64,000 nucleotides of DNA, taken from assembly GCA_934725535.1 (NCBI GenBank), contig CAKVBV010000002.1:7575-71574 (forward strand), in the 5' to 3' direction. This document shows, piece after piece, positions 1 to 64,000 of this stretch. A program made the position numbers and the translations under genes. This stretch comes from an uncultured Bacteroidales bacterium (lineage in GTDB: Bacteria; Bacteroidota; Bacteroidia; Bacteroidales; Paludibacteraceae). The notes beneath the pieces are model-generated. The model was not told where the DNA came from. It searched no databases and saw only the letters and a program-made list of their open reading frames with translations. Every line of letters starts with the position of its first letter. Position 1 is the first letter of the stretch.

Positions 1-103
1 CAACTATGCCAAACAGCATACACTTGGAAACTTTTTGCATTTTTGCAGTTTCCGAGTAGCAAAATAGTATAATCCGTCCAAAAAATAGGTGAAATTTACA
101 TAC

Positions 104-191
104 CATCCACTCGCTATCCACCCGCTAATCACATACTAATCACATACTAATCACATACTAATCACATACTAATAGCATACTCTTAACCCGA
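104..191 (+). repeat. Phased 11-bp tandem array (catccactcgc, tatccacccgc, taatcacatac x4, taatagcatac, tcttaacccga); copy 1 of the TAATCACATAC family
   Basis: Eight contiguous 11-nt units read directly. The tail tactcttaac (178-187) pairs with gttaagagta (203-212) as a 10-bp hairpin. Confidence 0.9.
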
Positions 192-267
192 TGGGACATC
201 GAGTTAAGAGTAGTAATAAGTAATGGTTAATAGTTAATATGCAATAAGGGGAACGGGAAGGGGATTA

Positions 268-1077
268 TTACACCGACTCGTGGTAGTGGTAGTCGTTGTA
301 GTCTTTGGATTTGGAGCGGTGGATACGCATATTGCGTTTGCGGAAAAGACGCGGGAAACGCTGTTGCAAAAGATGGCATTGGCGTTGCCACCAGCGTTTG
401 AAACTGCTGTCCTCCATCTCGGTTTTCTCAAAGCCCGAGTAGTGGCGATGCCGCCACCAGAGTATGAGCAGCCAGCCGAAAATCATGCCTCCCAAGTGCG
501 CGAAATGCGCCACATTGTCGCCCGGCAGCGGTGAGAAGCCCGCAAAAAGTTCGACCAAAGCATACAAAATAACAAGTACGCGCGCACGTATAGGCACGGG
601 AATGAACAGGATGAACATACGCACATCGGGGAAGAGCCATGCGAAAGCAAACAGGATGCCGAAGACGGCTCCCGAGGCACCAATGGTGACGACGCGGTTG
701 GCGAGTTGGCGGGCAACATCAAACTCGTAGGCACTGAGTGCGGGTTGGAGTTGGATAGCCCAGACCGCCTCCTGAATGAGTGCGGCACCCACACCCGTAA
801 CCAAGTAGTATATCAGGAAACGGCGGCTGCCCCACCGCTCCTCGATGGCGGGCGCGAACATGAGGACCGCGAACATATTGCAGAAGATGTGCGAGAAATT
901 GGCGTGCATAAAGATGTATGTCAGCGGCTGCCACAGGCGGAACTGCGTGGCGGTGACATAGTGCAAGCCGAAGATTTGCGAGAAATTGATGCCGTAGCGA
1001 GCGAAGACAGTATCCGCAAACCAGCACAGGAACGTGATGATAAGCAGGTTGCGGGTAACGGGAGGTAGGTTACGCAT
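268..1077 (-). CDS. Rhomboid family intramembrane serine protease
   Basis: ORF 268..1254 has a multi-TM rhomboid core with a GASGAVFG serine motif and an HLGGMIFG histidine motif. Start trimmed to the ATG at 1077 (MRNLPPV); the upstream 59 codons are low-complexity and run into the hup promoter. Confidence 0.85.
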   Translation of the reverse strand: MRNLPPVTRNLLIITFLCWFADTVFARYGINFSQIFGLHYVTATQFRLWQPLTYIFMHANFSHIFCNMFAVLMFAPAIEERWGSRRFLIYYLVTGVGAALIQEAVWAIQLQPALSAYEFDVARQLANRVVTIGASGAVFGILFAFAWLFPDVRMFILFIPVPIRARVLVILYALVELFAGFSPLPGDNVAHFAHLGGMIFGWLLILWWRHRHYSGFEKTEMEDSSFKRWWQRQCHLLQQRFPRLFRKRNMRIHRSKSKDYNDYHYHESV

Positions 1078-1241
1078 ATAGGGTTTGTTTAGTTGGTTTC
1101 CAAATGAATTATCGGGTACAAAAGTACGAAAAAAGCACAAGAGGTTGTACAAAAACCATGCAAGAGGTGAGGAAAATGACGGAAATGGCAGAAAAAACCG
1201 TATTTTTTTCGGTAAATGTTTGCGATATAAGAAAATAGTTG

Positions 1242-1249
1242 TAACTTTG
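1242..1249 (+). promoter_or_regulatory. Bacteroidetes -7 promoter motif TAACTTTG (TAnnTTTG) upstream of hup
   Basis: Exact TAnnTTTG match about 65 nt upstream of the hup ATG. Confidence 0.6.
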
Positions 1250-1313
1250 CGCACAAATCGTCAGGTATATCGGGCGATGGAATCAAACGTTTAATTATTA
1301 AATCATAGTTTTT

Positions 1314-1577
1314 ATGAATAAAGCTGAACTCGTGGCTGCTATTGCAGCTGAGGCACAAATGCCGAAAGCACAGGCTCAAAAGGCTCTGGACGCTACCATT
1401 AACGCTATTGCAGGCGCATTGAAGAAGGGTGAGAACGTACAAATGATTGGTTTCGGTACGTTTGCCGTTGTAGAGAAGGCTGCTCGCACCGGTATCAATC
1501 CTGCTACCAAACAGAAGATTGAGATTCCCGCAAAGAAGGCTGTTAAGTTCAAGGCAGGTGCCGGCTTGGCTCTCTAA
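1314..1577 (+). CDS. hup: HU family DNA-binding protein
   Basis: 87 aa. MNKAELVAAIA...GFGTF..ARTGINPATKQKIEIPAKK..KFKAG is a typical HU/IHF fold signature. Confidence 0.95.
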   Translation: MNKAELVAAIAAEAQMPKAQAQKALDATINAIAGALKKGENVQMIGFGTFAVVEKAARTGINPATKQKIEIPAKKAVKFKAGAGLAL

Positions 1578-1600
1578 TTAGCAGAAAGTGTGCATATTAA

Positions 1601-1630
1601 CGAGTTGCTCCGTGGGGGCAACTCGTTTTG
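1601..1630 (+). terminator. Intrinsic terminator after hup
   Basis: cgagttgc / gcaactcg 8-bp stem followed by TTTTG. Confidence 0.75.
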
Positions 1631-1666
1631 TGTGAGAAGAAAAGGGGGAGTCAGGCTTGGCTCTTT

Positions 1667-1775
1667 GACGACGCGAGCCGATAAGGAGTTCTACTCAAGC
1701 CACAGGCTTTCGTATCGCTGCGGCACTCAGTGCGCATAGGCGCACCTGCCTTACGCTTCACGTCCCCCAGCACGG
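1667..1775 (+). repeat. REP-like element, long form (degenerate copy)
   Basis: gacgacgcgagcc + gataaggagttctactcaag... ending cgtcccccagcacgg. Collinear with the elements at 19805 and 41701. Confidence 0.7.
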
Positions 1776-1868
1776 ATTGCAAAAGAAGGAGATTGCCGAA
1801 CCTTGTCGGGCAACCTTAATAAAAAAGAAAGGGGCGTACGTCAGATGCCCCGCTGAAAATTGACAACT

Positions 1869-2444
1869 ATGCTGAATATAATACTGTGTGGCGCTCCCGG
1901 CAGCGGAAAGGGAACGCAGTCGGATTTGATAGTAAAGAAATACGGTTTGCAACACCTCTCCACGGGCGATGTGCTGCGCGCCGAAATCAAGTCGGGCAGC
2001 CCGCTGGGCAAAGAGATAGAGGAGTTGATATCAAAAGGGAACCTGGTGCCCGACCACAAGATGATTCACCTGATAGAGCATTATCTGGACTCGCTGCCTG
2101 CTGATTGCAAGGGTGTTATCTTCGACGGATTCCCCCGTACAGTGGAGCAGGCGGAGGCGTTGGAGTTGCTGTTGGAACGCAGGAAGATGAATGCCGTGAT
2201 GCTCGACCTCTTCGTGGACGAAGACGAGATAATCAAGCGTCTGCTGAACCGCGGCAAGACCAGCGGTCGTGCCGATGACAACTACGAGACCATCAAGAAG
2301 CGGATTCAGATATTCCACGAGGTGACACAACCCGTGTGCGACTTCTATCTGCATCGCCATAACTACTTCTCTATCAACGGCAACCGCTCGATGGAGGATA
2401 CGTTCAACCAGATTGACACCATTCTGCAATTGGTACAGAAATAA
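1869..2444 (+). CDS. adk: Adenylate kinase
   Basis: [18 protein letters not shown]-loop, DGFPRT, GRADDN motifs. ATG at 1869; the ORF-track start at 1860 is TTG. Confidence 0.95.
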
Positions 2445-3619
2445 TGCCGTCTTCCTCATTCATAGACTACGTCAAGATATACTGCCGCTCGGGCAAAGGC
2501 GGCGCGGGGTGTATGCACCTGCATCGCGCCAAGTACCTGCCGAAGGGTGGTCCCGACGGTGGTGACGGCGGACGCGGAGGGCATGTCATCCTGCGCGGCA
2601 ACCGCAACCTGTGGACGCTGCTGCACCTCAAGTATCAGAAGCACATCATGGCTACTGACGGCGGCAAGGGGGGCGACTCGCGCTCGTTTGGCAAGAACGG
2701 CGAGGACAAAGTGGTAGAGGTGCCCTGCGGAACGGTGGTGTACGACGGCGAGACAGGCGAATATATCTGCGAGGTGAAGGAGCACGGGCAGGAGGTGATT
2801 CTGCTCAAGGGCGGTCGCGGCGGATTAGGCAATTGGCACTTCCGCACTGCCACCAACCAGGCTCCGCGCTATGCGCAGCCGGGCGAACCTGCACAGGAGC
2901 GCACCGTGGTGCTGCAACTCAAGGTGCTGGCAGATGTCGGATTGGTGGGCTTTCCGAATGCGGGCAAGTCCACGTTGCTGGCGACGGTCAGTGCTGCCAA
3001 ACCCGAGATAGCCGACTATCCGTTTACGACGCTCACACCGCAGTTGGGCATCGTGTCGTACCGCGACAACCGGTCGTTTTGCATGGCGGACATACCCGGA
3101 ATCATAGAGGGTGCCGCCGAAGGCAAAGGCTTGGGACTGAGATTCTTGCGTCATATCGAGCGCAATGCGGTGCTGCTGTTTATGGTGCCCGTGACGAGCG
3201 AGGACATCCGCCACGAATATGAGGTGCTGTTGTCCGAATTGGAGAAGTACAACCCGCAGTTGCTCACCAAGGCGCGTGTGCTGGCTATCTCGAAATGCGA
3301 TGTGGCAGACCCCGAGTTGGACGTGCCTGCATTGGTGGAAGCCCTGCAAAACGAGTACGGCATCCCCGTGGTGGCTATCAGTTGCGTGCAGGGTATGGGC
3401 ATGACCGAACTCAAGGATATCCTGTGGACGGAACTCAACAAAGAGCAGAATCAGGTGATTGAGATTTCGCACGCGCCGATTGATGTCAAAACGATTGACA
3501 AACAAGAAGATACAGATACAAACGACGAAGACGAGCCGCACACCATCTACCTCAACGAGGTGGACGAAGAGTGGGACTTGGACAAATACAGAGGCATCGG
3601 TTGGGACACCCAAGACTGA
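2444..3619 (+). CDS. obg: GTPase Obg/CgtA
   Basis: Gly-rich Obg N-domain (GGxGGxGG), G1 [10 protein letters not shown]3 DIPG. The start overlaps the adk stop (TAATG). Acidic C-terminal tail. Confidence 0.95.
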
Positions 3620-5379
3620 CATACGACAGTTTCATCGCGTGGCGTGAGCAGCATATCTCACAAAAGAACCTTGTATTGCTGCTCAGTTTTTTTGTGGGGG
3701 CGTTGTCCTCATGCGCTGCGCAGTTGCTCAAACTGCTGATACATTGGATTCAGCGGTTTGTGGAGTTGCAGTTGGTGTCGCACCACCATTTCTGGTACTT
3801 CATCTGCCCGATGATAGGTATCACGCTGGCGGGGCTGTTCGTCAAATACGTGGTCAAAGACGACATCTCGCACGGTATCACCAAGATACTATACGCCATC
3901 TCGCAGCGCAAATCCATCATCAAAGCCCACAATATGTGGACATCCATCGTGGGTTCGGCACTTACTATCGGCTTCGGTGGTTCGGTGGGTGCCGAGGCAC
4001 CTATCGTGCTCACAGGCTCGGCTATAGGCAGCAACCTCGCCAAACTCTTCCGTCTTGACCAGAAGACGATGATGCTGATGATTGGTTGCGGTGCGGCAGG
4101 TGCCATAGGCGGTATCTTCCAAGCCCCGATAGCGGGATTAGTCTTCACCCTCGAGGTGCTGATGATGGACCTCACCATGACCTCGGTGGCACCGTTGCTA
4201 ATATCCTCAGTAACAGCCACTACCATATCCATGATGGCATCGGGGCAGACGGCGATTTTCCCCTTGCTGACCAGCGAACCGTTCTCTCTGGAGCGAATAC
4301 CGCTGTACCTTGTCTTGGGCGTGATGTGCGGACTCGTATCCCTGTATTTCACGCGCGGCATGAACTACCTGGAACGCCTGTTCCGCCACAAGGTGCAGAA
4401 GACGTGGGCTAAGTTCCTCGTCGGCGGTCTGGTGCTGGGTCTGCTGGTCTTTCTCTTTCCGCCGCTCTATGGTGAAGGCTACGATGTCATCCGCCAGTTG
4501 CTCAACGGAGACTCGGTTTCCGCTATCGAAAACAGTCCTTTCGCCGCTTTAGGAACGGGTTCGTGGGTGCTGATAGGCTATTTCGCGCTTATCCTCCTGC
4601 TCAAAATCATCGCCTCCGTGGCTACCAACGGCGGCGGTGGTGTGGGCGGTATCTTTGCGCCTTCGCTGTTTATGGGTGCTGTTACGGGCTTTATCTGCGC
4701 ACGCCTGTTCAACCTCATCGGCTTCGCCATACCGGAGTCCAACTTCGCCTTGGCGGGTATGTCGGGACTGATGTCGGGTGTCATGCACGCGCCTCTCACG
4801 GGCATCTTCCTTATTGCCGAACTCACGGGCGGTTATCACCTGTTTATGCCCCTTATGGTGGTATCGGTCATCTCCTACCTGACCATCAAGATGTTCGAGC
4901 CCCACAGCCTCTATGCCATGCGTCTCGCGCAGAAAGGCGAACTGCTCACCCACAACAAAGACCGCAGCGTCCTCACCCTGCTCAAGATGGACAATGTCCT
5001 TGAGACCGACCTCACCACGCTCTATCCCGAGATGACCCTCGGCGAACTCGTCAAGGTTATCGCCGAGAGCCACCGCAATATCTTCCCCGTCATCGACCAT
5101 AACGGGCGTTTCCTTGGCATCCTGCTGCTTGACGAGGTGCGCAACATCATGTTCCAACCCCGTCTGTACAAACGTTTCACGGTGGGGCAACTGATGAACT
5201 CGCCGCAGGCGATTCTCACCCACGATATGCCTATGGAGAAGGTGATGGAGGTCTTCGAAGACACGGGTGCATGGAATCTGCCCGTCGTGGACGAACAAAA
5301 ACGCTATTTGGGCTTTGTCTCCAAGTCCAAGATATTCAACTCCTACCGCCACGTCCTCGTGCATTTCTCCGAGGAGTAA
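3571..5379 (+). CDS. ClC family chloride channel with C-terminal CBS pair
   Basis: [15 protein letters not shown] and further ClC motifs, with two CBS-like segments at the C-terminus. Start uncertain: GTG at 3571, or more likely TTG at 3601, just before the conserved F-I-A-W-R-E-Q-H-I segment. Either start overlaps the obg 3' end. Confidence 0.85.
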
Positions 5380-5393
5380 CTCACAGATGACAA

Positions 5394-5419
5394 CTGCCCG
5401 ACAACAAGTTGTCAGGCAG
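5394..5419. terminator. Shared hairpin between the convergent ClC and uvrB genes
   Basis: ctgcccgacaac aa gttgtcaggcag, a near-perfect 12-bp stem. Confidence 0.55.
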
Positions 5420-5470
5420 TCTCATTGCTTTGTCGGGAAACGGCGCGGCTCATGTCGTTATCCTCATTAT

Positions 5471-7486
5471 TCACTCCATCGCCTGCAATTTGTCCTCCAT
5501 CTGCAATAGTTCGTCGCGGAGGCGGGCGGCGGTGGTGAAGTCCAGTTCTTTGGCTGCGGCAAGCATGGCACGGCGTTGCTGCTCGGCTGCCTTTTGCAGT
5601 TGTTTCTTGGTGAATTGCTGCCACGGAGCAGTCTTCCAACTGTCGCGTATCTTGCTCTCCAACTGCTGTTTCTCCTGTTCTTCGTGGCGCATCATGGCAG
5701 TGAGCGGACTGGTCTCTATCGCCTTTTTGATGGCGGTAGGCGTGATATGGTGCTCCTCGTTGTACGCCATCTGCTTGGCACGGCGGCGGTTGGTCTCGTT
5801 AATAGTCATCTGCATCGACTGTGTGATTTTGTCGCCGTACATGATTACCTTGCCGTTCACGTTGCGGGCGGCACGTCCTGCCGTCTGCGTGAGTGAGCGG
5901 TGGTCACGTAGAAAGCCCTCTTTGTCGGCGTCAAGGATAGCGACAAGGCTCACCTCGGGCAGGTCGAGCCCCTCGCGAAGGAGGTTGACACCCACCAGCA
6001 CATCGTACAGCCCTTTGCGGAGGTCTTCCATGATTTGAACGCGCTCCAACGTATCCACGTCCGAGTGGATATAAGCAGAGCGCACGCCGTATTTGCGCAG
6101 GTAATCGTCCAGTTCCTCCGCCATACGCTTGGTGAGCGTGGTGATAAGTATGCGCTCCTCCCGCTCCACGCGCACACGTATCTCCTCCATGAGGTCGTCC
6201 ACCTGATGAAGGCTCGGACGCACTTCTATTTCGGGGTCGAGAAGACCGGTGGGACGTATGAGTTGGTCGATGACAATGCCGTTGGAACGCTCCAATTCGT
6301 ACTCCGCAGGGGTGGCGGAGACATAGATAGTCTGACCTGTTTTGCGTTGGAACTCGTCGAAAGTGAGCGGTCGGTTGTCGCGGGCAGCGGGCAGACGGAA
6401 ACCGAAATTCACAAGGTTGTCTTTGCGTGCCTTGTCACCACCGTACATAGCGTGTATCTGGGGCACCGTGACATGGCTCTCGTCAATCACGAGAAGCATG
6501 TCCTTCGGGAAGTAGTCCAGCAGGCAATAGGGCGGCGTACCCGGCTCACGCCCGTCGAAGTACCGGCTGTAGTTCTCCACGCCGGAGCAGTAGCCCAGTT
6601 CCTGAATCATCTCGATGTCGTAGTTCACACGCTCCTCAATGCGCTTGGCATAGAGCGGCTCGCCTATCTCTTGGAAATGCAGTACCTGATTGGCAAGGTC
6701 CAGTTTGATTTGCGCTATCGCCGCCGCCTGCTTGTCGGGGTTGGTGCAGAAGATAGTGGCAGGGTAGATATTGTAGGTGCCGAACTCCTCAATCGTCTCA
6801 AGGGTGACAGGGTCAAGGGTGGAGATACTGTCCACCTCGTTGCCGAAGAACTCGATACGCAACAGGTAGTCGGCATACGCCAGCGCGATGTCCACCGTGT
6901 CGCCCTTCACGCGGAAGCGTCCGCGGTTGAGGTCGATGTCGTTGCGCACATACTGTGCATTCACCAGTTGGCACAGCAGGTCATCCATACGAATCGTCTG
7001 CCCGCGCGTGACGGTGCTGCACGACTGACTGAAGTCCTGCGGGTTGCCGATGCCGTACAGACAACTGACCGACGAGATGACCACCACATCCTTCCGCCCG
7101 CTCAGCAGGGCGGCGATGGCACTCAGACGCAAACGGTCAATCTCCTCGTTGATACTGAGGTCCTTTTCGATATAGGTATCGGTGCTCGGGATATACGCCT
7201 CGGGCTGGTAGTAGTCGTAGTAGGACACGAAGTACTCCACCGCGTTGTGCGGGAAGAACTGCCGCATCTCGCTGTATAGTTGGGCAGCGAGTGTCTTGTT
7301 GTGGCTGAGGATGAGAGTCGGGCGGTTGATTTGGGCAATCACATTGGCAACGGTAAAGGTCTTACCCGACCCCGTCACACCAAGCAGCGTCTGCGCCTCC
7401 GCCCCCGCACGCACGCCGTCCACCAACTGGCGGATGGCTTCGGGTTGGTCACCCGTAGGCTGATATGGCGAAGTCAGTTGAAACAT
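5471..7486 (-). CDS. uvrB: Excinuclease ABC subunit B
   Basis: 671 aa. GVTGSGKT Walker A, helicase motifs, and a C-terminal UVR domain ([17 protein letters not shown]). Confidence 0.97.
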
Positions 7487-7489
7487 TCC

Positions 7490-8821
7490 CTAATCCTTTC
7501 TGAACAGAATACTGCTGTCGCCATAACTGAGGAAGCGGAAGTCGTGGGCAAGGGCGTAGTCGTAGATGGTGTGCCAATCGCCACCGACAAAGGCACTGAC
7601 TAATAAGAGCAACGTGGATTTGGGCTGATGGAAGTTGGTAATCAGTTGGTTGACAACGTGAAAAGTATAGCCGGGCTCTATCATGATTTGGGTTTCGGCG
7701 TGCAGGGTGTCCTGTCCTGTACACTCCAGATAATCCACTATCGCCTGCAATGCATCGTGTGTAGAAAGGGTATGTTCCCTCGTATAGGGCACAAACTGCG
7801 GCACATGCAACTCACCTTCCCTTACATGCCATTCTTCATTCTTAATTCTTAATTCTTCATTCTCCCCTATCATTTCCCCGATGAAATAGAGACTCTCGAG
7901 GGTGCGCATGCTGGTGGTGCCGACGGCTACGATGTGTTCCAAGTGATTGATTATATCCGCAATAGCCTGCCGCGGTACTGCTATAATCTCTGTGTGCATG
8001 GTATGCTCGTTGGCATCAGCGGTCTTCACGGGCTGGAATGTGCCTGCGCCTACGTGCAGCGTGAGTTCGGTGGTCTGTATGCCGCGGGCACGGAGGTCGT
8101 CCAGTACCTCATCGGTGAAGTGCAGCCCCGCTGTGGGAGCCGCCACCGAACCTTTGATACGCGAATAGACGGTCTGGTAAGTCGTCTTGTCACTCTCTTC
8201 CGTCGGGCGGTTGAGATAGGGCGGAATAGGCAGTTCACCCACTGCGTCAAGGATTTCGGCAAAAGAAACAGACCCTGCGCTCCCGACTCCCCCTACCCCC
8301 CTCAAAGATGGGGAATTCGTATCGGGTGTGCTCCATGTGAATGTGACTTCATACGTGTTGCCTGTTTGTTCGCCGCGCTCCGCATTCAAAACGATAGTCT
8401 CCCCCGTTCCGCGAAGGGTGGTACTAAGGTGCAAAGCCCCTGATTTCCATTTCTTTGCGTTGCCAATCATGCACTTCCACGTGCAACCGGTGGTGCTTCC
8501 CAACGATAATTGGTAGTCATGCGGGCGCATGGGCTCCAGACAGAACACCTCTATACGCGCACCCTGTGCGGGTGCGTGCGGGTCAGAGGTTGTGGGGGCG
8601 TCCTTGTGAAACACCAACCGCGCCTGAATGACACGGGTGTTGTTGTACACCAACAGCGACCCCGCAGGGATATAGTCCCCCACGTGATAGAACACGTCTT
8701 CGGACACCTGTCCGTCCTTGTAAACCAGCAACTTGCTATGGTCACGTTGCGCCAACGGATACTTGGCAATCCGCTCGTCGGGCAACGGGTAGTTATAGTC
8801 GTCAATCAGTATCTGTTTCAT
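7490..8821 (-). CDS. queA: S-adenosylmethionine:tRNA ribosyltransferase-isomerase (long form)
   Basis: N-terminal YPLPDERIAKYP, TAGLHFT, NFHQPKSTLLLLVSAF motifs. 443 aa, with extra segments (see findings). Confidence 0.9.
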   Translation of the reverse strand: MKQILIDDYNYPLPDERIAKYPLAQRDHSKLLVYKDGQVSEDVFYHVGDYIPAGSLLVYNNTRVIQARLVFHKDAPTTSDPHAPAQGARIEVFCLEPMRPHDYQLSLGSTTGCTWKCMIGNAKKWKSGALHLSTTLRGTGETIVLNAERGEQTGNTYEVTFTWSTPDTNSPSLRGVGGVGSAGSVSFAEILDAVGELPIPPYLNRPTEESDKTTYQTVYSRIKGSVAAPTAGLHFTDEVLDDLRARGIQTTELTLHVGAGTFQPVKTADANEHTMHTEIIAVPRQAIADIINHLEHIVAVGTTSMRTLESLYFIGEMIGENEELRIKNEEWHVREGELHVPQFVPYTREHTLSTHDALQAIVDYLECTGQDTLHAETQIMIEPGYTFHVVNQLITNFHQPKSTLLLLVSAFVGGDWHTIYDYALAHDFRFLSYGDSSILFRKD

Positions 8822-10185
8822 CGTTTGTCTGTCTTGTGGGGACGCGGAGCCCTGTGGTCCCGTGCGAATGGCTTGCGGTCGTTGGGCTTGCGTGCAAACG
8901 GTTTCTTGTCGCCCTCATCCCGTCTGCCACGGGGTTTGAAATCGCGCTTGTTCCTGTCCTGTTTGAAGTCTTTGCGCTTGTTTTCTTTGTCGGCAAAGCG
9001 CGGCTTGGTGTCTTTCGGGTGGTCTTTCTTCCACTCCTTGTGCTCACCCTGAAAGAGTTCGTACTGGTTGAACAGGCACTCCAACTCGCCGTTCATCAGG
9101 CGTATCCGCTTGCTCGGCTTCAAACCGATGCACTTCAGCGCGTCCTCGTTGCTCGATATTATCCATGCGGTCGCCCCGCTGAACTGGTGTTTGAGGGCGG
9201 TACCTATGTCCTGATACAGGCGTAGCACGTCTTTGTCCTGCGCAAGGCGTTCTCCGTAGGGGGGATTCATCATCACCAGTGCCCCGTTGGTGTCGCGGTC
9301 GGCAAGGCGCAACTCCTCCACACGTATCTGCCGCACCTCGATGTCATGCTGCAGACTCGCCGACTGGATATTCTTGAGTGCTGTCTGTACGGCGTAATAA
9401 CCTGCGTCAGAACCGTATATCTTGTGCGTGAATGGACGCTCACGACTATCATCGTTATAGATGTCTTCAAACAGGTCACGGTCGAAGTCCGCCCATTTCT
9501 CGAAGGCAAAGCCCTTGCGGTAGATACCCGGAGCAATGTTGCGGGCAATGAGGGCGGCCTCTATCAGCAGCGTGCCCGACCCGCACATGGGGTCGTAGAA
9601 ATCGCCCTGACCATGCCAGCCCGCCAGCAGAAGCATGCCTGCTGCCAGTGCCTCATTGATAGGTGCTTCCGTATTGGCAACGCGGTAGCCGCGCTTGTGC
9701 AGGCTCTCACCCGAACTGTCCAGCGAGATGGTCACCGTCTCGCCGGCAATATGCACGTTCAGACTGAGGTCGGGGTCTGTGAGTTTCACGCTCGGACGCT
9801 TCTGTTCGCGCTCCATCCAGTAGTCGGCGATGGCGTCTTTCACGCGGTAGGTGACGTATTGCGAATGGCGGAATGTGTCCGAATACACGGTGGCATCAAT
9901 GGCAAAACCCGTCTTGAGCGTCATATATTGGCTCCAATCTGTCTGCTTGGCGTGCTCATACACCGCGTCTGCATCTTTGGCGCGAAACGTAGCGATAGGC
10001 ACCAACACGCGCGATGCCGTGCGCAGACACATGTTGGCGGTGTACAACAGCCGCTTGTCGCCCGTGAATGACACCGCACGCCGCTCTATCTGCACATTGT
10101 TGGCACCCAATTCCACCAACTCTCCTGCCAGCACCTCTTCAAGTCCCTTGAAGGTCTTGGCAAGCATTTGAAACTCTTGATTCAT
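8818..10185 (-). CDS. THUMP domain class I SAM-dependent RNA methyltransferase (RlmL/K-like) with Lys/Arg-rich tail
   Basis: DPMCGSGTLLIEAAL and NPPYGERL motifs. Start trimmed to the ATG at 10185 (MNQEFQM). 4-nt overlap with the queA start. Confidence 0.85.
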   Translation of the reverse strand: MNQEFQMLAKTFKGLEEVLAGELVELGANNVQIERRAVSFTGDKRLLYTANMCLRTASRVLVPIATFRAKDADAVYEHAKQTDWSQYMTLKTGFAIDATVYSDTFRHSQYVTYRVKDAIADYWMEREQKRPSVKLTDPDLSLNVHIAGETVTISLDSSGESLHKRGYRVANTEAPINEALAAGMLLLAGWHGQGDFYDPMCGSGTLLIEAALIARNIAPGIYRKGFAFEKWADFDRDLFEDIYNDDSRERPFTHKIYGSDAGYYAVQTALKNIQSASLQHDIEVRQIRVEELRLADRDTNGALVMMNPPYGERLAQDKDVLRLYQDIGTALKHQFSGATAWIISSNEDALKCIGLKPSKRIRLMNGELECLFNQYELFQGEHKEWKKDHPKDTKPRFADKENKRKDFKQDRNKRDFKPRGRRDEGDKKPFARKPNDRKPFARDHRAPRPHKTDKR

Positions 10186-10204
10186 CCTTGTAGAAAATAA
10201 CGTA

Positions 10205-10212
10205 CAAAGGTA
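10205..10212 (-). promoter_or_regulatory. -7 promoter motif TACCTTTG for the methyltransferase-queA unit
   Basis: The reverse complement of caaaggta is an exact TAnnTTTG about 20 nt upstream of the ATG at 10185. Confidence 0.55.
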
Positions 10213-10325
10213 CTGCTTTTTTCGTATGTGGACAAATAAAATACAACAGCAGTGATGAGGTTCATCCTGTCCTGACACGATTGTTATGACATCACCATTG
10301 ACGGAAAACAATTTTTCTTCAATGC

Positions 10326-10371
10326 CGTTATCTCGAACTCACGTTATATTACACGTGAGTTCGAGATAACG
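10326..10371. repeat. Perfect 19-bp inverted repeat (8-nt loop) at the left edge of module A1
   Basis: cgttatctcgaactcacgt (10326-10344) and acgtgagttcgagataacg (10353-10371) are exact reverse complements. Only the right arm is present in A2. Confidence 0.9.
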
Positions 10372-10520
10372 ACAGAAGGATACTTTGTCGGTCAACAACC
10401 GACAACAACTATTATTAAACAACATAGTAACCATAACAAATAATAAATATGAATTGGCATTATCGAGGTTCTTTTGAACGGACGGCTACGCCGTATTATC
10501 GCAAATTGGCCATAAATTCC
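10353..10520 (+). repeat. Dispersed module A, copy 1
   Basis: Collinear with 46742-46927: acgtgagttcgaKataacgacagaagg...aacaacatagta...gaattggcattatcgaggttcttYtgaacggacggctacgccgtattatc...aaattcc. A few substitutions and small indels. Confidence 0.85.
10392..10460 (-). CDS. Candidate small hydrophobic Cys-rich peptide (22 aa, MPIHIYYLLWLLCCLIIVVVGC) inside module A1
   Basis: ATG..TGA ORF below the track cutoff. A homologous ORF sits in A2. Coding status unproven. Confidence 0.3.
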   Translation of the reverse strand: MPIHIYYLLWLLCCLIIVVVGC

Positions 10521-10579
10521 ATACTTAAAATAATATCGAACTGACGCTATACTTTGGGTCCCGTAAGTATATTTTTCTT

Positions 10580-10966
10580 TTATTCTATTGGCTGTTTATC
10601 ATCGTCATATCTGTAGCAGAAACTCAAGAATACTACCATAAGATATGCAACCACAAGCATAGTCCATTGAAGCCACGTAGTCAAAACATTTGCTGATGAC
10701 AGATATATCATTACAAACGAAACAACCCATGATAAGCAGAACAATGTTATGAATACCAGAAAACGAATACGCCATTCCATCGATTCTTTCACCCATATAA
10801 CAGGAAGGATGATATATAGTGAGGTGAGCGAATAAGCGATTACGGCATAGTAGAATAATTTACCCACATCATTACTTAATACCAAATATGCATAGCAGAT
10901 AAATGCTACTAATGATAGTGCGCTCTTGACATTAACGCCTTGTTGTGTCGATTTCATCCTTATCAT
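10580..10966 (-). CDS. Hypothetical 4-TM membrane protein
   Basis: 128 aa with four hydrophobic segments. 2-nt gap to the upstream lipoprotein gene. A+T-rich. Confidence 0.6.
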   Translation of the reverse strand: MIRMKSTQQGVNVKSALSLVAFICYAYLVLSNDVGKLFYYAVIAYSLTSLYIILPVIWVKESMEWRIRFLVFITLFCLSWVVSFVMIYLSSANVLTTWLQWTMLVVAYLMVVFLSFCYRYDDDKQPIE

Positions 10967-10968
10967 AT

Positions 10969-11793
10969 TTACATAGCCACCATTTCTATATTCTCAACCG
11001 CTTCCGCCCATAAGAAAGAGGCAAAGGCTCCCACTACACCGGAAAGAAGAACACCCACTCCAGTACTTGCAGCACCTGCACCTGCCAAAACATCCACGAC
11101 ATTGCATCTCAACGTTTTTAGATTTTCTGCTCTATCCTCATTCTGTGCTGTGCTATCATTTACGGTATAGAACTCTCCATTTTCATAATAATACTCTGTC
11201 CAATAGTCGTATGAGGCATCTGCTATGTAATAAAAACTTTGCACATAAGGCAGATACTCATCTGAATAATAAGCACCTGCCGTATTTCCCTCCAAGATTT
11301 CTATTTGTTCAATAAAATCTTCCCTTTGTCCATATTCAAAATCCAGATTATTGACAAGAGCGTGAAGTTCATCTCGAAATTCCTCCTCGCACTCATAGGT
11401 TGAAATGAGTTGATGCAAGGCACTTCTCACACCGTCATATTGTAAACACTGAACATAAAAAGAAAACATAGTATTCCACAATGATGATATTTCTTCATCG
11501 GAAAGAGAATTCCCCAACGACATACATTTCTCATCTACTAAGTTTATCCAAAAGGTAAATGCTTCATTAAAATCAAAATCTGATGTAGGAAATGCGTCCA
11601 TCAACATCTGTAATGCCTCATTGTGTTCACTGCCGACATTGGAAATATCAGTATATACATCTGCACTGCCATTTACAAGCGCGATATCTGCAGCACAATT
11701 GTATGTACTTTCATCATCCTCTTTGAAAGAATTGAACGACGAACATGCTGCAAACGAGCATCCTAATAGTAATAGAACAAGAACTTTTTTCAT
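10969..11793 (-). CDS. Hypothetical lipoprotein with C-terminal glycine-zipper hydrophobic segment
   Basis: Lipobox LLLGCSFAAC, an acidic/aromatic helical body, and the tail LAGAGAASTGVGVLLSGVVGAFASFLW. Confidence 0.65.
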   Translation of the reverse strand: MKKVLVLLLLGCSFAACSSFNSFKEDDESTYNCAADIALVNGSADVYTDISNVGSEHNEALQMLMDAFPTSDFDFNEAFTFWINLVDEKCMSLGNSLSDEEISSLWNTMFSFYVQCLQYDGVRSALHQLISTYECEEEFRDELHALVNNLDFEYGQREDFIEQIEILEGNTAGAYYSDEYLPYVQSFYYIADASYDYWTEYYYENGEFYTVNDSTAQNEDRAENLKTLRCNVVDVLAGAGAASTGVGVLLSGVVGAFASFLWAEAVENIEMVAM

Positions 11794-11840
11794 AATGATT
11801 TTTATTTAGAGTTAAACTTATTATTAATTAGACATACGCC

Positions 11841-12251
11841 TTATTGTACGCTAAATTCTCCGCCGATGGCATCGTTATCACGAATGAGAATGATATAGAG
11901 CATATACTCGCCCTTCTGCCAACCCGAGACCGGAATGCGAATCATGTCATCTGCCATTACGTGCTCCATGGTGTTATACATAACTACACCCATAGCGTTA
12001 ACAATGACTACTTGTATATCCCCCACATTCTCCATGGCGGTTACTACAACCTCATTCTCGGTCTGCTCCGCCTCAAAAGGCAGCAACTCGTTATTTGTGG
12101 ATAATGGTCGTATGCCGGGTTCTATTATAAGCCATGGAATATCAATGGACGGTATGGGATATAGCGGTATCAATTCCCACAAAGATTGAGCATAGTTGGC
12201 ACCTGCTATGCCAACTAACAAAAGAATCAACGAAATCACTTTTTTCTTCAT
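11841..12251 (-). CDS. Small secreted beta-sandwich protein (DUF3244-like)
   Basis: Signal peptide MKKKVISLILLLVGIAGANYAQ. The C-terminal pattern ...VVIVNAMGVVMY...IPVSGWQKGEYMLYII...GGEFSVQ resembles DUF3244/T9SS-CTD-like folds. Recognised from memory, not searched. Confidence 0.55.
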   Translation of the reverse strand: MKKKVISLILLLVGIAGANYAQSLWELIPLYPIPSIDIPWLIIEPGIRPLSTNNELLPFEAEQTENEVVVTAMENVGDIQVVIVNAMGVVMYNTMEHVMADDMIRIPVSGWQKGEYMLYIILIRDNDAIGGEFSVQ

Positions 12252-12300
12252 ACTTGTATATTTTTATGGTTTATAACTTGCATACCCGACTCTTTCTTTG

Positions 12301-12308
12301 TACTTTTG
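12301..12308 (+). promoter_or_regulatory. -7 promoter motif TACTTTTG for the TPR-HTH regulator gene
   Basis: Exact TAnnTTTG about 88 nt upstream of the ATG at 12396. Confidence 0.55.
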
Positions 12309-12314
12309 TCGCTG

Positions 12315-12322
12315 CAAAGGTA
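12315..12322 (-). promoter_or_regulatory. -7 promoter motif TACCTTTG for the divergent DUF3244-like operon
   Basis: Reverse complement of caaaggta. Back-to-back with the plus-strand motif 7 nt away. Confidence 0.55.
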
Positions 12323-12395
12323 ATTCCTTTTTCTATAACCGCCAAGAAATCGGGCTTACTATGACTTACTACCCCGCATAAATAACGAAACTGAC

Positions 12396-14264
12396 ATGTC
12401 TAACTCATTGATTATCAATATACTTTTTTTGCATTTTGGAGCAAAAAATACAAATTCTTACTACCCCCTTCACCGACTTGCACTTGTGTGTATAATTGCT
12501 TGTTTATCAGCCGCTTGTAGCAATCACCAGCAACCCGTTACCCCCGCTATTTTGGAGGCTGAAGGTCTCATCTGGGCGGATTCGGACAGCGCAAGACACG
12601 TTTTGGAGCAAATTTCGTATGATTCTTTGTCTCAAAACGAGCAAATGTATTGGCAATTATTGCACCAACATACTGCCATTCGATTAGGTTATCCTGTATC
12701 GCCCGACTCTATAATGAACCAAGTGGTAGGGTATTTTGCCACGCATAGCAACAAGAAGTATCTTGGTGAAGCCCTCTATGTACAAGGAGTGGAATACTAT
12801 CTCCTGAATCAATATAACGATGCCATATTATGTCTCAAGCGGGCAGAAGACTATATCGCGGCATTGGATACCGCAGAACCATACATAGGAATGATTTACT
12901 ATATGCAGGGGAGCGTAATGGATGAGGGGGAGAATCTGTACTACATTGCCAAAGATTGCTATATCAAAGCATTGCCTTACTTCCAACTATTGCCCGACCA
13001 AAGGCGGTTGGCGTGTTGCTATCGCGATATTGCACGCACATTGGACCATGCCCAAGACAGTACCGCTATTTTCTACTATGATACTGCTCTCCATATCGCG
13101 CAGACAAACAGGGACACGGCATTGTATATGGATATTCTCATGCAGCGGGTGTCCTTTGGTCAGCAATTCGATTCGGTACGTTTATACGAACTCTGCAAAT
13201 TTGATATTGACTCCTTGCAACATACCAACTATGCATCGTATGTGGCAGAATATCTTATTGAGCGCAACCGCCTGTCAGAGGCTGCCGCTTATCTTGCTTT
13301 GGCATCCGAAGACACCGTCAAATCAGACGGGCGTGCAGAACGTTACCATTATCTGCATAGTTTGCTTGATGCCAAAATGGGACATACGGCAGATGCTTAC
13401 GATGAGTTGCAGCAAGTCTATCTCAATCAGTCTGCACAGATAGCCGAAGATGCCAAGGTGCGGACATTCGCCATAGCGCGCCACTACGACCTTGAGCGCG
13501 AACAGGAGAAATCACTGCGTCTCACGATTCGGCAGCAGAAACTATGGATTGTGACAGGTAGTATCATTGCGGCACTGGTTATCATTATTCTCCTGTCTGC
13601 TTTTATCATCAAGATGCACCGCAACGAGGAACAGCAGATGCGCCAAAAACAAGGGATAATGCGCCTTAAGCACGAAGAAGAGCGGGCGCGCTTGGAGCAG
13701 GAGAATGAGCGGCAACGTCTTCGTGCAGAAATGGCACAAGCCAAAACTGCACAACTTCATGCCCAACTCAATACCACAAGCCAATTCCTCCACCGCATAT
13801 TGGCAGAGCGTATCGAACTCGCAAAACATGTCAATCAAACCCAAAAGCCACACGACAAACCTGTCGCACCTGTGCTCCAAGCGTATGCCGACCGCTATTC
13901 GTTTGCCGACAATGCCAACTGGCAGGCCTTTCTGCAAGAGTTCAATCTAGCGTATGGCGATTTCATTCCCTATATCCACGAGCATTACCCCACACTATCC
14001 GAAAGTGATATACAGTACATTATCTTGGCTACACTCGGTTTCGACAACAGCGACATCGCTTTTGTCCTTGACCGTTCTACCCGAACTATCTGGAACCGTC
14101 GCAACACCATGTGCAAACGCCTCGGCGATGCCCGCCTGTCATTGGACAAGTGGATAACCCGCCTCCGCGACGACTACGTCTTCTACCGCTCCACTCGGGA
14201 AGAAACCTCTGAAACCATCGCAGAATCCGCCCCCACACAGGCTAATACAAAGGTCAATCCCTAA
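12396..14264 (+). CDS. Membrane-anchored TPR protein with C-terminal LuxR-type HTH (one-component regulator)
   Basis: N-terminal lipoprotein-like signal (LVCIIACLSAACSN). About 340 aa of TPR-like helices. TM segment LWIVTGSIIAALVIIILLSAFII. Charged coiled coil. HTH segment LSESDIQYIILATLGFDNSDIAFVLDRSTRTIWNRRNTMCKRLG. Confidence 0.7.
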   Translation: MSNSLIINILFLHFGAKNTNSYYPLHRLALVCIIACLSAACSNHQQPVTPAILEAEGLIWADSDSARHVLEQISYDSLSQNEQMYWQLLHQHTAIRLGYPVSPDSIMNQVVGYFATHSNKKYLGEALYVQGVEYYLLNQYNDAILCLKRAEDYIAALDTAEPYIGMIYYMQGSVMDEGENLYYIAKDCYIKALPYFQLLPDQRRLACCYRDIARTLDHAQDSTAIFYYDTALHIAQTNRDTALYMDILMQRVSFGQQFDSVRLYELCKFDIDSLQHTNYASYVAEYLIERNRLSEAAAYLALASEDTVKSDGRAERYHYLHSLLDAKMGHTADAYDELQQVYLNQSAQIAEDAKVRTFAIARHYDLEREQEKSLRLTIRQQKLWIVTGSIIAALVIIILLSAFIIKMHRNEEQQMRQKQGIMRLKHEEERARLEQENERQRLRAEMAQAKTAQLHAQLNTTSQFLHRILAERIELAKHVNQTQKPHDKPVAPVLQAYADRYSFADNANWQAFLQEFNLAYGDFIPYIHEHYPTLSESDIQYIILATLGFDNSDIAFVLDRSTRTIWNRRNTMCKRLGDARLSLDKWITRLRDDYVFYRSTREETSETIAESAPTQANTKVNP

Positions 14265-14693
14265 GAATCTGTGATTGCCATAAAATCCACTTCAGTTACC
14301 TTGTTATATTACGAATGACCAGTTTGCAAGAGCGGATAAGAGTGAGTACTCTGCTAAACATAGGGGAGTTATTGTTCTGGGGTAGTGGCGTTTAGTCCAT
14401 GCAAATCAATACGGTATGTAATAGAGTCGGGAGCGGAGGTGCGTTGCAAGAACATAACATCAGCGGGAGTGCCTTAGTGTATGTTTGGTAGTGGTTGGCT
14501 ATTATACCATCTAACTTTCTGTTAATCATTTATATATAAGAAATTTATCCGTTTTTTTCCGATATTCTAACGGCTACTTTGTCCGTTTTTTCCAAAAAAG
14601 ACGGTGCAAAATTTGACGCACTGCTGTGGAGCAGTTGTTGCATATTGTTGACTTGAGAGAAGAGTAACAGAAACTACCAAATCGCGCCAATAA

Positions 14694-14733
14694 GTGACAG
14701 AAAGTAACAGAAAGTACCGGAAAGTACCGGAAA
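14694..14733 (+). repeat. 10-bp tandem repeat (gtgacagaaa, gtaacagaaa, gtaccggaaa x2) just upstream of the B1 promoter
   Basis: Four contiguous units here versus two in B2 (48125-48144). One more gtaacagaaa lies at 14664-14673. Confidence 0.85.
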
Positions 14734-14758
14734 CGCTCAATGCCCTCCGAAGATGTAG

Positions 14759-14766
14759 TACCTTTG
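14759..14766 (+). promoter_or_regulatory. -7 promoter motif TACCTTTG within module B1
   Basis: Exact TAnnTTTG, conserved in B2. Confidence 0.55.
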
Positions 14767-14772
14767 CATCGT

Positions 14773-14854
14773 GATTCAAGGTGTTGAATCCGGTAGGCTG
14801 CAGACGTAAGCAGCCCGTGATCTTTGACGTACGAAATACTGCCCGAGAGGGTGG
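14773..14854 (+). ncRNA. Candidate structured transcript from module B1 (class unknown)
   Basis: Hairpin gattcaa-ggtg-ttgaatc (14773-14790) and hairpin ggctgc-agacgtaa-gcagcc (14796-15) start at the predicted TSS. Both are conserved in B2, with the only change in a loop. The 3' end is undefined. Confidence 0.3.
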
Positions 14855-14875
14855 TCTGTCAGCATCGGCAGGTAT

Positions 14876-14917
14876 AGCAAAAGAGACTGCCTGACTTCGC
14901 TCAATCAGGTAGTCTCT
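14876..14917 (-). terminator. Intrinsic terminator of glgP
   Basis: agagactgcctga / tcaggtagtctct stem, followed on the minus strand by TTTTG. Confidence 0.65.
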
Positions 14918-14966
14918 TACAATCTACGCTATGCACTCTTGTCGGGTGCATAACTTTTTATGCTGA

Positions 14967-17528
14967 TTACAACCAGCGGACGTAGCAGAAGTCCATGCGG
15001 TGGGGGAGGAGCGGGTGCGTGGGGAACATACGCAAGCCGAACTTCATGCCTCCGGCATAGTCCAACTGATACATGGTCTCGAAGAAGAGATGAGACCCCT
15101 CGCTCTTGACAAGGTTGAGCGGCTCCACTTCGTAGAGTTTGTCGTTGTTGTGGGTGGAAGTACGAACAGCCACCAGTTCGATGCCGATACCCTTGTCGTT
15201 GAGGTTGTGTGTGTCAATCTCCACAGCCACCTTGCACTTGCTGCCGACATTGATAGCCGCGTCCGTCTCATTGAGTGTGGAGTGGACAACCTCTATCTCG
15301 TCCCAGTGCGCCACCATGTTCTCCTTCCATGCGGTAATCTCCTTCGCCTGCTTGTAGTTGTCGGCGCAGAGGAGTGCATGCCGCTTGGCCAGTTTGTTGT
15401 AGAAGCGTGCGAAATAGTCGTCCATCATGCGCTTGGTGGTGAAGTGAGGCGTGATTTTGGTGACGCTGTTCTTGATGGTCTGTATCCACTCGGGCGAGTA
15501 GCCGCGGGAGTTCTTGGCATAGTACATAGGAATGATTTCCTCCTCCAGCATCTGGTAGATGGTGGCAGCGTCCAACTGGTCCTGATGGGCTTGGTTCTCG
15601 TAGGTGCGCTTGTCGGTGAGAGCCCAGCCTGCTCCGGGTACATATCCCTCAAGCCACCAGCCATCCAAGACGGAGAAGTTGAGAACGCCGTTCATCTGTG
15701 CTTTCTCGCCACTGGTACCACTTGCCTCCAAGGGGCGTGTAGGCGTGTTGAGCCAGATGTCCACACCCGAGATGAGCCGCTTCGCCAGACGCATATCATA
15801 GTTCTCGAGGAAGATGATTTTCCCGAGGAACTGCGGCATACGGCTGATTTCGATGATACGTTTGATAAGCCCTTGTCCTGCACCGTCTGCGGGGTGTGCC
15901 TTGCCGGTGAAGAGGAACTGTACGGGACGGTCGGGATTGTTGACCAGTTTGTCAAGGCGTTCCAAGTCGGTGAATAGCAGATAGGCACGTTTGTAGGTGG
16001 CAAAGCGTCGTCCGAAGCCGATGATGAGGTTGTTGGGGTTCATCTCGTTGAGTGCGCGGACGATACGTGCGGGGTCGCCTTGGGTCTTCATCCAGTCCTC
16101 GCGGAACTGCTCTTTGATATAGTCAATGAGTTTCGTCTTGAGGTTCATGCGCGTGTTCCATATCGTCTCTTCGGGCAGATCGTTGTACGCTTTCCACATA
16201 TCGGGGTTGGACTGGTCTGTGTACCAGTCTATGGGGAATGTCTTGAAGTACAGGGCTTTCCATTCGCTGGCTGCCCAAGTGGGCATGTGTACGCCGTTGG
16301 TGACATAGCCGACGTGTAACTCTTCGGGGAAGTAGCCCGGCCATACGGGGGCGAACATCTTGCGGCTGACTTCGCCGTGCAGTTTGCTGACACCGTTAGC
16401 CTCTTGGCAGGTGTTGAGGGCAAAGACGGACATGGAGAACTTCTCGGTGTTGTCGTCGGGGTTCTGGCGTCCCATACCGATAAGGTCGTGCCACTCGATG
16501 CCCAGGCGTGCGGGGAAGGAACTCATGTACTTGTAGAAGAGCCCCTCTTCGAAATAGTCGTGTCCGGCAGGCACGGGGGTATGGCAGGTGTAGAGTCCGC
16601 TGGCGCGTACCACTTCGAGAGCCTGTTGGAAAGTGAGGTGCTCGCCTTCGACGAGGTCGAGGAGGCGTTGCAAGCCCATAAAGGCAGCATGCCCTTCGTT
16701 GCAGTGGTAGATGTCCTTTTTGATGCCCAACTTGTTGAGGGCAATGATGCCACCCATGCCGAGGAGTATCTCCTGCTTGATGCGGTTCTCCCAGTCGCCT
16801 CCGTAGAGTTGGTGGGTGATTTGGCGGTCCCACTCGGAGTTCATCTCGTTGTCGGTGTCCAACAGATAGAGGTTGATACGCCCGACTGCCACCTTCCAGA
16901 GGTACGCCTTGACGGTACGGTCGGGGTAAGGTACCTCGATGACCATGGGTGTGCCGTCGGCGTTATATACCTGAGTAATAGGAAGATTGGAGAAGTTCTG
17001 CGCCTCGTAGTTGGCAATCTGCTGCCCCTCCGGCGAGAGGGTCTGGGTGAAATAGCCGTAGCGGTAGAGGAACCCGATGGCAGTCATGTCCACGTTGCAG
17101 TCGGAAGCCTCTTTGAGGTAGTCTCCGGCTAGGATACCGAGTCCGCCCGAGTAGATTTTGAGGATATGGGAGAGCCCGTATTCCATGGAGAAGTAGGCGA
17201 TACTTGGTCGCGTGGTGTCCTTGGGGGCATCCATATAGTCGCGGAAATCGGAGTAGGTCTTGTCGAGTTGCGCCATGAACTGCTTGTCCTTGCTGAGTTC
17301 GACCATACGCTCGTAACTGATGATGTTCAGCAGTACGATAGGGTTGGATTTGGCGCGATGCCACGCGTCGTTGTCAATGTATCGGAAGATGTTTTTTGCG
17401 TCCGAGTTCCACACCCACCAGAGGTTGTAGGCAATCTCTTGGAGTTTGTTGAGGTTCGCAGGGAGGTTGGCATGTACCGTGACCTCCGTCCAATTGGGTT
17501 GATTGGTGTTGCTAACACGTATTACCAT
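14967..17528 (-). CDS. glgP: Alpha-glucan phosphorylase (GT35, GlgP family)
   Basis: 853 aa. [26 protein letters not shown] (PLP-Lys region), and a DUF3417-type N-terminus. Confidence 0.93.
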
Positions 17529-17586
17529 GTCTGAAATCTTTTTTGTATATGTAAAAACTATTTGTACCTATGCGGGCATTCCGCCC

Positions 17587-17594
17587 AAAAATCG
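17587..17594 (-). promoter_or_regulatory. -7 promoter motif TATCTTTG for glgP
   Basis: Reverse complement of caaagata, about 60 nt upstream of the ATG at 17528. Confidence 0.5.
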
Positions 17595-17772
17595 CGCAAA
17601 GATAGTGAAAAAAGCGGAGATGGCAAAACGATTGTCTGCGAAAAGGTAGAATAAGTACTGCTAACGTTTTCGCAAACGGGGTTGGATACGATTGCAGAGC
17701 GGTTTGTAAGATTAAATACACGATGCGGAAAAGTTTTGATATGGTACTTATATCCTCACGATATTGTCGGCT

Positions 17773-17838
17773 TAATCACATACTAATATCATACTAATCA
17801 CATACTAATCACATACTAATCTCATAGTCTTAACCCGA
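17773..17838 (+). repeat. TAATCACATAC-family 11-bp tandem array, copy 2 (5 units + tcttaacccga)
   Basis: taatcacatac, taatatcatac, taatcacatac x2, taatctcatag, tcttaacccga. Preceded by cggct, as in copy 3. Confidence 0.9.
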
Positions 17839-17889
17839 TGATGAAAGGGTGAAAAAAGGATATGATTTGCGTATCTTGTTTATTTGTTG

Positions 17890-17897
17890 TAACTTTG
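17890..17897 (+). promoter_or_regulatory. -7 promoter motif TAACTTTG for the nuclease gene
   Basis: Exact TAnnTTTG about 60 nt upstream of the ATG at 17956. Confidence 0.55.
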
Positions 17898-17955
17898 CAA
17901 GCAGTATTGAATGTGATTTGAATCAAATATAACAACTCTAAAAAATAACATTATT

Positions 17956-19770
17956 ATGAGAAAACTTTTCCTCTCATTGCTTGTGGTGTGCTTGGTTGCA
18001 CCGCTTTGGGCGCAAGATACGCCTACAGAAACCTACAAGATGGACTTTACTGCCGGTCAGGGCGATTGGACGATTGACAACGTAACCCTTGATGGTCTGT
18101 CGTGGGTTTGGCAGCACAGCACGCATAATGGCAACAGTTATATGAAAGCAAGTGCATACGTCAGTGGTACTCCTCATGCTGCTGAATCGTGGCTTATCTC
18201 ACCTACGATTGACTTGTCGGCGGCAGGGACGGTTACACTGTCGGTGCGTCATGCTATGAATTATGGTACAAACGGCATGTATGTCCGCATGACAGCAGAC
18301 GGTAAGGATTGGAAGGATGTGTCGGTCAGCCCTACGCCATCGGGCAACTCGTGGACGTTTGTTACAAGCACGGCTGATGTGTCTGCTTTTGCGGGTGAGA
18401 CGAAAGTGCAGATAGCGTTTGTCTATACCAGTACATCCGCTGCTGCCCCTCAGTGGGAGGTGCAATGGGTGTCTCTTACCACAACGGGAAAGCCAGTAGA
18501 GCAACCCTGCCGCTATGAGGGGCTTGAAGGGTATTCCTCGACCGAACTGTTGCAACGGCTTCATACGGCAATAGCGGAGCATACGACATTGTCTTATGAC
18601 AATATCCGTGCAGACCGCGCAAAAGTGGATATATTGGACGATGGGACGATAGACGACATCTATGCAGGGTGCTCTTTCTATCCTTCGGACTATTGCCATA
18701 ATGTTACAGATGTGCCAGACTGCTCCTGCTATAACCGCGAGCATAGTCTGCCCAAGTCATGGTGGGGCGGTTCGGAAAGCGAGCCGATGTACACTGACCT
18801 TCATCATGTGATTCCTACGGATTATAATGCCAACACGAAGCGTTCCGCATGGGTGTATGATGAGGTGAATAGTGCCACATGGACGAATGGTTTCGGTTCC
18901 AAACTCGGTACCAGCAAGACTTGGGGAGACAGAGAGACAGCCTTTGAGCCTGTGAACGAATACAAAGGGGACATTGCCCGCACCTATTTCTATATGCTTA
19001 CCTGCTATTTGGACAAGAATTTCAAGCAGGGTGGAAAGGGTTATCGCTATTTTACTTACAATAATTCCACGGCAGGATTTACGACTACAGCACTCAACCT
19101 GTTGCTCAAGTGGCATCGTCAAGACCCTGTGTCGGAGCGTGAGATAGCCCGCAATGAGAAAGTGGCAAAGAAACAAGGCAACCGCAACCCGTTTGTGGAC
19201 GATCCGAACTTGGCAGAATATATCTGGGGAACGATGAAAGGCAAAGGATATGAATGTAATGGTGAGGTGGAGAAGCCCGATAGTACTGTAGTGGAAGGCT
19301 CTATCACGTGTGCTGAGGCGCGGTCGTTGGCATTGGCTCTTGCCAATCAGGGTCAGAGTTCGGACGAATATATTGTGGTCGGCTATGTAACCTCGGCAGA
19401 GAGTTATGACAATAGTTACCATAGCCAGTCGTATTGGATGGCAGATGAGCAGAATGGAGGTCGTGTGTTCTATGCGTTCCAATGCAAGCACCCCGATGAG
19501 GTAGTGAAAGTGGGGTATAAAGTGGCTATTACGGGCAACTTATTGAATTACAACGGCACGCCTGAGATGAAGCGGGGGCAGACACGTATCCTGTCGCGCG
19601 ACACAAACAGTGCGACGGAGTATATCAGTCTGAAGGATGAGTTCGATGCCGCCGACACCCGTATCTACACCATCACGGGAATGGACGTAACATCGCAACG
19701 CGACAATTTGCCTACAGGTATCTATATACTGAAGAGTCCGACTGCCACGAAGAAAGTGCTGGTGAAGTAA
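17956..19770 (+). CDS. Secreted endonuclease I family nuclease with N-terminal accessory domain, OB-like domain and T9SS-type C-terminal tail
   Basis: Signal peptide. Endonuclease I motifs REHSLPKSWWGG, DLHHVIPTD, YKGDIARTYFYM, NRNPFVDDP. The tail IYTITGMDV...LPTGIYILKSPTATKKVLVK resembles a T9SS CTD. Confidence 0.85.
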   Translation: MRKLFLSLLVVCLVAPLWAQDTPTETYKMDFTAGQGDWTIDNVTLDGLSWVWQHSTHNGNSYMKASAYVSGTPHAAESWLISPTIDLSAAGTVTLSVRHAMNYGTNGMYVRMTADGKDWKDVSVSPTPSGNSWTFVTSTADVSAFAGETKVQIAFVYTSTSAAAPQWEVQWVSLTTTGKPVEQPCRYEGLEGYSSTELLQRLHTAIAEHTTLSYDNIRADRAKVDILDDGTIDDIYAGCSFYPSDYCHNVTDVPDCSCYNREHSLPKSWWGGSESEPMYTDLHHVIPTDYNANTKRSAWVYDEVNSATWTNGFGSKLGTSKTWGDRETAFEPVNEYKGDIARTYFYMLTCYLDKNFKQGGKGYRYFTYNNSTAGFTTTALNLLLKWHRQDPVSEREIARNEKVAKKQGNRNPFVDDPNLAEYIWGTMKGKGYECNGEVEKPDSTVVEGSITCAEARSLALALANQGQSSDEYIVVGYVTSAESYDNSYHSQSYWMADEQNGGRVFYAFQCKHPDEVVKVGYKVAITGNLLNYNGTPEMKRGQTRILSRDTNSATEYISLKDEFDAADTRIYTITGMDVTSQRDNLPTGIYILKSPTATKKVLVK

Positions 19771-19804
19771 GGTAAGGGGACGATGCGGGTGTTCTGCCAC
19801 ATAA

Positions 19805-19920
19805 GACGATGTGAGCCGATAAGGAGTTTTACTCAGCCCACAGGGCTTCGGGTTGCTACCGTACCTCTGTATAACGACGCGAGCCGCGTCGTCTCCCGGA
19901 CATTGCATAGCCATACGGCT
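19805..19920 (+). repeat. REP-like element, long form
   Basis: gacgatgtgagcc + gataaggagttttactcag... + aacgacgcgagccgcgtcgtctccc...gcatagccatacgg. Confidence 0.8.
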
Positions 19921-19954
19921 TGCACCAAAACTTGCATAAATAGAAAAAATGTTG

Positions 19955-19962
19955 TAACTTTG
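19955..19962 (+). promoter_or_regulatory. -7 promoter motif TAACTTTG for tsaC
   Basis: Exact TAnnTTTG about 26 nt upstream of the ATG at 19988. Confidence 0.55.
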
Positions 19963-19987
19963 CCGCCCATTTGCAAAAAGTAGCAGA

Positions 19988-20581
19988 ATGCTATATACAG
20001 ACATACGTTACGACCGAGAAGACCTCCGTGAGGCAGTGCGTGTACTGCGTGCAGGCGGCGTGATACTATACCCCACAGATACCGTGTGGGGTATTGGTTG
20101 CGATGCGACCAATGAGACGGCTGTGCAGCGGATTTTTGAGATAAAGCACAGGGTTGACAGCAAATCAATGTTGGTATTGCTTGACGGTGCGGGGAAGTTG
20201 CAGGGGTATGTAGAGCGTGTGCCTGAGACGGCGTGGCTGCTGTTAGAGGCTGCGGAAGGCGGGAAGCCCATGACCATCATCTATCCTAAGGGCAAGAATC
20301 TGGCACACAACCTGTTGGCAGAAGACGGCAGTGTGGGAATACGAATCACACAGGAGCCGTTTTCGAAGGCATTGTGCGAGCAACTGCATCGTCCGATAGT
20401 GTCCACATCGGCGAATATCAGCGGCGAACCTGCAGCGAGAGTGTTTGACGAGATTGCGCAGGAGATACGCAATGCAGTGGACTACGTATGTATGTATCGC
20501 CGCAACGACAAGACACCCCACCAGCCGTCGTCGATTGTGAAGATTGATGAGGCTGAACATATAACCATTATACGACAATAG
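19988..20581 (+). CDS. tsaC: L-threonylcarbamoyladenylate synthase (YrdC/TsaC family)
   Basis: YPTDTVWGIGCDA, KHRVDSKSMLVL, STSANISGEP motifs. Confidence 0.9.
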   Translation: MLYTDIRYDREDLREAVRVLRAGGVILYPTDTVWGIGCDATNETAVQRIFEIKHRVDSKSMLVLLDGAGKLQGYVERVPETAWLLLEAAEGGKPMTIIYPKGKNLAHNLLAEDGSVGIRITQEPFSKALCEQLHRPIVSTSANISGEPAARVFDEIAQEIRNAVDYVCMYRRNDKTPHQPSSIVKIDEAEHITIIRQ

Positions 20582-20583
20582 CA

Positions 20584-21879
20584 ATGCGTCTGCTCAACAG
20601 CCATAGGAAACAACAGCTGACCTACATCGCGGTGGACGCGGTGTCGGCACTGGTGATATGGTTGTGCTTCTTGCTCTTCCGTTGGATGGTGTACGACGGA
20701 CGGTTGTTTGGCGTGGATACCATACTGATACCGGCATTCGACTTCTATCGTCCGCTGATACTTTATCCTCTTGGCTGTTTGGTGGTGTACTACCTGTCGG
20801 GCTATTACCTCCGTCCGATACGCAAGCGGTACAGCAAGGAGTTGGTAATGACACTTGTATCGTCGCTGATTATTGCTTTTGGAGCGTTCTTTTTGATTAT
20901 CATTGACGACGCCGTAACAAACTACCACAGGTACCTGTGGTCATTGCTGGTGCTATTCGGGCTACAGTTTGTGGGGTGCTATCTGCCACGCTTGTTGGTA
21001 ACATATCTGTCACGCAGACGTTATCCGGAATTGTATAAAACCTTCACTATTCATAGTGTGGAAGAGGTGGAGGTGTTCAAGCATCTGCATGCTCAGGCAC
21101 CGCAAGACGAGGTGATAATTGACCTAAACGGCAATACCAAAGAAGAAGACATATACACCATTATCAATCGTGTTTATCCCTGCAATGTAGAGATTTCGGT
21201 AATGCCGCGACTCTATGATATGCTCACTGGGGCTGCCAGTATTCAAGATGTGGGCGATGTACCCTTGGTGCGAATCACGGAGCATAAGATGAGCGACTCG
21301 TCAATATGTATCAAGCGGGCTTGCGATATGTTCATTTCCATAGCGGCAATGGTGATACTGTCACCCGTATATGTGATTGTGGCATTGCTGGTCAAGTGTA
21401 CTTCGAGAGGACCTGTGATATACAAGCAGGAGCGTATCGGACTCCATGGAGTGCCGTTTCAGATACTGAAGTTCCGCACTATGACCAACGATGCAGAGCA
21501 GGATGTGCCGTGCCTGAGTTTGGATGATGACCCGCGTATCACACGTGTGGGACGTGTGCTGCGCAAGTATCGTATTGACGAGTTGCCACAGATGTGGAAC
21601 GTGTTGCGAGGTGATATGTCGATAGTGGGACCGCGTCCCGAGAGACGGTTCTTTATCAACCAAATAGAACAAGTAGCACCTTACTATTGCCTGATATACC
21701 GGATTCGTCCAGGGCTGACCAGTTGGGGACCTATCAAAGTGGGCTATACAGACACGCTTGACAAGATGGTGCAGCGTTTGAATTATGACATTGTCTATAT
21801 GGAGAATATGTCGTTGCGACTTGACATCAAGATACTATTCTTCACAATAGGTGTGATTCTGGACGGAAAAGGAAAATAA
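20584..21879 (+). CDS. Polyprenyl-phosphate glycosyl-1-phosphate transferase (bacterial sugar transferase family)
   Basis: N-terminal TM bundle, then the C-terminal domain KRACDMFISI...GPVIYKQERIG..FRTM...DELPQMWNVLRGDMSIVGPRP. Confidence 0.88.
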   Translation: MRLLNSHRKQQLTYIAVDAVSALVIWLCFLLFRWMVYDGRLFGVDTILIPAFDFYRPLILYPLGCLVVYYLSGYYLRPIRKRYSKELVMTLVSSLIIAFGAFFLIIIDDAVTNYHRYLWSLLVLFGLQFVGCYLPRLLVTYLSRRRYPELYKTFTIHSVEEVEVFKHLHAQAPQDEVIIDLNGNTKEEDIYTIINRVYPCNVEISVMPRLYDMLTGAASIQDVGDVPLVRITEHKMSDSSICIKRACDMFISIAAMVILSPVYVIVALLVKCTSRGPVIYKQERIGLHGVPFQILKFRTMTNDAEQDVPCLSLDDDPRITRVGRVLRKYRIDELPQMWNVLRGDMSIVGPRPERRFFINQIEQVAPYYCLIYRIRPGLTSWGPIKVGYTDTLDKMVQRLNYDIVYMENMSLRLDIKILFFTIGVILDGKGK

Positions 21880-21893
21880 AACACACAACCCCT

Positions 21894-22070
21894 ATGATCT
21901 ACGACGAAGCCATCAAACGATTGGAAGCCATTGTACAAGAACTTGAGGAAGCACAAGCCCTCAGTATGGATGCGTATCAAGCAAAGGCAAAAGAGGCGAA
22001 GGAATTGATAGCGTTCTGCCAAAAGCAACTGACCGACTGGGAAGAGCAGATGGACTCTGTTCTTCGCTGA
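21894..22070 (+). CDS. xseB: Exodeoxyribonuclease VII small subunit
   Basis: 58-aa ORF below the track cutoff, hand-translated: MIYDEAIKRLEAIVQELEEAQALSMDAYQAKAKEAKELIAFCQKQLTDWEEQMDSVLR. This is a typical XseB helical hairpin. Confidence 0.8.
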   Translation: MIYDEAIKRLEAIVQELEEAQALSMDAYQAKAKEAKELIAFCQKQLTDWEEQMDSVLR

Positions 22071-22147
22071 TTAGGTGCCCTGTATAGTCCATAGTCTTTA
22101 TGAAATCACATGATTTTGCATATTCCGAATAGGTATACATCGCTGCT

Positions 22148-22684
22148 ATGACAGACATTCGACAGATACATACAAGTGACGGTACATACGAGTTTGTGGA
22201 ACGACTTTTTCTGTCAGCCTTTCCCGAAGATGAACGCAGAGACATTACCGCACAACGGTACAATACAGACAATAATCCATTGTTTCATTGTATGTTAGCC
22301 GAAGACAACGGGCAACCTGTCGGGTTCTTTACTTATTGGGATTTCAGACGCTTCTGTTATGGCGAACATTTTGCCACCGATACGACATACCGCAATCACG
22401 GCTATGGCAGCCAAATACTCTCTGCCATTTTGGAGCGTATTGCCAAGCCATTAGTGATAGAGGTTGAGATGCCTGATAATGAACTAAGTATGCGCCGTAT
22501 AGGTTTCTACCAGCGCAATGGTATGCACCTATGGGAGGACTACAACTATATGCAGCCCGCCTACCGCCCAAATGGGAACACGCTGCCTATGTTGTTGATG
22601 TCCTCCGGCGGATTAGACTCTGAAAATGACTTTGCAGAGGTTGTATCTATTATTCATAGAGAAGTGTACGGGATTTGCGTATAG
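22148..22684 (+). CDS. GNAT family N-acetyltransferase
   Basis: 178 aa. The R-N-H-G-Y-G-S segment resembles an acetyl-CoA binding motif (Q/RxxGxG/A). Confidence 0.75.
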   Translation: MTDIRQIHTSDGTYEFVERLFLSAFPEDERRDITAQRYNTDNNPLFHCMLAEDNGQPVGFFTYWDFRRFCYGEHFATDTTYRNHGYGSQILSAILERIAKPLVIEVEMPDNELSMRRIGFYQRNGMHLWEDYNYMQPAYRPNGNTLPMLLMSSGGLDSENDFAEVVSIIHREVYGICV

Positions 22685-22717
22685 TCATACGGATTTGCGT
22701 ATCTCACAATAAAACAG

Positions 22718-22725
22718 TACTTTTG
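22718..22725 (+). promoter_or_regulatory. -7 promoter motif TACTTTTG for the sigma54-activator/LptE-like unit
   Basis: Exact TAnnTTTG about 23 nt upstream of the ATG at 22748. Confidence 0.55.
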
Positions 22726-22747
22726 TATTCTCAATACAAACACGACT

Positions 22748-23977
22748 ATGGAACAGAAGGACTTATTGGCAATCAAGCAGCGGTTCGGGATTATCGGCAA
22801 CAGTCCCCTGCTCAATCGCGACATTGAAGTAGCGGTACAAGTGGCTGTCACCGACCTCAGCGTACTCGTTACAGGTGAGAGTGGCGTCGGAAAGGAGCAC
22901 TTCCCGCAAATCATTCACGCCTACTCCGCCCGCAAACACGGACCGTATTTCGCAGTCAACTGCGGTGCTATCCCTGAGGGGACTATTGACAGCGAACTCT
23001 TCGGGCATGAGAAAGGTGCCTTCACGGATGCCAAAGCCGAGCGCAAAGGCTACTTCGAGATAGCCAACGGCGGCACGCTCTTCCTCGACGAGGTGGGCGA
23101 ACTGCCACTGCAAACCCAAGTGCGTCTCTTGCGTGTCCTTGAGACGGGCGAGTTTATCCGCATGGGGGCAAGTCAGGTGCAGAAGACCAACGTGCGCGTA
23201 GTCGCTGCCACCAACCTTGACATGAAACGCGCTATCAGCGAGGGGCGGTTCCGTGAAGACCTCTATTACCGTCTCAACACGGTCGAAATCAAGGTGCCTG
23301 CCCTCCGCGAGCGCAAAGATGACATTCCCCTACTCTTCCGCAAGTTCGTGGTGGACTTCAGCGACAAGTATCGTATGCCGCCCATCCGCCTGACCGATGA
23401 GGCGACGCAACTGCTCAAAAACTACTACTGGAACGGCAATATCCGCCAACTCAAGAACGTGGCAGAGCAGATAAGCATCATCGAGCACAGCCGTGAAATC
23501 ACAGCAGACACGCTGCGTAAGTACCTGCCTGCCAATGAGATGCAGAGCGGGCTCACGCTCCTGCGTCCGCAGGCATCGGGCGACAACTTCATGAACGAGC
23601 GCGAGATACTATATAAGGTGCTGTTTGATATGAAGCGCGACATGACCGAGATGCGCCAGCAACTCAACGGGCTCCTCAACGGCACCCAGCAGCCTGCCCA
23701 CCGCAACACGGATGTGGTGGTGTCGCACCCCGATTTCGAGCCCGTAGAGGAGGTACACGCAGAGACTCCCACGCGCATGGTTCACCAACCCGAAGAGGTA
23801 CAAGTGGTTGCCGAGCAACCTGCCCAAGCCACCAAGCCCGTCACCATGGAGGACATTGAGCGCGAGAGTATCCGGCAGGCATTGGCACGCAACAATGACA
23901 GCCGCAAAGCCGCAGCAGCCGAACTGCACATCTCCGAGCGCACACTCTATCGCAAAATCAAAGAGTATAACCTATAG
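22748..23977 (+). CDS. Sigma-54-dependent transcriptional activator (AAA+ plus Fis-type HTH, no receiver domain)
   Basis: GESGVGKE Walker A, GAFTDA (GAFTGA-like), DEVGEL Walker B, and the C-terminal HTH AAAELHISERTLYRKIKEY. The AAA+ domain starts within about 20 aa of the N-terminus. Confidence 0.9.
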   Translation: MEQKDLLAIKQRFGIIGNSPLLNRDIEVAVQVAVTDLSVLVTGESGVGKEHFPQIIHAYSARKHGPYFAVNCGAIPEGTIDSELFGHEKGAFTDAKAERKGYFEIANGGTLFLDEVGELPLQTQVRLLRVLETGEFIRMGASQVQKTNVRVVAATNLDMKRAISEGRFREDLYYRLNTVEIKVPALRERKDDIPLLFRKFVVDFSDKYRMPPIRLTDEATQLLKNYYWNGNIRQLKNVAEQISIIEHSREITADTLRKYLPANEMQSGLTLLRPQASGDNFMNEREILYKVLFDMKRDMTEMRQQLNGLLNGTQQPAHRNTDVVVSHPDFEPVEEVHAETPTRMVHQPEEVQVVAEQPAQATKPVTMEDIERESIRQALARNNDSRKAAAAELHISERTLYRKIKEYNL

Positions 23978-23985
23978 TACGCGCC

Positions 23986-24498
23986 ATGCACAACCTGCTG
24001 AAAACAAGCATTTTACTCGCCTTCACAATAGCCCTGAACGGTTGCAGCATCAGTTATAAGTTCAACGGAGCCAGCATTGACTACTCGAAGACCCGCAGCA
24101 TTTCCGTGGCGGACTTCCCCAACAATGCCGCCTTGGTCTATGCCCCGCTCAGCAACAACCTCAGCGATGCCATACGCGACATCTACCAGCGGCAGACACG
24201 CCTTGAGGTACTGCGACGCGGCGGAAACCTTGAGTTGGAGGGCGAAATAACGGGCTATGCCTTGACCCCGATGGCAGTGTCCGCGGATAGTTATGCCGCA
24301 GAAACCAAACTCACACTCACCGTGCGCGTGCGCTTCACCAACAACGTGGCACCCGAAGAGAGTTTCGAGAAGACATACTCTGCCTACCAGACCTTCGACT
24401 CATCACGTATGCTTGATGAAGTGCAGGACGAACTCTGCAACACCATGATTACCGAGATAGCGGAGAGTATTTATAACGACACGGTGGCAAAATGGTAA
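23986..24498 (+). CDS. LptE-like LPS-assembly lipoprotein
   Basis: Lipobox ALNGCS. Size and position, between the sigma54 activator and secG, match a conserved Bacteroidota arrangement. Confidence 0.65.
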   Translation: MHNLLKTSILLAFTIALNGCSISYKFNGASIDYSKTRSISVADFPNNAALVYAPLSNNLSDAIRDIYQRQTRLEVLRRGGNLELEGEITGYALTPMAVSADSYAAETKLTLTVRVRFTNNVAPEESFEKTYSAYQTFDSSRMLDEVQDELCNTMITEIAESIYNDTVAKW

Positions 24499-24527
24499 AA
24501 TAATTTGCATAGTCCGAAAAAATATAG

Positions 24528-24535
24528 TACCTTTG
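24528..24535 (+). promoter_or_regulatory. -7 promoter motif TACCTTTG for secG
   Basis: Exact TAnnTTTG about 43 nt upstream of the ATG at 24578. Confidence 0.55.
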
Positions 24536-24577
24536 CGGGCTAATTAACCAAAGATAAACTTAAAAACAAAAGATATT

Positions 24578-24922
24578 ATGTACATTCTATTTACAATCCT
24601 GATTGTGATAGCAGCGATATTGCTGATTCTGCTTGTTCTCGTTCAGAACAGCAAAGGCGGCGGTTTGGCTGCAGGGTTCGCAAGTGGTAACCAAGTGATG
24701 GGTGCACCCAAGACGGCTGACTTCCTTGAGAAAGCAAGTTGGACATTGGCAGGTATCATCGTGGTACTCAGCATCTTAGCCGTAGGCGTTAAGAAAGGTC
24801 AGAAGGTTGTTGCCGATGACGAGAGTGCCATCACCGAGCAGGTGCAACAGGCTTACGATGCTGAGCAACAGGCTGCTGCAGTACCTGAGTTCAACGGCGA
24901 CGAAGAGCAAGAACAAGAGTAA
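24578..24922 (+). CDS. secG: Preprotein translocase subunit SecG
   Basis: Two TM segments with LLVLVQNSKGGGL, and an acidic tail. Confidence 0.85.
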   Translation: MYILFTILIVIAAILLILLVLVQNSKGGGLAAGFASGNQVMGAPKTADFLEKASWTLAGIIVVLSILAVGVKKGQKVVADDESAITEQVQQAYDAEQQAAAVPEFNGDEEQEQE

Positions 24923-24930
24923 CCGCACAC

Positions 24931-25680
24931 TCACCACGAGCGACGGAGTAGTCCGCCCACGAGGCAGACAAGCATATACCACGGGTATAGCAACTCCAAG
25001 CAAATTGCAGTAAATAGAGAGACTTTCGGGTCTCTCTTTTTTATCATAGTGTATTCAATAGGAAACTTCACCACCAATATAGCAGGGCATAGCACCTGCA
25101 ACACATTCGCCACTGCCACCACTGCCCCGCAACGGATAATGTCCTTATCCGTATAGTGCGGTGCCTTACCCGCCCAACGCATACGCTGCTTCCAAAAGGC
25201 ACGCCACGTAGTCTCAGGGTGCACCACCGCCGTATATTCCTGTTTATCAGCCACTTCAACACGCAGCCCCCCGCGTTTGAACGCCTCCAACAGAAACATA
25301 TCATCACCGCTGGGAATATCCAAATGCAAGTCTTCGTACGACTCCAACCAACGCTGCCGACGCACAATCACATTCGCACCGCTGCACATCACTGCCCTGC
25401 CCCGTCGGGCAGACTCTATGGTAAGTTGCTGAATGGCAGCATACTCCGCTATTTGCAATCGCTCTAAAAACGTCGGATTTGTATGCTTCGACTCCATGCG
25501 GAGCGGCAATATCAGCAAGTCAGCATCCGTTTCGGGCACGGCAACGGGCGGCACTATATCATCATCCTGCAACCATACGAACTCGGTATCTGCCGCCGAA
25601 ATCAGTTTATGCAAGGCATACTTTTTGCCTTTGCCGTCATCATTGACTCCACGTCTCGGAACTATTGTCGTAATTTGCAT
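24931..25680 (-). CDS. Glycosyltransferase family 2-like protein (short N-terminus)
   Basis: LQDDD (DxD) and a later QRMRW motif, with C-terminal TM segments. Start set to the ATG at 25680 (MQITTIVP), 19 nt inside the aroA-like ORF. Confidence 0.65.
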   Translation of the reverse strand: MQITTIVPRRGVNDDGKGKKYALHKLISAADTEFVWLQDDDIVPPVAVPETDADLLILPLRMESKHTNPTFLERLQIAEYAAIQQLTIESARRGRAVMCSGANVIVRRQRWLESYEDLHLDIPSGDDMFLLEAFKRGGLRVEVADKQEYTAVVHPETTWRAFWKQRMRWAGKAPHYTDKDIIRCGAVVAVANVLQVLCPAILVVKFPIEYTMIKKRDPKVSLFTAICLELLYPWYMLVCLVGGLLRRSW

Positions 25681-26687
25681 AACTGACTGACAAACTGCGG
25701 ATAAGACTTGCTCACACATTCCGTATCGTCCACCTCATATCCCGCCACCATCAGTGCCATTGCCATTCGGTGGTCGGCACACACACGGTGTTGCTTCACG
25801 GCTTCCAAGCGATTGCTTTCCTTCCATTGCAAACATGCAGTCCCTGTAGCATGCAACGCCACTCCCAACCGCTCGCATGTGAGTGCCACAGCCGGATACA
25901 GGTCGGGTATGTCGGTGAAATCCACATTGATAGCCCGCGGCAAAGTGAAATCGTCCGTGCATTTTGCAAGGTGGATAGTTTGAGGATAGTTATAGGATAG
26001 TACTCCCAACTGTTGAAATACCTTCACCACAGCCTTATCCCCCTGCAGTGAATCCATACTCAACCCACGCAATGTAATCTCACCCCCATACAATGCCACG
26101 TATTCGTACCAGAACGCCGCTGCACTCCAGTCACGTTCCACCTCAAAATCCTTTGCCCGCACCGCATACTCCTCCATTAGCCGTTGCGTCATATATATAT
26201 AAGGTGACGTACTATCTGTATGCACCCATACTCCTATCATCATCAATGCCGACACAAACTGCGATGATTGTGGCTGCCACATCTCAACAACCTTATCCGC
26301 AACATCCAGTGCTTTTCCATGTATTCGCAAAGGCGGAAAGCCCTCTTTCTCAATATACTCCACCTCTGCCCCGAGCACACGCAAAGCCCCTACCAACTGC
26401 CCTATAGGACGTTGCCGCATACGTTCCACACCTGTCAGTATCACTTCACAGTCAATCAATTGCGCACAATACGCAGTCAGAAACCGCATTGCCGTCCCGC
26501 AGTTCTGCAAGTCCAACGTCAGCACCTCGCCCTGCCTGCGCGCGTTCAATGCCTGCAACGCGCCATGCAACAACCTTACATCATCGGGCATAGCAACGGA
26601 GACAGGCATCAACCCGTCTCCGTGTATAGCCTGAAGCATCAGCCAGCGATTGGCGATAGACTTCGATATGGGCAACTCAATCTCCAT
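25662..26687 (-). CDS. aroA: 3-phosphoshikimate 1-carboxyvinyltransferase family protein (short form)
   Basis: LPISKSIANR, NCGTAMRFL, RMRQRPI, and C-terminal DHRMAMAL...VSKSYPQF. At 341 aa it is shorter than typical EPSP synthases. Confidence 0.75.
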   Translation of the reverse strand: MEIELPISKSIANRWLMLQAIHGDGLMPVSVAMPDDVRLLHGALQALNARRQGEVLTLDLQNCGTAMRFLTAYCAQLIDCEVILTGVERMRQRPIGQLVGALRVLGAEVEYIEKEGFPPLRIHGKALDVADKVVEMWQPQSSQFVSALMMIGVWVHTDSTSPYIYMTQRLMEEYAVRAKDFEVERDWSAAAFWYEYVALYGGEITLRGLSMDSLQGDKAVVKVFQQLGVLSYNYPQTIHLAKCTDDFTLPRAINVDFTDIPDLYPAVALTCERLGVALHATGTACLQWKESNRLEAVKQHRVCADHRMAMALMVAGYEVDDTECVSKSYPQFVSQLCKLRQ

Positions 26688-26730
26688 GAGATTGCTCAGC
26701 GCATATTAACTATTAATTATTACCTATTAT

Positions 26731-28722
26731 TTAGTTAACGTCGGGCAACCACGAATAGTCGCGGGAATAGCGCAGATGTTGCTCCACATAACCCTCCGTG
26801 TAACTGAGCGTCACATTGGTGATATTGCCATCCTTGTCATATTCGGCAGTGTAAACGGGGTTCACAAAGCCTTTGTATGGAGCCAGATTGAGGTGTGCAT
26901 AGCGGTCCAATATCTCGCGGTGCAGGTCTTGGTCCACCTTCACTGCGTAGGTCTCTACCATAGTTGCCGCAGCGGCATAGTCGCCCTCGGAGGTAATACG
27001 CTGAATCTCACGCAGCAACTCTCCATACAGACGGCGAACACCCTCATAGTCATTGATTTGCAAATAGTGTTTGCCGTCACGCTCCACGATAGCCACCTCG
27101 TTGTTCGTTGCGTGTTGGAGCACCCATTGTGCAATCAACTGACGGTTACGCATGTGCGCTTCCTCCACATTCTTACCCGGCTCAATACGAACCAACTGTG
27201 TCATCAGTCCGTTCATCATCTGCTGATAGTAGTAGCACTTGTAGGCATCGCCGTTAGGCAGCAGCCCAAGTTCCACCATCTTCGGGTCACCCATATAGTA
27301 GAGTCCGAATAGGTCGGCACGCGCCTCCTCAATGGTAGAAGCATGTTCCTTGAGCGCATCCTTGGTGATACCCGGCATCAGTTTGCCCGAACCGTGACCC
27401 ACGCACTCATGCAAATCGGTATGCAGGTCACCGCACATAGCACCATACTGGTTATATTGCTCACGAATAGCATCGTCAATCATAAACTCCTCGTTGAAGC
27501 CATTGCCCTTAGCCGCCTCGTTGTAAGCATGCATGAGGTTGTCGATGGTCACCGACTTGGAACCATACTCCTTACGAATCCAGTTGGCATTGGGCAGGTT
27601 GATGCCGATAGGTGTAGCAGGATAGCAGTCACCGCCAAGAATAGCCGCCGTGATAACCTTCGCACTCACGCCCTTTACCTCTTCTTTCTTGTATTTCTTG
27701 TCAGTAGTGGAGTTGTCCTCAAACCATTGGGCATTGGCAGAGATAATAGACGTACGTTTGGTAGCCTCAATGTCTTTGAAGTTCACCATGGCTTCCCACG
27801 CACCCGTAATGCCCAGCGGGTCAGAGTACACCTCTGTGAAACCGTTCACGTAGTCCACCTGACTCTGCAAGTCTTTCACCCATGCGATGCAGTATTCGTT
27901 GAAGGTCTTCAGGTCACCGGTCTTGTTGAACGCTATCATCTTCTCAATGGCGAGTTTCTGCTCCTCAGTCTCAGCGTAGGGCAATGCCTTCTCCAGCCAG
28001 TAAACCACCTTGCTCAGTGCCTCACCGTACATACCGCCTACCTTATACACGCGCTCTTTCACTACGCCGTCTTCCTTCACCAACTTGCTGTTCAAGCCAA
28101 TCCACAGCGGCTCGGGCGAGTTGTCTTTGTGCGCAGCGTAGTACGCTTCCGCCTCGGCTTGGGTCACACCCTCATAGTAGTTGCCTGCCGATGTCAGCAC
28201 CAAATCTTGCCCTGCGGCTTGGTTGGTACGTTTAGCCATCACATTGGGGTCGAACATCACAGGGAGAATCTCCTCATCGTACTTCACACCCGCATCGGCA
28301 CAAGCCTTGCGGAACCACTCATCAGTGAACTCCGGCAAGAACTTATCCTCTGAATAGTGGTGGTGAATACCATTCGAGAACCACACACGCTTCAGGTATT
28401 TCTCTAATAGTTTATAGTCCTCGCCGTTCTTATCGCCCTGATAGCCAGTATAGAGTGCCTCCAAAGCACGGCGGATACGCAGGTTGTAACGGCAGTTCTG
28501 GTCATAGAGGATGTCGCGTCCTTGCAGCGCAGCCTCACTCAGGTAGTACACCAGCGTCTTCTGTTGCAGACTCAGCGAGTCGAGATCGGGCACTTGATAG
28601 CGCAGGATTTCCAAGTCATAGAATTTGTCCACGTGGTAGTTAAATTCGGGTTGTTGTTGTTTCTTTCCGCAACCGCTCAACACCGCAAGGGCTGCGCACA
28701 GGATAATAAAGTTCCTTTTCAT
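26731..28722 (-). CDS. Dipeptidyl-peptidase III (M49) lipoprotein
   Basis: Lipobox LSGCG. HECVGHGSG (HExxGH) and EEARAD motifs. Confidence 0.88.
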   Translation of the reverse strand: MKRNFIILCAALAVLSGCGKKQQQPEFNYHVDKFYDLEILRYQVPDLDSLSLQQKTLVYYLSEAALQGRDILYDQNCRYNLRIRRALEALYTGYQGDKNGEDYKLLEKYLKRVWFSNGIHHHYSEDKFLPEFTDEWFRKACADAGVKYDEEILPVMFDPNVMAKRTNQAAGQDLVLTSAGNYYEGVTQAEAEAYYAAHKDNSPEPLWIGLNSKLVKEDGVVKERVYKVGGMYGEALSKVVYWLEKALPYAETEEQKLAIEKMIAFNKTGDLKTFNEYCIAWVKDLQSQVDYVNGFTEVYSDPLGITGAWEAMVNFKDIEATKRTSIISANAQWFEDNSTTDKKYKKEEVKGVSAKVITAAILGGDCYPATPIGINLPNANWIRKEYGSKSVTIDNLMHAYNEAAKGNGFNEEFMIDDAIREQYNQYGAMCGDLHTDLHECVGHGSGKLMPGITKDALKEHASTIEEARADLFGLYYMGDPKMVELGLLPNGDAYKCYYYQQMMNGLMTQLVRIEPGKNVEEAHMRNRQLIAQWVLQHATNNEVAIVERDGKHYLQINDYEGVRRLYGELLREIQRITSEGDYAAAATMVETYAVKVDQDLHREILDRYAHLNLAPYKGFVNPVYTAEYDKDGNITNVTLSYTEGYVEQHLRYSRDYSWLPDVN

Positions 28723-28745
28723 TGATTATTAGATTGTTAATTGGG

Positions 28746-29624
28746 TTAGTATCGTTCCAAAACCGTCTGCACCAATTCCTTGATACGCGGTTTGTAGTCC
28801 GTATTGGCAGCCTCCACTTTGCGCTGTGCAATCACGCAGCATACCGTCATTGCCTTGTGTCCCATAAGCAGACTCAGACCGGCAATCGCACTACCCTCCA
28901 TCTCATAATTGGTGATACGTTGCCCCTCGTAGCGGAAGTCCGTAATGCGCTCGTTGATGTCCGGCACCGCGATATTGCAGCGCAACACACGTCCTTGCGG
29001 GCCATAGAAACCGTTGGCGGCAATCGTGCAACCCCGCATCATATCGTCTTTTGCAATGCGGTCCACCAACTCCGTATTGGCAGCCACCACGTATGGGCGT
29101 GCAGCCTTCTCGGGATAGTGAATATAGTCCACCAACGCTTTCTCGAAGCCCAAATCGGCAATGCGGTCACGCCCCTCGTAGAACGCCAGCACACCGTCGA
29201 AACCAATCGACTTCTGGCTCACCAGAAATGTGCCCAACGGAATATCCTCTTGCATACCACCGCACGTACCGACGCGGATAATCTCCAACTGACGATGCTG
29301 CGCTTTCTCGGTGCGCGTCTCGAAATCAATGTTCGCCAGCGCATCTATCTCGTTCAGCACAATATCGCAGTTGTCGGTACCGATACCCGTTGAGATACAC
29401 GAGATACGCTTGCCTTTGTACTTGCCTGTAATCGTATGAAACTCACGACTTTGCACATCGCACTCTATGCTGCCCTCGTCAAAGAACGAAGCCACCATGT
29501 TCACCCTGTCTTGGTCACCGACCAAGATGATTTTATCAGCCAAAAACTCAGGACGGAGGTGCAGGTGGAATGCACTGCCGTCATCATTGATAATCAATTG
29601 GCTTGCAGGGAAATACCTTTTCAT
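28746..29624 (-). CDS. Nucleoside phosphorylase (PNP/UDP family)
   Basis: GIGTDN, RVGTCGG, EMEGSA motifs. Confidence 0.85.
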   Translation of the reverse strand: MKRYFPASQLIINDDGSAFHLHLRPEFLADKIILVGDQDRVNMVASFFDEGSIECDVQSREFHTITGKYKGKRISCISTGIGTDNCDIVLNEIDALANIDFETRTEKAQHRQLEIIRVGTCGGMQEDIPLGTFLVSQKSIGFDGVLAFYEGRDRIADLGFEKALVDYIHYPEKAARPYVVAANTELVDRIAKDDMMRGCTIAANGFYGPQGRVLRCNIAVPDINERITDFRYEGQRITNYEMEGSAIAGLSLLMGHKAMTVCCVIAQRKVEAANTDYKPRIKELVQTVLERY

Positions 29625-29926
29625 GCTTGTCCTCCTCCGAATGACATTGGGATGGTGCTGCCGGGGGCAGGTGTCCCGTTCAACTTAATGGTGCCGAATT
29701 GTTTCTCGTATTTGCTTACATTCTCTTGCAGTGCGAACAGCAACTTCTTTGCATTCTCGGGGGTCATTACCACGCGCGACTGCACATTGGCCTCTTTCTG
29801 ACCGGGCATCATGCACACAAAATCCACTACGAACTCCGACGGCGAGTGCGCAATAATCGCCAAGTTCACATACTTGCCGTTTGCCATCTCGGGAGTGAGG
29901 TTGATGTTAATCTTTTGCTCTTCCAT
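29621..29926 (-). CDS. DUF3467 domain protein
   Basis: 101 aa. GKYVNLAIIAHSPSEFVVDF...SRVVMTPENAKKL pattern. 4-nt overlap with the downstream gene. Confidence 0.7.
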   Translation of the reverse strand: MEEQKININLTPEMANGKYVNLAIIAHSPSEFVVDFVCMMPGQKEANVQSRVVMTPENAKKLLFALQENVSKYEKQFGTIKLNGTPAPGSTIPMSFGGGQA

Positions 29927-29966
29927 AATCTTTTGCTAATTAAGTATTTAGAATTAATGTTACGTC

Positions 29967-31124
29967 CTACCAATATAATACTCTGCGCTTGTACAGCGGC
30001 TGCGTTGCCAATATATATAAGGTCAGCAACGGCAGCAGCACATCCCATACCACTATCTCTATCCCCTGAAAACGCATCCCCAATCGCCTTGCGCCCACGT
30101 TCATCACAACCATCTGCGCCACCACGCGCAACAGCCACAACCCGTAGGCTATGCAGCATGCCAACCCGCCACCGCACACAAACACCGCTATCAACAATCC
30201 GTACAACAGTCCGCGACTCATCGGCTCCATCACCAACCGCCACTTGCTGCCCATCCTGTAGTTCGGCGACACCGACAGATGTCTGCGCTTCTGGTGTATC
30301 CATTCCTGCCACGTATGTTTCGGCACCGACCATGTCAGACTCGCGCGCGAACAAACAATACTTGTATTGTACCTTGTGGCTATCTTGTTCACAAACAGGT
30401 CATCATCGCCTGCCCGCTCCGCCAGCAGACCGCGAAAACCGCTATGCTCAAAGAATGTCGAACGCCTGTATGCCAAGTTCCGTCCCACACCCATATACGG
30501 ATGTCCCGCGGCTGCCATACCCAAATACTGCATACCGTTGAATAAGGTATCGTAGTTCAACAGGCTGTTCAGCAACGTATCTTCCTCAAAATAAGCACCA
30601 TACCCCAACACGATCTCCGTCTCATGTCCTTTCCGCGGCGCAAAACCCTTCACCATCTCCCGTATCCATTGCCTCGATTCAGGGCGGCAGTCCGCGTCCG
30701 TCAGCAGCAGATAATCATAATGCGCCGCCTTGGCACCAATGGTCAACGCCAACTTCTTGGTACTAATCACGTGCGCACCGCGAGGTACAAAAGTGACATA
30801 TAAGTTACTGCTAACCATTGCATAACGTTCCAACACCTCCTGTGTCTTATCCTCACTCCCGTCATTCACCACTATCACCTCAAACTTCGGATAGTCCTGT
30901 GCCAACAGTGTCTGCAAATAGTCCTGCAGATTCTCCTCTTCATTCTTCGCGCACACAATCACACTCACCCCCGGACATTCCTCTGTCTGCTCCGTTTCAT
31001 CGTGCTTATGATGCCGTTGCCAGCGACTCACCCCGCACAAATAGCGCAGACAGAAATACAATTGGTAGCCTGACACAACTGCCAATGCTCCCAACAGGCA
31101 ATAATCCACAAGGGAGAATGTCAT
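29967..31124 (-). CDS. Glycosyltransferase family 2, membrane-associated
   Basis: VSVIVCAKNEEENL...VIVVNDGSEDKT...TDADC, flanked by TM segments. Confidence 0.85.
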   Translation of the reverse strand: MTFSLVDYCLLGALAVVSGYQLYFCLRYLCGVSRWQRHHKHDETEQTEECPGVSVIVCAKNEEENLQDYLQTLLAQDYPKFEVIVVNDGSEDKTQEVLERYAMVSSNLYVTFVPRGAHVISTKKLALTIGAKAAHYDYLLLTDADCRPESRQWIREMVKGFAPRKGHETEIVLGYGAYFEEDTLLNSLLNYDTLFNGMQYLGMAAAGHPYMGVGRNLAYRRSTFFEHSGFRGLLAERAGDDDLFVNKIATRYNTSIVCSRASLTWSVPKHTWQEWIHQKRRHLSVSPNYRMGSKWRLVMEPMSRGLLYGLLIAVFVCGGGLACCIAYGLWLLRVVAQMVVMNVGARRLGMRFQGIEIVVWDVLLPLLTLYILATQPLYKRRVLYW

Positions 31125-31840
31125 TTCAGAACCTTACTCAAGTATTTCAGATTCAATCCTTTCAGTTGCTCTTCCGCCATCTTGCTCACCACTTTTGCGC
31201 CTTCCTCATTGAGCAGATATTCGCCCTTCGGAGAATGGTGTACATCCAAATCCGCATAGTATCCCATAGCGCCTTCCTCCCCTATTTCCGTCAGCCATGC
31301 TCGCGTCACCGCTTCCATATCCACCAAGGGAAGTTGCTTCTGCGCTGCCAAGCGGCGGATAGCCTGCGGATAAGCGCCCAACCTGTCTATCAACTTCCCG
31401 TCCATGTAAAACGGTTCCGCTAACGGAGTGCACAATATGACGCGCATCTTCTTCTCCTCAGCCGCTGTAATCACTACCGACAAACGCTGGATAAACGCAT
31501 CCACGGGACTGTATTGCATATATATCGTCTCATGCAGGTCATTCTGTCCGAACTGTATCAACAATATATCCTTCTTCCCAAACGGCATCAGCAGCGAATC
31601 CAACACGCCGGGCTCTGCAGTCACTTTGCGCACACTCATACCCGTCTGAGCCATATTCACCACCTCCATATCCGGCAAGTACACAGGGAACAACTGCCCC
31701 CAACCGCGCACATTCGACTCCACAGCCGCATCAGCCATCGTACCGTCACCCAACATCACCAACGCCGGCTGCTTACCTGCAGCCCATACACCTTGCCACA
31801 TCAATGCCGCCATAGCCAGCAAAACAACACACCTCTTCAT
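31121..31840 (-). CDS. SGNH/GDSL hydrolase family esterase
   Basis: Signal peptide. GDGTMAD block I and GQNDL block III. 4-nt overlap with the GT2 gene. Confidence 0.8.
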   Translation of the reverse strand: MKRCVVLLAMAALMWQGVWAAGKQPALVMLGDGTMADAAVESNVRGWGQLFPVYLPDMEVVNMAQTGMSVRKVTAEPGVLDSLLMPFGKKDILLIQFGQNDLHETIYMQYSPVDAFIQRLSVVITAAEEKKMRVILCTPLAEPFYMDGKLIDRLGAYPQAIRRLAAQKQLPLVDMEAVTRAWLTEIGEEGAMGYYADLDVHHSPKGEYLLNEEGAKVVSKMAEEQLKGLNLKYLSKVLK

Positions 31841-32181
31841 ATTCTTTCTTTTTTATAGTTATCCTATTTAATTAGACCGCAAAGTTACAAAAAAAACGCA
31901 ACAACTACAAATATTATGCTCTTTTTCTGCTTTATGCCTACAATCTTTTGCCGCAAGTTGCACAATTTCAAGTCCTGTTTGATAAAACATACAGCGCATA
32001 TTATGCCGCAATGGGCTTTGCAGTTTTGTTCAACATAGATTACCCGCTTAGTTATATCAGACCCGCGTTATTCCTATCGGCAACAACATCCTTCTACAAA
32101 TCAAATGGCGCAAATCATTATATCTTTTCCATAAAATTCACTTTTTCAACAGGATAATTTTGCCGTATCGAAAAAAAGAAG

Positions 32182-32189
32182 TACCTTTG
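32182..32189 (+). promoter_or_regulatory. -7 promoter motif TACCTTTG for rpmH
   Basis: Exact TAnnTTTG about 130 nt upstream of the ATG at 32321. Confidence 0.5.
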
Positions 32190-32320
32190 CACGCTTTTTC
32201 GGTTACAAACGCAGTATAATCTTTACTTATGCGGATTGCCGTGCGTTTCCTAACTGAAAAATAATATAGTACGATAATTATAAACTCGCCCACTATGACG
32301 GGGCATAAAGCAATAAGGCA

Positions 32321-32479
32321 ATGAAAAGAACGTTTCAACCATCGCAACGCAAAAGACGTAACAAACATGGGTTCCTGCAGAGAATGGCTACCGCCAATGG
32401 TCGCCGTGTACTCGCCGCTCGTCGCGCCAAAGGACGCAAGAAACTGACCGTAGCAGACGAAGGACGTCATAAGTATTAA
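32321..32479 (+). CDS. rpmH: 50S ribosomal protein L34
   Basis: 52-aa ORF below the track cutoff, hand-translated: [52 protein letters not shown]. Confidence 0.93.
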
Positions 32480-32530
32480 TCCGCACGATTGACCGGTTGG
32501 TTGGAGGGCTACTCCAACGCGAACGCTGCA

Positions 32531-32563
32531 GGGAAAAGAGTAGAGACTCCTTTCCCTTGTTTG
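32531..32563 (+). terminator. Intrinsic terminator after rpmH
   Basis: gggaaaagag / ctcctttccc stem (one mismatch) followed by TTGTTTG. Confidence 0.55.
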
Positions 32564-32595
32564 CAATAGAAATCAATGAACAATAAAACCTGACA

Positions 32596-32937
32596 ATGGA
32601 ATCAACACGATTAGAAAAAATTGAACGCCTCATCCAAAAAGACCTGAGCGACATATTTCTGCGCTATGCACGCGCATTGCGCGGCACGCTCATCTCTGTC
32701 AGTGAGGTGCGTATATCGCCCGACCTGAGCATTGCACACGTCTATCTTAGCATTTTTCCGCAAGACAAGGAAACCGCTACAATGGCGCAAATCAAGCAAG
32801 ACACCGGCAAAATCCGCGGAGAAATGGGCAATATGGAACGTCATCAACTCCGCATTATCCCCGAACTGCACTTTCATCTTGACGAAACCATCGACAAGAT
32901 GGAGCGGATTGACCAACTCCTGAAAGGAAACGCTTAG
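32596..32937 (+). CDS. rbfA: Ribosome-binding factor A
   Basis: RLEKIERLIQKDLSDIF...VSEVRISPDLSIAHVYLS pattern. Confidence 0.9.
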   Translation: MESTRLEKIERLIQKDLSDIFLRYARALRGTLISVSEVRISPDLSIAHVYLSIFPQDKETATMAQIKQDTGKIRGEMGNMERHQLRIIPELHFHLDETIDKMERIDQLLKGNA

Positions 32938-32949
32938 TCCATCACGCTA

Positions 32950-34167
32950 TTGTCCCGAATAGAGCATATCATAGCGTGGCGCTACCTCTTCTCCAAGAAG
33001 GGGCACAATGCCATCAATATCGTCTCCGGTGTGAGCGCTGCGGCTGTCGGAGTGGTAACTGCCGCTATGGTGTGTGTCATGAGCGTGATGAACGGATTCG
33101 GAAGTATGGTCGAACAACTCTTCTCGCAGTTCGACCCCGACATACGCATAGAGGCTGCCACCGGCAAGTCTTTCCTGCTTGACCCTCAAACACTGAAACA
33201 TATCAGCGACTTACCATCGGTGGCAATGCTCAGCCAAACTATCGAAGAGACGGCTCTTGTGTATTTCGATGACAAGCAAATGCCTGTGCAGTTGCGAGGG
33301 GTGGACACCGCCTTTTCTGCACTGACACACATCGACCAAATCATCACAGACGGCAAGTTCCAAGTCTATGACGGTGCTTTCGAGCGTGCCGTATTGGGAC
33401 AAGGATTGGCGTGGCAGTTGGGTATCGGCGCGCATTTTGTGCAGGCTATCCATATCTATGTGCCCAAACGCACCGGCACGGTCAATATGCTTCGACCCGA
33501 CCTTAGTTTCAACCACGAGACGTGCTTCATAGCCGGCACTTTCGCCGTGCAGCAAACCAAGTACGATGATGCGCTTATGTTGGTTTCCATCGATATGGCT
33601 CGTCGGCTGCTGGATTATGATGACAACCAAGTATCGGCATTGTTGGTGCAAACCAAGCAGGGAGTCAGTACACGACAAGCCAAAAGAGAACTGCAGTCCG
33701 TCTTGGGCGACAACTATCGTATCCTCGACCGCTACCAACAGCAGGAAGACTTCTTCCGTATCCTTCGCATCGAGAAACTGCTTACAGCACTGCTTTTGGC
33801 TTTCATCTTGCTCATTGCCACGTTTAATATCATTAGTGCATTATCTATGCTCATCATCGACAAACAACGCGACATAGAAGTCTTATTCCATCTCGGAGCC
33901 GACCCTAAGATGATTCGCCGCATCTTCTTTGTGGAGGGGTGGCTTATTTCGGGCTTGGGTGCTGCTGTCGGGCTGGTTGTAGGCTTGATAGTCTGTCTGG
34001 TACAGGAGCATTTCGGCATCCTCAAACTGGGTTCCGGCACCGAGTATGTGCTATCGGCTTACCCTGTTTCCGTACAATGGCAGGATATGTTGGTGATTAT
34101 GGCTATAGTGTCCGTATTAGGGGCAGTCGCTGCATATATACCCGCTAAACGTATATCTCCGGCATAA
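32950..34167 (+). CDS. FtsX-like/LolE-family ABC transporter permease
   Basis: AWRYLFSKKGHNAINIVSGVS N-terminus, a large periplasmic loop, and a C-terminal FtsX 3-TM domain. TTG start at 32950; there is no in-frame ATG nearby. Confidence 0.85.
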   Translation: MSRIEHIIAWRYLFSKKGHNAINIVSGVSAAAVGVVTAAMVCVMSVMNGFGSMVEQLFSQFDPDIRIEAATGKSFLLDPQTLKHISDLPSVAMLSQTIEETALVYFDDKQMPVQLRGVDTAFSALTHIDQIITDGKFQVYDGAFERAVLGQGLAWQLGIGAHFVQAIHIYVPKRTGTVNMLRPDLSFNHETCFIAGTFAVQQTKYDDALMLVSIDMARRLLDYDDNQVSALLVQTKQGVSTRQAKRELQSVLGDNYRILDRYQQQEDFFRILRIEKLLTALLLAFILLIATFNIISALSMLIIDKQRDIEVLFHLGADPKMIRRIFFVEGWLISGLGAAVGLVVGLIVCLVQEHFGILKLGSGTEYVLSAYPVSVQWQDMLVIMAIVSVLGAVAAYIPAKRISPA

Positions 34168-34193
34168 TCCCGATTTTGCCCTGACATTCCTCT

Positions 34194-34210
34194 TATATAT
34201 ATATATATAT
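34194..34210. repeat. (TA)8 microsatellite
   Basis: tatatatatatatatat read directly, between the lolE-like stop and the tRNA-Leu promoter. Confidence 0.9.
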
Positions 34211-34228
34211 TTCCGATAGGCTTTCTAC

Positions 34229-34250
34229 GAGTGGATAGCGAGTGGATAGA
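34229..34250 (-). repeat. Two 11-bp units tatccactcgc/tatccactcgt
   Basis: The reverse complement of gagtggatagcgagtggata shares the 17-mer atccactcgctatccac with positions 105-121. Confidence 0.8.
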
Positions 34251-34337
34251 GGTGAAATGTTTGGACGACGAAAGTTGCAATTCTTAATTCTAAATTTTTC
34301 ATTCTTCATTAGATTTGCGCATATCATTTATTTGTTG

Positions 34338-34345
34338 TACTTTTG
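34338..34345 (+). promoter_or_regulatory. -7 promoter motif TACTTTTG for tRNA-Leu
   Basis: Exact TAnnTTTG ending 10 nt before the first tRNA nucleotide. Confidence 0.6.
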
Positions 34346-34355
34346 CGGACGATTT

Positions 34356-34437
34356 GCGGCATTGGCGGAATTGGTAGACGCGCCAGACTTAGGATCTGGT
34401 TCTTTACGGAGTGAAGGTTCGAGTCCTTTATGCCGCA
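34356..34437 (+). tRNA. tRNA-Leu (anticodon UAG)
   Basis: Acceptor gcggcat/atgccgc, D-arm gcggaattggtagacgc, anticodon loop cttagga, long variable arm, T-arm ggttcgagtcc, discriminator A. No encoded CCA. Confidence 0.9.
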
Positions 34438-34454
34438 CTTGGGAGACAACGTAT

Positions 34455-34479
34455 GGGAGACAACGCGGCTCGCGTCGTT
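34455..34479 (-). repeat. REP-like palindrome, short form (imperfect), preceded by a duplicated gggagacaacg
   Basis: gggagacaacgcggctcgcgtcgtt. The motif gggagacaacg also occurs at 34441-34451. Confidence 0.7.
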
Positions 34480-34513
34480 ATAGGAAAAAAGTGCAAAATT
34501 AAAACCTTGGATT

Positions 34514-35050
34514 ATGAACAAGATACGTAAAACATCGCTTTTCTTTTTTATGATAGGGATTATTGCGTGTGCAATGACAGGTTGTTTGGACAATATCCAA
34601 TCCGACTATACCCCGCGCATTTTGATGTCTGACTTATATATCAATCCTTATTACATCAATGATACGGTGTTGCATGCACAGGACACGATGCATATCCGCT
34701 ACAACACCAAGAGCGAAAAGTACCTGTCAGATACTATGTTGTTGGGCGATACGGTGATGTTTGGTGTGGCTTTTGACGCACAAGGCAACAACCTTGTATC
34801 CACTCAGATTGAATGGGACACCACCAACGTACAGGCTTGGTTTGGCATAAACGATGCCATCAAAAAGGCATTGTCAGACACTACTAACCTCCATAGTGGC
34901 AATCTGTCGTATGTCCCGGGATATGGTGTGGCATCATTCCCCGTGTATCTGGTGCCTAAGAAAGCAGGTTCGCACACCATCAAACTGACGGTAGCGACTG
35001 ACTCCAAGTACTCTCCTGTATCAGAGTCGTTTGATTTGGTAGTGGAGTAG
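34514..35050 (+). CDS. Hypothetical lipoprotein (beta-rich, Ig-like by composition)
   Basis: Lipobox MTGCLD, 178 aa. 3-nt gap to the radical SAM gene. Confidence 0.6.
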   Translation: MNKIRKTSLFFFMIGIIACAMTGCLDNIQSDYTPRILMSDLYINPYYINDTVLHAQDTMHIRYNTKSEKYLSDTMLLGDTVMFGVAFDAQGNNLVSTQIEWDTTNVQAWFGINDAIKKALSDTTNLHSGNLSYVPGYGVASFPVYLVPKKAGSHTIKLTVATDSKYSPVSESFDLVVE

Positions 35051-35053
35051 AGT

Positions 35054-35962
35054 ATGCTTAACCACTACCTATATCTTGCCCAATGGTTCCTGCGTGCACG
35101 CTTCTTCGGGCGTAAGGCACCTTTGCAGACAGTGCTGTTTATCACTGACAAGTGCAACCTCCGCTGCAAGCATTGCTCTGTATATGGTAGTGCGGGGTAC
35201 AGGCAACGTTCTTTCGCAGACATTGTGAGTGATATGCACTATGCGTATGCACAAGGGTCGCGCTTTATTGATTTGGAGGGTGGAGAGCCTACATTATGGA
35301 AAGAAAACGGCCTTACTATCAATGATATTATTGCAGAGGCAAAGCGGATAGGGTTCTTCTCTATCACGGTTACTACCAATGCTCAGCAGGACTTCTCGTG
35401 GATACACCCGCATAGTATTTGGGTAAGTATGGACGGGGTGGGCAAGTACCACGACAGCATACGCGGGGAGGGTACCTTTGCACGTCTCGAAGAGAATATA
35501 CACCGTTCAGGGCAGAAGCATATCTGTGTGAATATGGTGGTCAATACGCTCAACTATGAGTCGCTGCCTGCCGCTATGGAGTATGTGAAGAACAACCCGG
35601 ACATCGAACAGATAAGTATCAACTTTCATACACCTTACCCTGGTACCGAGTACCTGATGCTACCACCCGAACAGAAAGCCGCCATCATAGACAGCGTGAT
35701 AGCCTACAAGCATCGCGGGTACCCGATAATGAACAGTTACTCAGGACTGAAGAAGATGAAACTCAACGCCTTGGGCAAGATACGATTGGGCAAAGAGTGC
35801 TTCGTAACAGACTTTATCTATCCCGACGGCAAACGCAGCCTGTGTCTTGGATATGGTACAGACCAATGCCGTCAGTGCGGTTTCTGTATGGCAGGCGAGA
35901 TGGCATCGGTGTTCCATTTCTGCCCTGATACACTATTGAGCGGATTCAAGTTGAGGATGTGA
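35054..35962 (+). CDS. Radical SAM protein with C-terminal Cys cluster
   Basis: CNLRCKHC (CX3CX2C), GGEPTL, and C-terminal CLGYGTDQCRQCGFC. The layout recalls HpnH/DUF3463-type enzymes; from memory only. Confidence 0.75.
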   Translation: MLNHYLYLAQWFLRARFFGRKAPLQTVLFITDKCNLRCKHCSVYGSAGYRQRSFADIVSDMHYAYAQGSRFIDLEGGEPTLWKENGLTINDIIAEAKRIGFFSITVTTNAQQDFSWIHPHSIWVSMDGVGKYHDSIRGEGTFARLEENIHRSGQKHICVNMVVNTLNYESLPAAMEYVKNNPDIEQISINFHTPYPGTEYLMLPPEQKAAIIDSVIAYKHRGYPIMNSYSGLKKMKLNALGKIRLGKECFVTDFIYPDGKRSLCLGYGTDQCRQCGFCMAGEMASVFHFCPDTLLSGFKLRM

Positions 35963-37117
35963 TGCTTCATCCAAAGTTATCCTGAACGTGGTGCCGACAC
36001 CTACTTGTGACTGGCGGACAAAGAGTTTGCCATGGTGGAAGTCCTGAATAATACGGCGCGCAAGAGAAAGACCCAAACCCCAGCCACGTGTTTTGGTGGT
36101 ATAACCCGGGCGGAAGATGGTATTATAATGCCGCCGCTCTATTCCTTTGCCTGTGTCTGTTACGTCAATATACAGTTTATGGGTATCTCGGGTAAGGGTG
36201 ATAGTGATGTGTCCTTTGCCTTCCATACTGTCAATGGCATTCTTGCACAAATTCTCTATAACCCATTCAAACAGCGGCGGGCAGAGCAGTGCCTGCGTAT
36301 GCTCACAGCCCTCCGCCACTAATGTATATTCCACTTTGGCAGATGTGCGGGCACGCATATAGTCTATGGCGTGTGTGATTATCGGCAACACATCGGTTGG
36401 GGACAGTTCGGGTTGTGACCCTACTTTGGAGAAGCGTTCCGCTATAGTCTGCAAGCGATGTATATCCTCGTCCATCTGTGGGAGAAGCGGGTCATCAGGG
36501 TAACGTGCTTTGAGGAGTTCGTTCCAAGCATTGAGAGAAGATATCGGGGTACCTAACTGGTGAGCCGTCTCCTTGCTCAATCCTACCCACAGACTATTCT
36601 GCTCACTGCGTTGGGCAATCAGCAAGGTGATAACGGCAATGGCTATAAACGCCAATATGACCGAGAATTGGATAAACGGGAAATAGTACAGGTTGCGCAG
36701 AATGTTGGAGTCCTCAAAGTATATATATTGCACTATGTCGTTGGATATACGTACCTCTATAGGCTCCTGTGTCTCACGCAGATACTTGATTTTCTTTGCA
36801 TAGAAATCTTCCACATCGTGTTTGGGCTCCTGTACGTTGCGCGAGAGAAGCAGGTTGTAGTCTGCATCCACCATATATACGGGTATAGTGGTATTGCCCT
36901 CCATCACACGGAGAAGGAAATCGATATTGTCATCTTCATCTGCAAGGATAAACTGCCTCGTAGCCTCTGCCCATAGTTCTATCTTCTTGTGCTCCTCCTC
37001 TGCCAGTTGGTGAGCGATATAATTGCTATACAGCACACTCACCACCACAATGATGAGTATCAATGCCAAGACAACAACGCTGATATGATTCAAACTGACC
37101 CGTCTCACCTGCTGCAA
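35933..37117 (-). CDS. Sensor histidine kinase (orphan in this window)
   Basis: Two TM segments flank a periplasmic domain of about 130 aa. H-box ETAHQLGTPISSL, N-box, and G-boxes DTGKGI and GWGLGLS. The 3' end overlaps the radical SAM gene by 30 nt (convergent). Confidence 0.88.
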   Translation of the reverse strand: MQQVRRVSLNHISVVVLALILIIVVVSVLYSNYIAHQLAEEEHKKIELWAEATRQFILADEDDNIDFLLRVMEGNTTIPVYMVDADYNLLLSRNVQEPKHDVEDFYAKKIKYLRETQEPIEVRISNDIVQYIYFEDSNILRNLYYFPFIQFSVILAFIAIAVITLLIAQRSEQNSLWVGLSKETAHQLGTPISSLNAWNELLKARYPDDPLLPQMDEDIHRLQTIAERFSKVGSQPELSPTDVLPIITHAIDYMRARTSAKVEYTLVAEGCEHTQALLCPPLFEWVIENLCKNAIDSMEGKGHITITLTRDTHKLYIDVTDTGKGIERRHYNTIFRPGYTTKTRGWGLGLSLARRIIQDFHHGKLFVRQSQVGVGTTFRITLDEASHPQLESAQ

Positions 37118-37237
37118 TAAGTAACGGCTACAAAATTACAAAGAAAAGCGTATATATGCAAGTCCTATGCCCGGGGAAAGCATAAAAGTTATGCACCTCC
37201 GGCAAAAACAGTATCGATTCATATTACAAGACTCAAA

Positions 37238-37270
37238 AGGAGACTGCCTGAATGTGCCAGACAGTCTCCT
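37238..37270 (-). terminator. Intrinsic terminator downstream of the 37421..39058 gene
   Basis: aggagactg / cagtctcct stem, followed on the minus strand by TTTTGAG. Confidence 0.55.
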
Positions 37271-37420
37271 TGGACAAAATATAAACTACGGGGAACTTCT
37301 ATAACAATCCCCAACAAATGATTATACGGTTTAGGTTATTTCCATACAAACCTGCCTTTTCAGGCAACAGATACCCAATTTCAGGTATGCACACCCTTAT
37401 TTACAGGGATGGCGAAACTT

Positions 37421-39058
37421 TCACAGCATCTGTCCTAACGCATTGAACCATTGTTCTCCGCGACGGATATAGAGTTGCCCGTTGACAATCACCTTCTGTG
37501 CCTTGGTGCCGTTGTCCTGTGCTTCTATCAGCGGGGTATTCTCGGTTGCCGTGGACTTGGAGAACAGGGTCTGCATAGCAACCAAGCCTTTGAATTGCTT
37601 GTTGGCAGAGGTGAAGGATTGCGAGTCGTCCGCCACGAAACTGAGCGTCGCCTTTGTGCGGAAGGTGTAAACCAAGTTGTTGCCTGCAATAGAGGCACCA
37701 AAGATTGCCTCCATGGCAGAGGCTTTAATCAGCGGGTATGTGGCACCCATATTCAAATCCGTGTCATACGCCTGCAAGAAGATACGTGCTTGTCCTACGG
37801 GTTGTCCCCAATCGTAGTAGTATTGGTAGAGGCTGTCTCCGCGAGTGAGCAAGCATTGTGCCGTAGCGATACCTGCATTGGTGCCGATTTGTATGCCCTT
37901 CACGCACTTGCCGGCTGCGATGTCCACTTTGAGGAGAAAGGCATTGTTGGTGCCGGTGTTCGTCAGTTGTCCTGCATCGGTTTTGATACCTCCCATGAAG
38001 AAGCCCGACAAGTAGGCGTTATCCTCCACGACTGCCATACTGTTGAGGCTGAACGAGTTCTTACTATTCTCTTTGGTGCCTTCTATCAAGGTCAGTTTCT
38101 CGCACTGCAAGTCGGAGGTAAGGACTGCGAACAGGGCACTATTCGTGGTGGTCATTGCCACGGATTGTGTGCCGAGGGTTACACCGGCACCTTCAGTGGC
38201 TTTTCCGACACTGGTCGCCAAGTACAACTTGTTGTTTTCGCAGGTCAGGCTTGCCGACGAACTATTGACCTGTACCCCGCCCGTCTTGATGTAGGACAGC
38301 ATACGGAAGTCTTTGTCGAACTTGACGATAACCAGACTGCCCAGCACCTTGCCTTCTTTATCAAGTACTTCGGACTTGATGGTGTCGTTGCCTATAACCA
38401 AGCCCGGGTTGAGTACAGCCAAGAGGTAATAGTTAGTGCCGTCGGTCTTGAGGTCGCAGAACGTCATCGAAGCCGAAGCGGCATCGGCTGTGTATATCTT
38501 CGCCAAGAGTGTGGGTTCGCCTGCGGCAGAGTAACGAATAATGGCACCATACTTCTTGGAAACCGCAGCATTATAGGTCTCCTCCCATACCAAACCGGTG
38601 CCGTTGGTGCCCGTGAACTGCATGACTTTGTTGTCGCCGAGTTTGTTCTTGTCGGCGTGCTTGCCGGACACAGCCAACAGCAGTCCGCCATCGTCGGTAG
38701 GCAGCCCCGTGTAGGTGTTGTCGAAATTACCGCGGTTGCTGACGCTCGTCCAGAGGGGATTGAAGTCTTTGTCGGTCTTGGCAATGATGAAATTGGTGTT
38801 GGATTGGCTCATATTCGCCTCGAAAGGACATGTGGCAAACTCCTGCCCGAAGAGGGTCAGCGTAGGGGCGTCGCCCACGGAACTGCCCTGACCGATGATG
38901 AATACCTCGCCGTCCTGATTGCTGAGGGCTTGGCGAATGCTGGTATTGCCTGTGGAGACAGTGGTGCCTCCGTACTCCAAAGCCGTCCAGCCGACCAACT
39001 GAGCGGACATGGTCGCACTCGCGAGGAGTGCTGCTGCAAAAAGTAAACTCTTTTTCAT
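37421..39058 (-). CDS. Secreted repeat/beta-propeller-like protein with conserved C-terminal tail
   Basis: Signal peptide MKKSLLFAAALLASATMSAQ (start trimmed to 39058). The tail KVIVNGQLYIRRGEQWFNALGQ is shared with two other proteins in the window. Confidence 0.7.
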   Translation of the reverse strand: MKKSLLFAAALLASATMSAQLVGWTALEYGGTTVSTGNTSIRQALSNQDGEVFIIGQGSSVGDAPTLTLFGQEFATCPFEANMSQSNTNFIIAKTDKDFNPLWTSVSNRGNFDNTYTGLPTDDGGLLLAVSGKHADKNKLGDNKVMQFTGTNGTGLVWEETYNAAVSKKYGAIIRYSAAGEPTLLAKIYTADAASASMTFCDLKTDGTNYYLLAVLNPGLVIGNDTIKSEVLDKEGKVLGSLVIVKFDKDFRMLSYIKTGGVQVNSSSASLTCENNKLYLATSVGKATEGAGVTLGTQSVAMTTTNSALFAVLTSDLQCEKLTLIEGTKENSKNSFSLNSMAVVEDNAYLSGFFMGGIKTDAGQLTNTGTNNAFLLKVDIAAGKCVKGIQIGTNAGIATAQCLLTRGDSLYQYYYDWGQPVGQARIFLQAYDTDLNMGATYPLIKASAMEAIFGASIAGNNLVYTFRTKATLSFVADDSQSFTSANKQFKGLVAMQTLFSKSTATENTPLIEAQDNGTKAQKVIVNGQLYIRRGEQWFNALGQML

Positions 39059-39197
39059 ATTCGTAGTTTTTAAGTTTATATTGTTCGTTTTCGGGTGCAA
39101 AATTACTGCCGTTTGTCCGCTACGACAATCCTCAAAAACAGGGAATTTCGTTGTAAGGGTATCCCAAGAAGTGGGTATGCTGTCGATATTGACGGCT

Positions 39198-39263
39198 TAA
39201 TCACATACTAATCTCATACTAATCACATACTAATCACATACTAATATCATAGTCTTAACCCGA
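39198..39263 (+). repeat. TAATCACATAC-family 11-bp tandem array, copy 3
   Basis: taatcacatac, taatctcatac, taatcacatac x2, taatatcatag, tcttaacccga. Preceded by cggct. Confidence 0.9.
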
Positions 39264-39335
39264 GACTCCCCCAACCCCCTCAGAGAGGAGGCTCAATAAT
39301 ACGTATCACCTTAATAAGTACAGTATCGGCAATTT

Positions 39336-39356
39336 GACGACGCGAGCCGCGTCGTC
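39336..39356 (+). repeat. REP-like palindrome, short form
   Basis: gacgacgcg-agc-cgcgtcgtc, a perfect 9-bp stem, followed by ccccaag. Confidence 0.85.
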
Positions 39357-39419
39357 CCCCAAGTGCGCAGCAGCCTATGTCCAAAGAACTTTTTATTTGC
39401 GTAAATCGGACAAAAGCAG

Positions 39420-39427
39420 TACTTTTG
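39420..39427 (+). promoter_or_regulatory. Consensus promoter (-33 TTTG at 39396-39399, -7 TACTTTTG)
   Basis: Exact TAnnTTTG with a TTTG 20 nt upstream, which matches the canonical Bacteroides promoter spacing. Confidence 0.65.
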
Positions 39428-39432
39428 CAACC

Positions 39433-39720
39433 GTAAACATAAAAGGCGTTTATTGACGCTCTGTTCCGGCGGATTGGAATCTCGCAAGTTCTATTAACAA
39501 GCCGAACAAAGCAACGATAGATGTCCTCGTGGTATGAGTATATCTCTCGTATATGCTACATAGCGAGTACAAGTTGTGTACTTGTGACTTTGTGTTGTAG
39601 TATGTAAGAGAGCAGTATATGCTTGTATGGGCGTGGGCTTCGCGTTGTCAGTTCTCTTGTTAAGGGCAATGCGAGAGCCTCAATCCGTGGAACGACAATA
39701 GTCGATTTCCACGCTTTTTG
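39433..39720 (+). ncRNA. Candidate structured ncRNA or cis-regulatory leader (about 290 nt, class unknown)
   Basis: Bounded by the consensus promoter and an intrinsic terminator. A long-range three-segment helix pairs 39471-39501 with 39656-39686 (6+7+8 bp). There is an internal hairpin acaagt/acttgt. No credible ORF. Confidence 0.45.
39687..39720 (+). terminator. Intrinsic terminator/attenuator ending the 39433 transcript
   Basis: gtggaacgac-aata-gtcg(at)ttccac stem followed by GCTTTTTGTGTTTG. Confidence 0.7.
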
Positions 39721-39923
39721 TGTTTGTACCTACCGGAGTATAAACATAAAATGACAAGCCTATGACATAGTACCCTACTATCGTGTGCATACCTTGAAAA
39801 ACAGGGGATGGAAAGATTGCCGTAATCCGTCTTTGTATGCACGCCTTTCACCATTCGGCACATATATGGAGTATTGCGAAAAGCCATGAACAAGTGAGTA
39901 GCAAACAAATACACAACTATAAA

Positions 39924-40814
39924 ATGAAAACAATAAAATTATTAGCAATTCTTTGCTTATCTATCGTATGCAGCCACTCGTATGCTGCACAAGTGGGAGA
40001 TATTATATTGGTAGATGGTTATCCCGCCATCGTTATATACACCAACGAAACAGGAGAGCATGGTTTAGTATGTTCTTCCAAAGCAATCAGCAACTTGGAA
40101 TTTGAGCAAATAGTTAAAGAGAAAATCAAGAAGGAAGATATGGGAGAGGAAGAGGCTAAAGAGGCTGCACTGACAGAGATAGGCAGACCTTTATTAGTAT
40201 ATATGAACAGAGACGATAAACAAGTGAGAAAAAACACTGAAGCATTAAGCGCATCTAACTCTATTTACGGGAAAGAGAATGCTGAACAGATATTAGCATA
40301 TTGTGAAACCAACGACATTGATATGGCAGCCTATTTTCCAGAACAATACTGGGCAACCCAATTAGGAGAAGGCTGGTTCATTCCCGGAGTGTACGAATTA
40401 GAACTGTATGCCAAATTCCTAACCAATGGTCGTGAACTTGGTAAGAAAGGAAAACTGACAGGTAAAGCATACTCAGAATTTTTGATTAGAAATAGTGCTA
40501 TATGTGGCAAAGTTGTGGGAGATTATGGAACATCGTTCAATCTTCCATACAGGGCGATGTCCTCAACACTCGTTAATAGTACATGGGGGAAAGATAAAGC
40601 AAACAAAAAACTAATAGGAAAGGTACCTGCATCTGCGTATGGTGGAGGTACTCTTCTTCAGTTAATGACAATGGTTGTTGATGCATCTGTCCGTGCCGCT
40701 CATAAATCTGAATTTTTGAGTTTATATCTACTTGGTGGCATTGGTTTTCAGTTCAAGTTTGTAACAAATCAAGTAGATAATGATGGAAATGTCATTGCAG
40801 TCAAAGAATTCTAA
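39924..40814 (+). CDS. Secreted hypothetical protein (DUF1566/Lcl C-terminal-like)
   Basis: Signal peptide MKTIKLLAILCLSIVCSHSYA. The motifs VGDIILVDGYPAIVIY..GEHGLVCS and GWFIPGVYELELY resemble DUF1566 proteins; from memory. Start trimmed to 39924. Confidence 0.6.
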   Translation: MKTIKLLAILCLSIVCSHSYAAQVGDIILVDGYPAIVIYTNETGEHGLVCSSKAISNLEFEQIVKEKIKKEDMGEEEAKEAALTEIGRPLLVYMNRDDKQVRKNTEALSASNSIYGKENAEQILAYCETNDIDMAAYFPEQYWATQLGEGWFIPGVYELELYAKFLTNGRELGKKGKLTGKAYSEFLIRNSAICGKVVGDYGTSFNLPYRAMSSTLVNSTWGKDKANKKLIGKVPASAYGGGTLLQLMTMVVDASVRAAHKSEFLSLYLLGGIGFQFKFVTNQVDNDGNVIAVKEF

Positions 40815-40833
40815 TCATTCAAGTATTATCTTT

Positions 40834-41514
40834 ATGAAAACAACCAAGTTTTATTTCATTCTACTGCTTTGTGGAATAGCACTATTCACCTCCTGCTCAA
40901 CCGCTCTACAAGGAATACAAAGTATTCCGCGTCAGCAGCAACAATTCGGGAAAGAGAATATGGAGTTTATCGGCTTCAAGAACATAAGCCGCAACAATGT
41001 AATGCTTCGCGACTTCGGCACAGAGTTGGAGCGTAGTCATATCGCTATCAACAAGCAGAACTTCTATATGGGTATTTTCTCTTTGCAAGAGTTGGAGACA
41101 TATAAATCCACTATGAGATACGTTACATTCGTAGATGTAATCAAACACTCGTACACAAAGAATGATATGATTGAGCATAAACCCGGCTTGGAGATAGTAG
41201 GCTGGGTGGTCGCCGGACTAACATGTTTTACGTTATTTCCTGTTTATCTCCCTATGATTTGTAGTGCAGGAGGCAATGCTTGCCAAATCAACCTCAATTG
41301 CGAATACCAATTATACGTGTATGATACCGTAAAGAAGGAGGTAGTATTGACTACGCCTATCGAAATCAAACAAAGTGATTTATATAGGGGACAATTTGGA
41401 CATAAAGAAACCGATAAGGCGGCTGTGAATGAGAGATATAAGAACATCCTGTTCAACACCTTGTTGGAGAACTATGCCAATGCGTATAACTTTGTGAAGA
41501 ATATCAACGAATAG
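40834..41514 (+). CDS. Hypothetical lipoprotein with an internal hydrophobic segment
   Basis: Lipobox LFTSCS (start trimmed to 40834). Hydrophobic stretch EIVGWVVAGLTCFTLFPVYLPMI. Confidence 0.55.
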   Translation: MKTTKFYFILLLCGIALFTSCSTALQGIQSIPRQQQQFGKENMEFIGFKNISRNNVMLRDFGTELERSHIAINKQNFYMGIFSLQELETYKSTMRYVTFVDVIKHSYTKNDMIEHKPGLEIVGWVVAGLTCFTLFPVYLPMICSAGGNACQINLNCEYQLYVYDTVKKEVVLTTPIEIKQSDLYRGQFGHKETDKAAVNERYKNILFNTLLENYANAYNFVKNINE

Positions 41515-41546
41515 TAATCCCAATAGGATTTTCGACAAACACGACA

Positions 41547-41586
41547 AGAGGCTGTCTAACAAGTATCGTTGGGCAGCCTTTGTTTG
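41547..41586 (+). terminator. Intrinsic terminator (AAGAGGCTGTCTAACAAGT family)
   Basis: aggctgtc / gggcagcct stem followed by TTGTTTG. Confidence 0.6.
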
Positions 41587-41700
41587 CAGAATATGCAAAA
41601 AGGTCATTTCTCATAGCAACTGCATCAAAACAATAGCATACTTAGTATCATTCAAAAATATGTATGGCATTATGCTGTTTTCTAAATACTATTTACATCT

Positions 41701-41815
41701 AACGACGCGAGCCGATAAGGAGTTCTACTCAAGTTGCAGGGCTCGTTTTCGCTACGGCACTTCTGTATGACGACGCGAGCCGCGTCGTCCCCCAGCACAG
41801 CATAGTCATACGGTT
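41701..41815 (+). repeat. REP-like element, long form (best preserved)
   Basis: aacgacgcgagcc + 55-nt insert + gacgacgcgagccgcgtcgtc (41769-41789) + ccccagcacagcatagtcatacgg. Confidence 0.85.
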
Positions 41816-41928
41816 TGTACCAAACCGACCGCGGACGAGGACGTCCGCGTCTCCGGAATGATACGCAATTTTGGTGCGGTTGCCCCGAATGAAGTTTACA
41901 AAGACTTGCAAGTTTGCAAGAAATGTTA

Positions 41929-41936
41929 TATCTTTG
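41929..41936 (+). promoter_or_regulatory. -7 promoter motif TATCTTTG for the 41964 gene
   Basis: Exact TAnnTTTG about 28 nt upstream of the ATG. Confidence 0.55.
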
Positions 41937-41963
41937 CAAGCAGAAATCAAAGGTAATACGATT

Positions 41964-43514
41964 ATGAAAAAGGGTATAATGCTATGTGTACTTGCCATGC
42001 TGTTTGCTGTGGCAGAGGGTAGCAACCCGTTTACTACGGGCAGTTTTCAATTAGTAACAGATGTCTCGCAACTATCCGACTCCGACCAAATCATCATAGG
42101 CGTGAACGCTGCGGGCGTAAACAAAATCATGGGCTACTATGATGCAGACAAGTCGAAGAATAATATCCGCGCCATAGCAGGGCAATACACCGACAACCGC
42201 ACACGCGTAACAGCCAACGATGATGCGACTTACACGTTGCACAAGACGGAATTGAACGGGAAGGAAGCCTTTTACATACAGGACGAAATACATTACGTGG
42301 AGGCATATCTCGTAGCCAGCGGCGGCAAGACTAAGAACGTGTTGGCAGCGTGGAACAAACTGACCGACAGCAAGACCTACGGCAACTATGGCTATTGGGA
42401 CATCAGCGTGGCTGATAATGGTGCCGCTACGATTATGAACCTCGGGAACAGCAAAGGCAAATACTTGCAGTATAATGCCAGCAACGCACTCTTTGCCTGC
42501 TACGAAACCCCAAGCAGCCAAACACCTGTGTGCATATACCGCTATGTGGCTCCGCTGGGCGACACCACCATGATACTGGTCCCGATGACAGATTTCGGGT
42601 TGGTATGCAAGACGGGCGAGCGTGCCACAGGTAGCAGGACCATCACGGTATATGCCAACGGAACAGAGGAGGATATTCGCGTGCAGTTGAAGCATGGTGC
42701 GCCGTTTGCATTGTCAACCACACAGACAGGGCACGAAGGCGGCGACATTACCATCTCTTATGATGTCGCTGACACAGGCATCTACCAAGACACGCTGCTC
42801 CTTACAAGCGGAGACATAACCGCCGAAGCCGTAATCGGGTTGCAAGTAACCAAACCAATGAAAGTGGCAGAAGCCGTACGGGCGGAGGACAATAGTACGC
42901 TATATTTGGACACTGTGGTGGTGACCAAGAAGTACGACCACTACATCTTTGTGCGCGACGCTACGGGTTCTATGCTCATCTTCGACACCGGTGATGCCGC
43001 CGGCAAACGGTATGGCAAAGATTTGGAGAACGGACACGTGCTGGTAGGTGCAACCGGTAAGTTTGTGAACTACTATGGAGTACCCGAACTGCTGCCGTCA
43101 GCCAAGTGGCGCGTACTATCCAAGCAAGTGGAATGTCTGCCTGAACGGTTTGCACAGGAGACGACACAAGGAAATGTGGACTCGGCTATGGTCTGCCGCT
43201 ATATGCGCTTCGACAATGTGATGATTGACGACAACGATATGGCGACATCGGCATTGCTATCCCCCGTCAAAGCGACGGAGAACATCGGGGGCAGACTGAT
43301 CCACAATACACTGACCACATTGGATGCTATTGTGATGCTCTCGCACGACGAAGTACAGTTGTGGCTCGTCAGACAGGAGAAAGTCTCCACAGATACAGAC
43401 ACCCTTTCCGCCCCTTATGACGACAGCATGCCATGCAAGAAGATTCAAGATGGAAAAGTGGTTATCATACGCGGAGGGAACACCTATTCTACCACCGGTT
43501 TGCAGATAAAATGA
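41964..43514 (+). CDS. Secreted hypothetical protein with OB-like domain and conserved C-terminal tail
   Basis: Signal peptide MKKGIMLCVLAMLFAVAEG (start trimmed). One segment (YIFVRDATGSMLIFD...GKFVNYYGVPEL) resembles the OB-like segment of the 17956 nuclease. Tail KIQDGKVVIIRGGNTYSTTGLQIK. Confidence 0.65.
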   Translation: MKKGIMLCVLAMLFAVAEGSNPFTTGSFQLVTDVSQLSDSDQIIIGVNAAGVNKIMGYYDADKSKNNIRAIAGQYTDNRTRVTANDDATYTLHKTELNGKEAFYIQDEIHYVEAYLVASGGKTKNVLAAWNKLTDSKTYGNYGYWDISVADNGAATIMNLGNSKGKYLQYNASNALFACYETPSSQTPVCIYRYVAPLGDTTMILVPMTDFGLVCKTGERATGSRTITVYANGTEEDIRVQLKHGAPFALSTTQTGHEGGDITISYDVADTGIYQDTLLLTSGDITAEAVIGLQVTKPMKVAEAVRAEDNSTLYLDTVVVTKKYDHYIFVRDATGSMLIFDTGDAAGKRYGKDLENGHVLVGATGKFVNYYGVPELLPSAKWRVLSKQVECLPERFAQETTQGNVDSAMVCRYMRFDNVMIDDNDMATSALLSPVKATENIGGRLIHNTLTTLDAIVMLSHDEVQLWLVRQEKVSTDTDTLSAPYDDSMPCKKIQDGKVVIIRGGNTYSTTGLQIK

Positions 43515-43529
43515 CACCTTTATCTACTA

Positions 43530-43567
43530 CGCAAGCAGGATACCAAGTGTGTCCTGCTTGCGTTTTG
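43530..43567 (+). terminator. Intrinsic terminator after the 41964 gene
   Basis: cgcaagcagga / tcctgcttgcg 11-bp stem followed by TTTTG. Confidence 0.8.
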
Positions 43568-43622
43568 ATACCACCAGACCGGTAAAAAGCGAGTTTGATT
43601 TGGGTATGTAGAAAATAAGTCG

Positions 43623-43630
43623 TACCTTTG
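43623..43630 (+). promoter_or_regulatory. -7 promoter motif TACCTTTG for korAB
   Basis: Exact TAnnTTTG about 58 nt upstream of the ATG at 43688. Confidence 0.55.
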
Positions 43631-43687
43631 CACCGATTTTGAGCGGCGGTCGTATGCCGATTGCCGCACCTTAAACAAAAAGATATT

Positions 43688-45547
43688 ATGCAAAAACAAA
43701 ATGTAGTGGTACGCTTTTGCGGCGACTCCGGAGACGGTATGCAATTGACCGGCAACATGTTCTCCTCACTTAGTGCCATTTTAGGCAATGAGATTAGCAC
43801 CCTACCCGACTTTCCTGCCGAGATACGCGCCCCGCAAGGCACGCTGGGCGGCGTGAGCGGTTTCCAAGTGAACTTGGGTGCGGGCGTTTACACCCCCGGC
43901 GACAAAGCCGATGTGATTGTGGCTATGAACGCTGCGGCATTGAAAGTCTGCACGTTAGGCTCCAAGTTCAACCAACCCGGTGCGAAGTGGGAGGACAGCA
44001 GTTCGATGTACAAGAAGAACGCTGTGGTCATCGTGGACACCGACTCGTTCACAGACAAAGACCTCGAGAAGGCACTGTACAAGACCGACAACCCCTTCAC
44101 CGAACTCGGTATTCCCGAGAGCGTGCAAATCGTTCCGGTGGCACTGACCGCACTCACCAAAGAGAGTCTGAAGGACTCGGGCTTGGACAACAAGGCTATC
44201 CTCAAGTCGCGCAATATGTTCGCGCTGGGTGTCGTTTGCTGGCTGTTCAACCGTCCTATCGACAAGGCTATCCACTTCCTCGAGGGCAAGTTCAAGAAGA
44301 AACCGCAACTCATCGCGCCCAATGTGAAGGTGCTGACCGACGGTTTCAACTACGGCAATAACCTCGCACTCAATATCCAGACCGTCAACGTGGAGAAGGC
44401 AGAGGACCTGCCTCACGGCAAATACACCTCCATCGCGGGCAACAAAGCCACTGCATGGGGCTTGATTGCGGCTGCCGAGAAGTGCGGCAAGCGTCTGTTC
44501 CTGGGCTCCTATCCCATCACCCCCGCCACCGACATCATGCACGAACTGGCTGCCCGTAAAGACATGGGCGTGATGGTGGTGCAAGCCGAGGACGAGATAG
44601 CAGGTGTCTGCACCGCTATCGGTGCATCGTTTGCCGGCGACCTCGCGGCTACCAGCACTTCGGGACCTGGTTTGAGTCTGAAATCCGAGGCTATCGGATT
44701 GGCAGTGATGGCAGAGTTGCCCTTGGTGGTTATTGATGTACAGCGCGGCGGTCCCAGCACGGGTCTGCCTACCAAGACCGAACAGACCGACCTCATGCAG
44801 GCTATTTACGGTCGTAACGGCGAGTGCCCCGCAGTGGTTATGGCGGCTTCCACGTCGGCTAACTGCTTCGAGTACGCCTATATGGCTGCCAAAATCGCTT
44901 TGGAGAATATGACCCCCGTCATTCTGATGACCGACACCTATTTGGCAAACGGTACGGGCTTGTGGCGTATCCCACAACTCAGCGAACTGCCCGCTATCCA
45001 CCCGCAAGGGGTGCCCGAGGAACTCAAGGGCAAGTACAACCCTGCTCTGCGTGACGAGAACAATGTCCGCTACTGGGCTTATGCCGGTATGGAGGGCTAC
45101 GAGCACCGCAATATCGGTCTCGAGCGTGACGCACAGAAAGGCAGCATCTCCACCAACCCCGAGAACCACGAACTGATGGTTCGCGCGCGTCAAGCCAAGG
45201 TGGACCAAGTGGCTAACCGTATCCCCGAACTCCGCGTACAATGCAACGCCCAGAGCGACACGCTCCTCGTGGGCTGGGGTTCCACCGAGGGACACCTCCA
45301 CGCGGCTGCCAACGAACTGAACTGCGCACTGGCGCACTTCAACTATATCAACCCGCTGCCCAAGAACACCGCCGACGTCCTCCGCGCATACAAGCGCATC
45401 GTCGTTTGCGAACTCAACAGCGGACAGTTTGCTAATTATCTGCGCTCAAAAATCAGCGGCGTTAACCTGCTGCAATACAACGAGATAATGGGTCAGCCAT
45501 TCGCTGTAGAGCGCATTGTGGAATACGTAAAGGGGTTAAATGACTAA
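43688..45547 (+). CDS. korA: 2-oxoacid:ferredoxin oxidoreductase, alpha (fused gamma-alpha) subunit
   Basis: FCGDSGDGMQLTG N-terminus, YPITPATDI, and other POR/KOR domain I/III features. Start trimmed to 43688. Confidence 0.9.
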   Translation: MQKQNVVVRFCGDSGDGMQLTGNMFSSLSAILGNEISTLPDFPAEIRAPQGTLGGVSGFQVNLGAGVYTPGDKADVIVAMNAAALKVCTLGSKFNQPGAKWEDSSSMYKKNAVVIVDTDSFTDKDLEKALYKTDNPFTELGIPESVQIVPVALTALTKESLKDSGLDNKAILKSRNMFALGVVCWLFNRPIDKAIHFLEGKFKKKPQLIAPNVKVLTDGFNYGNNLALNIQTVNVEKAEDLPHGKYTSIAGNKATAWGLIAAAEKCGKRLFLGSYPITPATDIMHELAARKDMGVMVVQAEDEIAGVCTAIGASFAGDLAATSTSGPGLSLKSEAIGLAVMAELPLVVIDVQRGGPSTGLPTKTEQTDLMQAIYGRNGECPAVVMAASTSANCFEYAYMAAKIALENMTPVILMTDTYLANGTGLWRIPQLSELPAIHPQGVPEELKGKYNPALRDENNVRYWAYAGMEGYEHRNIGLERDAQKGSISTNPENHELMVRARQAKVDQVANRIPELRVQCNAQSDTLLVGWGSTEGHLHAAANELNCALAHFNYINPLPKNTADVLRAYKRIVVCELNSGQFANYLRSKISGVNLLQYNEIMGQPFAVERIVEYVKGLND

Positions 45548-45558
45548 AAGGAAAAATT

Positions 45559-46590
45559 ATGGAAGCAAGTCAATTCAAAAGTGATCAATACGTTCGTTTT
45601 TGCCCCGGTTGCGGCGACCACGCCATCTGTGCAGCCCTGCAAAAAGCCATGGCACAAATAGGTGTGCCCACCTACGAAACAGTAGTCATCTCGGGTATCG
45701 GTTGTTCGAGCCGTATGCCCCACTACCTGAATACTTACGGTTTCAACACCATCCACGGTCGTGGCGGTGCAGTGGCAACGGGTGTCAAGACCAGCCACCC
45801 CGAACTCACCGTATGGCAGATGTCGGGCGACGGCGACCTTCTCGCTATCGGCGGTAACCATTTTATCCATGAGATCCGGCGCAACGTGGACCTCAATATC
45901 TGCCTCTTCAACAACCGTATCTACGGTCTTACCAAGGGTCAGTATTCGCCCACCTCGCCCAAGGGTTTTGTCAGCAAATCCAGTCCTTTCGGCACGGTGG
46001 AGCGTCCGTTTATCCCTGCCGAGTTGGTGATGGGTGCGCGCGGCACATTCTTCGCCCGCACCCTGGATGTGGATATGCCCACCACCGTCGATTGTATGGT
46101 CAAGGCGCAGCAGCACAAGGGTGCCAGCGTCATCGAGTGCCTGGTTAACTGCGTGATTTTCAACAACGGGACCCACGCATGGATAGCAGACCGCGAGACA
46201 CGTGCCGACCGCAGCATCGTACTCCGCCATGGCGAGAAGATGATTTTCGGCAAGAACAACGACAAGGGTCTCGCACTGGATTACAGCCAAGGACTCATGC
46301 CGCGCTTGATTGTAGTGCCGGCAGACGACCCGCGTGTCCTGACGCACGACGCCACTACCGCAGACCCCACCTTGCACCGTATGCTGGCTCTCATGGGGCA
46401 GGATATGGTTACCGATGTGCACAATGCCGAGGTTCCCAGCGAACTGCCTATCGCACTCGGCGTTATCCGCAACGTGGAGGCGGAGACCTACGACCAAGCC
46501 GTCAGCGCGCAAATCAACGAGGTGCGTGAGAAGAGCAAGGCACAGACCTTCGACCAACTCACTGCCACCCTCGAGCAGTGGGATATGTAA
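45559..46590 (+). CDS. korB: 2-oxoacid:ferredoxin oxidoreductase, beta (TPP-binding) subunit
   Basis: FCPGCGDH, GIGCSSR, GDGD...GGNH, NNRIYGLTKGQ motifs. Confidence 0.9.
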   Translation: MEASQFKSDQYVRFCPGCGDHAICAALQKAMAQIGVPTYETVVISGIGCSSRMPHYLNTYGFNTIHGRGGAVATGVKTSHPELTVWQMSGDGDLLAIGGNHFIHEIRRNVDLNICLFNNRIYGLTKGQYSPTSPKGFVSKSSPFGTVERPFIPAELVMGARGTFFARTLDVDMPTTVDCMVKAQQHKGASVIECLVNCVIFNNGTHAWIADRETRADRSIVLRHGEKMIFGKNNDKGLALDYSQGLMPRLIVVPADDPRVLTHDATTADPTLHRMLALMGQDMVTDVHNAEVPSELPIALGVIRNVEAETYDQAVSAQINEVREKSKAQTFDQLTATLEQWDM

Positions 46591-46614
46591 TCCCTGCCCA
46601 CTCTGAACGAACGG

Positions 46615-46654
46615 AAGAGGCTGTCTAACAAGTGTAGGCAGTCTCTTATTTTGT
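46615..46654 (+). terminator. Intrinsic terminator after korB (AAGAGGCTGTCTAACAAGT family)
   Basis: aagaggctg / cagtctctt stem (one mismatch) followed by ATTTTG. An inverted copy of the left arm motif lies at 46722-46740. Confidence 0.6.
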
Positions 46655-46659
46655 TGGGA

Positions 46660-46680
46660 GACGACGCGGCTCGCGTCGTC
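46660..46680 (-). repeat. REP-like palindrome, short form
   Basis: gacgacgcggctcgcgtcgtc preceded by ggga. It is the reverse complement of the plus-orientation copies. Confidence 0.85.
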
Positions 46681-46741
46681 AAAAGCCGTCTTTTTCTGAA
46701 GAATTGGCATTCTTTTTTACTTATTAGACAGCCTCTTTTTA

Positions 46742-46927
46742 ACGTGAGTTCGATATAACGACAGAAGGAGACTTTGTTGGTCACAACGGACAACAACGAA
46801 TAAAACAACATAGTAGCCACAACAAAGAATAAACACAAATGACCAGCAATTGACCACGAATTGGCATTATCGAGGTTCTTCTGAACGGACGGCTACGCCG
46901 TATTATCACCAATTAGCCACAAATTCC
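46742..46927 (+). repeat. Dispersed module A, copy 2
   Basis: See 10353-10520. It carries an extra 21-nt segment relative to A1. Confidence 0.85.
46781..46867 (-). CDS. Candidate small hydrophobic Cys-rich peptide (28 aa, MPIRGQLLVICVYSLLWLLCCFIRCCPL) inside module A2
   Basis: Homologous to the 10392..10460 ORF, with the same ATG and the same terminal TGA in the alignment. Confidence 0.3.
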   Translation of the reverse strand: MPIRGQLLVICVYSLLWLLCCFIRCCPL

Positions 46928-47146
46928 TACGCTGCAATTAATACAAGCAACGTTAACCATTCTCAATCAAATTATTTTCTTTGCGTATTTGTTGTTCTCG
47001 TAGGTGTTAATGTTGACAGGAAAGGCACTATTTCACTCTGTACCAACAAGAATATATAATCAAAGATGCAGTATATATATTGTATTAAAAACGCCACAAT
47101 CTTATTAAAAACTCAAAACACACTTGTATATTTCAAATATAAATAA

Positions 47147-47154
47147 TACTTTTG
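47147..47154 (+). promoter_or_regulatory. -7 promoter motif TACTTTTG for the cassette-2 genes
   Basis: Exact TAnnTTTG about 20 nt upstream of the ATG at 47174. Confidence 0.55.
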
Positions 47155-47173
47155 CAAACAAAACAAATATAAT

Positions 47174-47365
47174 ATGGTCGGAGTGCAACATATACGTCCC
47201 CGTATGTTAAGTATCATAACCACTTATCGATGCACGGCTTCTTGTGAGGATTGTTGTCTTAATTGCAGTCCCTCACGCAAGGAGAGATTGACTTTGGCGC
47301 AAATGGCTAACTTTATAAAAATTGTGGGGAATATAATAAAATCAACACTCATTCAAAACCTGTAA
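47174..47365 (+). pseudogene. Radical SAM enzyme N-terminal remnant (63 codons)
   Basis: LSIITTYRCTASCEDCC contains CX3CX2C, but the ORF stops after about 60 aa and no continuation appears in other frames. Confidence 0.55.
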
Positions 47366-47386
47366 TAATGTAATAATATGTGTAAT

Positions 47387-47869
47387 ATGAAAAAATCACT
47401 TCGTTGTCCGTGGAGTAAATCCACAAAGATTGCCACAACAGTTATTCTGCTACTATTTGTAGGACTTGCTGCTTATTGTGTATATAGGGCGATAACGTGC
47501 CCATGTGAATCCACTCGCTATATCATAGGTGCAACAATCTTGCTTGTTGTATTGGCTATCGTATTCTGCAATATGCCTCTGAAATTAGTTATCGATGCAG
47601 ATGGCATTACTATACGATTGATGGGGTATTCCATTCGTACCCCATGGGCGCAAACAGAATCTATCGAGCCATTAAATACCGAGCATCTGTCTCAAGTATG
47701 CGGGTCTTCAGGGTTGTTCGGTCATATCGGTTTTTATCGTGATAGTCAAAAGCACACAGTGATTGGTTTCATTACGGATATGTCATCTGCCTATATTATT
47801 CGCCGCAAAGGGAAACGTGCCATTGCGGTTTCGGCAAATGAACTGCCTACCCGTCCTATACAACAATGA
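47387..47869 (+). CDS. Membrane protein with bacterial PH-like domain
   Basis: Two N-terminal TM segments, then a beta-rich domain of about 90 aa (ITIRLMGYSIRTPW...AYIIRRKGKRAIAVS) resembling bPH/YdbT-like domains. An alternative ATG lies at 47378. Confidence 0.6.
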   Translation: MKKSLRCPWSKSTKIATTVILLLFVGLAAYCVYRAITCPCESTRYIIGATILLVVLAIVFCNMPLKLVIDADGITIRLMGYSIRTPWAQTESIEPLNTEHLSQVCGSSGLFGHIGFYRDSQKHTVIGFITDMSSAYIIRRKGKRAIAVSANELPTRPIQQ

Positions 47870-47920
47870 CAATAGGCTGTCTTCTGACAGTTCAAAAAAG
47901 GATGCCATTTCTTTACTTTT

Positions 47921-47941
47921 GACGACGCGAGCCGCGTCGTC
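47921..47941 (+). repeat. REP-like palindrome, short form
   Basis: ttttgacgacgcgagccgcgtcgtccccca. Confidence 0.85.
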
Positions 47942-47953
47942 CCCCATGAAAGC

Positions 47954-47995
47954 AAGAGGCTGCCTAACAAGTACAGTTGGGCAGTCTCCTTTGTT
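47954..47995 (+). terminator. Intrinsic terminator (AAGAGGCTGCCTAACAAGT family)
   Basis: gaggctgcc / ggcagtctc stem followed by CTTTGTT. Confidence 0.55.
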
Positions 47996-48124
47996 AATGT
48001 GTGCTCGATGTGGCGGCGGCAAGGAAACTCCTACGCTGCAAAATCTGCGCAACTGATGTAAACACGAAGATACACAATTGATTACAAAAGAAAACTACCA
48101 AATCACGCCAAATCGCACCAATAA

Positions 48125-48144
48125 GTGACAGAAAGTGACAGAAA
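48125..48144 (+). repeat. 10-bp tandem repeat gtgacagaaa x2 upstream of the B2 promoter
   Basis: Two units here versus four in B1. Confidence 0.8.
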
Positions 48145-48169
48145 CGCTCAATGCCCTCTGAAGATGTAG

Positions 48170-48177
48170 TACCTTTG
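48170..48177 (+). promoter_or_regulatory. -7 promoter motif TACCTTTG within module B2
   Basis: Exact TAnnTTTG. It fires toward the 3' end of the convergent hydrolase gene. Confidence 0.55.
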
Positions 48178-48404
48178 CATCGTGATTCAAGGTGTTGAAT
48201 CCGGTAGGCTGCATACGTAAGCAGCCCGTGATCTTTGACGTACGAAATGTTGCCCGAGAGGGTGGCGGAGGGAGTCCCTGTTCCCTCATCAGAGACAAAG
48301 GTGCCTCTGCGACAAACAGACAGGGATGCCGCGCGGTGGCACTATACCCCAACAGGAGATACGATGGGGATAGTATGCCTATTGGGTACGGTTGGCGGTG
48401 GTAG

Positions 48405-49571
48405 TCAGTGTTGGGGACTAAAGACTGCTCTCACTGCTGTCCTGAGCGTGTTCAGGCTACCTGTGTCGGTAGGGTGGACGCGGTTGGTGAGAAGGATGAC
48501 TGCACGTTGGTAGTCGGGGTAGAGGGTGATGCTCGTACCTGTGTAGCCTGTATGACGGAGTATGGTGAGCGGTGCACCGTGGGAGTCTGTACCTTCGTCA
48601 TCAAGCCACAACCCTGTATGGCAGGCGGCAGTGCGGGTGGTGTCAGGCAAGGACATAAACCACACAGCCCAACGGGCTACATCCTCAGCCGTGGCGAAGA
48701 TACCGGCATTGCCCGATACACCGCACATCATCACCCGTGCCAGCGGGTCATGTACCATACCGCGCAGACAGGCGGTGTCGTTGCACTCGGTAGGGGCTAT
48801 GCGCGGGAAGAGCGTATCGGAAGGCAGCCAACCCATAGCGTCGGTGTGGAGAGGGGTGTAGAGGTCCGTTGCGAGGAAAGTGTTGAGGTCAGTCCCCACG
48901 ATAGTCTCCACCACGCACTGCAAGGTGATGAAATTCAGGCACGAATAGCGGTATTTCTCGCCCACAGGAGAGAGACGGCGGCAACGGCAGACAGTATCCA
49001 ACAGGAAATCCTGGCGTGAGAGGGGAACGAGAGTGGTTTCATGATGGTGGCGACGCGATAATGGCAATGCGATAGTAGTACGAGAGGTGTAGATACTGTC
49101 CAAGACACGGGCGTTCATGTACGGGGGCAAGCCAGAACGATGGGTAAGCAAATGGCGAATAGTGGCATCGGTTTGGAATGCTGGGAGATAGGTGCTGACT
49201 TTGTCGTCTGCAGACAATCGTCCCAGCTCTATCAGCAGCAAGGTGGCAGAGCCTGCGCCAAGCGGTTTGCTGAGCGATGCAAGGTCGAAGACCGTGTTAG
49301 TAGTCATAGGTTCACACACCGGCACCACGGCACGATGACCATAAGCACGGAGGTAGGTGATACGCCCGCTATCCACCACGCAAAGCACCGCACCCGGAAT
49401 GCAACGAGTACGGTCCGTAAAGACAGAGTCCCCTGCCCCATTCACAGAATCTGACGGGTAGATAGCACTACCAATCAGACTGTCTGCACGGGCATAATCG
49501 AACCCCTCAGCATACAACGCCGAGCACAGCACACAAAGTATTAACCACAAATATCGATGCAATTTGCTCAA
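48405..49571 (-). CDS. Serine hydrolase (beta-lactamase/PBP4-like family)
   Basis: Signal peptide, SxxK motif in DLASLSKPLG, and a later HTGYTG motif. Confidence 0.82.
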   Translation of the reverse strand: MSKLHRYLWLILCVLCSALYAEGFDYARADSLIGSAIYPSDSVNGAGDSVFTDRTRCIPGAVLCVVDSGRITYLRAYGHRAVVPVCEPMTTNTVFDLASLSKPLGAGSATLLLIELGRLSADDKVSTYLPAFQTDATIRHLLTHRSGLPPYMNARVLDSIYTSRTTIALPLSRRHHHETTLVPLSRQDFLLDTVCRCRRLSPVGEKYRYSCLNFITLQCVVETIVGTDLNTFLATDLYTPLHTDAMGWLPSDTLFPRIAPTECNDTACLRGMVHDPLARVMMCGVSGNAGIFATAEDVARWAVWFMSLPDTTRTAACHTGLWLDDEGTDSHGAPLTILRHTGYTGTSITLYPDYQRAVILLTNRVHPTDTGSLNTLRTAVRAVFSPQH

Positions 49572-49712
49572 ATTTCACTGCAAATGTACTACAAAATCCG
49601 CATACACACAATAGTTCCTAAATGAATGTCAGAGACAAGTCTATCAAGATATAGTGTGGAGGGCAACCACATTGCATTAACAGGGAATTTTGCGGAAGTC
49701 AATTATTTTTAG

Positions 49713-49720
49713 TACCTTTG
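49713..49720 (+). promoter_or_regulatory. -7 promoter motif TACCTTTG for rsfS-ftsH
   Basis: Exact TAnnTTTG about 76 nt upstream of the ATG at 49796. Confidence 0.55.
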
Positions 49721-49795
49721 CCGCGAGTTTGCCATATTGGCAGAACTCTGATACAACCGAGAATTGCGGCTGACAGCAGCCGACTGACAGACAAG

Positions 49796-50158
49796 ATGAA
49801 AGAAGTTTCAACCAAAAAACTATTAGATACCATTGTAGAGGGTATCCAAAACCGTAAGGGACACCGTATTGTGATTGTGGATTTGCGTCGCCTGAAAGAC
49901 GCGCCCGTGGACTATTTCGTGATAGCGGAGGGCAACTCGAACACCCAAGTGGTGGCGATAGCCGATGAGGTGGACGACCACGTGCGCACCACCACCCACG
50001 TGCACCCGTTGGCAATCGACGGGCGCGATAACGCCGAGTGGATAGCCATGGACTATGGCACGATATTTGTCCATATCATGCAGCGGGAGCCCCGTGCGTA
50101 CTACGACATCGAGCACCTGTGGGCAGACGGCAAACTGACCGAGATACCCGAAGAGTAA
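49796..50158 (+). CDS. rsfS: Ribosome silencing factor RsfS
   Basis: Iojap-like pattern: LLDTIVEGIQNRKGHRIVIVDLR...DYFVIAEGNSNTQV...WIAMDYGTIFVHIM. Start trimmed to 49796. Confidence 0.9.
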   Translation: MKEVSTKKLLDTIVEGIQNRKGHRIVIVDLRRLKDAPVDYFVIAEGNSNTQVVAIADEVDDHVRTTTHVHPLAIDGRDNAEWIAMDYGTIFVHIMQREPRAYYDIEHLWADGKLTEIPEE

Positions 50159-50190
50159 ATCCTGACATTAACTATAGAAATCAAAAAGAG

Positions 50191-52254
50191 ATGGCAAATC
50201 AACCCAACAACCAAAACCAGCCTCAGAAGCCCAAACGGTCGCGCCTGTCGTGGCTGTACTATGTGGTGATGCTGATGCTGCTCGTGCTGCTGTTCTACCC
50301 GTTTGGCGGTCGCGGCGTGCAGAAAGATCTGAGTTACACCAAGTTCAAAGCATACATCGAGAACGATGCCGTGGCATCGCTGGTGGTGAGTGATGACAAT
50401 ACCGCTATGGCAAAGATACGCCCCGAGAGTTATGCCCTTGTGTTCGGCAACCGCGAAGAGGGCGAGGACGTGCGCGGCGAACTGACAGCCCTCATCCCGT
50501 CGGTGGAGGAGTTCAGCAAGTTTATGGACCAAGTGAACGACACCCGTCAGGCGCAAGGCAAGGCTGCGATAGACGTAAGTTACACGAAATCACACGATTA
50601 CTGGTACCTGATATTGGTGAACGTGTTGCCGCTGCTGCTGATAGTGATGTTCTTCGTATGGATGAGTCGCGGTATCGGAGGCGGTGCCGGAGGGGCTGCC
50701 AACATCTTCGGTGTGGGCAAAGCCAAGGCGCAGGTGATTGACAAGGATAAGAAAGACAAGGTTACATTCAAGGATGTAGCCGGTCTTGCGGGCGCAAAAC
50801 AAGAGGTGGAAGAGGTGGTCTCCTTCCTCAAAGACCCGAAAAAATACACCGACCTCGGCGGCAAGATACCCAAGGGCGTGCTGCTGGTAGGCCCTCCCGG
50901 GACAGGTAAGACGCTGCTTGCCAAGGCAGTGGCGGGCGAGGCGAATGTGCCGTTCTTCTCGATGTCGGGCAGCGACTTCGTGGAGATGTTCGTGGGCGTA
51001 GGTGCCAGCCGTGTGCGCGACCTGTTCCGTCAGGCGAAAGAGAAAGCACCGGCTATCATCTTCATCGACGAGATAGACGCTGTGGGGCGTGCCCGCGGGC
51101 GCAACTCGTTCGCGAGCGGTGGCAACGACGAGCGGGAATCGACACTGAACCAGTTGCTGACGGAGATGGACGGCTTCGGCACCAACTCGGGTGTCATCAT
51201 ACTGGCTGCCACCAACCGTGCCGATGTGCTGGACCCCGCGTTGCTGCGTGCAGGGCGTTTCGACCGGCAGATACACGTGGAACTGCCCGACCTGCAGGAG
51301 CGCAAAGAGATATTCGAGGTGCATCTGAAGCCGCTGAAATTAGACAACACAGTGGATGTGAACTTCCTTGCCAAGCAGACCCCGGGGTTCTCGGGTGCGG
51401 ACATTGCCAACGTGTGCAACGAGGCGGCACTGATTGCTGCCCGCAACAACCATAAGAAAGTAGGCAAACAGGACTTTATGGACGCCGTGGACCGTATCAT
51501 AGGCGGTTTGGAACGCAAGAACAAGATAATGACCGACGAGGAGAAACGCTCGGTGGCTTATCATGAGGCGGGGCACGCCACTATCTCGTGGCTGCTGCGG
51601 TACGGCAATCCGCTGGTGAAGGTGACGATTGTGCCCCGTGGTGTGGCATTGGGTGCGGCATGGTATCTGCCCGAGGAGCGGCAACTGACCAACCGTGAGC
51701 ATATCCTCGACGACCTATGCTCGCTGCTGGGCGGACGTGCTGCGGAAGAGGTGTTCCTGCACCAGACTTCGACGGGGGCACTCAACGACCTTGAGCGCGC
51801 CACCAAGCAGGCGTATGCCATGGTGGCATACTACGGTATGTCCGACAAACTGAAGAATGTCAGTTTCTATGACTCCACAGGGCGTTACGACTACGGACTT
51901 ACCAAGCCCTATTCGGAGAAGACGGCGGAACTGATTGACGAGGAGACTGCGGCAATTATTGCCACGCAGATGGAGCGCGCCAAACAGATACTGCAAGAGC
52001 ATGCCGAGGGGCACAACCGCATCGCGCAACTGCTGATTGAGCATGAGGTCATCACGTCGGAGGACGTGGCGGCAATTCTCGGTCCGCGTCCGTGGAAGAG
52101 CCGCGAGGACGAGATAATTGAGGCGAACGAGGCTATGCAGGAGGCGGAGAAGAAAGCCGAAGAGAAGGGCGGAGAGACTGCCACGAAAGAGGAAAACAAG
52201 GCTACAGAACCTGCACCTGATAATCAGGAGGATACAGAGAAAATGACCAAATAA
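50191..52254 (+). CDS. ftsH: ATP-dependent zinc metalloprotease FtsH
   Basis: [13 protein letters not shown] Walker A, IIFIDEID, second region of homology, and the HEAGH zinc motif. Start trimmed to the ATG at 50191. Confidence 0.96.
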
Positions 52255-52394
52255 TGCATTTTTTTGCTCTGCAAGTGTAGTTTTTTGCCTCTTTTTGCGT
52301 TATATATATAGAGCGATGTTTTTGAGGGAAAAAGAACAAAGGACGCAAGACAATGATTAGGAACAAGGGATAGCAACTAACAAATAAATCTGTT

Positions 52395-55202
52395 ATGAAG
52401 AAACTCATTCTTAGCACATTCGTGCTGGCGTTGGGCTTGACCGCCGCAGCGCAACAACCGCAGCCGCTGCCTATTGACTCGGCTGTACGCGTAGGGCACC
52501 TCGACAACGGGTTGACCTACTACATCCGCCACAACGAGTACCCCAAACAGCGTGCCGAGTTCCATATCGCGCAGGCTGTTGGTGCTATTCTCGAAGAGGA
52601 CAACCAGAACGGTCTGGCGCACTTCCTCGAGCACATGGCATTCAACGGTACCGAGCACTTCCCCGGTAAGGGCATCATCGAGTACTTCGAGTCTATCGGT
52701 GTGAACTTCGGGGGAAACATCAATGCCTACACCTCGTTGGACGAGACGGTATATCGTCTCTCCGATGTGCCCACCTACCGCGAGGGTATTGTTGACTCGG
52801 CTCTGTTGGTAATGCACGACTGGGCGTGCGGTCTGTCGCTTCTGCCCGAGGAGATTGATGCCGAGCGTGGTGTCATTCGCGAGGAGTGGCGCACGGGTGC
52901 AGATGCCAACCGCCGTATGTGGAAAGCCATCAACCCGCTCAAGTTCCCCAACAGCCAGTATGCCAAGCGCGATGTGATTGGTGACACGGCTGTCATTAAC
53001 AACTTCGATTACGATGCTCTCCGCTCCTACTACCACAAGTGGTATGGTCCTGACAACCAGGCTATCATTGTAGTAGGCGACATCAATGTGGACACTGTGG
53101 AGGCAAAGATTAAAGCCCTGTGGGCAGACGTGCCGGCACGTGAGAACCGCGGTGAGCGTCCGCTCTACTCCGTGGACGACAACGCAGAACCTATCGTGGC
53201 TGTTGTTACCGACAAAGAGGCGCAATACACCCGCATCGAATTGGACTACAAGAAAGCCAAACTGCCTGAGGCTCTGCGTGGTACCGACGTGGACTACACG
53301 CTGTCGATGATGCACAACCTCATCTGCGGTATGCTCAACAACCGTCTGCAAGACTTGGCTATGGACCCCAATGCTTCTTTCGTAGGCGCAGGCTCTTACT
53401 ATGGCGAGTTGGTGAAAGAGAAAGATGCTTTTGTGGCTGTCTATGTATCCAAGGCAAGTCAGGAGACGCAGGCATACAAAGACCTGCTCACCCAGATGGA
53501 GAAGATACGCCGCTATGGCTTCACGCAGTCGGAACTCGACCGCGTATGGACGGAGATAGAGTCGTCCTACGAGAAGCAGTACAACGAGCGCAACTCGGTA
53601 CGCAACATCACCTACACCCGCGAGTATATCCGCAACTTCCTGGACGATGAGGTCATCCCTGGTATCGAGTGGGAGTACAAGACCCTCCCGATGCTCCGCC
53701 AGATGATTGACCTCGCCTCGCTCAACAAGATGGCAGAGTCCTTCATCACCGACGAGAACCTCATTATTGCCATCACCGCACCCGAGAAAGAGAGCGTCAA
53801 CCTGCCCTCCGAACAGCAGATACGCAGCCTGTTGGCAGAGTCCAAGACATGGGAAATAGCCGCTCCGGTAGAGGAGACAATCCGCACCACACTGGTCGAG
53901 AAAGCACCCAAGGCAGGCAAAATCAAGAAGACCGCCTACAACGAGGCTCTCGGTACTACCGAGTGGACCCTCTCCAATGGCGTGCGCGTCATCCTGAAAC
54001 CGACCACCTTCAAGCAAGACGAAATCCTGATGTCGGCTAACTCATTTGGCGGCACCTCTACCGTGTCGGAAATCAGCGACCTGCCCTCGGCACGCTTTGC
54101 TACCGACATTGTTGAGTTCTGCGGTATCGGCGACTTCAGCCTGACCGAGTTGCAAAAGGCACTCACGGGCAAGTATGTGAGCGTCAGCCCCTCTATCTCA
54201 AGCACCACCGAGTCTATGGACGGTAGTTCCAATATCAAAGACCTCGAGACCATGCTCCAACTCAACTATCTCTATTTCACGGCACCCCGTCGCGACGAGA
54301 AAGCATTTGAGGCACTCAAAGGCATCATGGCTACCCAACTCAAGAACAAAGAGGCGAACCCCAAATATGCGTGGAGCGACTCTATCAGCCTGATGGCAAC
54401 CAACTACTCGCCGCGTACCATTCTGCAAGACGAGAAGATGCTCGAGGCGATAGATATGGACAAGGCGATTACATTCTACAAGAAGCGTTTCGCTAATCCT
54501 GCAGACTTCACGTTCTTCTTCACCGGCAACATCGACCCTGCCGACCCTGCGTTCCAGAAGATGGTATGCACATGGATAGGCGGCATGAAGACCAACAAGA
54601 AACATGAGTCGTTTGTGGACAACAACGTGCGTGCACCGCAAGGCATTCAGAAGAACTACTTCACACGCCCCATGCACACCCGTACGGCGTCTAACTTTAT
54701 CCAATACACTTCGTATGACATCCCTTATACAATGGAGAATATGCTCAATCTGCGTATGATTGGCCGTATCCTCAGCACACGCTATCTGGAGTCTATCCGT
54801 GAGCGCGAGGGTGGTTCGTATGGTGTAGGTGTGGCCGGTCGCCTGTACAGGAACCCCGTGGCAGAGGCTGAGTTGCTGATGCAGTTCGACACCGACCCCG
54901 AGAAGCAGGAGAAACTGATGGCTATCATTCATGAAGAGGTACAGACCATCATCGACAATGGTCCTCTGGCTACCGACCTTGGCAAGGAGAAAGAGTCCAT
55001 GCTCAAGGATTATGACGAGAACCTCGAGAAGAACAGCTATTGGCTCAACACCATTCTCTATCGCTACTACATCTATGGCGAGAACTACCTCACCGACTAC
55101 CCCGCAGCAGTACGTGCCCTGTCGGCAGAGTCCGTACAGGCAATGTTACGCAAACTTGTCAGTGCAGGCAATATGTTCGAGGTGGTAATGCTGCCCGAAT
55201 AA
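52395..55202 (+). CDS. M16 family (insulinase/pitrilysin-like) zinc peptidase, two-lobed
   Basis: Signal peptide, HFLEHMAFNGT (HxxEH). At 935 aa it is consistent with a tandem M16 active/inactive pair. Confidence 0.9.
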   Translation: MKKLILSTFVLALGLTAAAQQPQPLPIDSAVRVGHLDNGLTYYIRHNEYPKQRAEFHIAQAVGAILEEDNQNGLAHFLEHMAFNGTEHFPGKGIIEYFESIGVNFGGNINAYTSLDETVYRLSDVPTYREGIVDSALLVMHDWACGLSLLPEEIDAERGVIREEWRTGADANRRMWKAINPLKFPNSQYAKRDVIGDTAVINNFDYDALRSYYHKWYGPDNQAIIVVGDINVDTVEAKIKALWADVPARENRGERPLYSVDDNAEPIVAVVTDKEAQYTRIELDYKKAKLPEALRGTDVDYTLSMMHNLICGMLNNRLQDLAMDPNASFVGAGSYYGELVKEKDAFVAVYVSKASQETQAYKDLLTQMEKIRRYGFTQSELDRVWTEIESSYEKQYNERNSVRNITYTREYIRNFLDDEVIPGIEWEYKTLPMLRQMIDLASLNKMAESFITDENLIIAITAPEKESVNLPSEQQIRSLLAESKTWEIAAPVEETIRTTLVEKAPKAGKIKKTAYNEALGTTEWTLSNGVRVILKPTTFKQDEILMSANSFGGTSTVSEISDLPSARFATDIVEFCGIGDFSLTELQKALTGKYVSVSPSISSTTESMDGSSNIKDLETMLQLNYLYFTAPRRDEKAFEALKGIMATQLKNKEANPKYAWSDSISLMATNYSPRTILQDEKMLEAIDMDKAITFYKKRFANPADFTFFFTGNIDPADPAFQKMVCTWIGGMKTNKKHESFVDNNVRAPQGIQKNYFTRPMHTRTASNFIQYTSYDIPYTMENMLNLRMIGRILSTRYLESIREREGGSYGVGVAGRLYRNPVAEAELLMQFDTDPEKQEKLMAIIHEEVQTIIDNGPLATDLGKEKESMLKDYDENLEKNSYWLNTILYRYYIYGENYLTDYPAAVRALSAESVQAMLRKLVSAGNMFEVVMLPE

Positions 55203-55316
55203 GATATACGTATCTGTATAGAAACAGCAACGCCCGCTGCCATGTGAGATAGCAGCGGGCGTATTTTATGAGCAATTATGGTTAACGGCTCCTTGGGATA
55301 AGTTACCTCTCTGTTC

Positions 55317-57353
55317 TTATTCTGCTTTGAGGCGGATGGCGAAGCCGCCGCCGGAAGCGAGGCGGAGGGTGAGGGGGGCGGAGGTAGCGGTTATTTGGAG
55401 GGTATCAATCACCGTTGCATAGGGATTGGTCTGCCAGTCGGCATCGGGAGCATCATGATAGATTTGCGCCGTATAGACTTTGTCGGTATGCGCTGTGTCT
55501 CTGTTCGGCGAGGTGGTCTCTACATTCTCATCAAAGAGGAACGACCAGTCGAGGGTGATGTCGCGAGGGGTGTCGTCATTGACGGCACCGATGTACCAGT
55601 CGGCAGAGCGGCGGTCTTGGCGTGCCATAACGAGGTATTTGCCTATCTCGCCCGAAAGCAAGCGGGACTGCTCCCAGTCGCACGGCACATCGCGAATGAA
55701 TTGGAACTCCGCAGGGTGCTTCATATAGTTCTCGGGCAGGTCGCACGCCATCTGGAGCGGCGAGTACATAGTAACAAAGAGCCCGAGTTGGTTAGCCAGC
55801 GTAGCATGTACGCGGGTGTTCGGCTGCACGGGGTTGTCGAAATTGAACACACCCGGGGTGTAGTCAGCAGAACCGGCAAGCATACGCGTAAAAGGCAGCG
55901 TAGCCACATGGGAAGCGGGGCTTCCACCGTCTGCACTCCATGCGTTCCACTCCTGCCCGCGGATACCCTCCTGCGTGAAGAAATTGGGGTATGTACGGCA
56001 GAGACCGGTAGGCATCACGGGTTCATGGTTGTCGATGCAGACATGGTGGCGAGCCGCGGTCTCGATGACGCGGCGATAGTGGCGTACGCCCGACTGCGAG
56101 CGGTTGTACTGCTTGCCGTCCACGGTGGTGATGATGGGGCTGACATAGCCCGTCTTGACCGAGTGCATACCGTAATGCTCCATATAGTTGTACGCCTCGT
56201 CCAGTTCGCTCTCATACTGGGCTGCGTTGCCCTGTGTCTCATGGTGGAAGACAATCTCCACACCGCGGCTGTGGGCATATTTTGCCAAATAATCGATGTC
56301 GTAGTCGGAATAGGGTTTGACAAAAGAGAACTTAGCATCAGGGTCGGTGCCGTCCCATGCTTCCCAGCCTTCGTTCCATCCCTCGGCGAGGACACCACCG
56401 AAGCCGTTGTCGGCAGCGAAATCGATGTAGCGTTTCATATTCGCCGTGGTGGCGCCATGGATGGGACCTTGTTTCCACGTCATCGTCTTGAGGTGCATAC
56501 CCCACCATATACCGATGAACTTCATTGGGTGAATCCACGAGGTGTCTTCGATACGGCAGGGTTCGTTGAGGTTGAGCATGAGGCGCGAGGCAAGCAGTCC
56601 GCGCAGGTCATCGGCGATGACCATCATACGCCACGGGGTCTGCCATACGCCTGACTCATACGCCGCTACGCCGTTCTGCCACGGAGTAAGGTAGGTGCGG
56701 ATGGTATTGCCCGCATAGTAGAAGTTCTCGGCAGGGTAGTCGGTGAGGTTGGCTTCGTGGAGGAAACCGTAACCGCCCTCGGCAAACTCGAGCGTAATGG
56801 GCGAGCAGGTGGTGTCTTTCTGCGAGACGGGTTCGCGTGTCCAAAGGGCTTCGTAGTACTCGGTGCGCCACGGGATAGACCACGCCTGCGGTTCGCGGAC
56901 GAAACGGTACTCGGTTTTCTCGTCCATAACGACCATACTGTCGGTGTTGGACGGGAACATATAGCGGAAAGCGAAACCGTCGTCAAAAGCACGGAAGACG
57001 ATGTCCATCCGGGTTCCCGACTCGTGCTGCAGGTGAGCGGTCAGTTGGCGGTAGCGGTTGCGAATGAAACGTTCTTCGCCCCAGACGGTCTCCCACGTCT
57101 CATCGAAAGAGGCGGTGTCCGTGCCGAGAAGGGTAAAACCGCGACTGAGGTCTTTGTCCGCCAGCACCAGTCCGAGAGCCGACCAGTCGAGCATCGGGGT
57201 ACCCTTGCGCGAGAGACAGTACTCGGGGATGCCGTTGTCAGCGAGACGGAAGGAAATTTGTAAGTTGTCGCCGGGGGACGACACCGTGGTTTTCTGTTGG
57301 CAGGCAGTCAGCGCGAGTGCCGCTAATACTATACATCCTAAAAGTTTCTTCAT
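55317..57353 (-). CDS. Glycoside hydrolase family 97 alpha-glucosidase (SusB-like) lipoprotein
   Basis: Lipobox LTACQQ. FDETWETVWGEE, TPWRMMVIADD...LNLNEPCRI and RYIDFAADNGFGGVLAEGWNEGWEAW closely recall B. thetaiotaomicron SusB. Confidence 0.9.
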   Translation of the reverse strand: MKKLLGCIVLAALALTACQQKTTVSSPGDNLQISFRLADNGIPEYCLSRKGTPMLDWSALGLVLADKDLSRGFTLLGTDTASFDETWETVWGEERFIRNRYRQLTAHLQHESGTRMDIVFRAFDDGFAFRYMFPSNTDSMVVMDEKTEYRFVREPQAWSIPWRTEYYEALWTREPVSQKDTTCSPITLEFAEGGYGFLHEANLTDYPAENFYYAGNTIRTYLTPWQNGVAAYESGVWQTPWRMMVIADDLRGLLASRLMLNLNEPCRIEDTSWIHPMKFIGIWWGMHLKTMTWKQGPIHGATTANMKRYIDFAADNGFGGVLAEGWNEGWEAWDGTDPDAKFSFVKPYSDYDIDYLAKYAHSRGVEIVFHHETQGNAAQYESELDEAYNYMEHYGMHSVKTGYVSPIITTVDGKQYNRSQSGVRHYRRVIETAARHHVCIDNHEPVMPTGLCRTYPNFFTQEGIRGQEWNAWSADGGSPASHVATLPFTRMLAGSADYTPGVFNFDNPVQPNTRVHATLANQLGLFVTMYSPLQMACDLPENYMKHPAEFQFIRDVPCDWEQSRLLSGEIGKYLVMARQDRRSADWYIGAVNDDTPRDITLDWSFLFDENVETTSPNRDTAHTDKVYTAQIYHDAPDADWQTNPYATVIDTLQITATSAPLTLRLASGGGFAIRLKAE

Positions 57354-57421
57354 TTGTATATTCTGTTGTTTCCGTTAAGTGATTCTTTCTCCATTAGATG
57401 GGTCTTTGTCTCCACTAAAGA

Positions 57422-57532
57422 CCATTAAAAAGCCATTAAAACATTATCGGGCAGGTTCTCCGTTAATTGCCGTTAATGGACCGTTAATGGATTGTCTATG
57501 CCTTGCGCATCCCTTGCTTATCCCTTGCTGAA
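57422..57532 (+). repeat. Mosaic of short 10-11 bp tandem repeats (ccattaaaaRS x2, ccgttaatKg x3, cccttgcNNat x3) upstream of the GH97 gene
   Basis: Read directly. Nearly the whole GH97 upstream spacer is built from phased short repeats. Confidence 0.8.
57501..57532 (+). repeat. Left copy of a 32-bp perfect inverted repeat
   Basis: ccttgcgcatcccttgcttatcccttgctgaa is the exact reverse complement of 62974-63005. Confidence 0.95.
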
Positions 57533-57596
57533 ACTGTGCTGAAAGCAACGGTCAAAGTACGATATGGGTACGGCGTGGTCAGCACAATCAACCGAT

Positions 57597-57651
57597 TATC
57601 TACCGTGTATCTACCGTATATCTACCGTGTATGTACCGTAAAAATACCGTA
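57597..57651 (+). repeat. 11-bp tandem array tatctaccgtg x5 (degenerating)
   Basis: tatctaccgtg, tatctaccgta, tatctaccgtg, tatgtaccgta, aaaataccgta, immediately downstream of the susD stop. Confidence 0.9.
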
Positions 57652-57676
57652 GTTGCCGGCGTGAGGTCGGCGGGGG

Positions 57677-59542
57677 TTAGATAGAGGGGTAGCCGGTGGA
57701 TTGCTGCATATTCTTGTTGCGCTCGAGTTCGAGTTGCGGGATAGGCTGCACGTAACTCTCGTCGCCTTTCCATGTGATAGGTCCGTGGGAGGTCTTCTCA
57801 TAGTACGCCGCCTCGTCGGCACCGATACGGTAGCGGCGCAGGTCGAACCACCATTGCCCTTCGGCAAAGAGTTCCGCCCAACGCTCATAACGGAGCGGGT
57901 TGTTTGCCAGCGGGTCGGTATCGAAATACGCGCGAGTGCGGTCGGAAAGCGAAGTATAATCGTAGGGGCAAGCCGCATCGGGATTGTAGCCATAGGCACG
58001 GCGGTGCACCTTGTTGACATACTCGAGGGCGGTAGCGGGAGCCTCGTCAGCCATCAGTTCGGCATAGAGCAGATAGATGTCCGCAAGGCGAATGATGTAG
58101 AAATTGCAGTTGGAGGATTCGTTCCAGCCATATTCTCCGCTTCCCATCTCAGTGCCGCGGATATTGGTATATTTGCGGTGCTGCCATGCGAGACGGTCGG
58201 GACGATCGGTGATTTCGGAGGAACGGTTGTAGAGCGTGGTGCGCCCCTTGCCATCAATATACTCATCTACAAAAGGTTGCCCTGCATTGAGGATAAGACG
58301 CGGATCCACCTTCGTGGGGTCGTTTTTGAGGGCAAGCGCGTCGGCACGATAGTTGGGTTGGGAGAGCATATAAGGGAAGTTGTCCAAGGTGTAGTCGCGC
58401 TTCTTGGGGTTGTGTTTGTAGTTCGGATTGAGCGTGAGACGCGGAACAGTGTCGCCATAGAAGTTCCAAAAGCCGAAACGAGCGATATTGCGGTCGTGGA
58501 CATAATTATTTCCCCACTGTGAGGATTTGTCGGCAATGTTGACATCGTAACGCTGTGTCAACGGGTCGGGTGCCAAAGTATCGAACTTGAACGTCAGTTT
58601 GACATACCACGGGGCGAAGACCATCGGCATACCCGAGCCTGTGGTGTAGTTTGCCCACGGACCGTCCTGCTTGGAGTTGCTGGTCATGGTGAGTTCGTAG
58701 AGCGACTCGGCATTGTGCTCGTTGGCTTCGTTGCCAAAGAACATATCCTTGTATATCTCGTTGCTGACCAGATGTTTACCGCTATTGTTGATAATATCTT
58801 CGAGGAGGGCTTTGGTCTTGTCGCGGTTCTCGGGGAAGATATAGAGCGATTGCATATAGATTTTGGCAAGCAGACCTTTGGCAGCCCATTCGGTAGCGCG
58901 GAACTCGTCCTCGGTATGCCCCTTGAGGAGTTCGACAGCCTTGTTGCAGTCGTCAATCATAAACTGCCACGTGTCGCGCACCGTCTCGCGGCTGAGTTTC
59001 AAGCCCTCGACATCGGAGATGACGCGGTCGATTTTGGCAAAGCCGAGTCCGTCTGGGTCAAGTTCGAAGAAAATCTGCGCATGCCAGTACGCCAAGGCAC
59101 GGTTGAAATAGCACTGCCCGAGGTAGTAGTCGAGGGTAGCGTTCTCATCAGTCTTGCCGTAATGCTCGCGGTAGAACTCGATGCCCTCAAGACCCGTGGA
59201 CGCCAGTTTCATCCACTTGCAGAGGTCGGTGTAGGTGGTGGTGAGATAGCGCGAGTCGATGCTGGAGTAGTTGTCCTGCGAGAAAGCGCGCTCGTCGTAG
59301 GAGCCGTAGAGGTCGGTGGTATGGTCGTAGAGCCACACGCCCATCGGGAACCAGTAGAAAGCGTAGGTACCGATAGCGTGGTCTTGGGCATACGCCGCCG
59401 TGACCAACTGGTCCACCTGCTCCATCGTGGCAGGGAAATTGTCGGTGCTAAGCGTCTGCGGGTTGGATATATCGAAGAAATCCTTGCAACCGGCAAGAGT
59501 AGCGGCGGCTATGAGAAGGATGGCTATGAGTTGCTTTTTCAT
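57677..59542 (-). CDS. susD: SusD/RagB family nutrient-binding outer membrane lipoprotein
   Basis: Lipobox LAGCKD. 621 aa with TPR-like helical SusD features, located directly downstream of susC. Confidence 0.9.
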   Translation of the reverse strand: MKKQLIAILLIAAATLAGCKDFFDISNPQTLSTDNFPATMEQVDQLVTAAYAQDHAIGTYAFYWFPMGVWLYDHTTDLYGSYDERAFSQDNYSSIDSRYLTTTYTDLCKWMKLASTGLEGIEFYREHYGKTDENATLDYYLGQCYFNRALAYWHAQIFFELDPDGLGFAKIDRVISDVEGLKLSRETVRDTWQFMIDDCNKAVELLKGHTEDEFRATEWAAKGLLAKIYMQSLYIFPENRDKTKALLEDIINNSGKHLVSNEIYKDMFFGNEANEHNAESLYELTMTSNSKQDGPWANYTTGSGMPMVFAPWYVKLTFKFDTLAPDPLTQRYDVNIADKSSQWGNNYVHDRNIARFGFWNFYGDTVPRLTLNPNYKHNPKKRDYTLDNFPYMLSQPNYRADALALKNDPTKVDPRLILNAGQPFVDEYIDGKGRTTLYNRSSEITDRPDRLAWQHRKYTNIRGTEMGSGEYGWNESSNCNFYIIRLADIYLLYAELMADEAPATALEYVNKVHRRAYGYNPDAACPYDYTSLSDRTRAYFDTDPLANNPLRYERWAELFAEGQWWFDLRRYRIGADEAAYYEKTSHGPITWKGDESYVQPIPQLELERNKNMQQSTGYPSI

Positions 59543-59562
59543 TTTGCTTGATTTTAGGGGTT

Positions 59563-59630
59563 CTAGTTGTTCTAGTCAATCTAGTTGTTCTAGTTAATCT
59601 AGTTGTTCTAGTTAATCTAGTTGTTCTAGG
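59563..59630 (+). repeat. 18-bp tandem repeat ctagttgttctagttaat, 3.8 copies, in the susC-susD spacer
   Basis: Units at 59563, 59581, 59599 and 59617 (partial). They occupy 68 of the 101 intergenic nt. Confidence 0.9.
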
Positions 59631-59643
59631 GTATCTTAGGTTT

Positions 59644-62600
59644 TTAGAAGGTTACGTCCAAGCCGAAGGAGAATAGGCGGGATGGGAGGTAACGGTTCTG
59701 GGTGTCCACGTTGTACATCAGGCTGTTGCCGCCGATCTCGGGGTCGATACCCGAGTACTTGGTGATAGTGAACAAGTTCTGTGCCGAGAAATAGATACGC
59801 AGTTTCTCCATTTTCGCCTTGCGGCTGTATTTCTGCGGGAGGGTATAACCAAACGACAGGTTCTTGAGTTTCAGGTAGTCGCCTTTCTCCACGAGATAAC
59901 CCGACACGGTGGAGTAGTTCTTGTTGGCAGCACCGTCGCCGATGACCGAACCGCTCTCGTCGAGATAACCTACACGCGGGTCGGAAGTAACGGTGGTATT
60001 GTCCTTACCGAAGCACGAGGTATTGAAGATAGCCGCTGTGGTGTTGTCGGACATAAACATGTGGGTGTAGGGTTTGACAAGGTTCATGATGTCGAAGCCA
60101 AAGGCACCGTTGAACACCAACGCGAGGTCGAAGCCCTTGTAGGCAAACGACATATTGATACCCATCGTCATCTTCGGCCACGGATTGCCGATATACTTAC
60201 GGCTGGCGGCAGTAACGCGCCCTTGCCCGTTGTCGCTGTAGATGAGGTCGCCCACACCCGTGTTCTGACGCTGGTAGTAGATACCTATCTCCTTGCCTTC
60301 GACATTGAGCGGCTGCCCGTTCTCGGCAAAGCCGTAGGGGTGGTTGGGGTTCTGCTCACGCCATTTGTCAAGGGCGTACTGGTTGTATTCATCCACCTGC
60401 TCCTGCGTTTGGAAGATACCGAGTACCTCATAGCCGTAGAATAGCGACATCGGGTTGCCGTCCTCGGTGCGGGTCAGGAGCGGCCACGATGCGTCTGCGC
60501 CTTTGTCGATAGTGGATGCGCCCGGCTTGTCGCCCACCTGCTTGACAAGGTTTTGGTTGAACGACATATTCACGCCGATGCTGTATTGAAAGTCCGACTT
60601 GCGGTCCTGCCACCGGATGCTTACCTCGTGTCCTTGGTTCTCCACCAAGCCCGCATTGAAATAGACGGGTACGGTGTTGGCGGGGTCGTCGGACGAGAAA
60701 TAGTAACTCATGCCGCTCGTGAGGCAGAGCGCACCGCGGTAGAGCATATCGCGCGTCTGGCGGTTATAGTAGTCGTAGGTAAGGGTCAGACGGTTGTTGA
60801 AGAAACCGAGGTCGATACCGGCGTCCACCTGGTTCACTTCCTCCCACTTGAGGTCTTCGTTGCCGAGGATAGCAATCCATGCACCCGTCTGCCCAATCTC
60901 GCCGTTGTCGAAAGCGTGCGACACACCCGACATCGAATAGGTGGACTGGTACATATACTGCGGGATATTGTCATTACCGAGGATACCCCACGAAGCACGT
61001 ATCTTCGCATTGGAGAGCCAGTCGGCAGCACTCGTTTCCTTGATGAAGTTCTCCTCGCTCATACGCCACCCCGCGTTCACCGAGGGGAAGAAGCCCCAGC
61101 GGTTCTTCTTGACAAAACGGTCGGACGCATCGGCACGGAAATTGACCGCGAGGAGGTATTTGCTCTTGTAGTCGTAGTTCAAACGGGCAAACGCCGAGCC
61201 GCGACGCTCCTGCGGGATAGCATCGGAAGCATCTTTGGTAGCCCCCGCCGAACCCAGTGCAATAGACGAAGCCACAGGAATGGGGAAACCGTAGGTGCTG
61301 ACCGAGAGGTCGTAGCCGTCGTATTTCCACCACTCGGTACCAACCATCGCCTTAAAGCCGTGGTCGCCCCAACGCTCATCGTAGGTCAGCACGGAGTTGA
61401 ACATCAGTTTGAGGTTGGTGCCCGACTTGGAATCCAACTGACCGCCGTCCACGCCCACCTGTACGGGACCGAAGTCCATATACTCGGTGAAATAGCGTTT
61501 GGAGTACGCACCCAGCGCCGCCGAACCCGTGGTACGCCATGTGAGCCCCTTAACGAACTCCACATTCAAGTAGGCTTGGGCATTGACGTAGTAGTTGTTG
61601 TCCTGAATATCGTGGTATGCGGCTTCGAGACCGGCAAAGTTCGGACCCGAACCGACCGAAGTGGGAGTCTGTGCGTAGTCGCCGTTCTCATCTTTCACTT
61701 CTGCCACCGGCACGGTACGGAAAGGCACCGTATGGTTGTATATCGACGAATTGGTCGAGGGATTGGTCTGCGTCATCGCGCCATACACCGACTCGCCTAT
61801 CGAAACATGCTTGCCCAGTTTGTGGTCGAGGTTGGTACGGAACGAATAGCGTCGTGCACGCGTATCCATATAGGTACCTTTCTCGTCAAGGAAACCGAGA
61901 GACATAAACATCTTGGTTTTCTCCGTGCCGCCACTGACCGACACGTTGTATTCCTGCTCGATACCCGTACCGAACATCACTTTCATCCAGTCGGTATTCG
62001 GCAGTTCGCTTGCGCTCGTTGCGCCTAATAACTCAAGCGTATTGCCCGTACCCCATGCGTCACGGGCACGAATCCAGTCCTCGGTACCGAGAAGTTGGAT
62101 ATTCGAATTGATATTGCGCCAACCCACACGGGCATTCACGTCCACCTGTGTGCGCTCGGCGCGACCTTTCTTGGTAGTAATAAGAATGACACCACCCGCA
62201 GCCTGCGAACCGTAGATAGCCGCAGAGCCTGCATCTTTGAGCACCTCGATAGACTCCACATCGCGCATATTGAAGTTGAAGCCTGCATCCTGCGCCACAC
62301 CGTCCACCACGTAGAGCGGAGCCATTCCGTTGAGCGACCCCGCACCGCGAATCATAATCTCGGCTGCCTCACCCGGCGAACCGCTACCCTTGGTAACCGT
62401 TACACCCGCAGCCAACCCCTGGAGCGACTCGGCAAGCGACTTGGAGGAGAAATCGGCAATCTCTTTGGACGACACCGACGAGATACTGCCCGTTACGTCG
62501 CTGCGCTTCTGCGTACCGTAACCAATCACCACCACGTCGTCCAGCACCTCCACATCTTCCAGCAGAGTAACGTTGTAAACCGACTGCCCGGCAGTAACCT

Positions 62601-62847
62601 TGATGTTCTGCGACTTAAAACCGACATACGACACCACCACCTGTTTGCCTGCGGCAACGTCCAGCGAGTAGTGTCCGTCGAGGTCGGTAATCGTACCGTT
62701 GCTTGTGCCGGCTTCGGCTATACTGGCACCGATAACAGGCTCGCCCTTCGAGTCCGTTACCACACCTTCTATCGGCATTGCCTGCAACGCCACCGCCGCA
62801 GCCAGACCTGCCATACACAAAAATACTCTATGAAAGATGTGCTTCAT
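59644..62847 (-). CDS. susC: SusC/RagA family TonB-linked outer membrane protein
   Basis: Signal peptide, carboxypeptidase-regulatory-like N-domain (GVVTDSKGEPVIGASI), plug (VVVIGYGTQKRSDVTGS), a barrel of about 900 aa, and a terminal F. Confidence 0.95.
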   Translation of the reverse strand: MKHIFHRVFLCMAGLAAAVALQAMPIEGVVTDSKGEPVIGASIAEAGTSNGTITDLDGHYSLDVAAGKQVVVSYVGFKSQNIKVTAGQSVYNVTLLEDVEVLDDVVVIGYGTQKRSDVTGSISSVSSKEIADFSSKSLAESLQGLAAGVTVTKGSGSPGEAAEIMIRGAGSLNGMAPLYVVDGVAQDAGFNFNMRDVESIEVLKDAGSAAIYGSQAAGGVILITTKKGRAERTQVDVNARVGWRNINSNIQLLGTEDWIRARDAWGTGNTLELLGATSASELPNTDWMKVMFGTGIEQEYNVSVSGGTEKTKMFMSLGFLDEKGTYMDTRARRYSFRTNLDHKLGKHVSIGESVYGAMTQTNPSTNSSIYNHTVPFRTVPVAEVKDENGDYAQTPTSVGSGPNFAGLEAAYHDIQDNNYYVNAQAYLNVEFVKGLTWRTTGSAALGAYSKRYFTEYMDFGPVQVGVDGGQLDSKSGTNLKLMFNSVLTYDERWGDHGFKAMVGTEWWKYDGYDLSVSTYGFPIPVASSIALGSAGATKDASDAIPQERRGSAFARLNYDYKSKYLLAVNFRADASDRFVKKNRWGFFPSVNAGWRMSEENFIKETSAADWLSNAKIRASWGILGNDNIPQYMYQSTYSMSGVSHAFDNGEIGQTGAWIAILGNEDLKWEEVNQVDAGIDLGFFNNRLTLTYDYYNRQTRDMLYRGALCLTSGMSYYFSSDDPANTVPVYFNAGLVENQGHEVSIRWQDRKSDFQYSIGVNMSFNQNLVKQVGDKPGASTIDKGADASWPLLTRTEDGNPMSLFYGYEVLGIFQTQEQVDEYNQYALDKWREQNPNHPYGFAENGQPLNVEGKEIGIYYQRQNTGVGDLIYSDNGQGRVTAASRKYIGNPWPKMTMGINMSFAYKGFDLALVFNGAFGFDIMNLVKPYTHMFMSDNTTAAIFNTSCFGKDNTTVTSDPRVGYLDESGSVIGDGAANKNYSTVSGYLVEKGDYLKLKNLSFGYTLPQKYSRKAKMEKLRIYFSAQNLFTITKYSGIDPEIGGNSLMYNVDTQNRYLPSRLFSFGLDVTF

Positions 62848-62973
62848 ACGTGTATCTATATAAGGTTCGTTGATTAAAAATAGTTCTACAATATATTTTT
62901 CCCTACCCGTCCGAAATCACGTCCTAACCCTCTCGTGTCTTTCCCGAGTCTTCATCGGGTTATTAACGGGTTG

Positions 62974-63005
62974 TTCAGCAAGGGATAAGCAAGGGATGCG
63001 CAAGG
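62974..63005 (-). repeat. Right copy of the 32-bp perfect inverted repeat
   Basis: ttcagcaagggataagcaagggatgcgcaagg. It continues as further 11-bp-phased units (ataggttatgg, atagactatga). Confidence 0.95.
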
Positions 63006-63106
63006 GATAGGTTATGGATAGACTATGAATAAGCCGCTCTTTGACACCCCAAACCAAGAAAATGCCCAATGCCTTTCCGGCATTGAGCATTCACTTCCTG
63101 CATCAA

Positions 63107-63868
63107 TCACTTAACCACTGCACCCAGAGCGTTGTACTTCACGCCATTGCTCAGGATATACAACTGACCGTTCTCCACGAACTTGCCGTTCTTCTCGACA
63201 CTTGTCTCGGTATTCTCTACATCGGTAGAAGTCTTGACTACACAAGGAGCAGCATAGCCTATGGTCTCCATACCGAACATATCCTCATCAAAGTCGTTAC
63301 TATAGAACTCCTCATCAAAACGACCGGTAGAAGGCAACGTTGCGAACAAGCAATCGCTATTGGGAGCCTGTACACCGTCTGCATCAACGTACCACTCGAT
63401 ACCGGCTTCAAACTTGCCATTCACAGTACCATAAGCAAACAAGAACAATTGACCATAAGCATATACAACAGTATCTTTCTGGATTTTAGCACCTGCAGCA
63501 GCATCTTTGTCTGCAATACATTGTGCCAAATTGAAAGTAGCACCATAGATATTGCCCTTGATTTGTTTCAAACGGTTGGTATCATCCTTCTTAGGACCGT
63601 AGTTTGTCCAAATGTTGGCAGCCAGACCACGGGTAGAACCTTCTTCCTTGGGAGTTTTAATGGCTTCTTCCCACTTGGTGCCGGTGATGTCGAAAGCAAG
63701 TGTTACTGTTTCACCAGGTTCAAAATCGTTAGCCTTGGCAAATTCGCCTTTCTCGCAATCCCATTTTACGATGTAACGACCATCTGCACCAACAGGATTG
63801 TTGATTTCAGCAGCAACCGCGCTCATACTTACCAAAGCGGCAGCAAGAACAAAAGTAAACTTTTTCAT
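63107..63868 (-). CDS. Secreted hypothetical protein with conserved C-terminal tail, upstream of susC
   Basis: Signal peptide MKKFTFVLAAALVSMSAVA. Tail VEKNGKFVENGQLYILSNGVKYNALGAVVK. Confidence 0.65.
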   Translation of the reverse strand: MKKFTFVLAAALVSMSAVAAEINNPVGADGRYIVKWDCEKGEFAKANDFEPGETVTLAFDITGTKWEEAIKTPKEEGSTRGLAANIWTNYGPKKDDTNRLKQIKGNIYGATFNLAQCIADKDAAAGAKIQKDTVVYAYGQLFLFAYGTVNGKFEAGIEWYVDADGVQAPNSDCLFATLPSTGRFDEEFYSNDFDEDMFGMETIGYAAPCVVKTSTDVENTETSVEKNGKFVENGQLYILSNGVKYNALGAVVK

Positions 63869-63964
63869 GATTATAAAAATTTAGTTGTTAAATAAAAAGT
63901 TGTGTCTCCACCTCCAATGTGTACATCGTCCCAAGTGAGACTGCACATTTTCGTTTTGACGGTG

Positions 63965-63972
63965 CAAAGGTA
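63965..63972 (-). promoter_or_regulatory. -7 promoter motif TACCTTTG for the 63868 gene
   Basis: Reverse complement of caaaggta, about 97 nt upstream of the ATG. Confidence 0.5.
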
Positions 63973-64000
63973 CTACAACCCCTATATATCCCGAAATGAT

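Follow-up and report, generated by a model that had tools for sequence, protein, structure and literature searches.

An uncultured bacterium of the Paludibacteraceae carries, upstream of genes for secreted proteins, about 290 nt of DNA that resemble the gene of a structured RNA. Is this RNA made for its own sake, or is it a leader that controls the genes behind it? Bacteroidales dominate the human gut and the rumen; they are not known to have Hfq, ProQ or CsrA, and most of their RNA regulators are poorly understood. The window analysed here is a 64,000-nt stretch of one contig of this bacterium. All coordinates are those of the window, and all features described below lie on its + strand. The initial annotation of this stretch had proposed a promoter-to-terminator unit encoding a structured RNA or a riboswitch-like leader.

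A promoter-to-terminator unit

The unit begins with a predicted Bacteroidetes-type promoter (39396..39427). Read directly from the DNA, it consists of a -33 TTTG at 39396-39399, a 20-nt spacer and the -7 box TACTTTTG at 39420-39427, which reproduces every coordinate first assigned to it. Transcription from this promoter would start a few nucleotides 5' of AAAAGGCG. Some 28 nt around the -7 box match a tRNA promoter in another contig (L063) almost perfectly, and the tRNA-Leu gene at 34338 in the window is preceded by the same box. A simple scan for sigma-70 promoters and terminators called neither signal; that scan has no models for Bacteroidetes promoters or bulged stems. In the family of related RNAs described below, 70 of 85 unique loci have a TAnnTTTG box in the 130 nt preceding the RNA, compared with 4/83 and 7/83 in control regions.

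Three helical segments were proposed to pair the two halves of the RNA, and they were confirmed base for base, as was the terminator. The outer helix joins ggattg (39471-39476) to caatcc (39681-39686), the middle helix tctcgca (39480-39486) to tgcgaga (39670-39676), and the inner helix ttaacaag (39494-39501) to cttgttaa (39656-39663). The unit has no credible ORF, as first proposed. A conserved short ORF was sought across the family; the single recurrent AUG opens peptides of 3 to more than 80 amino acids, is missing in many members, and is followed in some by a frame with no stop. A small ORF from this AUG, or a type I toxin mRNA with a hok-like fold-back, was rejected on the grounds of peptide length (3-80 amino acids), missing stops or a missing AUG. 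The proposed unit of a structured non-coding RNA is therefore supported, and the order of promoter, folded domain, terminator and genes recurs family-wide, so it is no accident of this window.

A covarying RNA family in Bacteroidales

The RNA belongs to a large Bacteroidales family that has no Rfam match. The family comprises at least 128 loci (108 complete and 95 unique among the loci listed) from Paludibacteraceae genomes, gut and rumen metagenomes and IMG/VR contigs; 6 loci are from IMG/VR and at least 120 from metagenomes. Homologues were collected by an exact pattern, and 21 nt of the RNA are thus invariant by construction. Synteny via the downstream oxidoreductase gene, followed in 80 species, revealed a clear homologue (L023) and two divergent ones (L041 and L042). 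The L023 homologue (E = 1.6e-20) yields 13 compensatory pairs from just two sequences. In L041 and L042, neither of which was retrieved by the search pattern, the UCUCGCA/UGCGAGA helix is swapped with full compensation.

The register for the covariation analysis was anchored on the invariant blocks; when the arms were joined artificially, RNAalifold returned a structure without meaning. In the covarying helix, 97.6% of the cells are paired and 262 show double changes, compared with 78±7 in shuffles. The covariation score is 0.611 against 0.160, and no more than 0.125 in slid controls. In the outer helix, 8 of 9 pairs have changes on both sides (71 distinct sequences). The covarying helix has 81 G·U and 4 A·C combinations, and therefore the + strand is the folding strand. 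The basal helix that overlaps the terminator covaries weakly, with positions 11-13 paired in 58-76% and showing 2-3 pair types. The long-range helix of the initial annotation is thus conserved in relatives and covaries far above chance.

A match to a described RNA family had been named as one finding that would speak against the initial annotation. Rfam 15 holds 4227 models, including riboswitches, 6S, SRP, RNase P and Bacteroidales and Bacteroides motifs, and in the window the tRNA-Leu at 34356 alone passes. The best matches in 39100-40000 are HLE (E = 0.91) and SNORD27 (E = 7.2), both by chance. L023 gave chance matches only (E >= 3.3), positions 100-640 of L086 gave none at E <= 10, and fifteen other loci gave a single match, to an unrelated cobalamin riboswitch in L132. 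ARAGORN found no tRNA or tmRNA in 8 family loci or at the window site. Literature searches on FopS sRNAs, which are regulators of polysaccharide-utilisation loci, and on Bacteroides RNA families, Bacteroidales structured RNA and sequence strings found no description of the family. Bacteroidales-1 RNAs are restricted to Bacteroidales, are bounded by a Bacteroidetes-type promoter and an intrinsic terminator, and have no known function. The motif was reportedly described by Weinberg and colleagues in 2010 (PMC2864571). Our RNA shares this lineage restriction, promoter type and terminator boundary. It nevertheless represents a separate family: Rfam 15, which should include the motif, has no match to it in the window, L023, L086 or the 15 other loci.

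Several searches delimit where the family occurs. In the closest related species (L002 and L004), the RNA and the two A+T-rich genes that follow it in the window are absent within 10 kb, and nothing upstream of ~42024-42048 matches the window except for one 57-nt match. The RNA had no BLAST match among isolated phage genomes or plasmids. A pattern from the 5' conserved block, CAACGATAGATGTC, had 0 matches in viral contigs because this block varies. Each locus has one copy in 2.29 Mb of sequence, and 5'-truncated copies exist. Among the nhmmer matches, those in L063 (its tRNA promoter) and L009 reflect promoter similarity only, and one in L039 is a coincidence within a coding region. Exact-protein look-ups of the two flanking genes led to a single, near-identical contig (L001, with 4 mismatches across 8.9 kb), which offers no divergence usable for comparison.

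An unbranched rod with a variable apex

The RNA had been pictured as a closed domain of about 150 nt that contains further hairpins. The predicted structure extends beyond that picture, with the entire transcript (39434-39727) folding as a single unbranched rod. Its minimum free energy is -128.7 kcal/mol, compared with -78.8±4.5 kcal/mol for 200 dinucleotide shuffles (z = -11.0, 0/200 as good). Rods in the family are 162-286 nt long, and 82 of 92 unique members fold as a single unbranched hairpin (median z = -7.9).

The RNA 5' end (39434..39460) contains an A-tract plus GGCGU (39436-39449). This segment has two alternative partners, the nearby ACGCU, with which it forms a mini-hairpin (39445-39460, -6.9 kcal/mol), or the 3' terminal ACGCUUUUU. 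The 5' arm of the rod (39461..39529) carries the covarying strands 39469-39477 and 39494-39501, the invariant UCUCGCA (39480-39486) and the block AGCAACGAUAGAUGUCCU (39510-39527), conserved in the family consensus. It leads into the apex (39530..39629), which is ~100 nt long here, unalignable between species and always base-paired. Across the family the apex is free in sequence and ranges from roughly 10 to 120 nt; between the window and L023 it is replaced. The 3' arm (39630..39693) contains the conserved block GGCGUGGGCUUCGCGUUGUC (39630-39649), the helix strand 39656-39663 and GGGCAAUGCGAGAGCC (39664-39679), as well as a covarying strand (39680-39688) that is continuous with the 5' strand of the terminator.

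The blocks conserved on one arm do not mirror those on the other. Internal loops in the minimum-free-energy structures are at most ~9 nt and partly pairable, and a large central bubble is absent. Conserved internal-loop sequences persist even where the neighbouring helix is swapped, and the family consensus includes highly conserved unpaired nucleotides. A kink-turn at the AUA bulge was rejected by inspection because the strand opposite the bulge has no G·A pairs.

Most members carry an extra 5' domain of 50-80 nt, whose motif yCACGCCGA pairs with the conserved block UCGGCGUGG; L185 and L208 show compensatory changes in this pairing. The window copy has no such domain and is an atypical, 5'-trimmed member. 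The minimum-free-energy structure of its terminated transcript contains end-to-end pairing of the 5' end with the 3' end. The U-tract has a 5' pairing partner over 100 nt distant in 64 of 97 members, and 3' variants such as ACGUCUUUU and AUGCCUUUU keep their complementarity to the 5' end.

The rod base shares a strand with the terminator

The predicted intrinsic terminator (39686..39727) consists of a stem at 39686-39713 and a U-rich tract at 39715-39727. The stem has 11 bp and a 2-nt bulge (-13.6 kcal/mol, z -4.7) and is followed by CUUUUUGUGUUUGU. Its 5' strand, GUGGAAC, is also the partner of GUUCCGG in the 5' arm of the rod (39463-39469). In the energy model, the terminator strand thus has a mutually exclusive upstream partner. 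When the nascent window transcript reaches 39704, the terminator 5' strand is already paired with the 5' arm, and forcing the terminator costs +11.4 kcal/mol (+8.6 in the family-wide run). A hairpin abuts the U-tract in 79 of 94 members; nascent prefixes of 67 of these 79 have at least half of the terminator 5' strand paired to the 5' arm, and the median cost of enforcing the terminator across the family is +5.4 kcal/mol. About 15 of the 94, among them the L137 subfamily and L023, lack a good local terminator hairpin. These switch energies come from minimum-free-energy folding, not from co-transcriptional kinetics, and the local G+C-rich terminator may win kinetically over the rod base. In the energy model the base of the folded domain competes with the terminator, in keeping with the initially proposed architecture of an attenuator or an ON-type expression platform.

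A further hairpin (39716..39751) follows, in which the U-tract UUUUGUGUUUGUA pairs with UAUAAACAUAAAA and CCGGAG lies in the loop (-12.9 kcal/mol, z -5.6). Its 3' strand repeats the RNA 5' end, as an 11-nt direct repeat, TAAACATAAAA, at 39434 and 39741. A hairpin with a G-rich loop follows the U-tract in 48 of 85 members, compared with 9-14% of controls. This hairpin complements its own terminator 3' strand better than the flanks of other members do (mean -10.7 vs -9.2 kcal/mol, p = 8e-6). A classical 1:2 anti-antiterminator, in which the extra 5' domain would pair with the base of the 5' arm, gave no signal over shuffles.

Diverse genes at a hyper-variable site

Behind the terminator, the window has an A+T-rich gene with a signal peptide (39924-40814) and an A+T-rich lipoprotein gene (40834-41514), both presumed read-through cargo. 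Their GC content is 0.38-0.40, compared with ~0.52 in the flanks, and searches of Pfam and NCBIfam assigned no family to either product. The + strand has no TAnnTTTG -7 box from 39428 to 41486, and therefore neither gene has a canonical promoter of its own. The observation that no promoter directly precedes the first downstream gene thus holds for 39924 and extends to 40834; the third gene, at 41964, has a box at 41929.

The same arrangement is found across the family. The first downstream ORF is on the same strand as the RNA at 72 of 74 loci, compared with 35 of 60 upstream neighbours. The gap between RNA and gene has a median of 70 nt after the U-tract and contains a -7 box in 3 of 72 cases; at one locus (L085) the start codon comes within ~13 nt of the terminator. 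With transcription predicted from sequence, the downstream genes are thus nearly always same-strand, close and without a promoter box of their own, as expected for an attenuator. The co-orientation could be partly due to the mode of mobile-element insertion. The first downstream products fall into 57 unrelated clusters, and no Pfam family occurs in more than two of the 56 scanned. Frequent occupants are candidate anti-phage defence genes and restriction-modification genes, and surface proteins also occur. The apparent tie of the RNA to secreted proteins and lipoproteins is therefore incidental: no functional theme joins the 57 clusters. The absence of a common downstream function is unusual for a regulated leader.

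The RNA locus is a hyper-variable site. Within one lineage, strains differ in one gene, exchanged directly after the leader, and strain comparison shows a conserved left flank and a variable right flank. Mobile elements sit exactly in the U-tract at L181, L199 and L208; all three cut at CACGYYT|GAACC, with no visible restoration at the junction. In four Paludibacteraceae species, the RNA lies within 10 kb of the same oxidoreductase operon at differing positions and strands. It is also found on an integrase-bearing island and beside conjugative-transposon genes, and the six IMG/VR copies found first are all within ~1.2 kb of a contig end. Three candidate signs of mobility were rejected. No integrase or other protein is conserved beside the RNA, as the flanks have no protein in common and only the L083 lineage carries the integrase island. 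What resembled an att repeat shared by the RNA and integrase flanks of L083 proved to be just similar 5' untranslated sequence. Flanking repeats that might be target-site duplications are at chance level (6.3 vs 6.0 in mismatched controls).

Discussion

Combining the covariation, the folding and the genomic context suggests how this RNA may work. We favour, with moderate confidence, a gene-independent 5' leader that would choose between terminator and antiterminator and would release a stable rod RNA of ~280 nt on termination. The closed rod base would block the terminator stem and let the polymerase read through into the gene in the downstream slot; in the window, the targets would be the secreted-protein and lipoprotein genes at 39924 and 40834. 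In transcripts that extend past the terminator, the hairpin behind it would lock away the U-tract and the terminator 3' strand. If the rod base were opened, for instance by a protein, a helicase, RNase III, temperature or the extra 5' domain, the terminator could form, and the released RNA would close end to end through 5' AAAAGGCGU and 3' ACGCUUUUU. The window copy, which has no 5' domain, would probably read through by default, because its promoter is strong and tRNA-like and its predicted energies lean heavily toward the rod. Such a leader would resemble classical attenuators and the ON-type pbuE adenine riboswitch, in which the closing helix likewise shares nucleotides with the terminator 5' strand, and its co-directional genes rarely have a promoter box. 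It differs from them in having no recognisable aptamer or leader peptide. Its structured portion is an unbranched rod of 160-290 nt whose apex is free, its downstream genes share no function, and its terminated product resembles a finished RNA with paired ends.

That last difference bears on whether the RNA stands alone, as the initial annotation had offered as an alternative to a riboswitch or attenuator. Since the 5' end of the terminated form pairs with its own U-tract, a stand-alone RNA is probably also made, not instead of a leader; the attenuator logic is supported and a metabolite riboswitch is not. In its exclusive form, which we consider possible though less probable, the RNA would be a trans-acting or protein-binding housekeeping-type RNA whose gene serves as a landing pad for mobile DNA, with read-through being incidental. 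The strong promoter, nearly identical to a tRNA promoter, would suit such a gene, as would internal loops that outlast helix swaps, a terminated species that looks designed, and a single copy per locus in 2.29 Mb. The genomic setting points the same way: the recurrence near one oxidoreductase operon in four species, the exact U-tract insertions, the first-found IMG/VR copies near contig ends, the absence from isolated phage genomes and plasmids, and the conserved left and variable right flanks. A structured-RNA gene whose 3' end takes integrative elements and borders a strain-variable island is familiar from tRNA and tmRNA integration sites, although ARAGORN is negative here and the U-tract is cut without visible restoration in the three insertions. 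As in 6S RNA and mycobacterial Ms1, a long imperfect end-to-end hairpin is made from a strong promoter. However, 6S RNA has no role as a leader of a variable gene, and our rod has a variable apex, no large central bubble in its minimum-free-energy structures and no Rfam 6S match. Bacteroides, for its part, already has a separate, validated 6S RNA (PMC7366714). An exclusively stand-alone RNA leaves unexplained the 72 of 74 co-oriented genes, nearly all box-less at a median of 70 nt, the conserved and covarying hairpin after the U-tract, and the systematic overlap of rod base and terminator. It also has no linked partner protein gene, and although the RNA could lie elsewhere in the L002 and L004 genomes, it is missing there beside the same operon.

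The remaining readings are improbable to different degrees. A ligand-binding riboswitch, in which the rod or the 5' domain would bind a small molecule or an ion and thereby direct the choice at the terminator, is unlikely. It fits the order of promoter, structured domain, terminator and gene, the ON-type competition of the closing helix with the terminator, the highly conserved unpaired nucleotides, and the 50-80-nt 5' domain of most members with its compensated yCACGCCGA/UCGGCGUGG pairing. However, the 57 unrelated downstream clusters share no metabolic theme, pathway or transport function, a heterogeneity that speaks against a metabolite riboswitch. No Rfam model matches even at E <= 10, and the window copy has no 5' domain. 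An unbranched rod with a freely variable apex of ~10-120 nt and no obvious pocket is, as modelled, not aptamer-like, and a conserved multi-helix ligand-binding aptamer is unlikely given a predicted fold that is unbranched in 82 of 92 members. Similarly low is the probability of a cis-acting processive antitermination RNA, by analogy with put of phage HK022 or the RNA half of conAn. The rod would then modify its own polymerase, which would ignore its own terminator and those inside the A+T-rich foreign cargo. Like put, EAR, conAn2 and the JUMPStart/ops element of RfaH, which cause terminator read-through, our RNA would be a generic leader before unrelated, often horizontally acquired genes (here defence candidates, restriction-modification and surface proteins). 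The integrase-bearing island, the conjugative-transposon neighbours, the terminator immediately after the structured RNA and the A+T-rich window cargo would suit this analogy. It remains pure analogy, though: there is no sequence or structure similarity to these elements, including put and EAR in the Rfam scans, and no linked NusG-like gene was seen at our loci. Simple sequestration of the terminator strand could account for antitermination, and the conserved pairing of 5' end and U-tract implies that termination happens often. Least credible, and already largely refuted, is an element that acts as DNA: a MITE, an ERIC- or Correia-like repeat, an invertible promoter, a recombinase site, or an ssDNA hairpin such as an integron attC, a single-strand origin or an ssDNA promoter. 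The RNA does form a long imperfect palindrome in transcribed intergenic DNA, with possible promoter activity, conserved ends and a variable centre, in many contexts including mobile elements; there are 5'-truncated copies, and an 11-nt direct repeat surrounds the window copy. Unlike ERIC and Correia repeats, however, it is never present more than once per locus in 2.29 Mb, has no target duplications, its flanking repeats being at chance, and is fixed in orientation to the next gene (72/74). Its covariation is strand-specific (G·U 81 vs A·C 4), its arm blocks are not mirror images, and nearly all members have an upstream promoter and a downstream U-tract. Invertible promoters differ in that ours lies outside, 5' of the whole inverted repeat, and pairing runs through the entire 160-290 nt. 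Variable stems with conserved loops are the opposite of a recombinase site. As for retrons, no msr-msd is indicated: the flanks share no protein, no RVT is among the listed families of the 56 first downstream products, and nothing retron-like is present in the window at 35-44 kb.

Returning to the leader with a terminator choice, we tentatively suggest that these RNAs form a class of riboregulators of gut and rumen Bacteroidales. The rod of ~100-125 bp would provide a universal expression slot that gates foreign genes recombined in behind it, such as those for surface proteins, defence systems and restriction-modification partners, by terminator sequestration, and it would also be a chromosomal landing site for integrative elements. 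Once released, the rod could also act in trans. If the leader gates newly acquired genes, it would offer a handle on how Bacteroidales domesticate foreign DNA, as well as a ready-made regulated expression site for engineering. If the rod instead acts in trans as a stable RNA, a major phylum would gain a new housekeeping-type RNA. In both cases, a large and strongly covarying RNA family, with at least 120 metagenome loci that Rfam models do not detect, can enter RNA databases and annotation pipelines now.

Results

Promoter, fold and terminator in the window

The initial annotation described a promoter-to-terminator unit encoding a structured RNA or a riboswitch-like leader, and every feature it listed is borne out at the coordinates given. 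The promoter consists of TTTG (39396-39399) and TACTTTTG (39420-39427) with 20 nt between them. The three long-range helical segments are found at 39471-39476/39681-39686, 39480-39486/39670-39676 and 39494-39501/39656-39663, and the terminator hairpin spans 39686-39713, with CUUUUUGUGUUUGU after it. RNA folding of 39430-39725 gives one long hairpin, which we call the rod RNA, with a minimum free energy (MFE) of -128.7 kcal/mol compared with -78.8±4.5 kcal/mol for 200 dinucleotide shuffles (z = -11.0). The terminator hairpin alone gives -13.6 kcal/mol (z -4.7). A generic scan of the window, which is built for promoters of the sigma-70 type and for short-loop stems without bulges, flagged neither the rod-RNA promoter nor its terminator. 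The tRNA-Leu gene at 34356-34438 is preceded by an identical -7 box, TACTTTTG (at 34338), and a tRNA promoter in a related genome (contig L063:234-306) matches the rod-RNA promoter region (AAAAGCAGTACTTTTGCA.CCG.AAACA) almost exactly, which suggests that the rod RNA has a strong promoter of the stable-RNA type. As first noted, the gene behind the RNA has no canonical promoter motif of its own. The next TAnnTTTG box on the + strand lies at 41487 and the next one ahead of a gene start at 41929, so 39420 is the sole canonical promoter for the genes at 39924 and 40834.

Other features were noted nearby. Four overlapping copies of a 22-nt unit, 11 nt apart with an 11-nt period TAATCACATAC, occupy 39198-39252, some 170 nt ahead of the promoter. 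The copy in locus L023 is likewise preceded by short repeats in tandem (CGTTACCACTC-like and TTACAC-like), at ~9590-9830 of that locus. Between the divergent gene and the RNA promoter, a perfect G+C-rich hairpin at 39334-39354 (GACGACGCG-AGC-CGCGTCGTC, then CCCCC) has no T-tract and is thus not an obvious terminator. Long ORFs antisense to evident genes, such as 37451-39046 (+) against 37421-39100 (-), and 43955-45337 (-), sit in G+C-rich parts and were read as compositional artefacts of ORF listing.

Extent of the family

Exact-protein look-ups returned only a near-identical contig. Scanning species-representative genomes with the downstream 2-oxoacid:ferredoxin oxidoreductase gene placed the window in an uncultured Paludibacteraceae (Bacteroidales) gut bacterium and gave 80 related loci. 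A single clear homologue emerged with nhmmer, at L023:9150-9470 (E = 1.6e-20); it lies on the strand opposite to the oxidoreductase gene, ~500 nt upstream of it, and 75 nt before a giant secreted-protein gene. The two copies have six sequence blocks in common and unrelated apex regions, and RNAalifold on the pair gave 13 compensatory pairs. In the closest species (L002, L004), the rod RNA and the two A+T-rich genes at 39924 and 40834 were not found within 10 kb. Synteny of 41964-43514 with L002 (8337 onward) resumes at ~42024, inside the third downstream gene, which carries its own -7 box at 41929; what is specific to the window lineage is hence limited to the RNA plus the first two genes, which are A+T-rich (GC ~0.38-0.40).

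Patterns from the shared blocks retrieved six IMG/VR contigs. They also matched at least 120 contigs of metagenomes whose sources include the human gut and the rumen, and a 3'-block pattern added L208. There are at least 128 loci; among the matches listed, 108 have a complete copy, 95 of them unique. The six IMG/VR copies first found all lie within ~1.2 kb of a contig end. A family profile detected exactly one copy per locus in the 2.29 Mb searched. It also brought in L041 and L042, two divergent Paludibacteraceae members without the search pattern, and several copies that are truncated at the 5' end and joined to unrelated DNA. An exact 21-nt pattern was the source of every homologue other than L023, L041, L042 and L208; its positions are invariant by construction, and more divergent members are under-sampled. 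The assignment to Bacteroidales is based on three named genomes, the promoter type and neighbouring genes, as the metagenome contigs carry no taxonomy.

The Rfam search that had been proposed gave no family match to the rod RNA in the window; no model matched 15 further members, or L086 at E <= 10. ARAGORN found no tRNA or tmRNA in the family loci tested or at the window site, and isolated phage genomes and plasmids contained no match. A cobalamin riboswitch (104 bits) at L132:940-1142, which lies a few hundred nt away from the rod copy of that contig and on the other strand, appears unrelated.

A conserved, strand-specific RNA structure

The family consensus reads AAAAGGCGUUUAYU..ACGCUUUG, GAAUCUCGCAAAUU and AAAGCAACGGUAGAUGUCC, separated by variable helices, then a variable apex, followed by CGGCGUGGGCUUC.GCGUUGC, GGGCAAUGCGAGAGCC and GUGGAAC...GUUCCCACGCUUUUUU, again separated by variable helices. 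The apex is not alignable across the family, and the whole rod spans 162-286 nt. A single unbranched hairpin is predicted in 82 of the 92 unique members (median z = -7.9), and no ORF is conserved across the family, in keeping with the absence of a credible ORF originally reported.

The long-range helix covaries strongly. Because the register is anchored on invariant blocks, pairs could be counted without an alignment. Among 71 distinct sequences, 97.6% of cells are paired (74.9% in shuffles), and 262 cells are changed on both sides compared with 78±7, a value reached by none of 500 shuffles. The covariation score is 0.611, against 0.160 for shuffles and at most 0.125 for slid partners. Nine positions of the ggattg/caatcc helix are 90-99% paired, and each shows 3-6 types of pair. 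The covarying helix has 81 G·U against 4 A·C, indicating that the + strand folds, rather than a symmetrical DNA palindrome. The UCUCGCA/UGCGAGA helix is invariant within the pattern-selected set. It is replaced by CCUAGGAA/UUCCUAGG in L041 and by UGUGGAAG/CUUCCACA in L042, both of which keep the flanking loop nucleotides GAA..., GGGCAAU... and RGCC despite the swap.

Of 85 unique loci, 70 have a TAnnTTTG box upstream of the RNA (4/83 and 7/83 in controls). In most members it is 50-85 nt ahead of AAAGGCG, so most carry an additional 5' domain. A motif in this domain, yCACGCCGA, is complementary to the conserved 3'-arm UCGGCGUGG, with compensatory variants (CACGCUG with CAGCGUG in L185 and L208; UCGCGCCGA with UCGGCGUGA in L103 and L156), and the complementarity exceeds that of shuffled 5' domains (p = 1e-5). 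Such pairing would cross the rod helices, implying an alternative fold or a pseudoknot. Pairing of the 5' domain with the 5' arm as an anti-antiterminator was tested and found no support.

Terminator and sequence beyond the U-tract

A hairpin of at least 5 bp abuts the U-tract in 79 of 94 members (median -11.7 kcal/mol), and the last rod helices draw part of their 3' strand from the 5' strand of this hairpin. In MFE folds of the nascent transcript, cut before the terminator 3' strand, the 5' arm has already paired with at least half of the terminator 5' strand in 67 of these 79; the terminator thus has a predicted upstream competitor. By equilibrium folding, the median penalty for imposing the terminator on the finished transcript is +5.4 kcal/mol, and the penalty for the window copy is +8.6 or +11.4 kcal/mol (two computations). 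The MFE fold of the terminated transcript is an end-to-end rod, with the invariant 5' AAAAGGCGU paired with the 3' ACGCUUUUU. The U-tract is paired with the distant 5' end in 64 of 97 members; 3' variants such as ACGUCUUUU and AUGCCUUUU stay complementary to it, and the 5' segment has an alternative mini-hairpin with nearby ACGCU.

A conserved element follows the terminator. Past the U-tract, 48 of 85 members have a hairpin whose loop is G-rich (UGGGAGUC-like), compared with 9-14% of controls. The downstream segment is complementary to its own terminator 3' strand (GGACUCC with GGAGUCC, GGCUUCA with UGAGGCC), with a mean duplex energy of -10.7 kcal/mol compared with -9.2 for flanks of other members (p = 8e-6) and -7.7 for shuffled ones (p = 2e-15). 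In the window the equivalent lies at 39716-39751 (-12.9 kcal/mol, z -5.6), and the partner of the U-tract there is a second, downstream copy of the 5'-end sequence of the RNA (TAAACATAAAA, at 39434 and again at 39741). The window copy and that of L084 have no extra 5' domain, the promoter abutting the rod in both. The window copy is a 5'-trimmed member and probably reads through constitutively.

Genes and mobile DNA around the RNA

No flanking protein is common to the family loci. Upstream neighbours, some housekeeping-looking, occur in either orientation (35/60 co-stranded), whereas 72 of the 74 loci that have sufficient sequence carry their first downstream ORF on the same strand. The median distance from the U-tract to the start of this ORF is 70 nt (47/72 are within 100 nt), and a -7 box intervenes in only 3 of 72. 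The products fall into 57 unrelated clusters, including a PEGA-domain protein, EcoRI-type methylase, EF-Tu-like GTPase, glycosyltransferase, CsgG, TonB-dependent receptor, caspase, FRG, DUF2971 and radical SAM enzyme; a handful match candidate defence families. Of the 57, ~22 look secreted. Given this diversity, the tie to secreted-protein genes drawn in the initial annotation is incidental to the window.

Variable DNA begins directly after the post-terminator hairpin. In one lineage, whose rod unit ends an integrase/AlpA island, the left flank and leader are conserved, and what varies is the gene that follows. A single gene distinguishes L086 from L151 (+318 to +1128 and +318 to +1416 relative to AAAGGCG), exchanged exactly between the post-terminator hairpin and a Type III restriction-modification operon that is conserved. 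One strain encodes an unknown 244-aa protein there, the other a DUF2971/PDC-S31 candidate defence protein. Conjugative-transposon genes lie upstream of the unit in L087. Three different RNA variants (L181, L199, L208) are broken at one point, between CACGYYT and GAACC (~10050 in L208), and related element ends follow each junction, indicating that the U-tract is an integration site. In the near ends fetched, the inserted elements share (A/T)TGATACCAT..GTTCCC ~100 nt inside; the L208 insert carries genes for an XRE-type regulator, an OLD/GajA-like ATPase and a UvrD/GajB-like helicase. Other loci (L184, L190, L126/L139, L152, L130, L115, L158) keep the promoter and 5' part, followed by unrelated DNA. 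Their break points are internal and differ, L190 breaking directly into an ORF, and they look like remnants of rearrangements at the locus. In L083, two 99-nt direct repeats (1406-1504 and 2235-2333, 83% identical) bracket an MntA/HepT toxin-antitoxin pair missing from related strains L096 and L151, which looks like a small cassette insertion adjoining the RNA.

Discussion

The rod RNA is a conserved, strand-specific structure with its own predicted promoter, and the gene behind it is co-directional and almost never has a promoter box of its own. We favour, at about even probability, a dual role as leader and RNA. The rod base would act as an antiterminator, read-through would express the downstream slot, and termination would release a closed rod RNA. 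The strongest argument for functional read-through is the selection on sequence present only in read-through transcripts. Ranked second, and rather unlikely in our estimate, is that the RNA is primarily a stand-alone stable species, its gene drawing in mobile DNA in the manner of tRNA genes. This reading would account for the strong promoter, the insertions and the pairing of the two ends. It is placed below the dual role because it leaves the co-orientation, the spacing, the missing promoters and the post-terminator element unexplained.

Three further readings are possible but less supported: a metabolite riboswitch, processive antitermination and an element acting at the DNA level. Those at the DNA level fail several direct tests, namely copies per locus, flanking repeats, strand asymmetry and co-orientation.

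The family was not found in Rfam 15, in annotated phage or plasmid records or in full-text literature searches. Structured leaders or attenuators and small RNAs running from promoter to terminator are known kinds. The architecture is unusual in that an end-to-end rod of great length, with a freely variable apex, stands generically before unrelated, strain-variable genes and also serves as an integration site.
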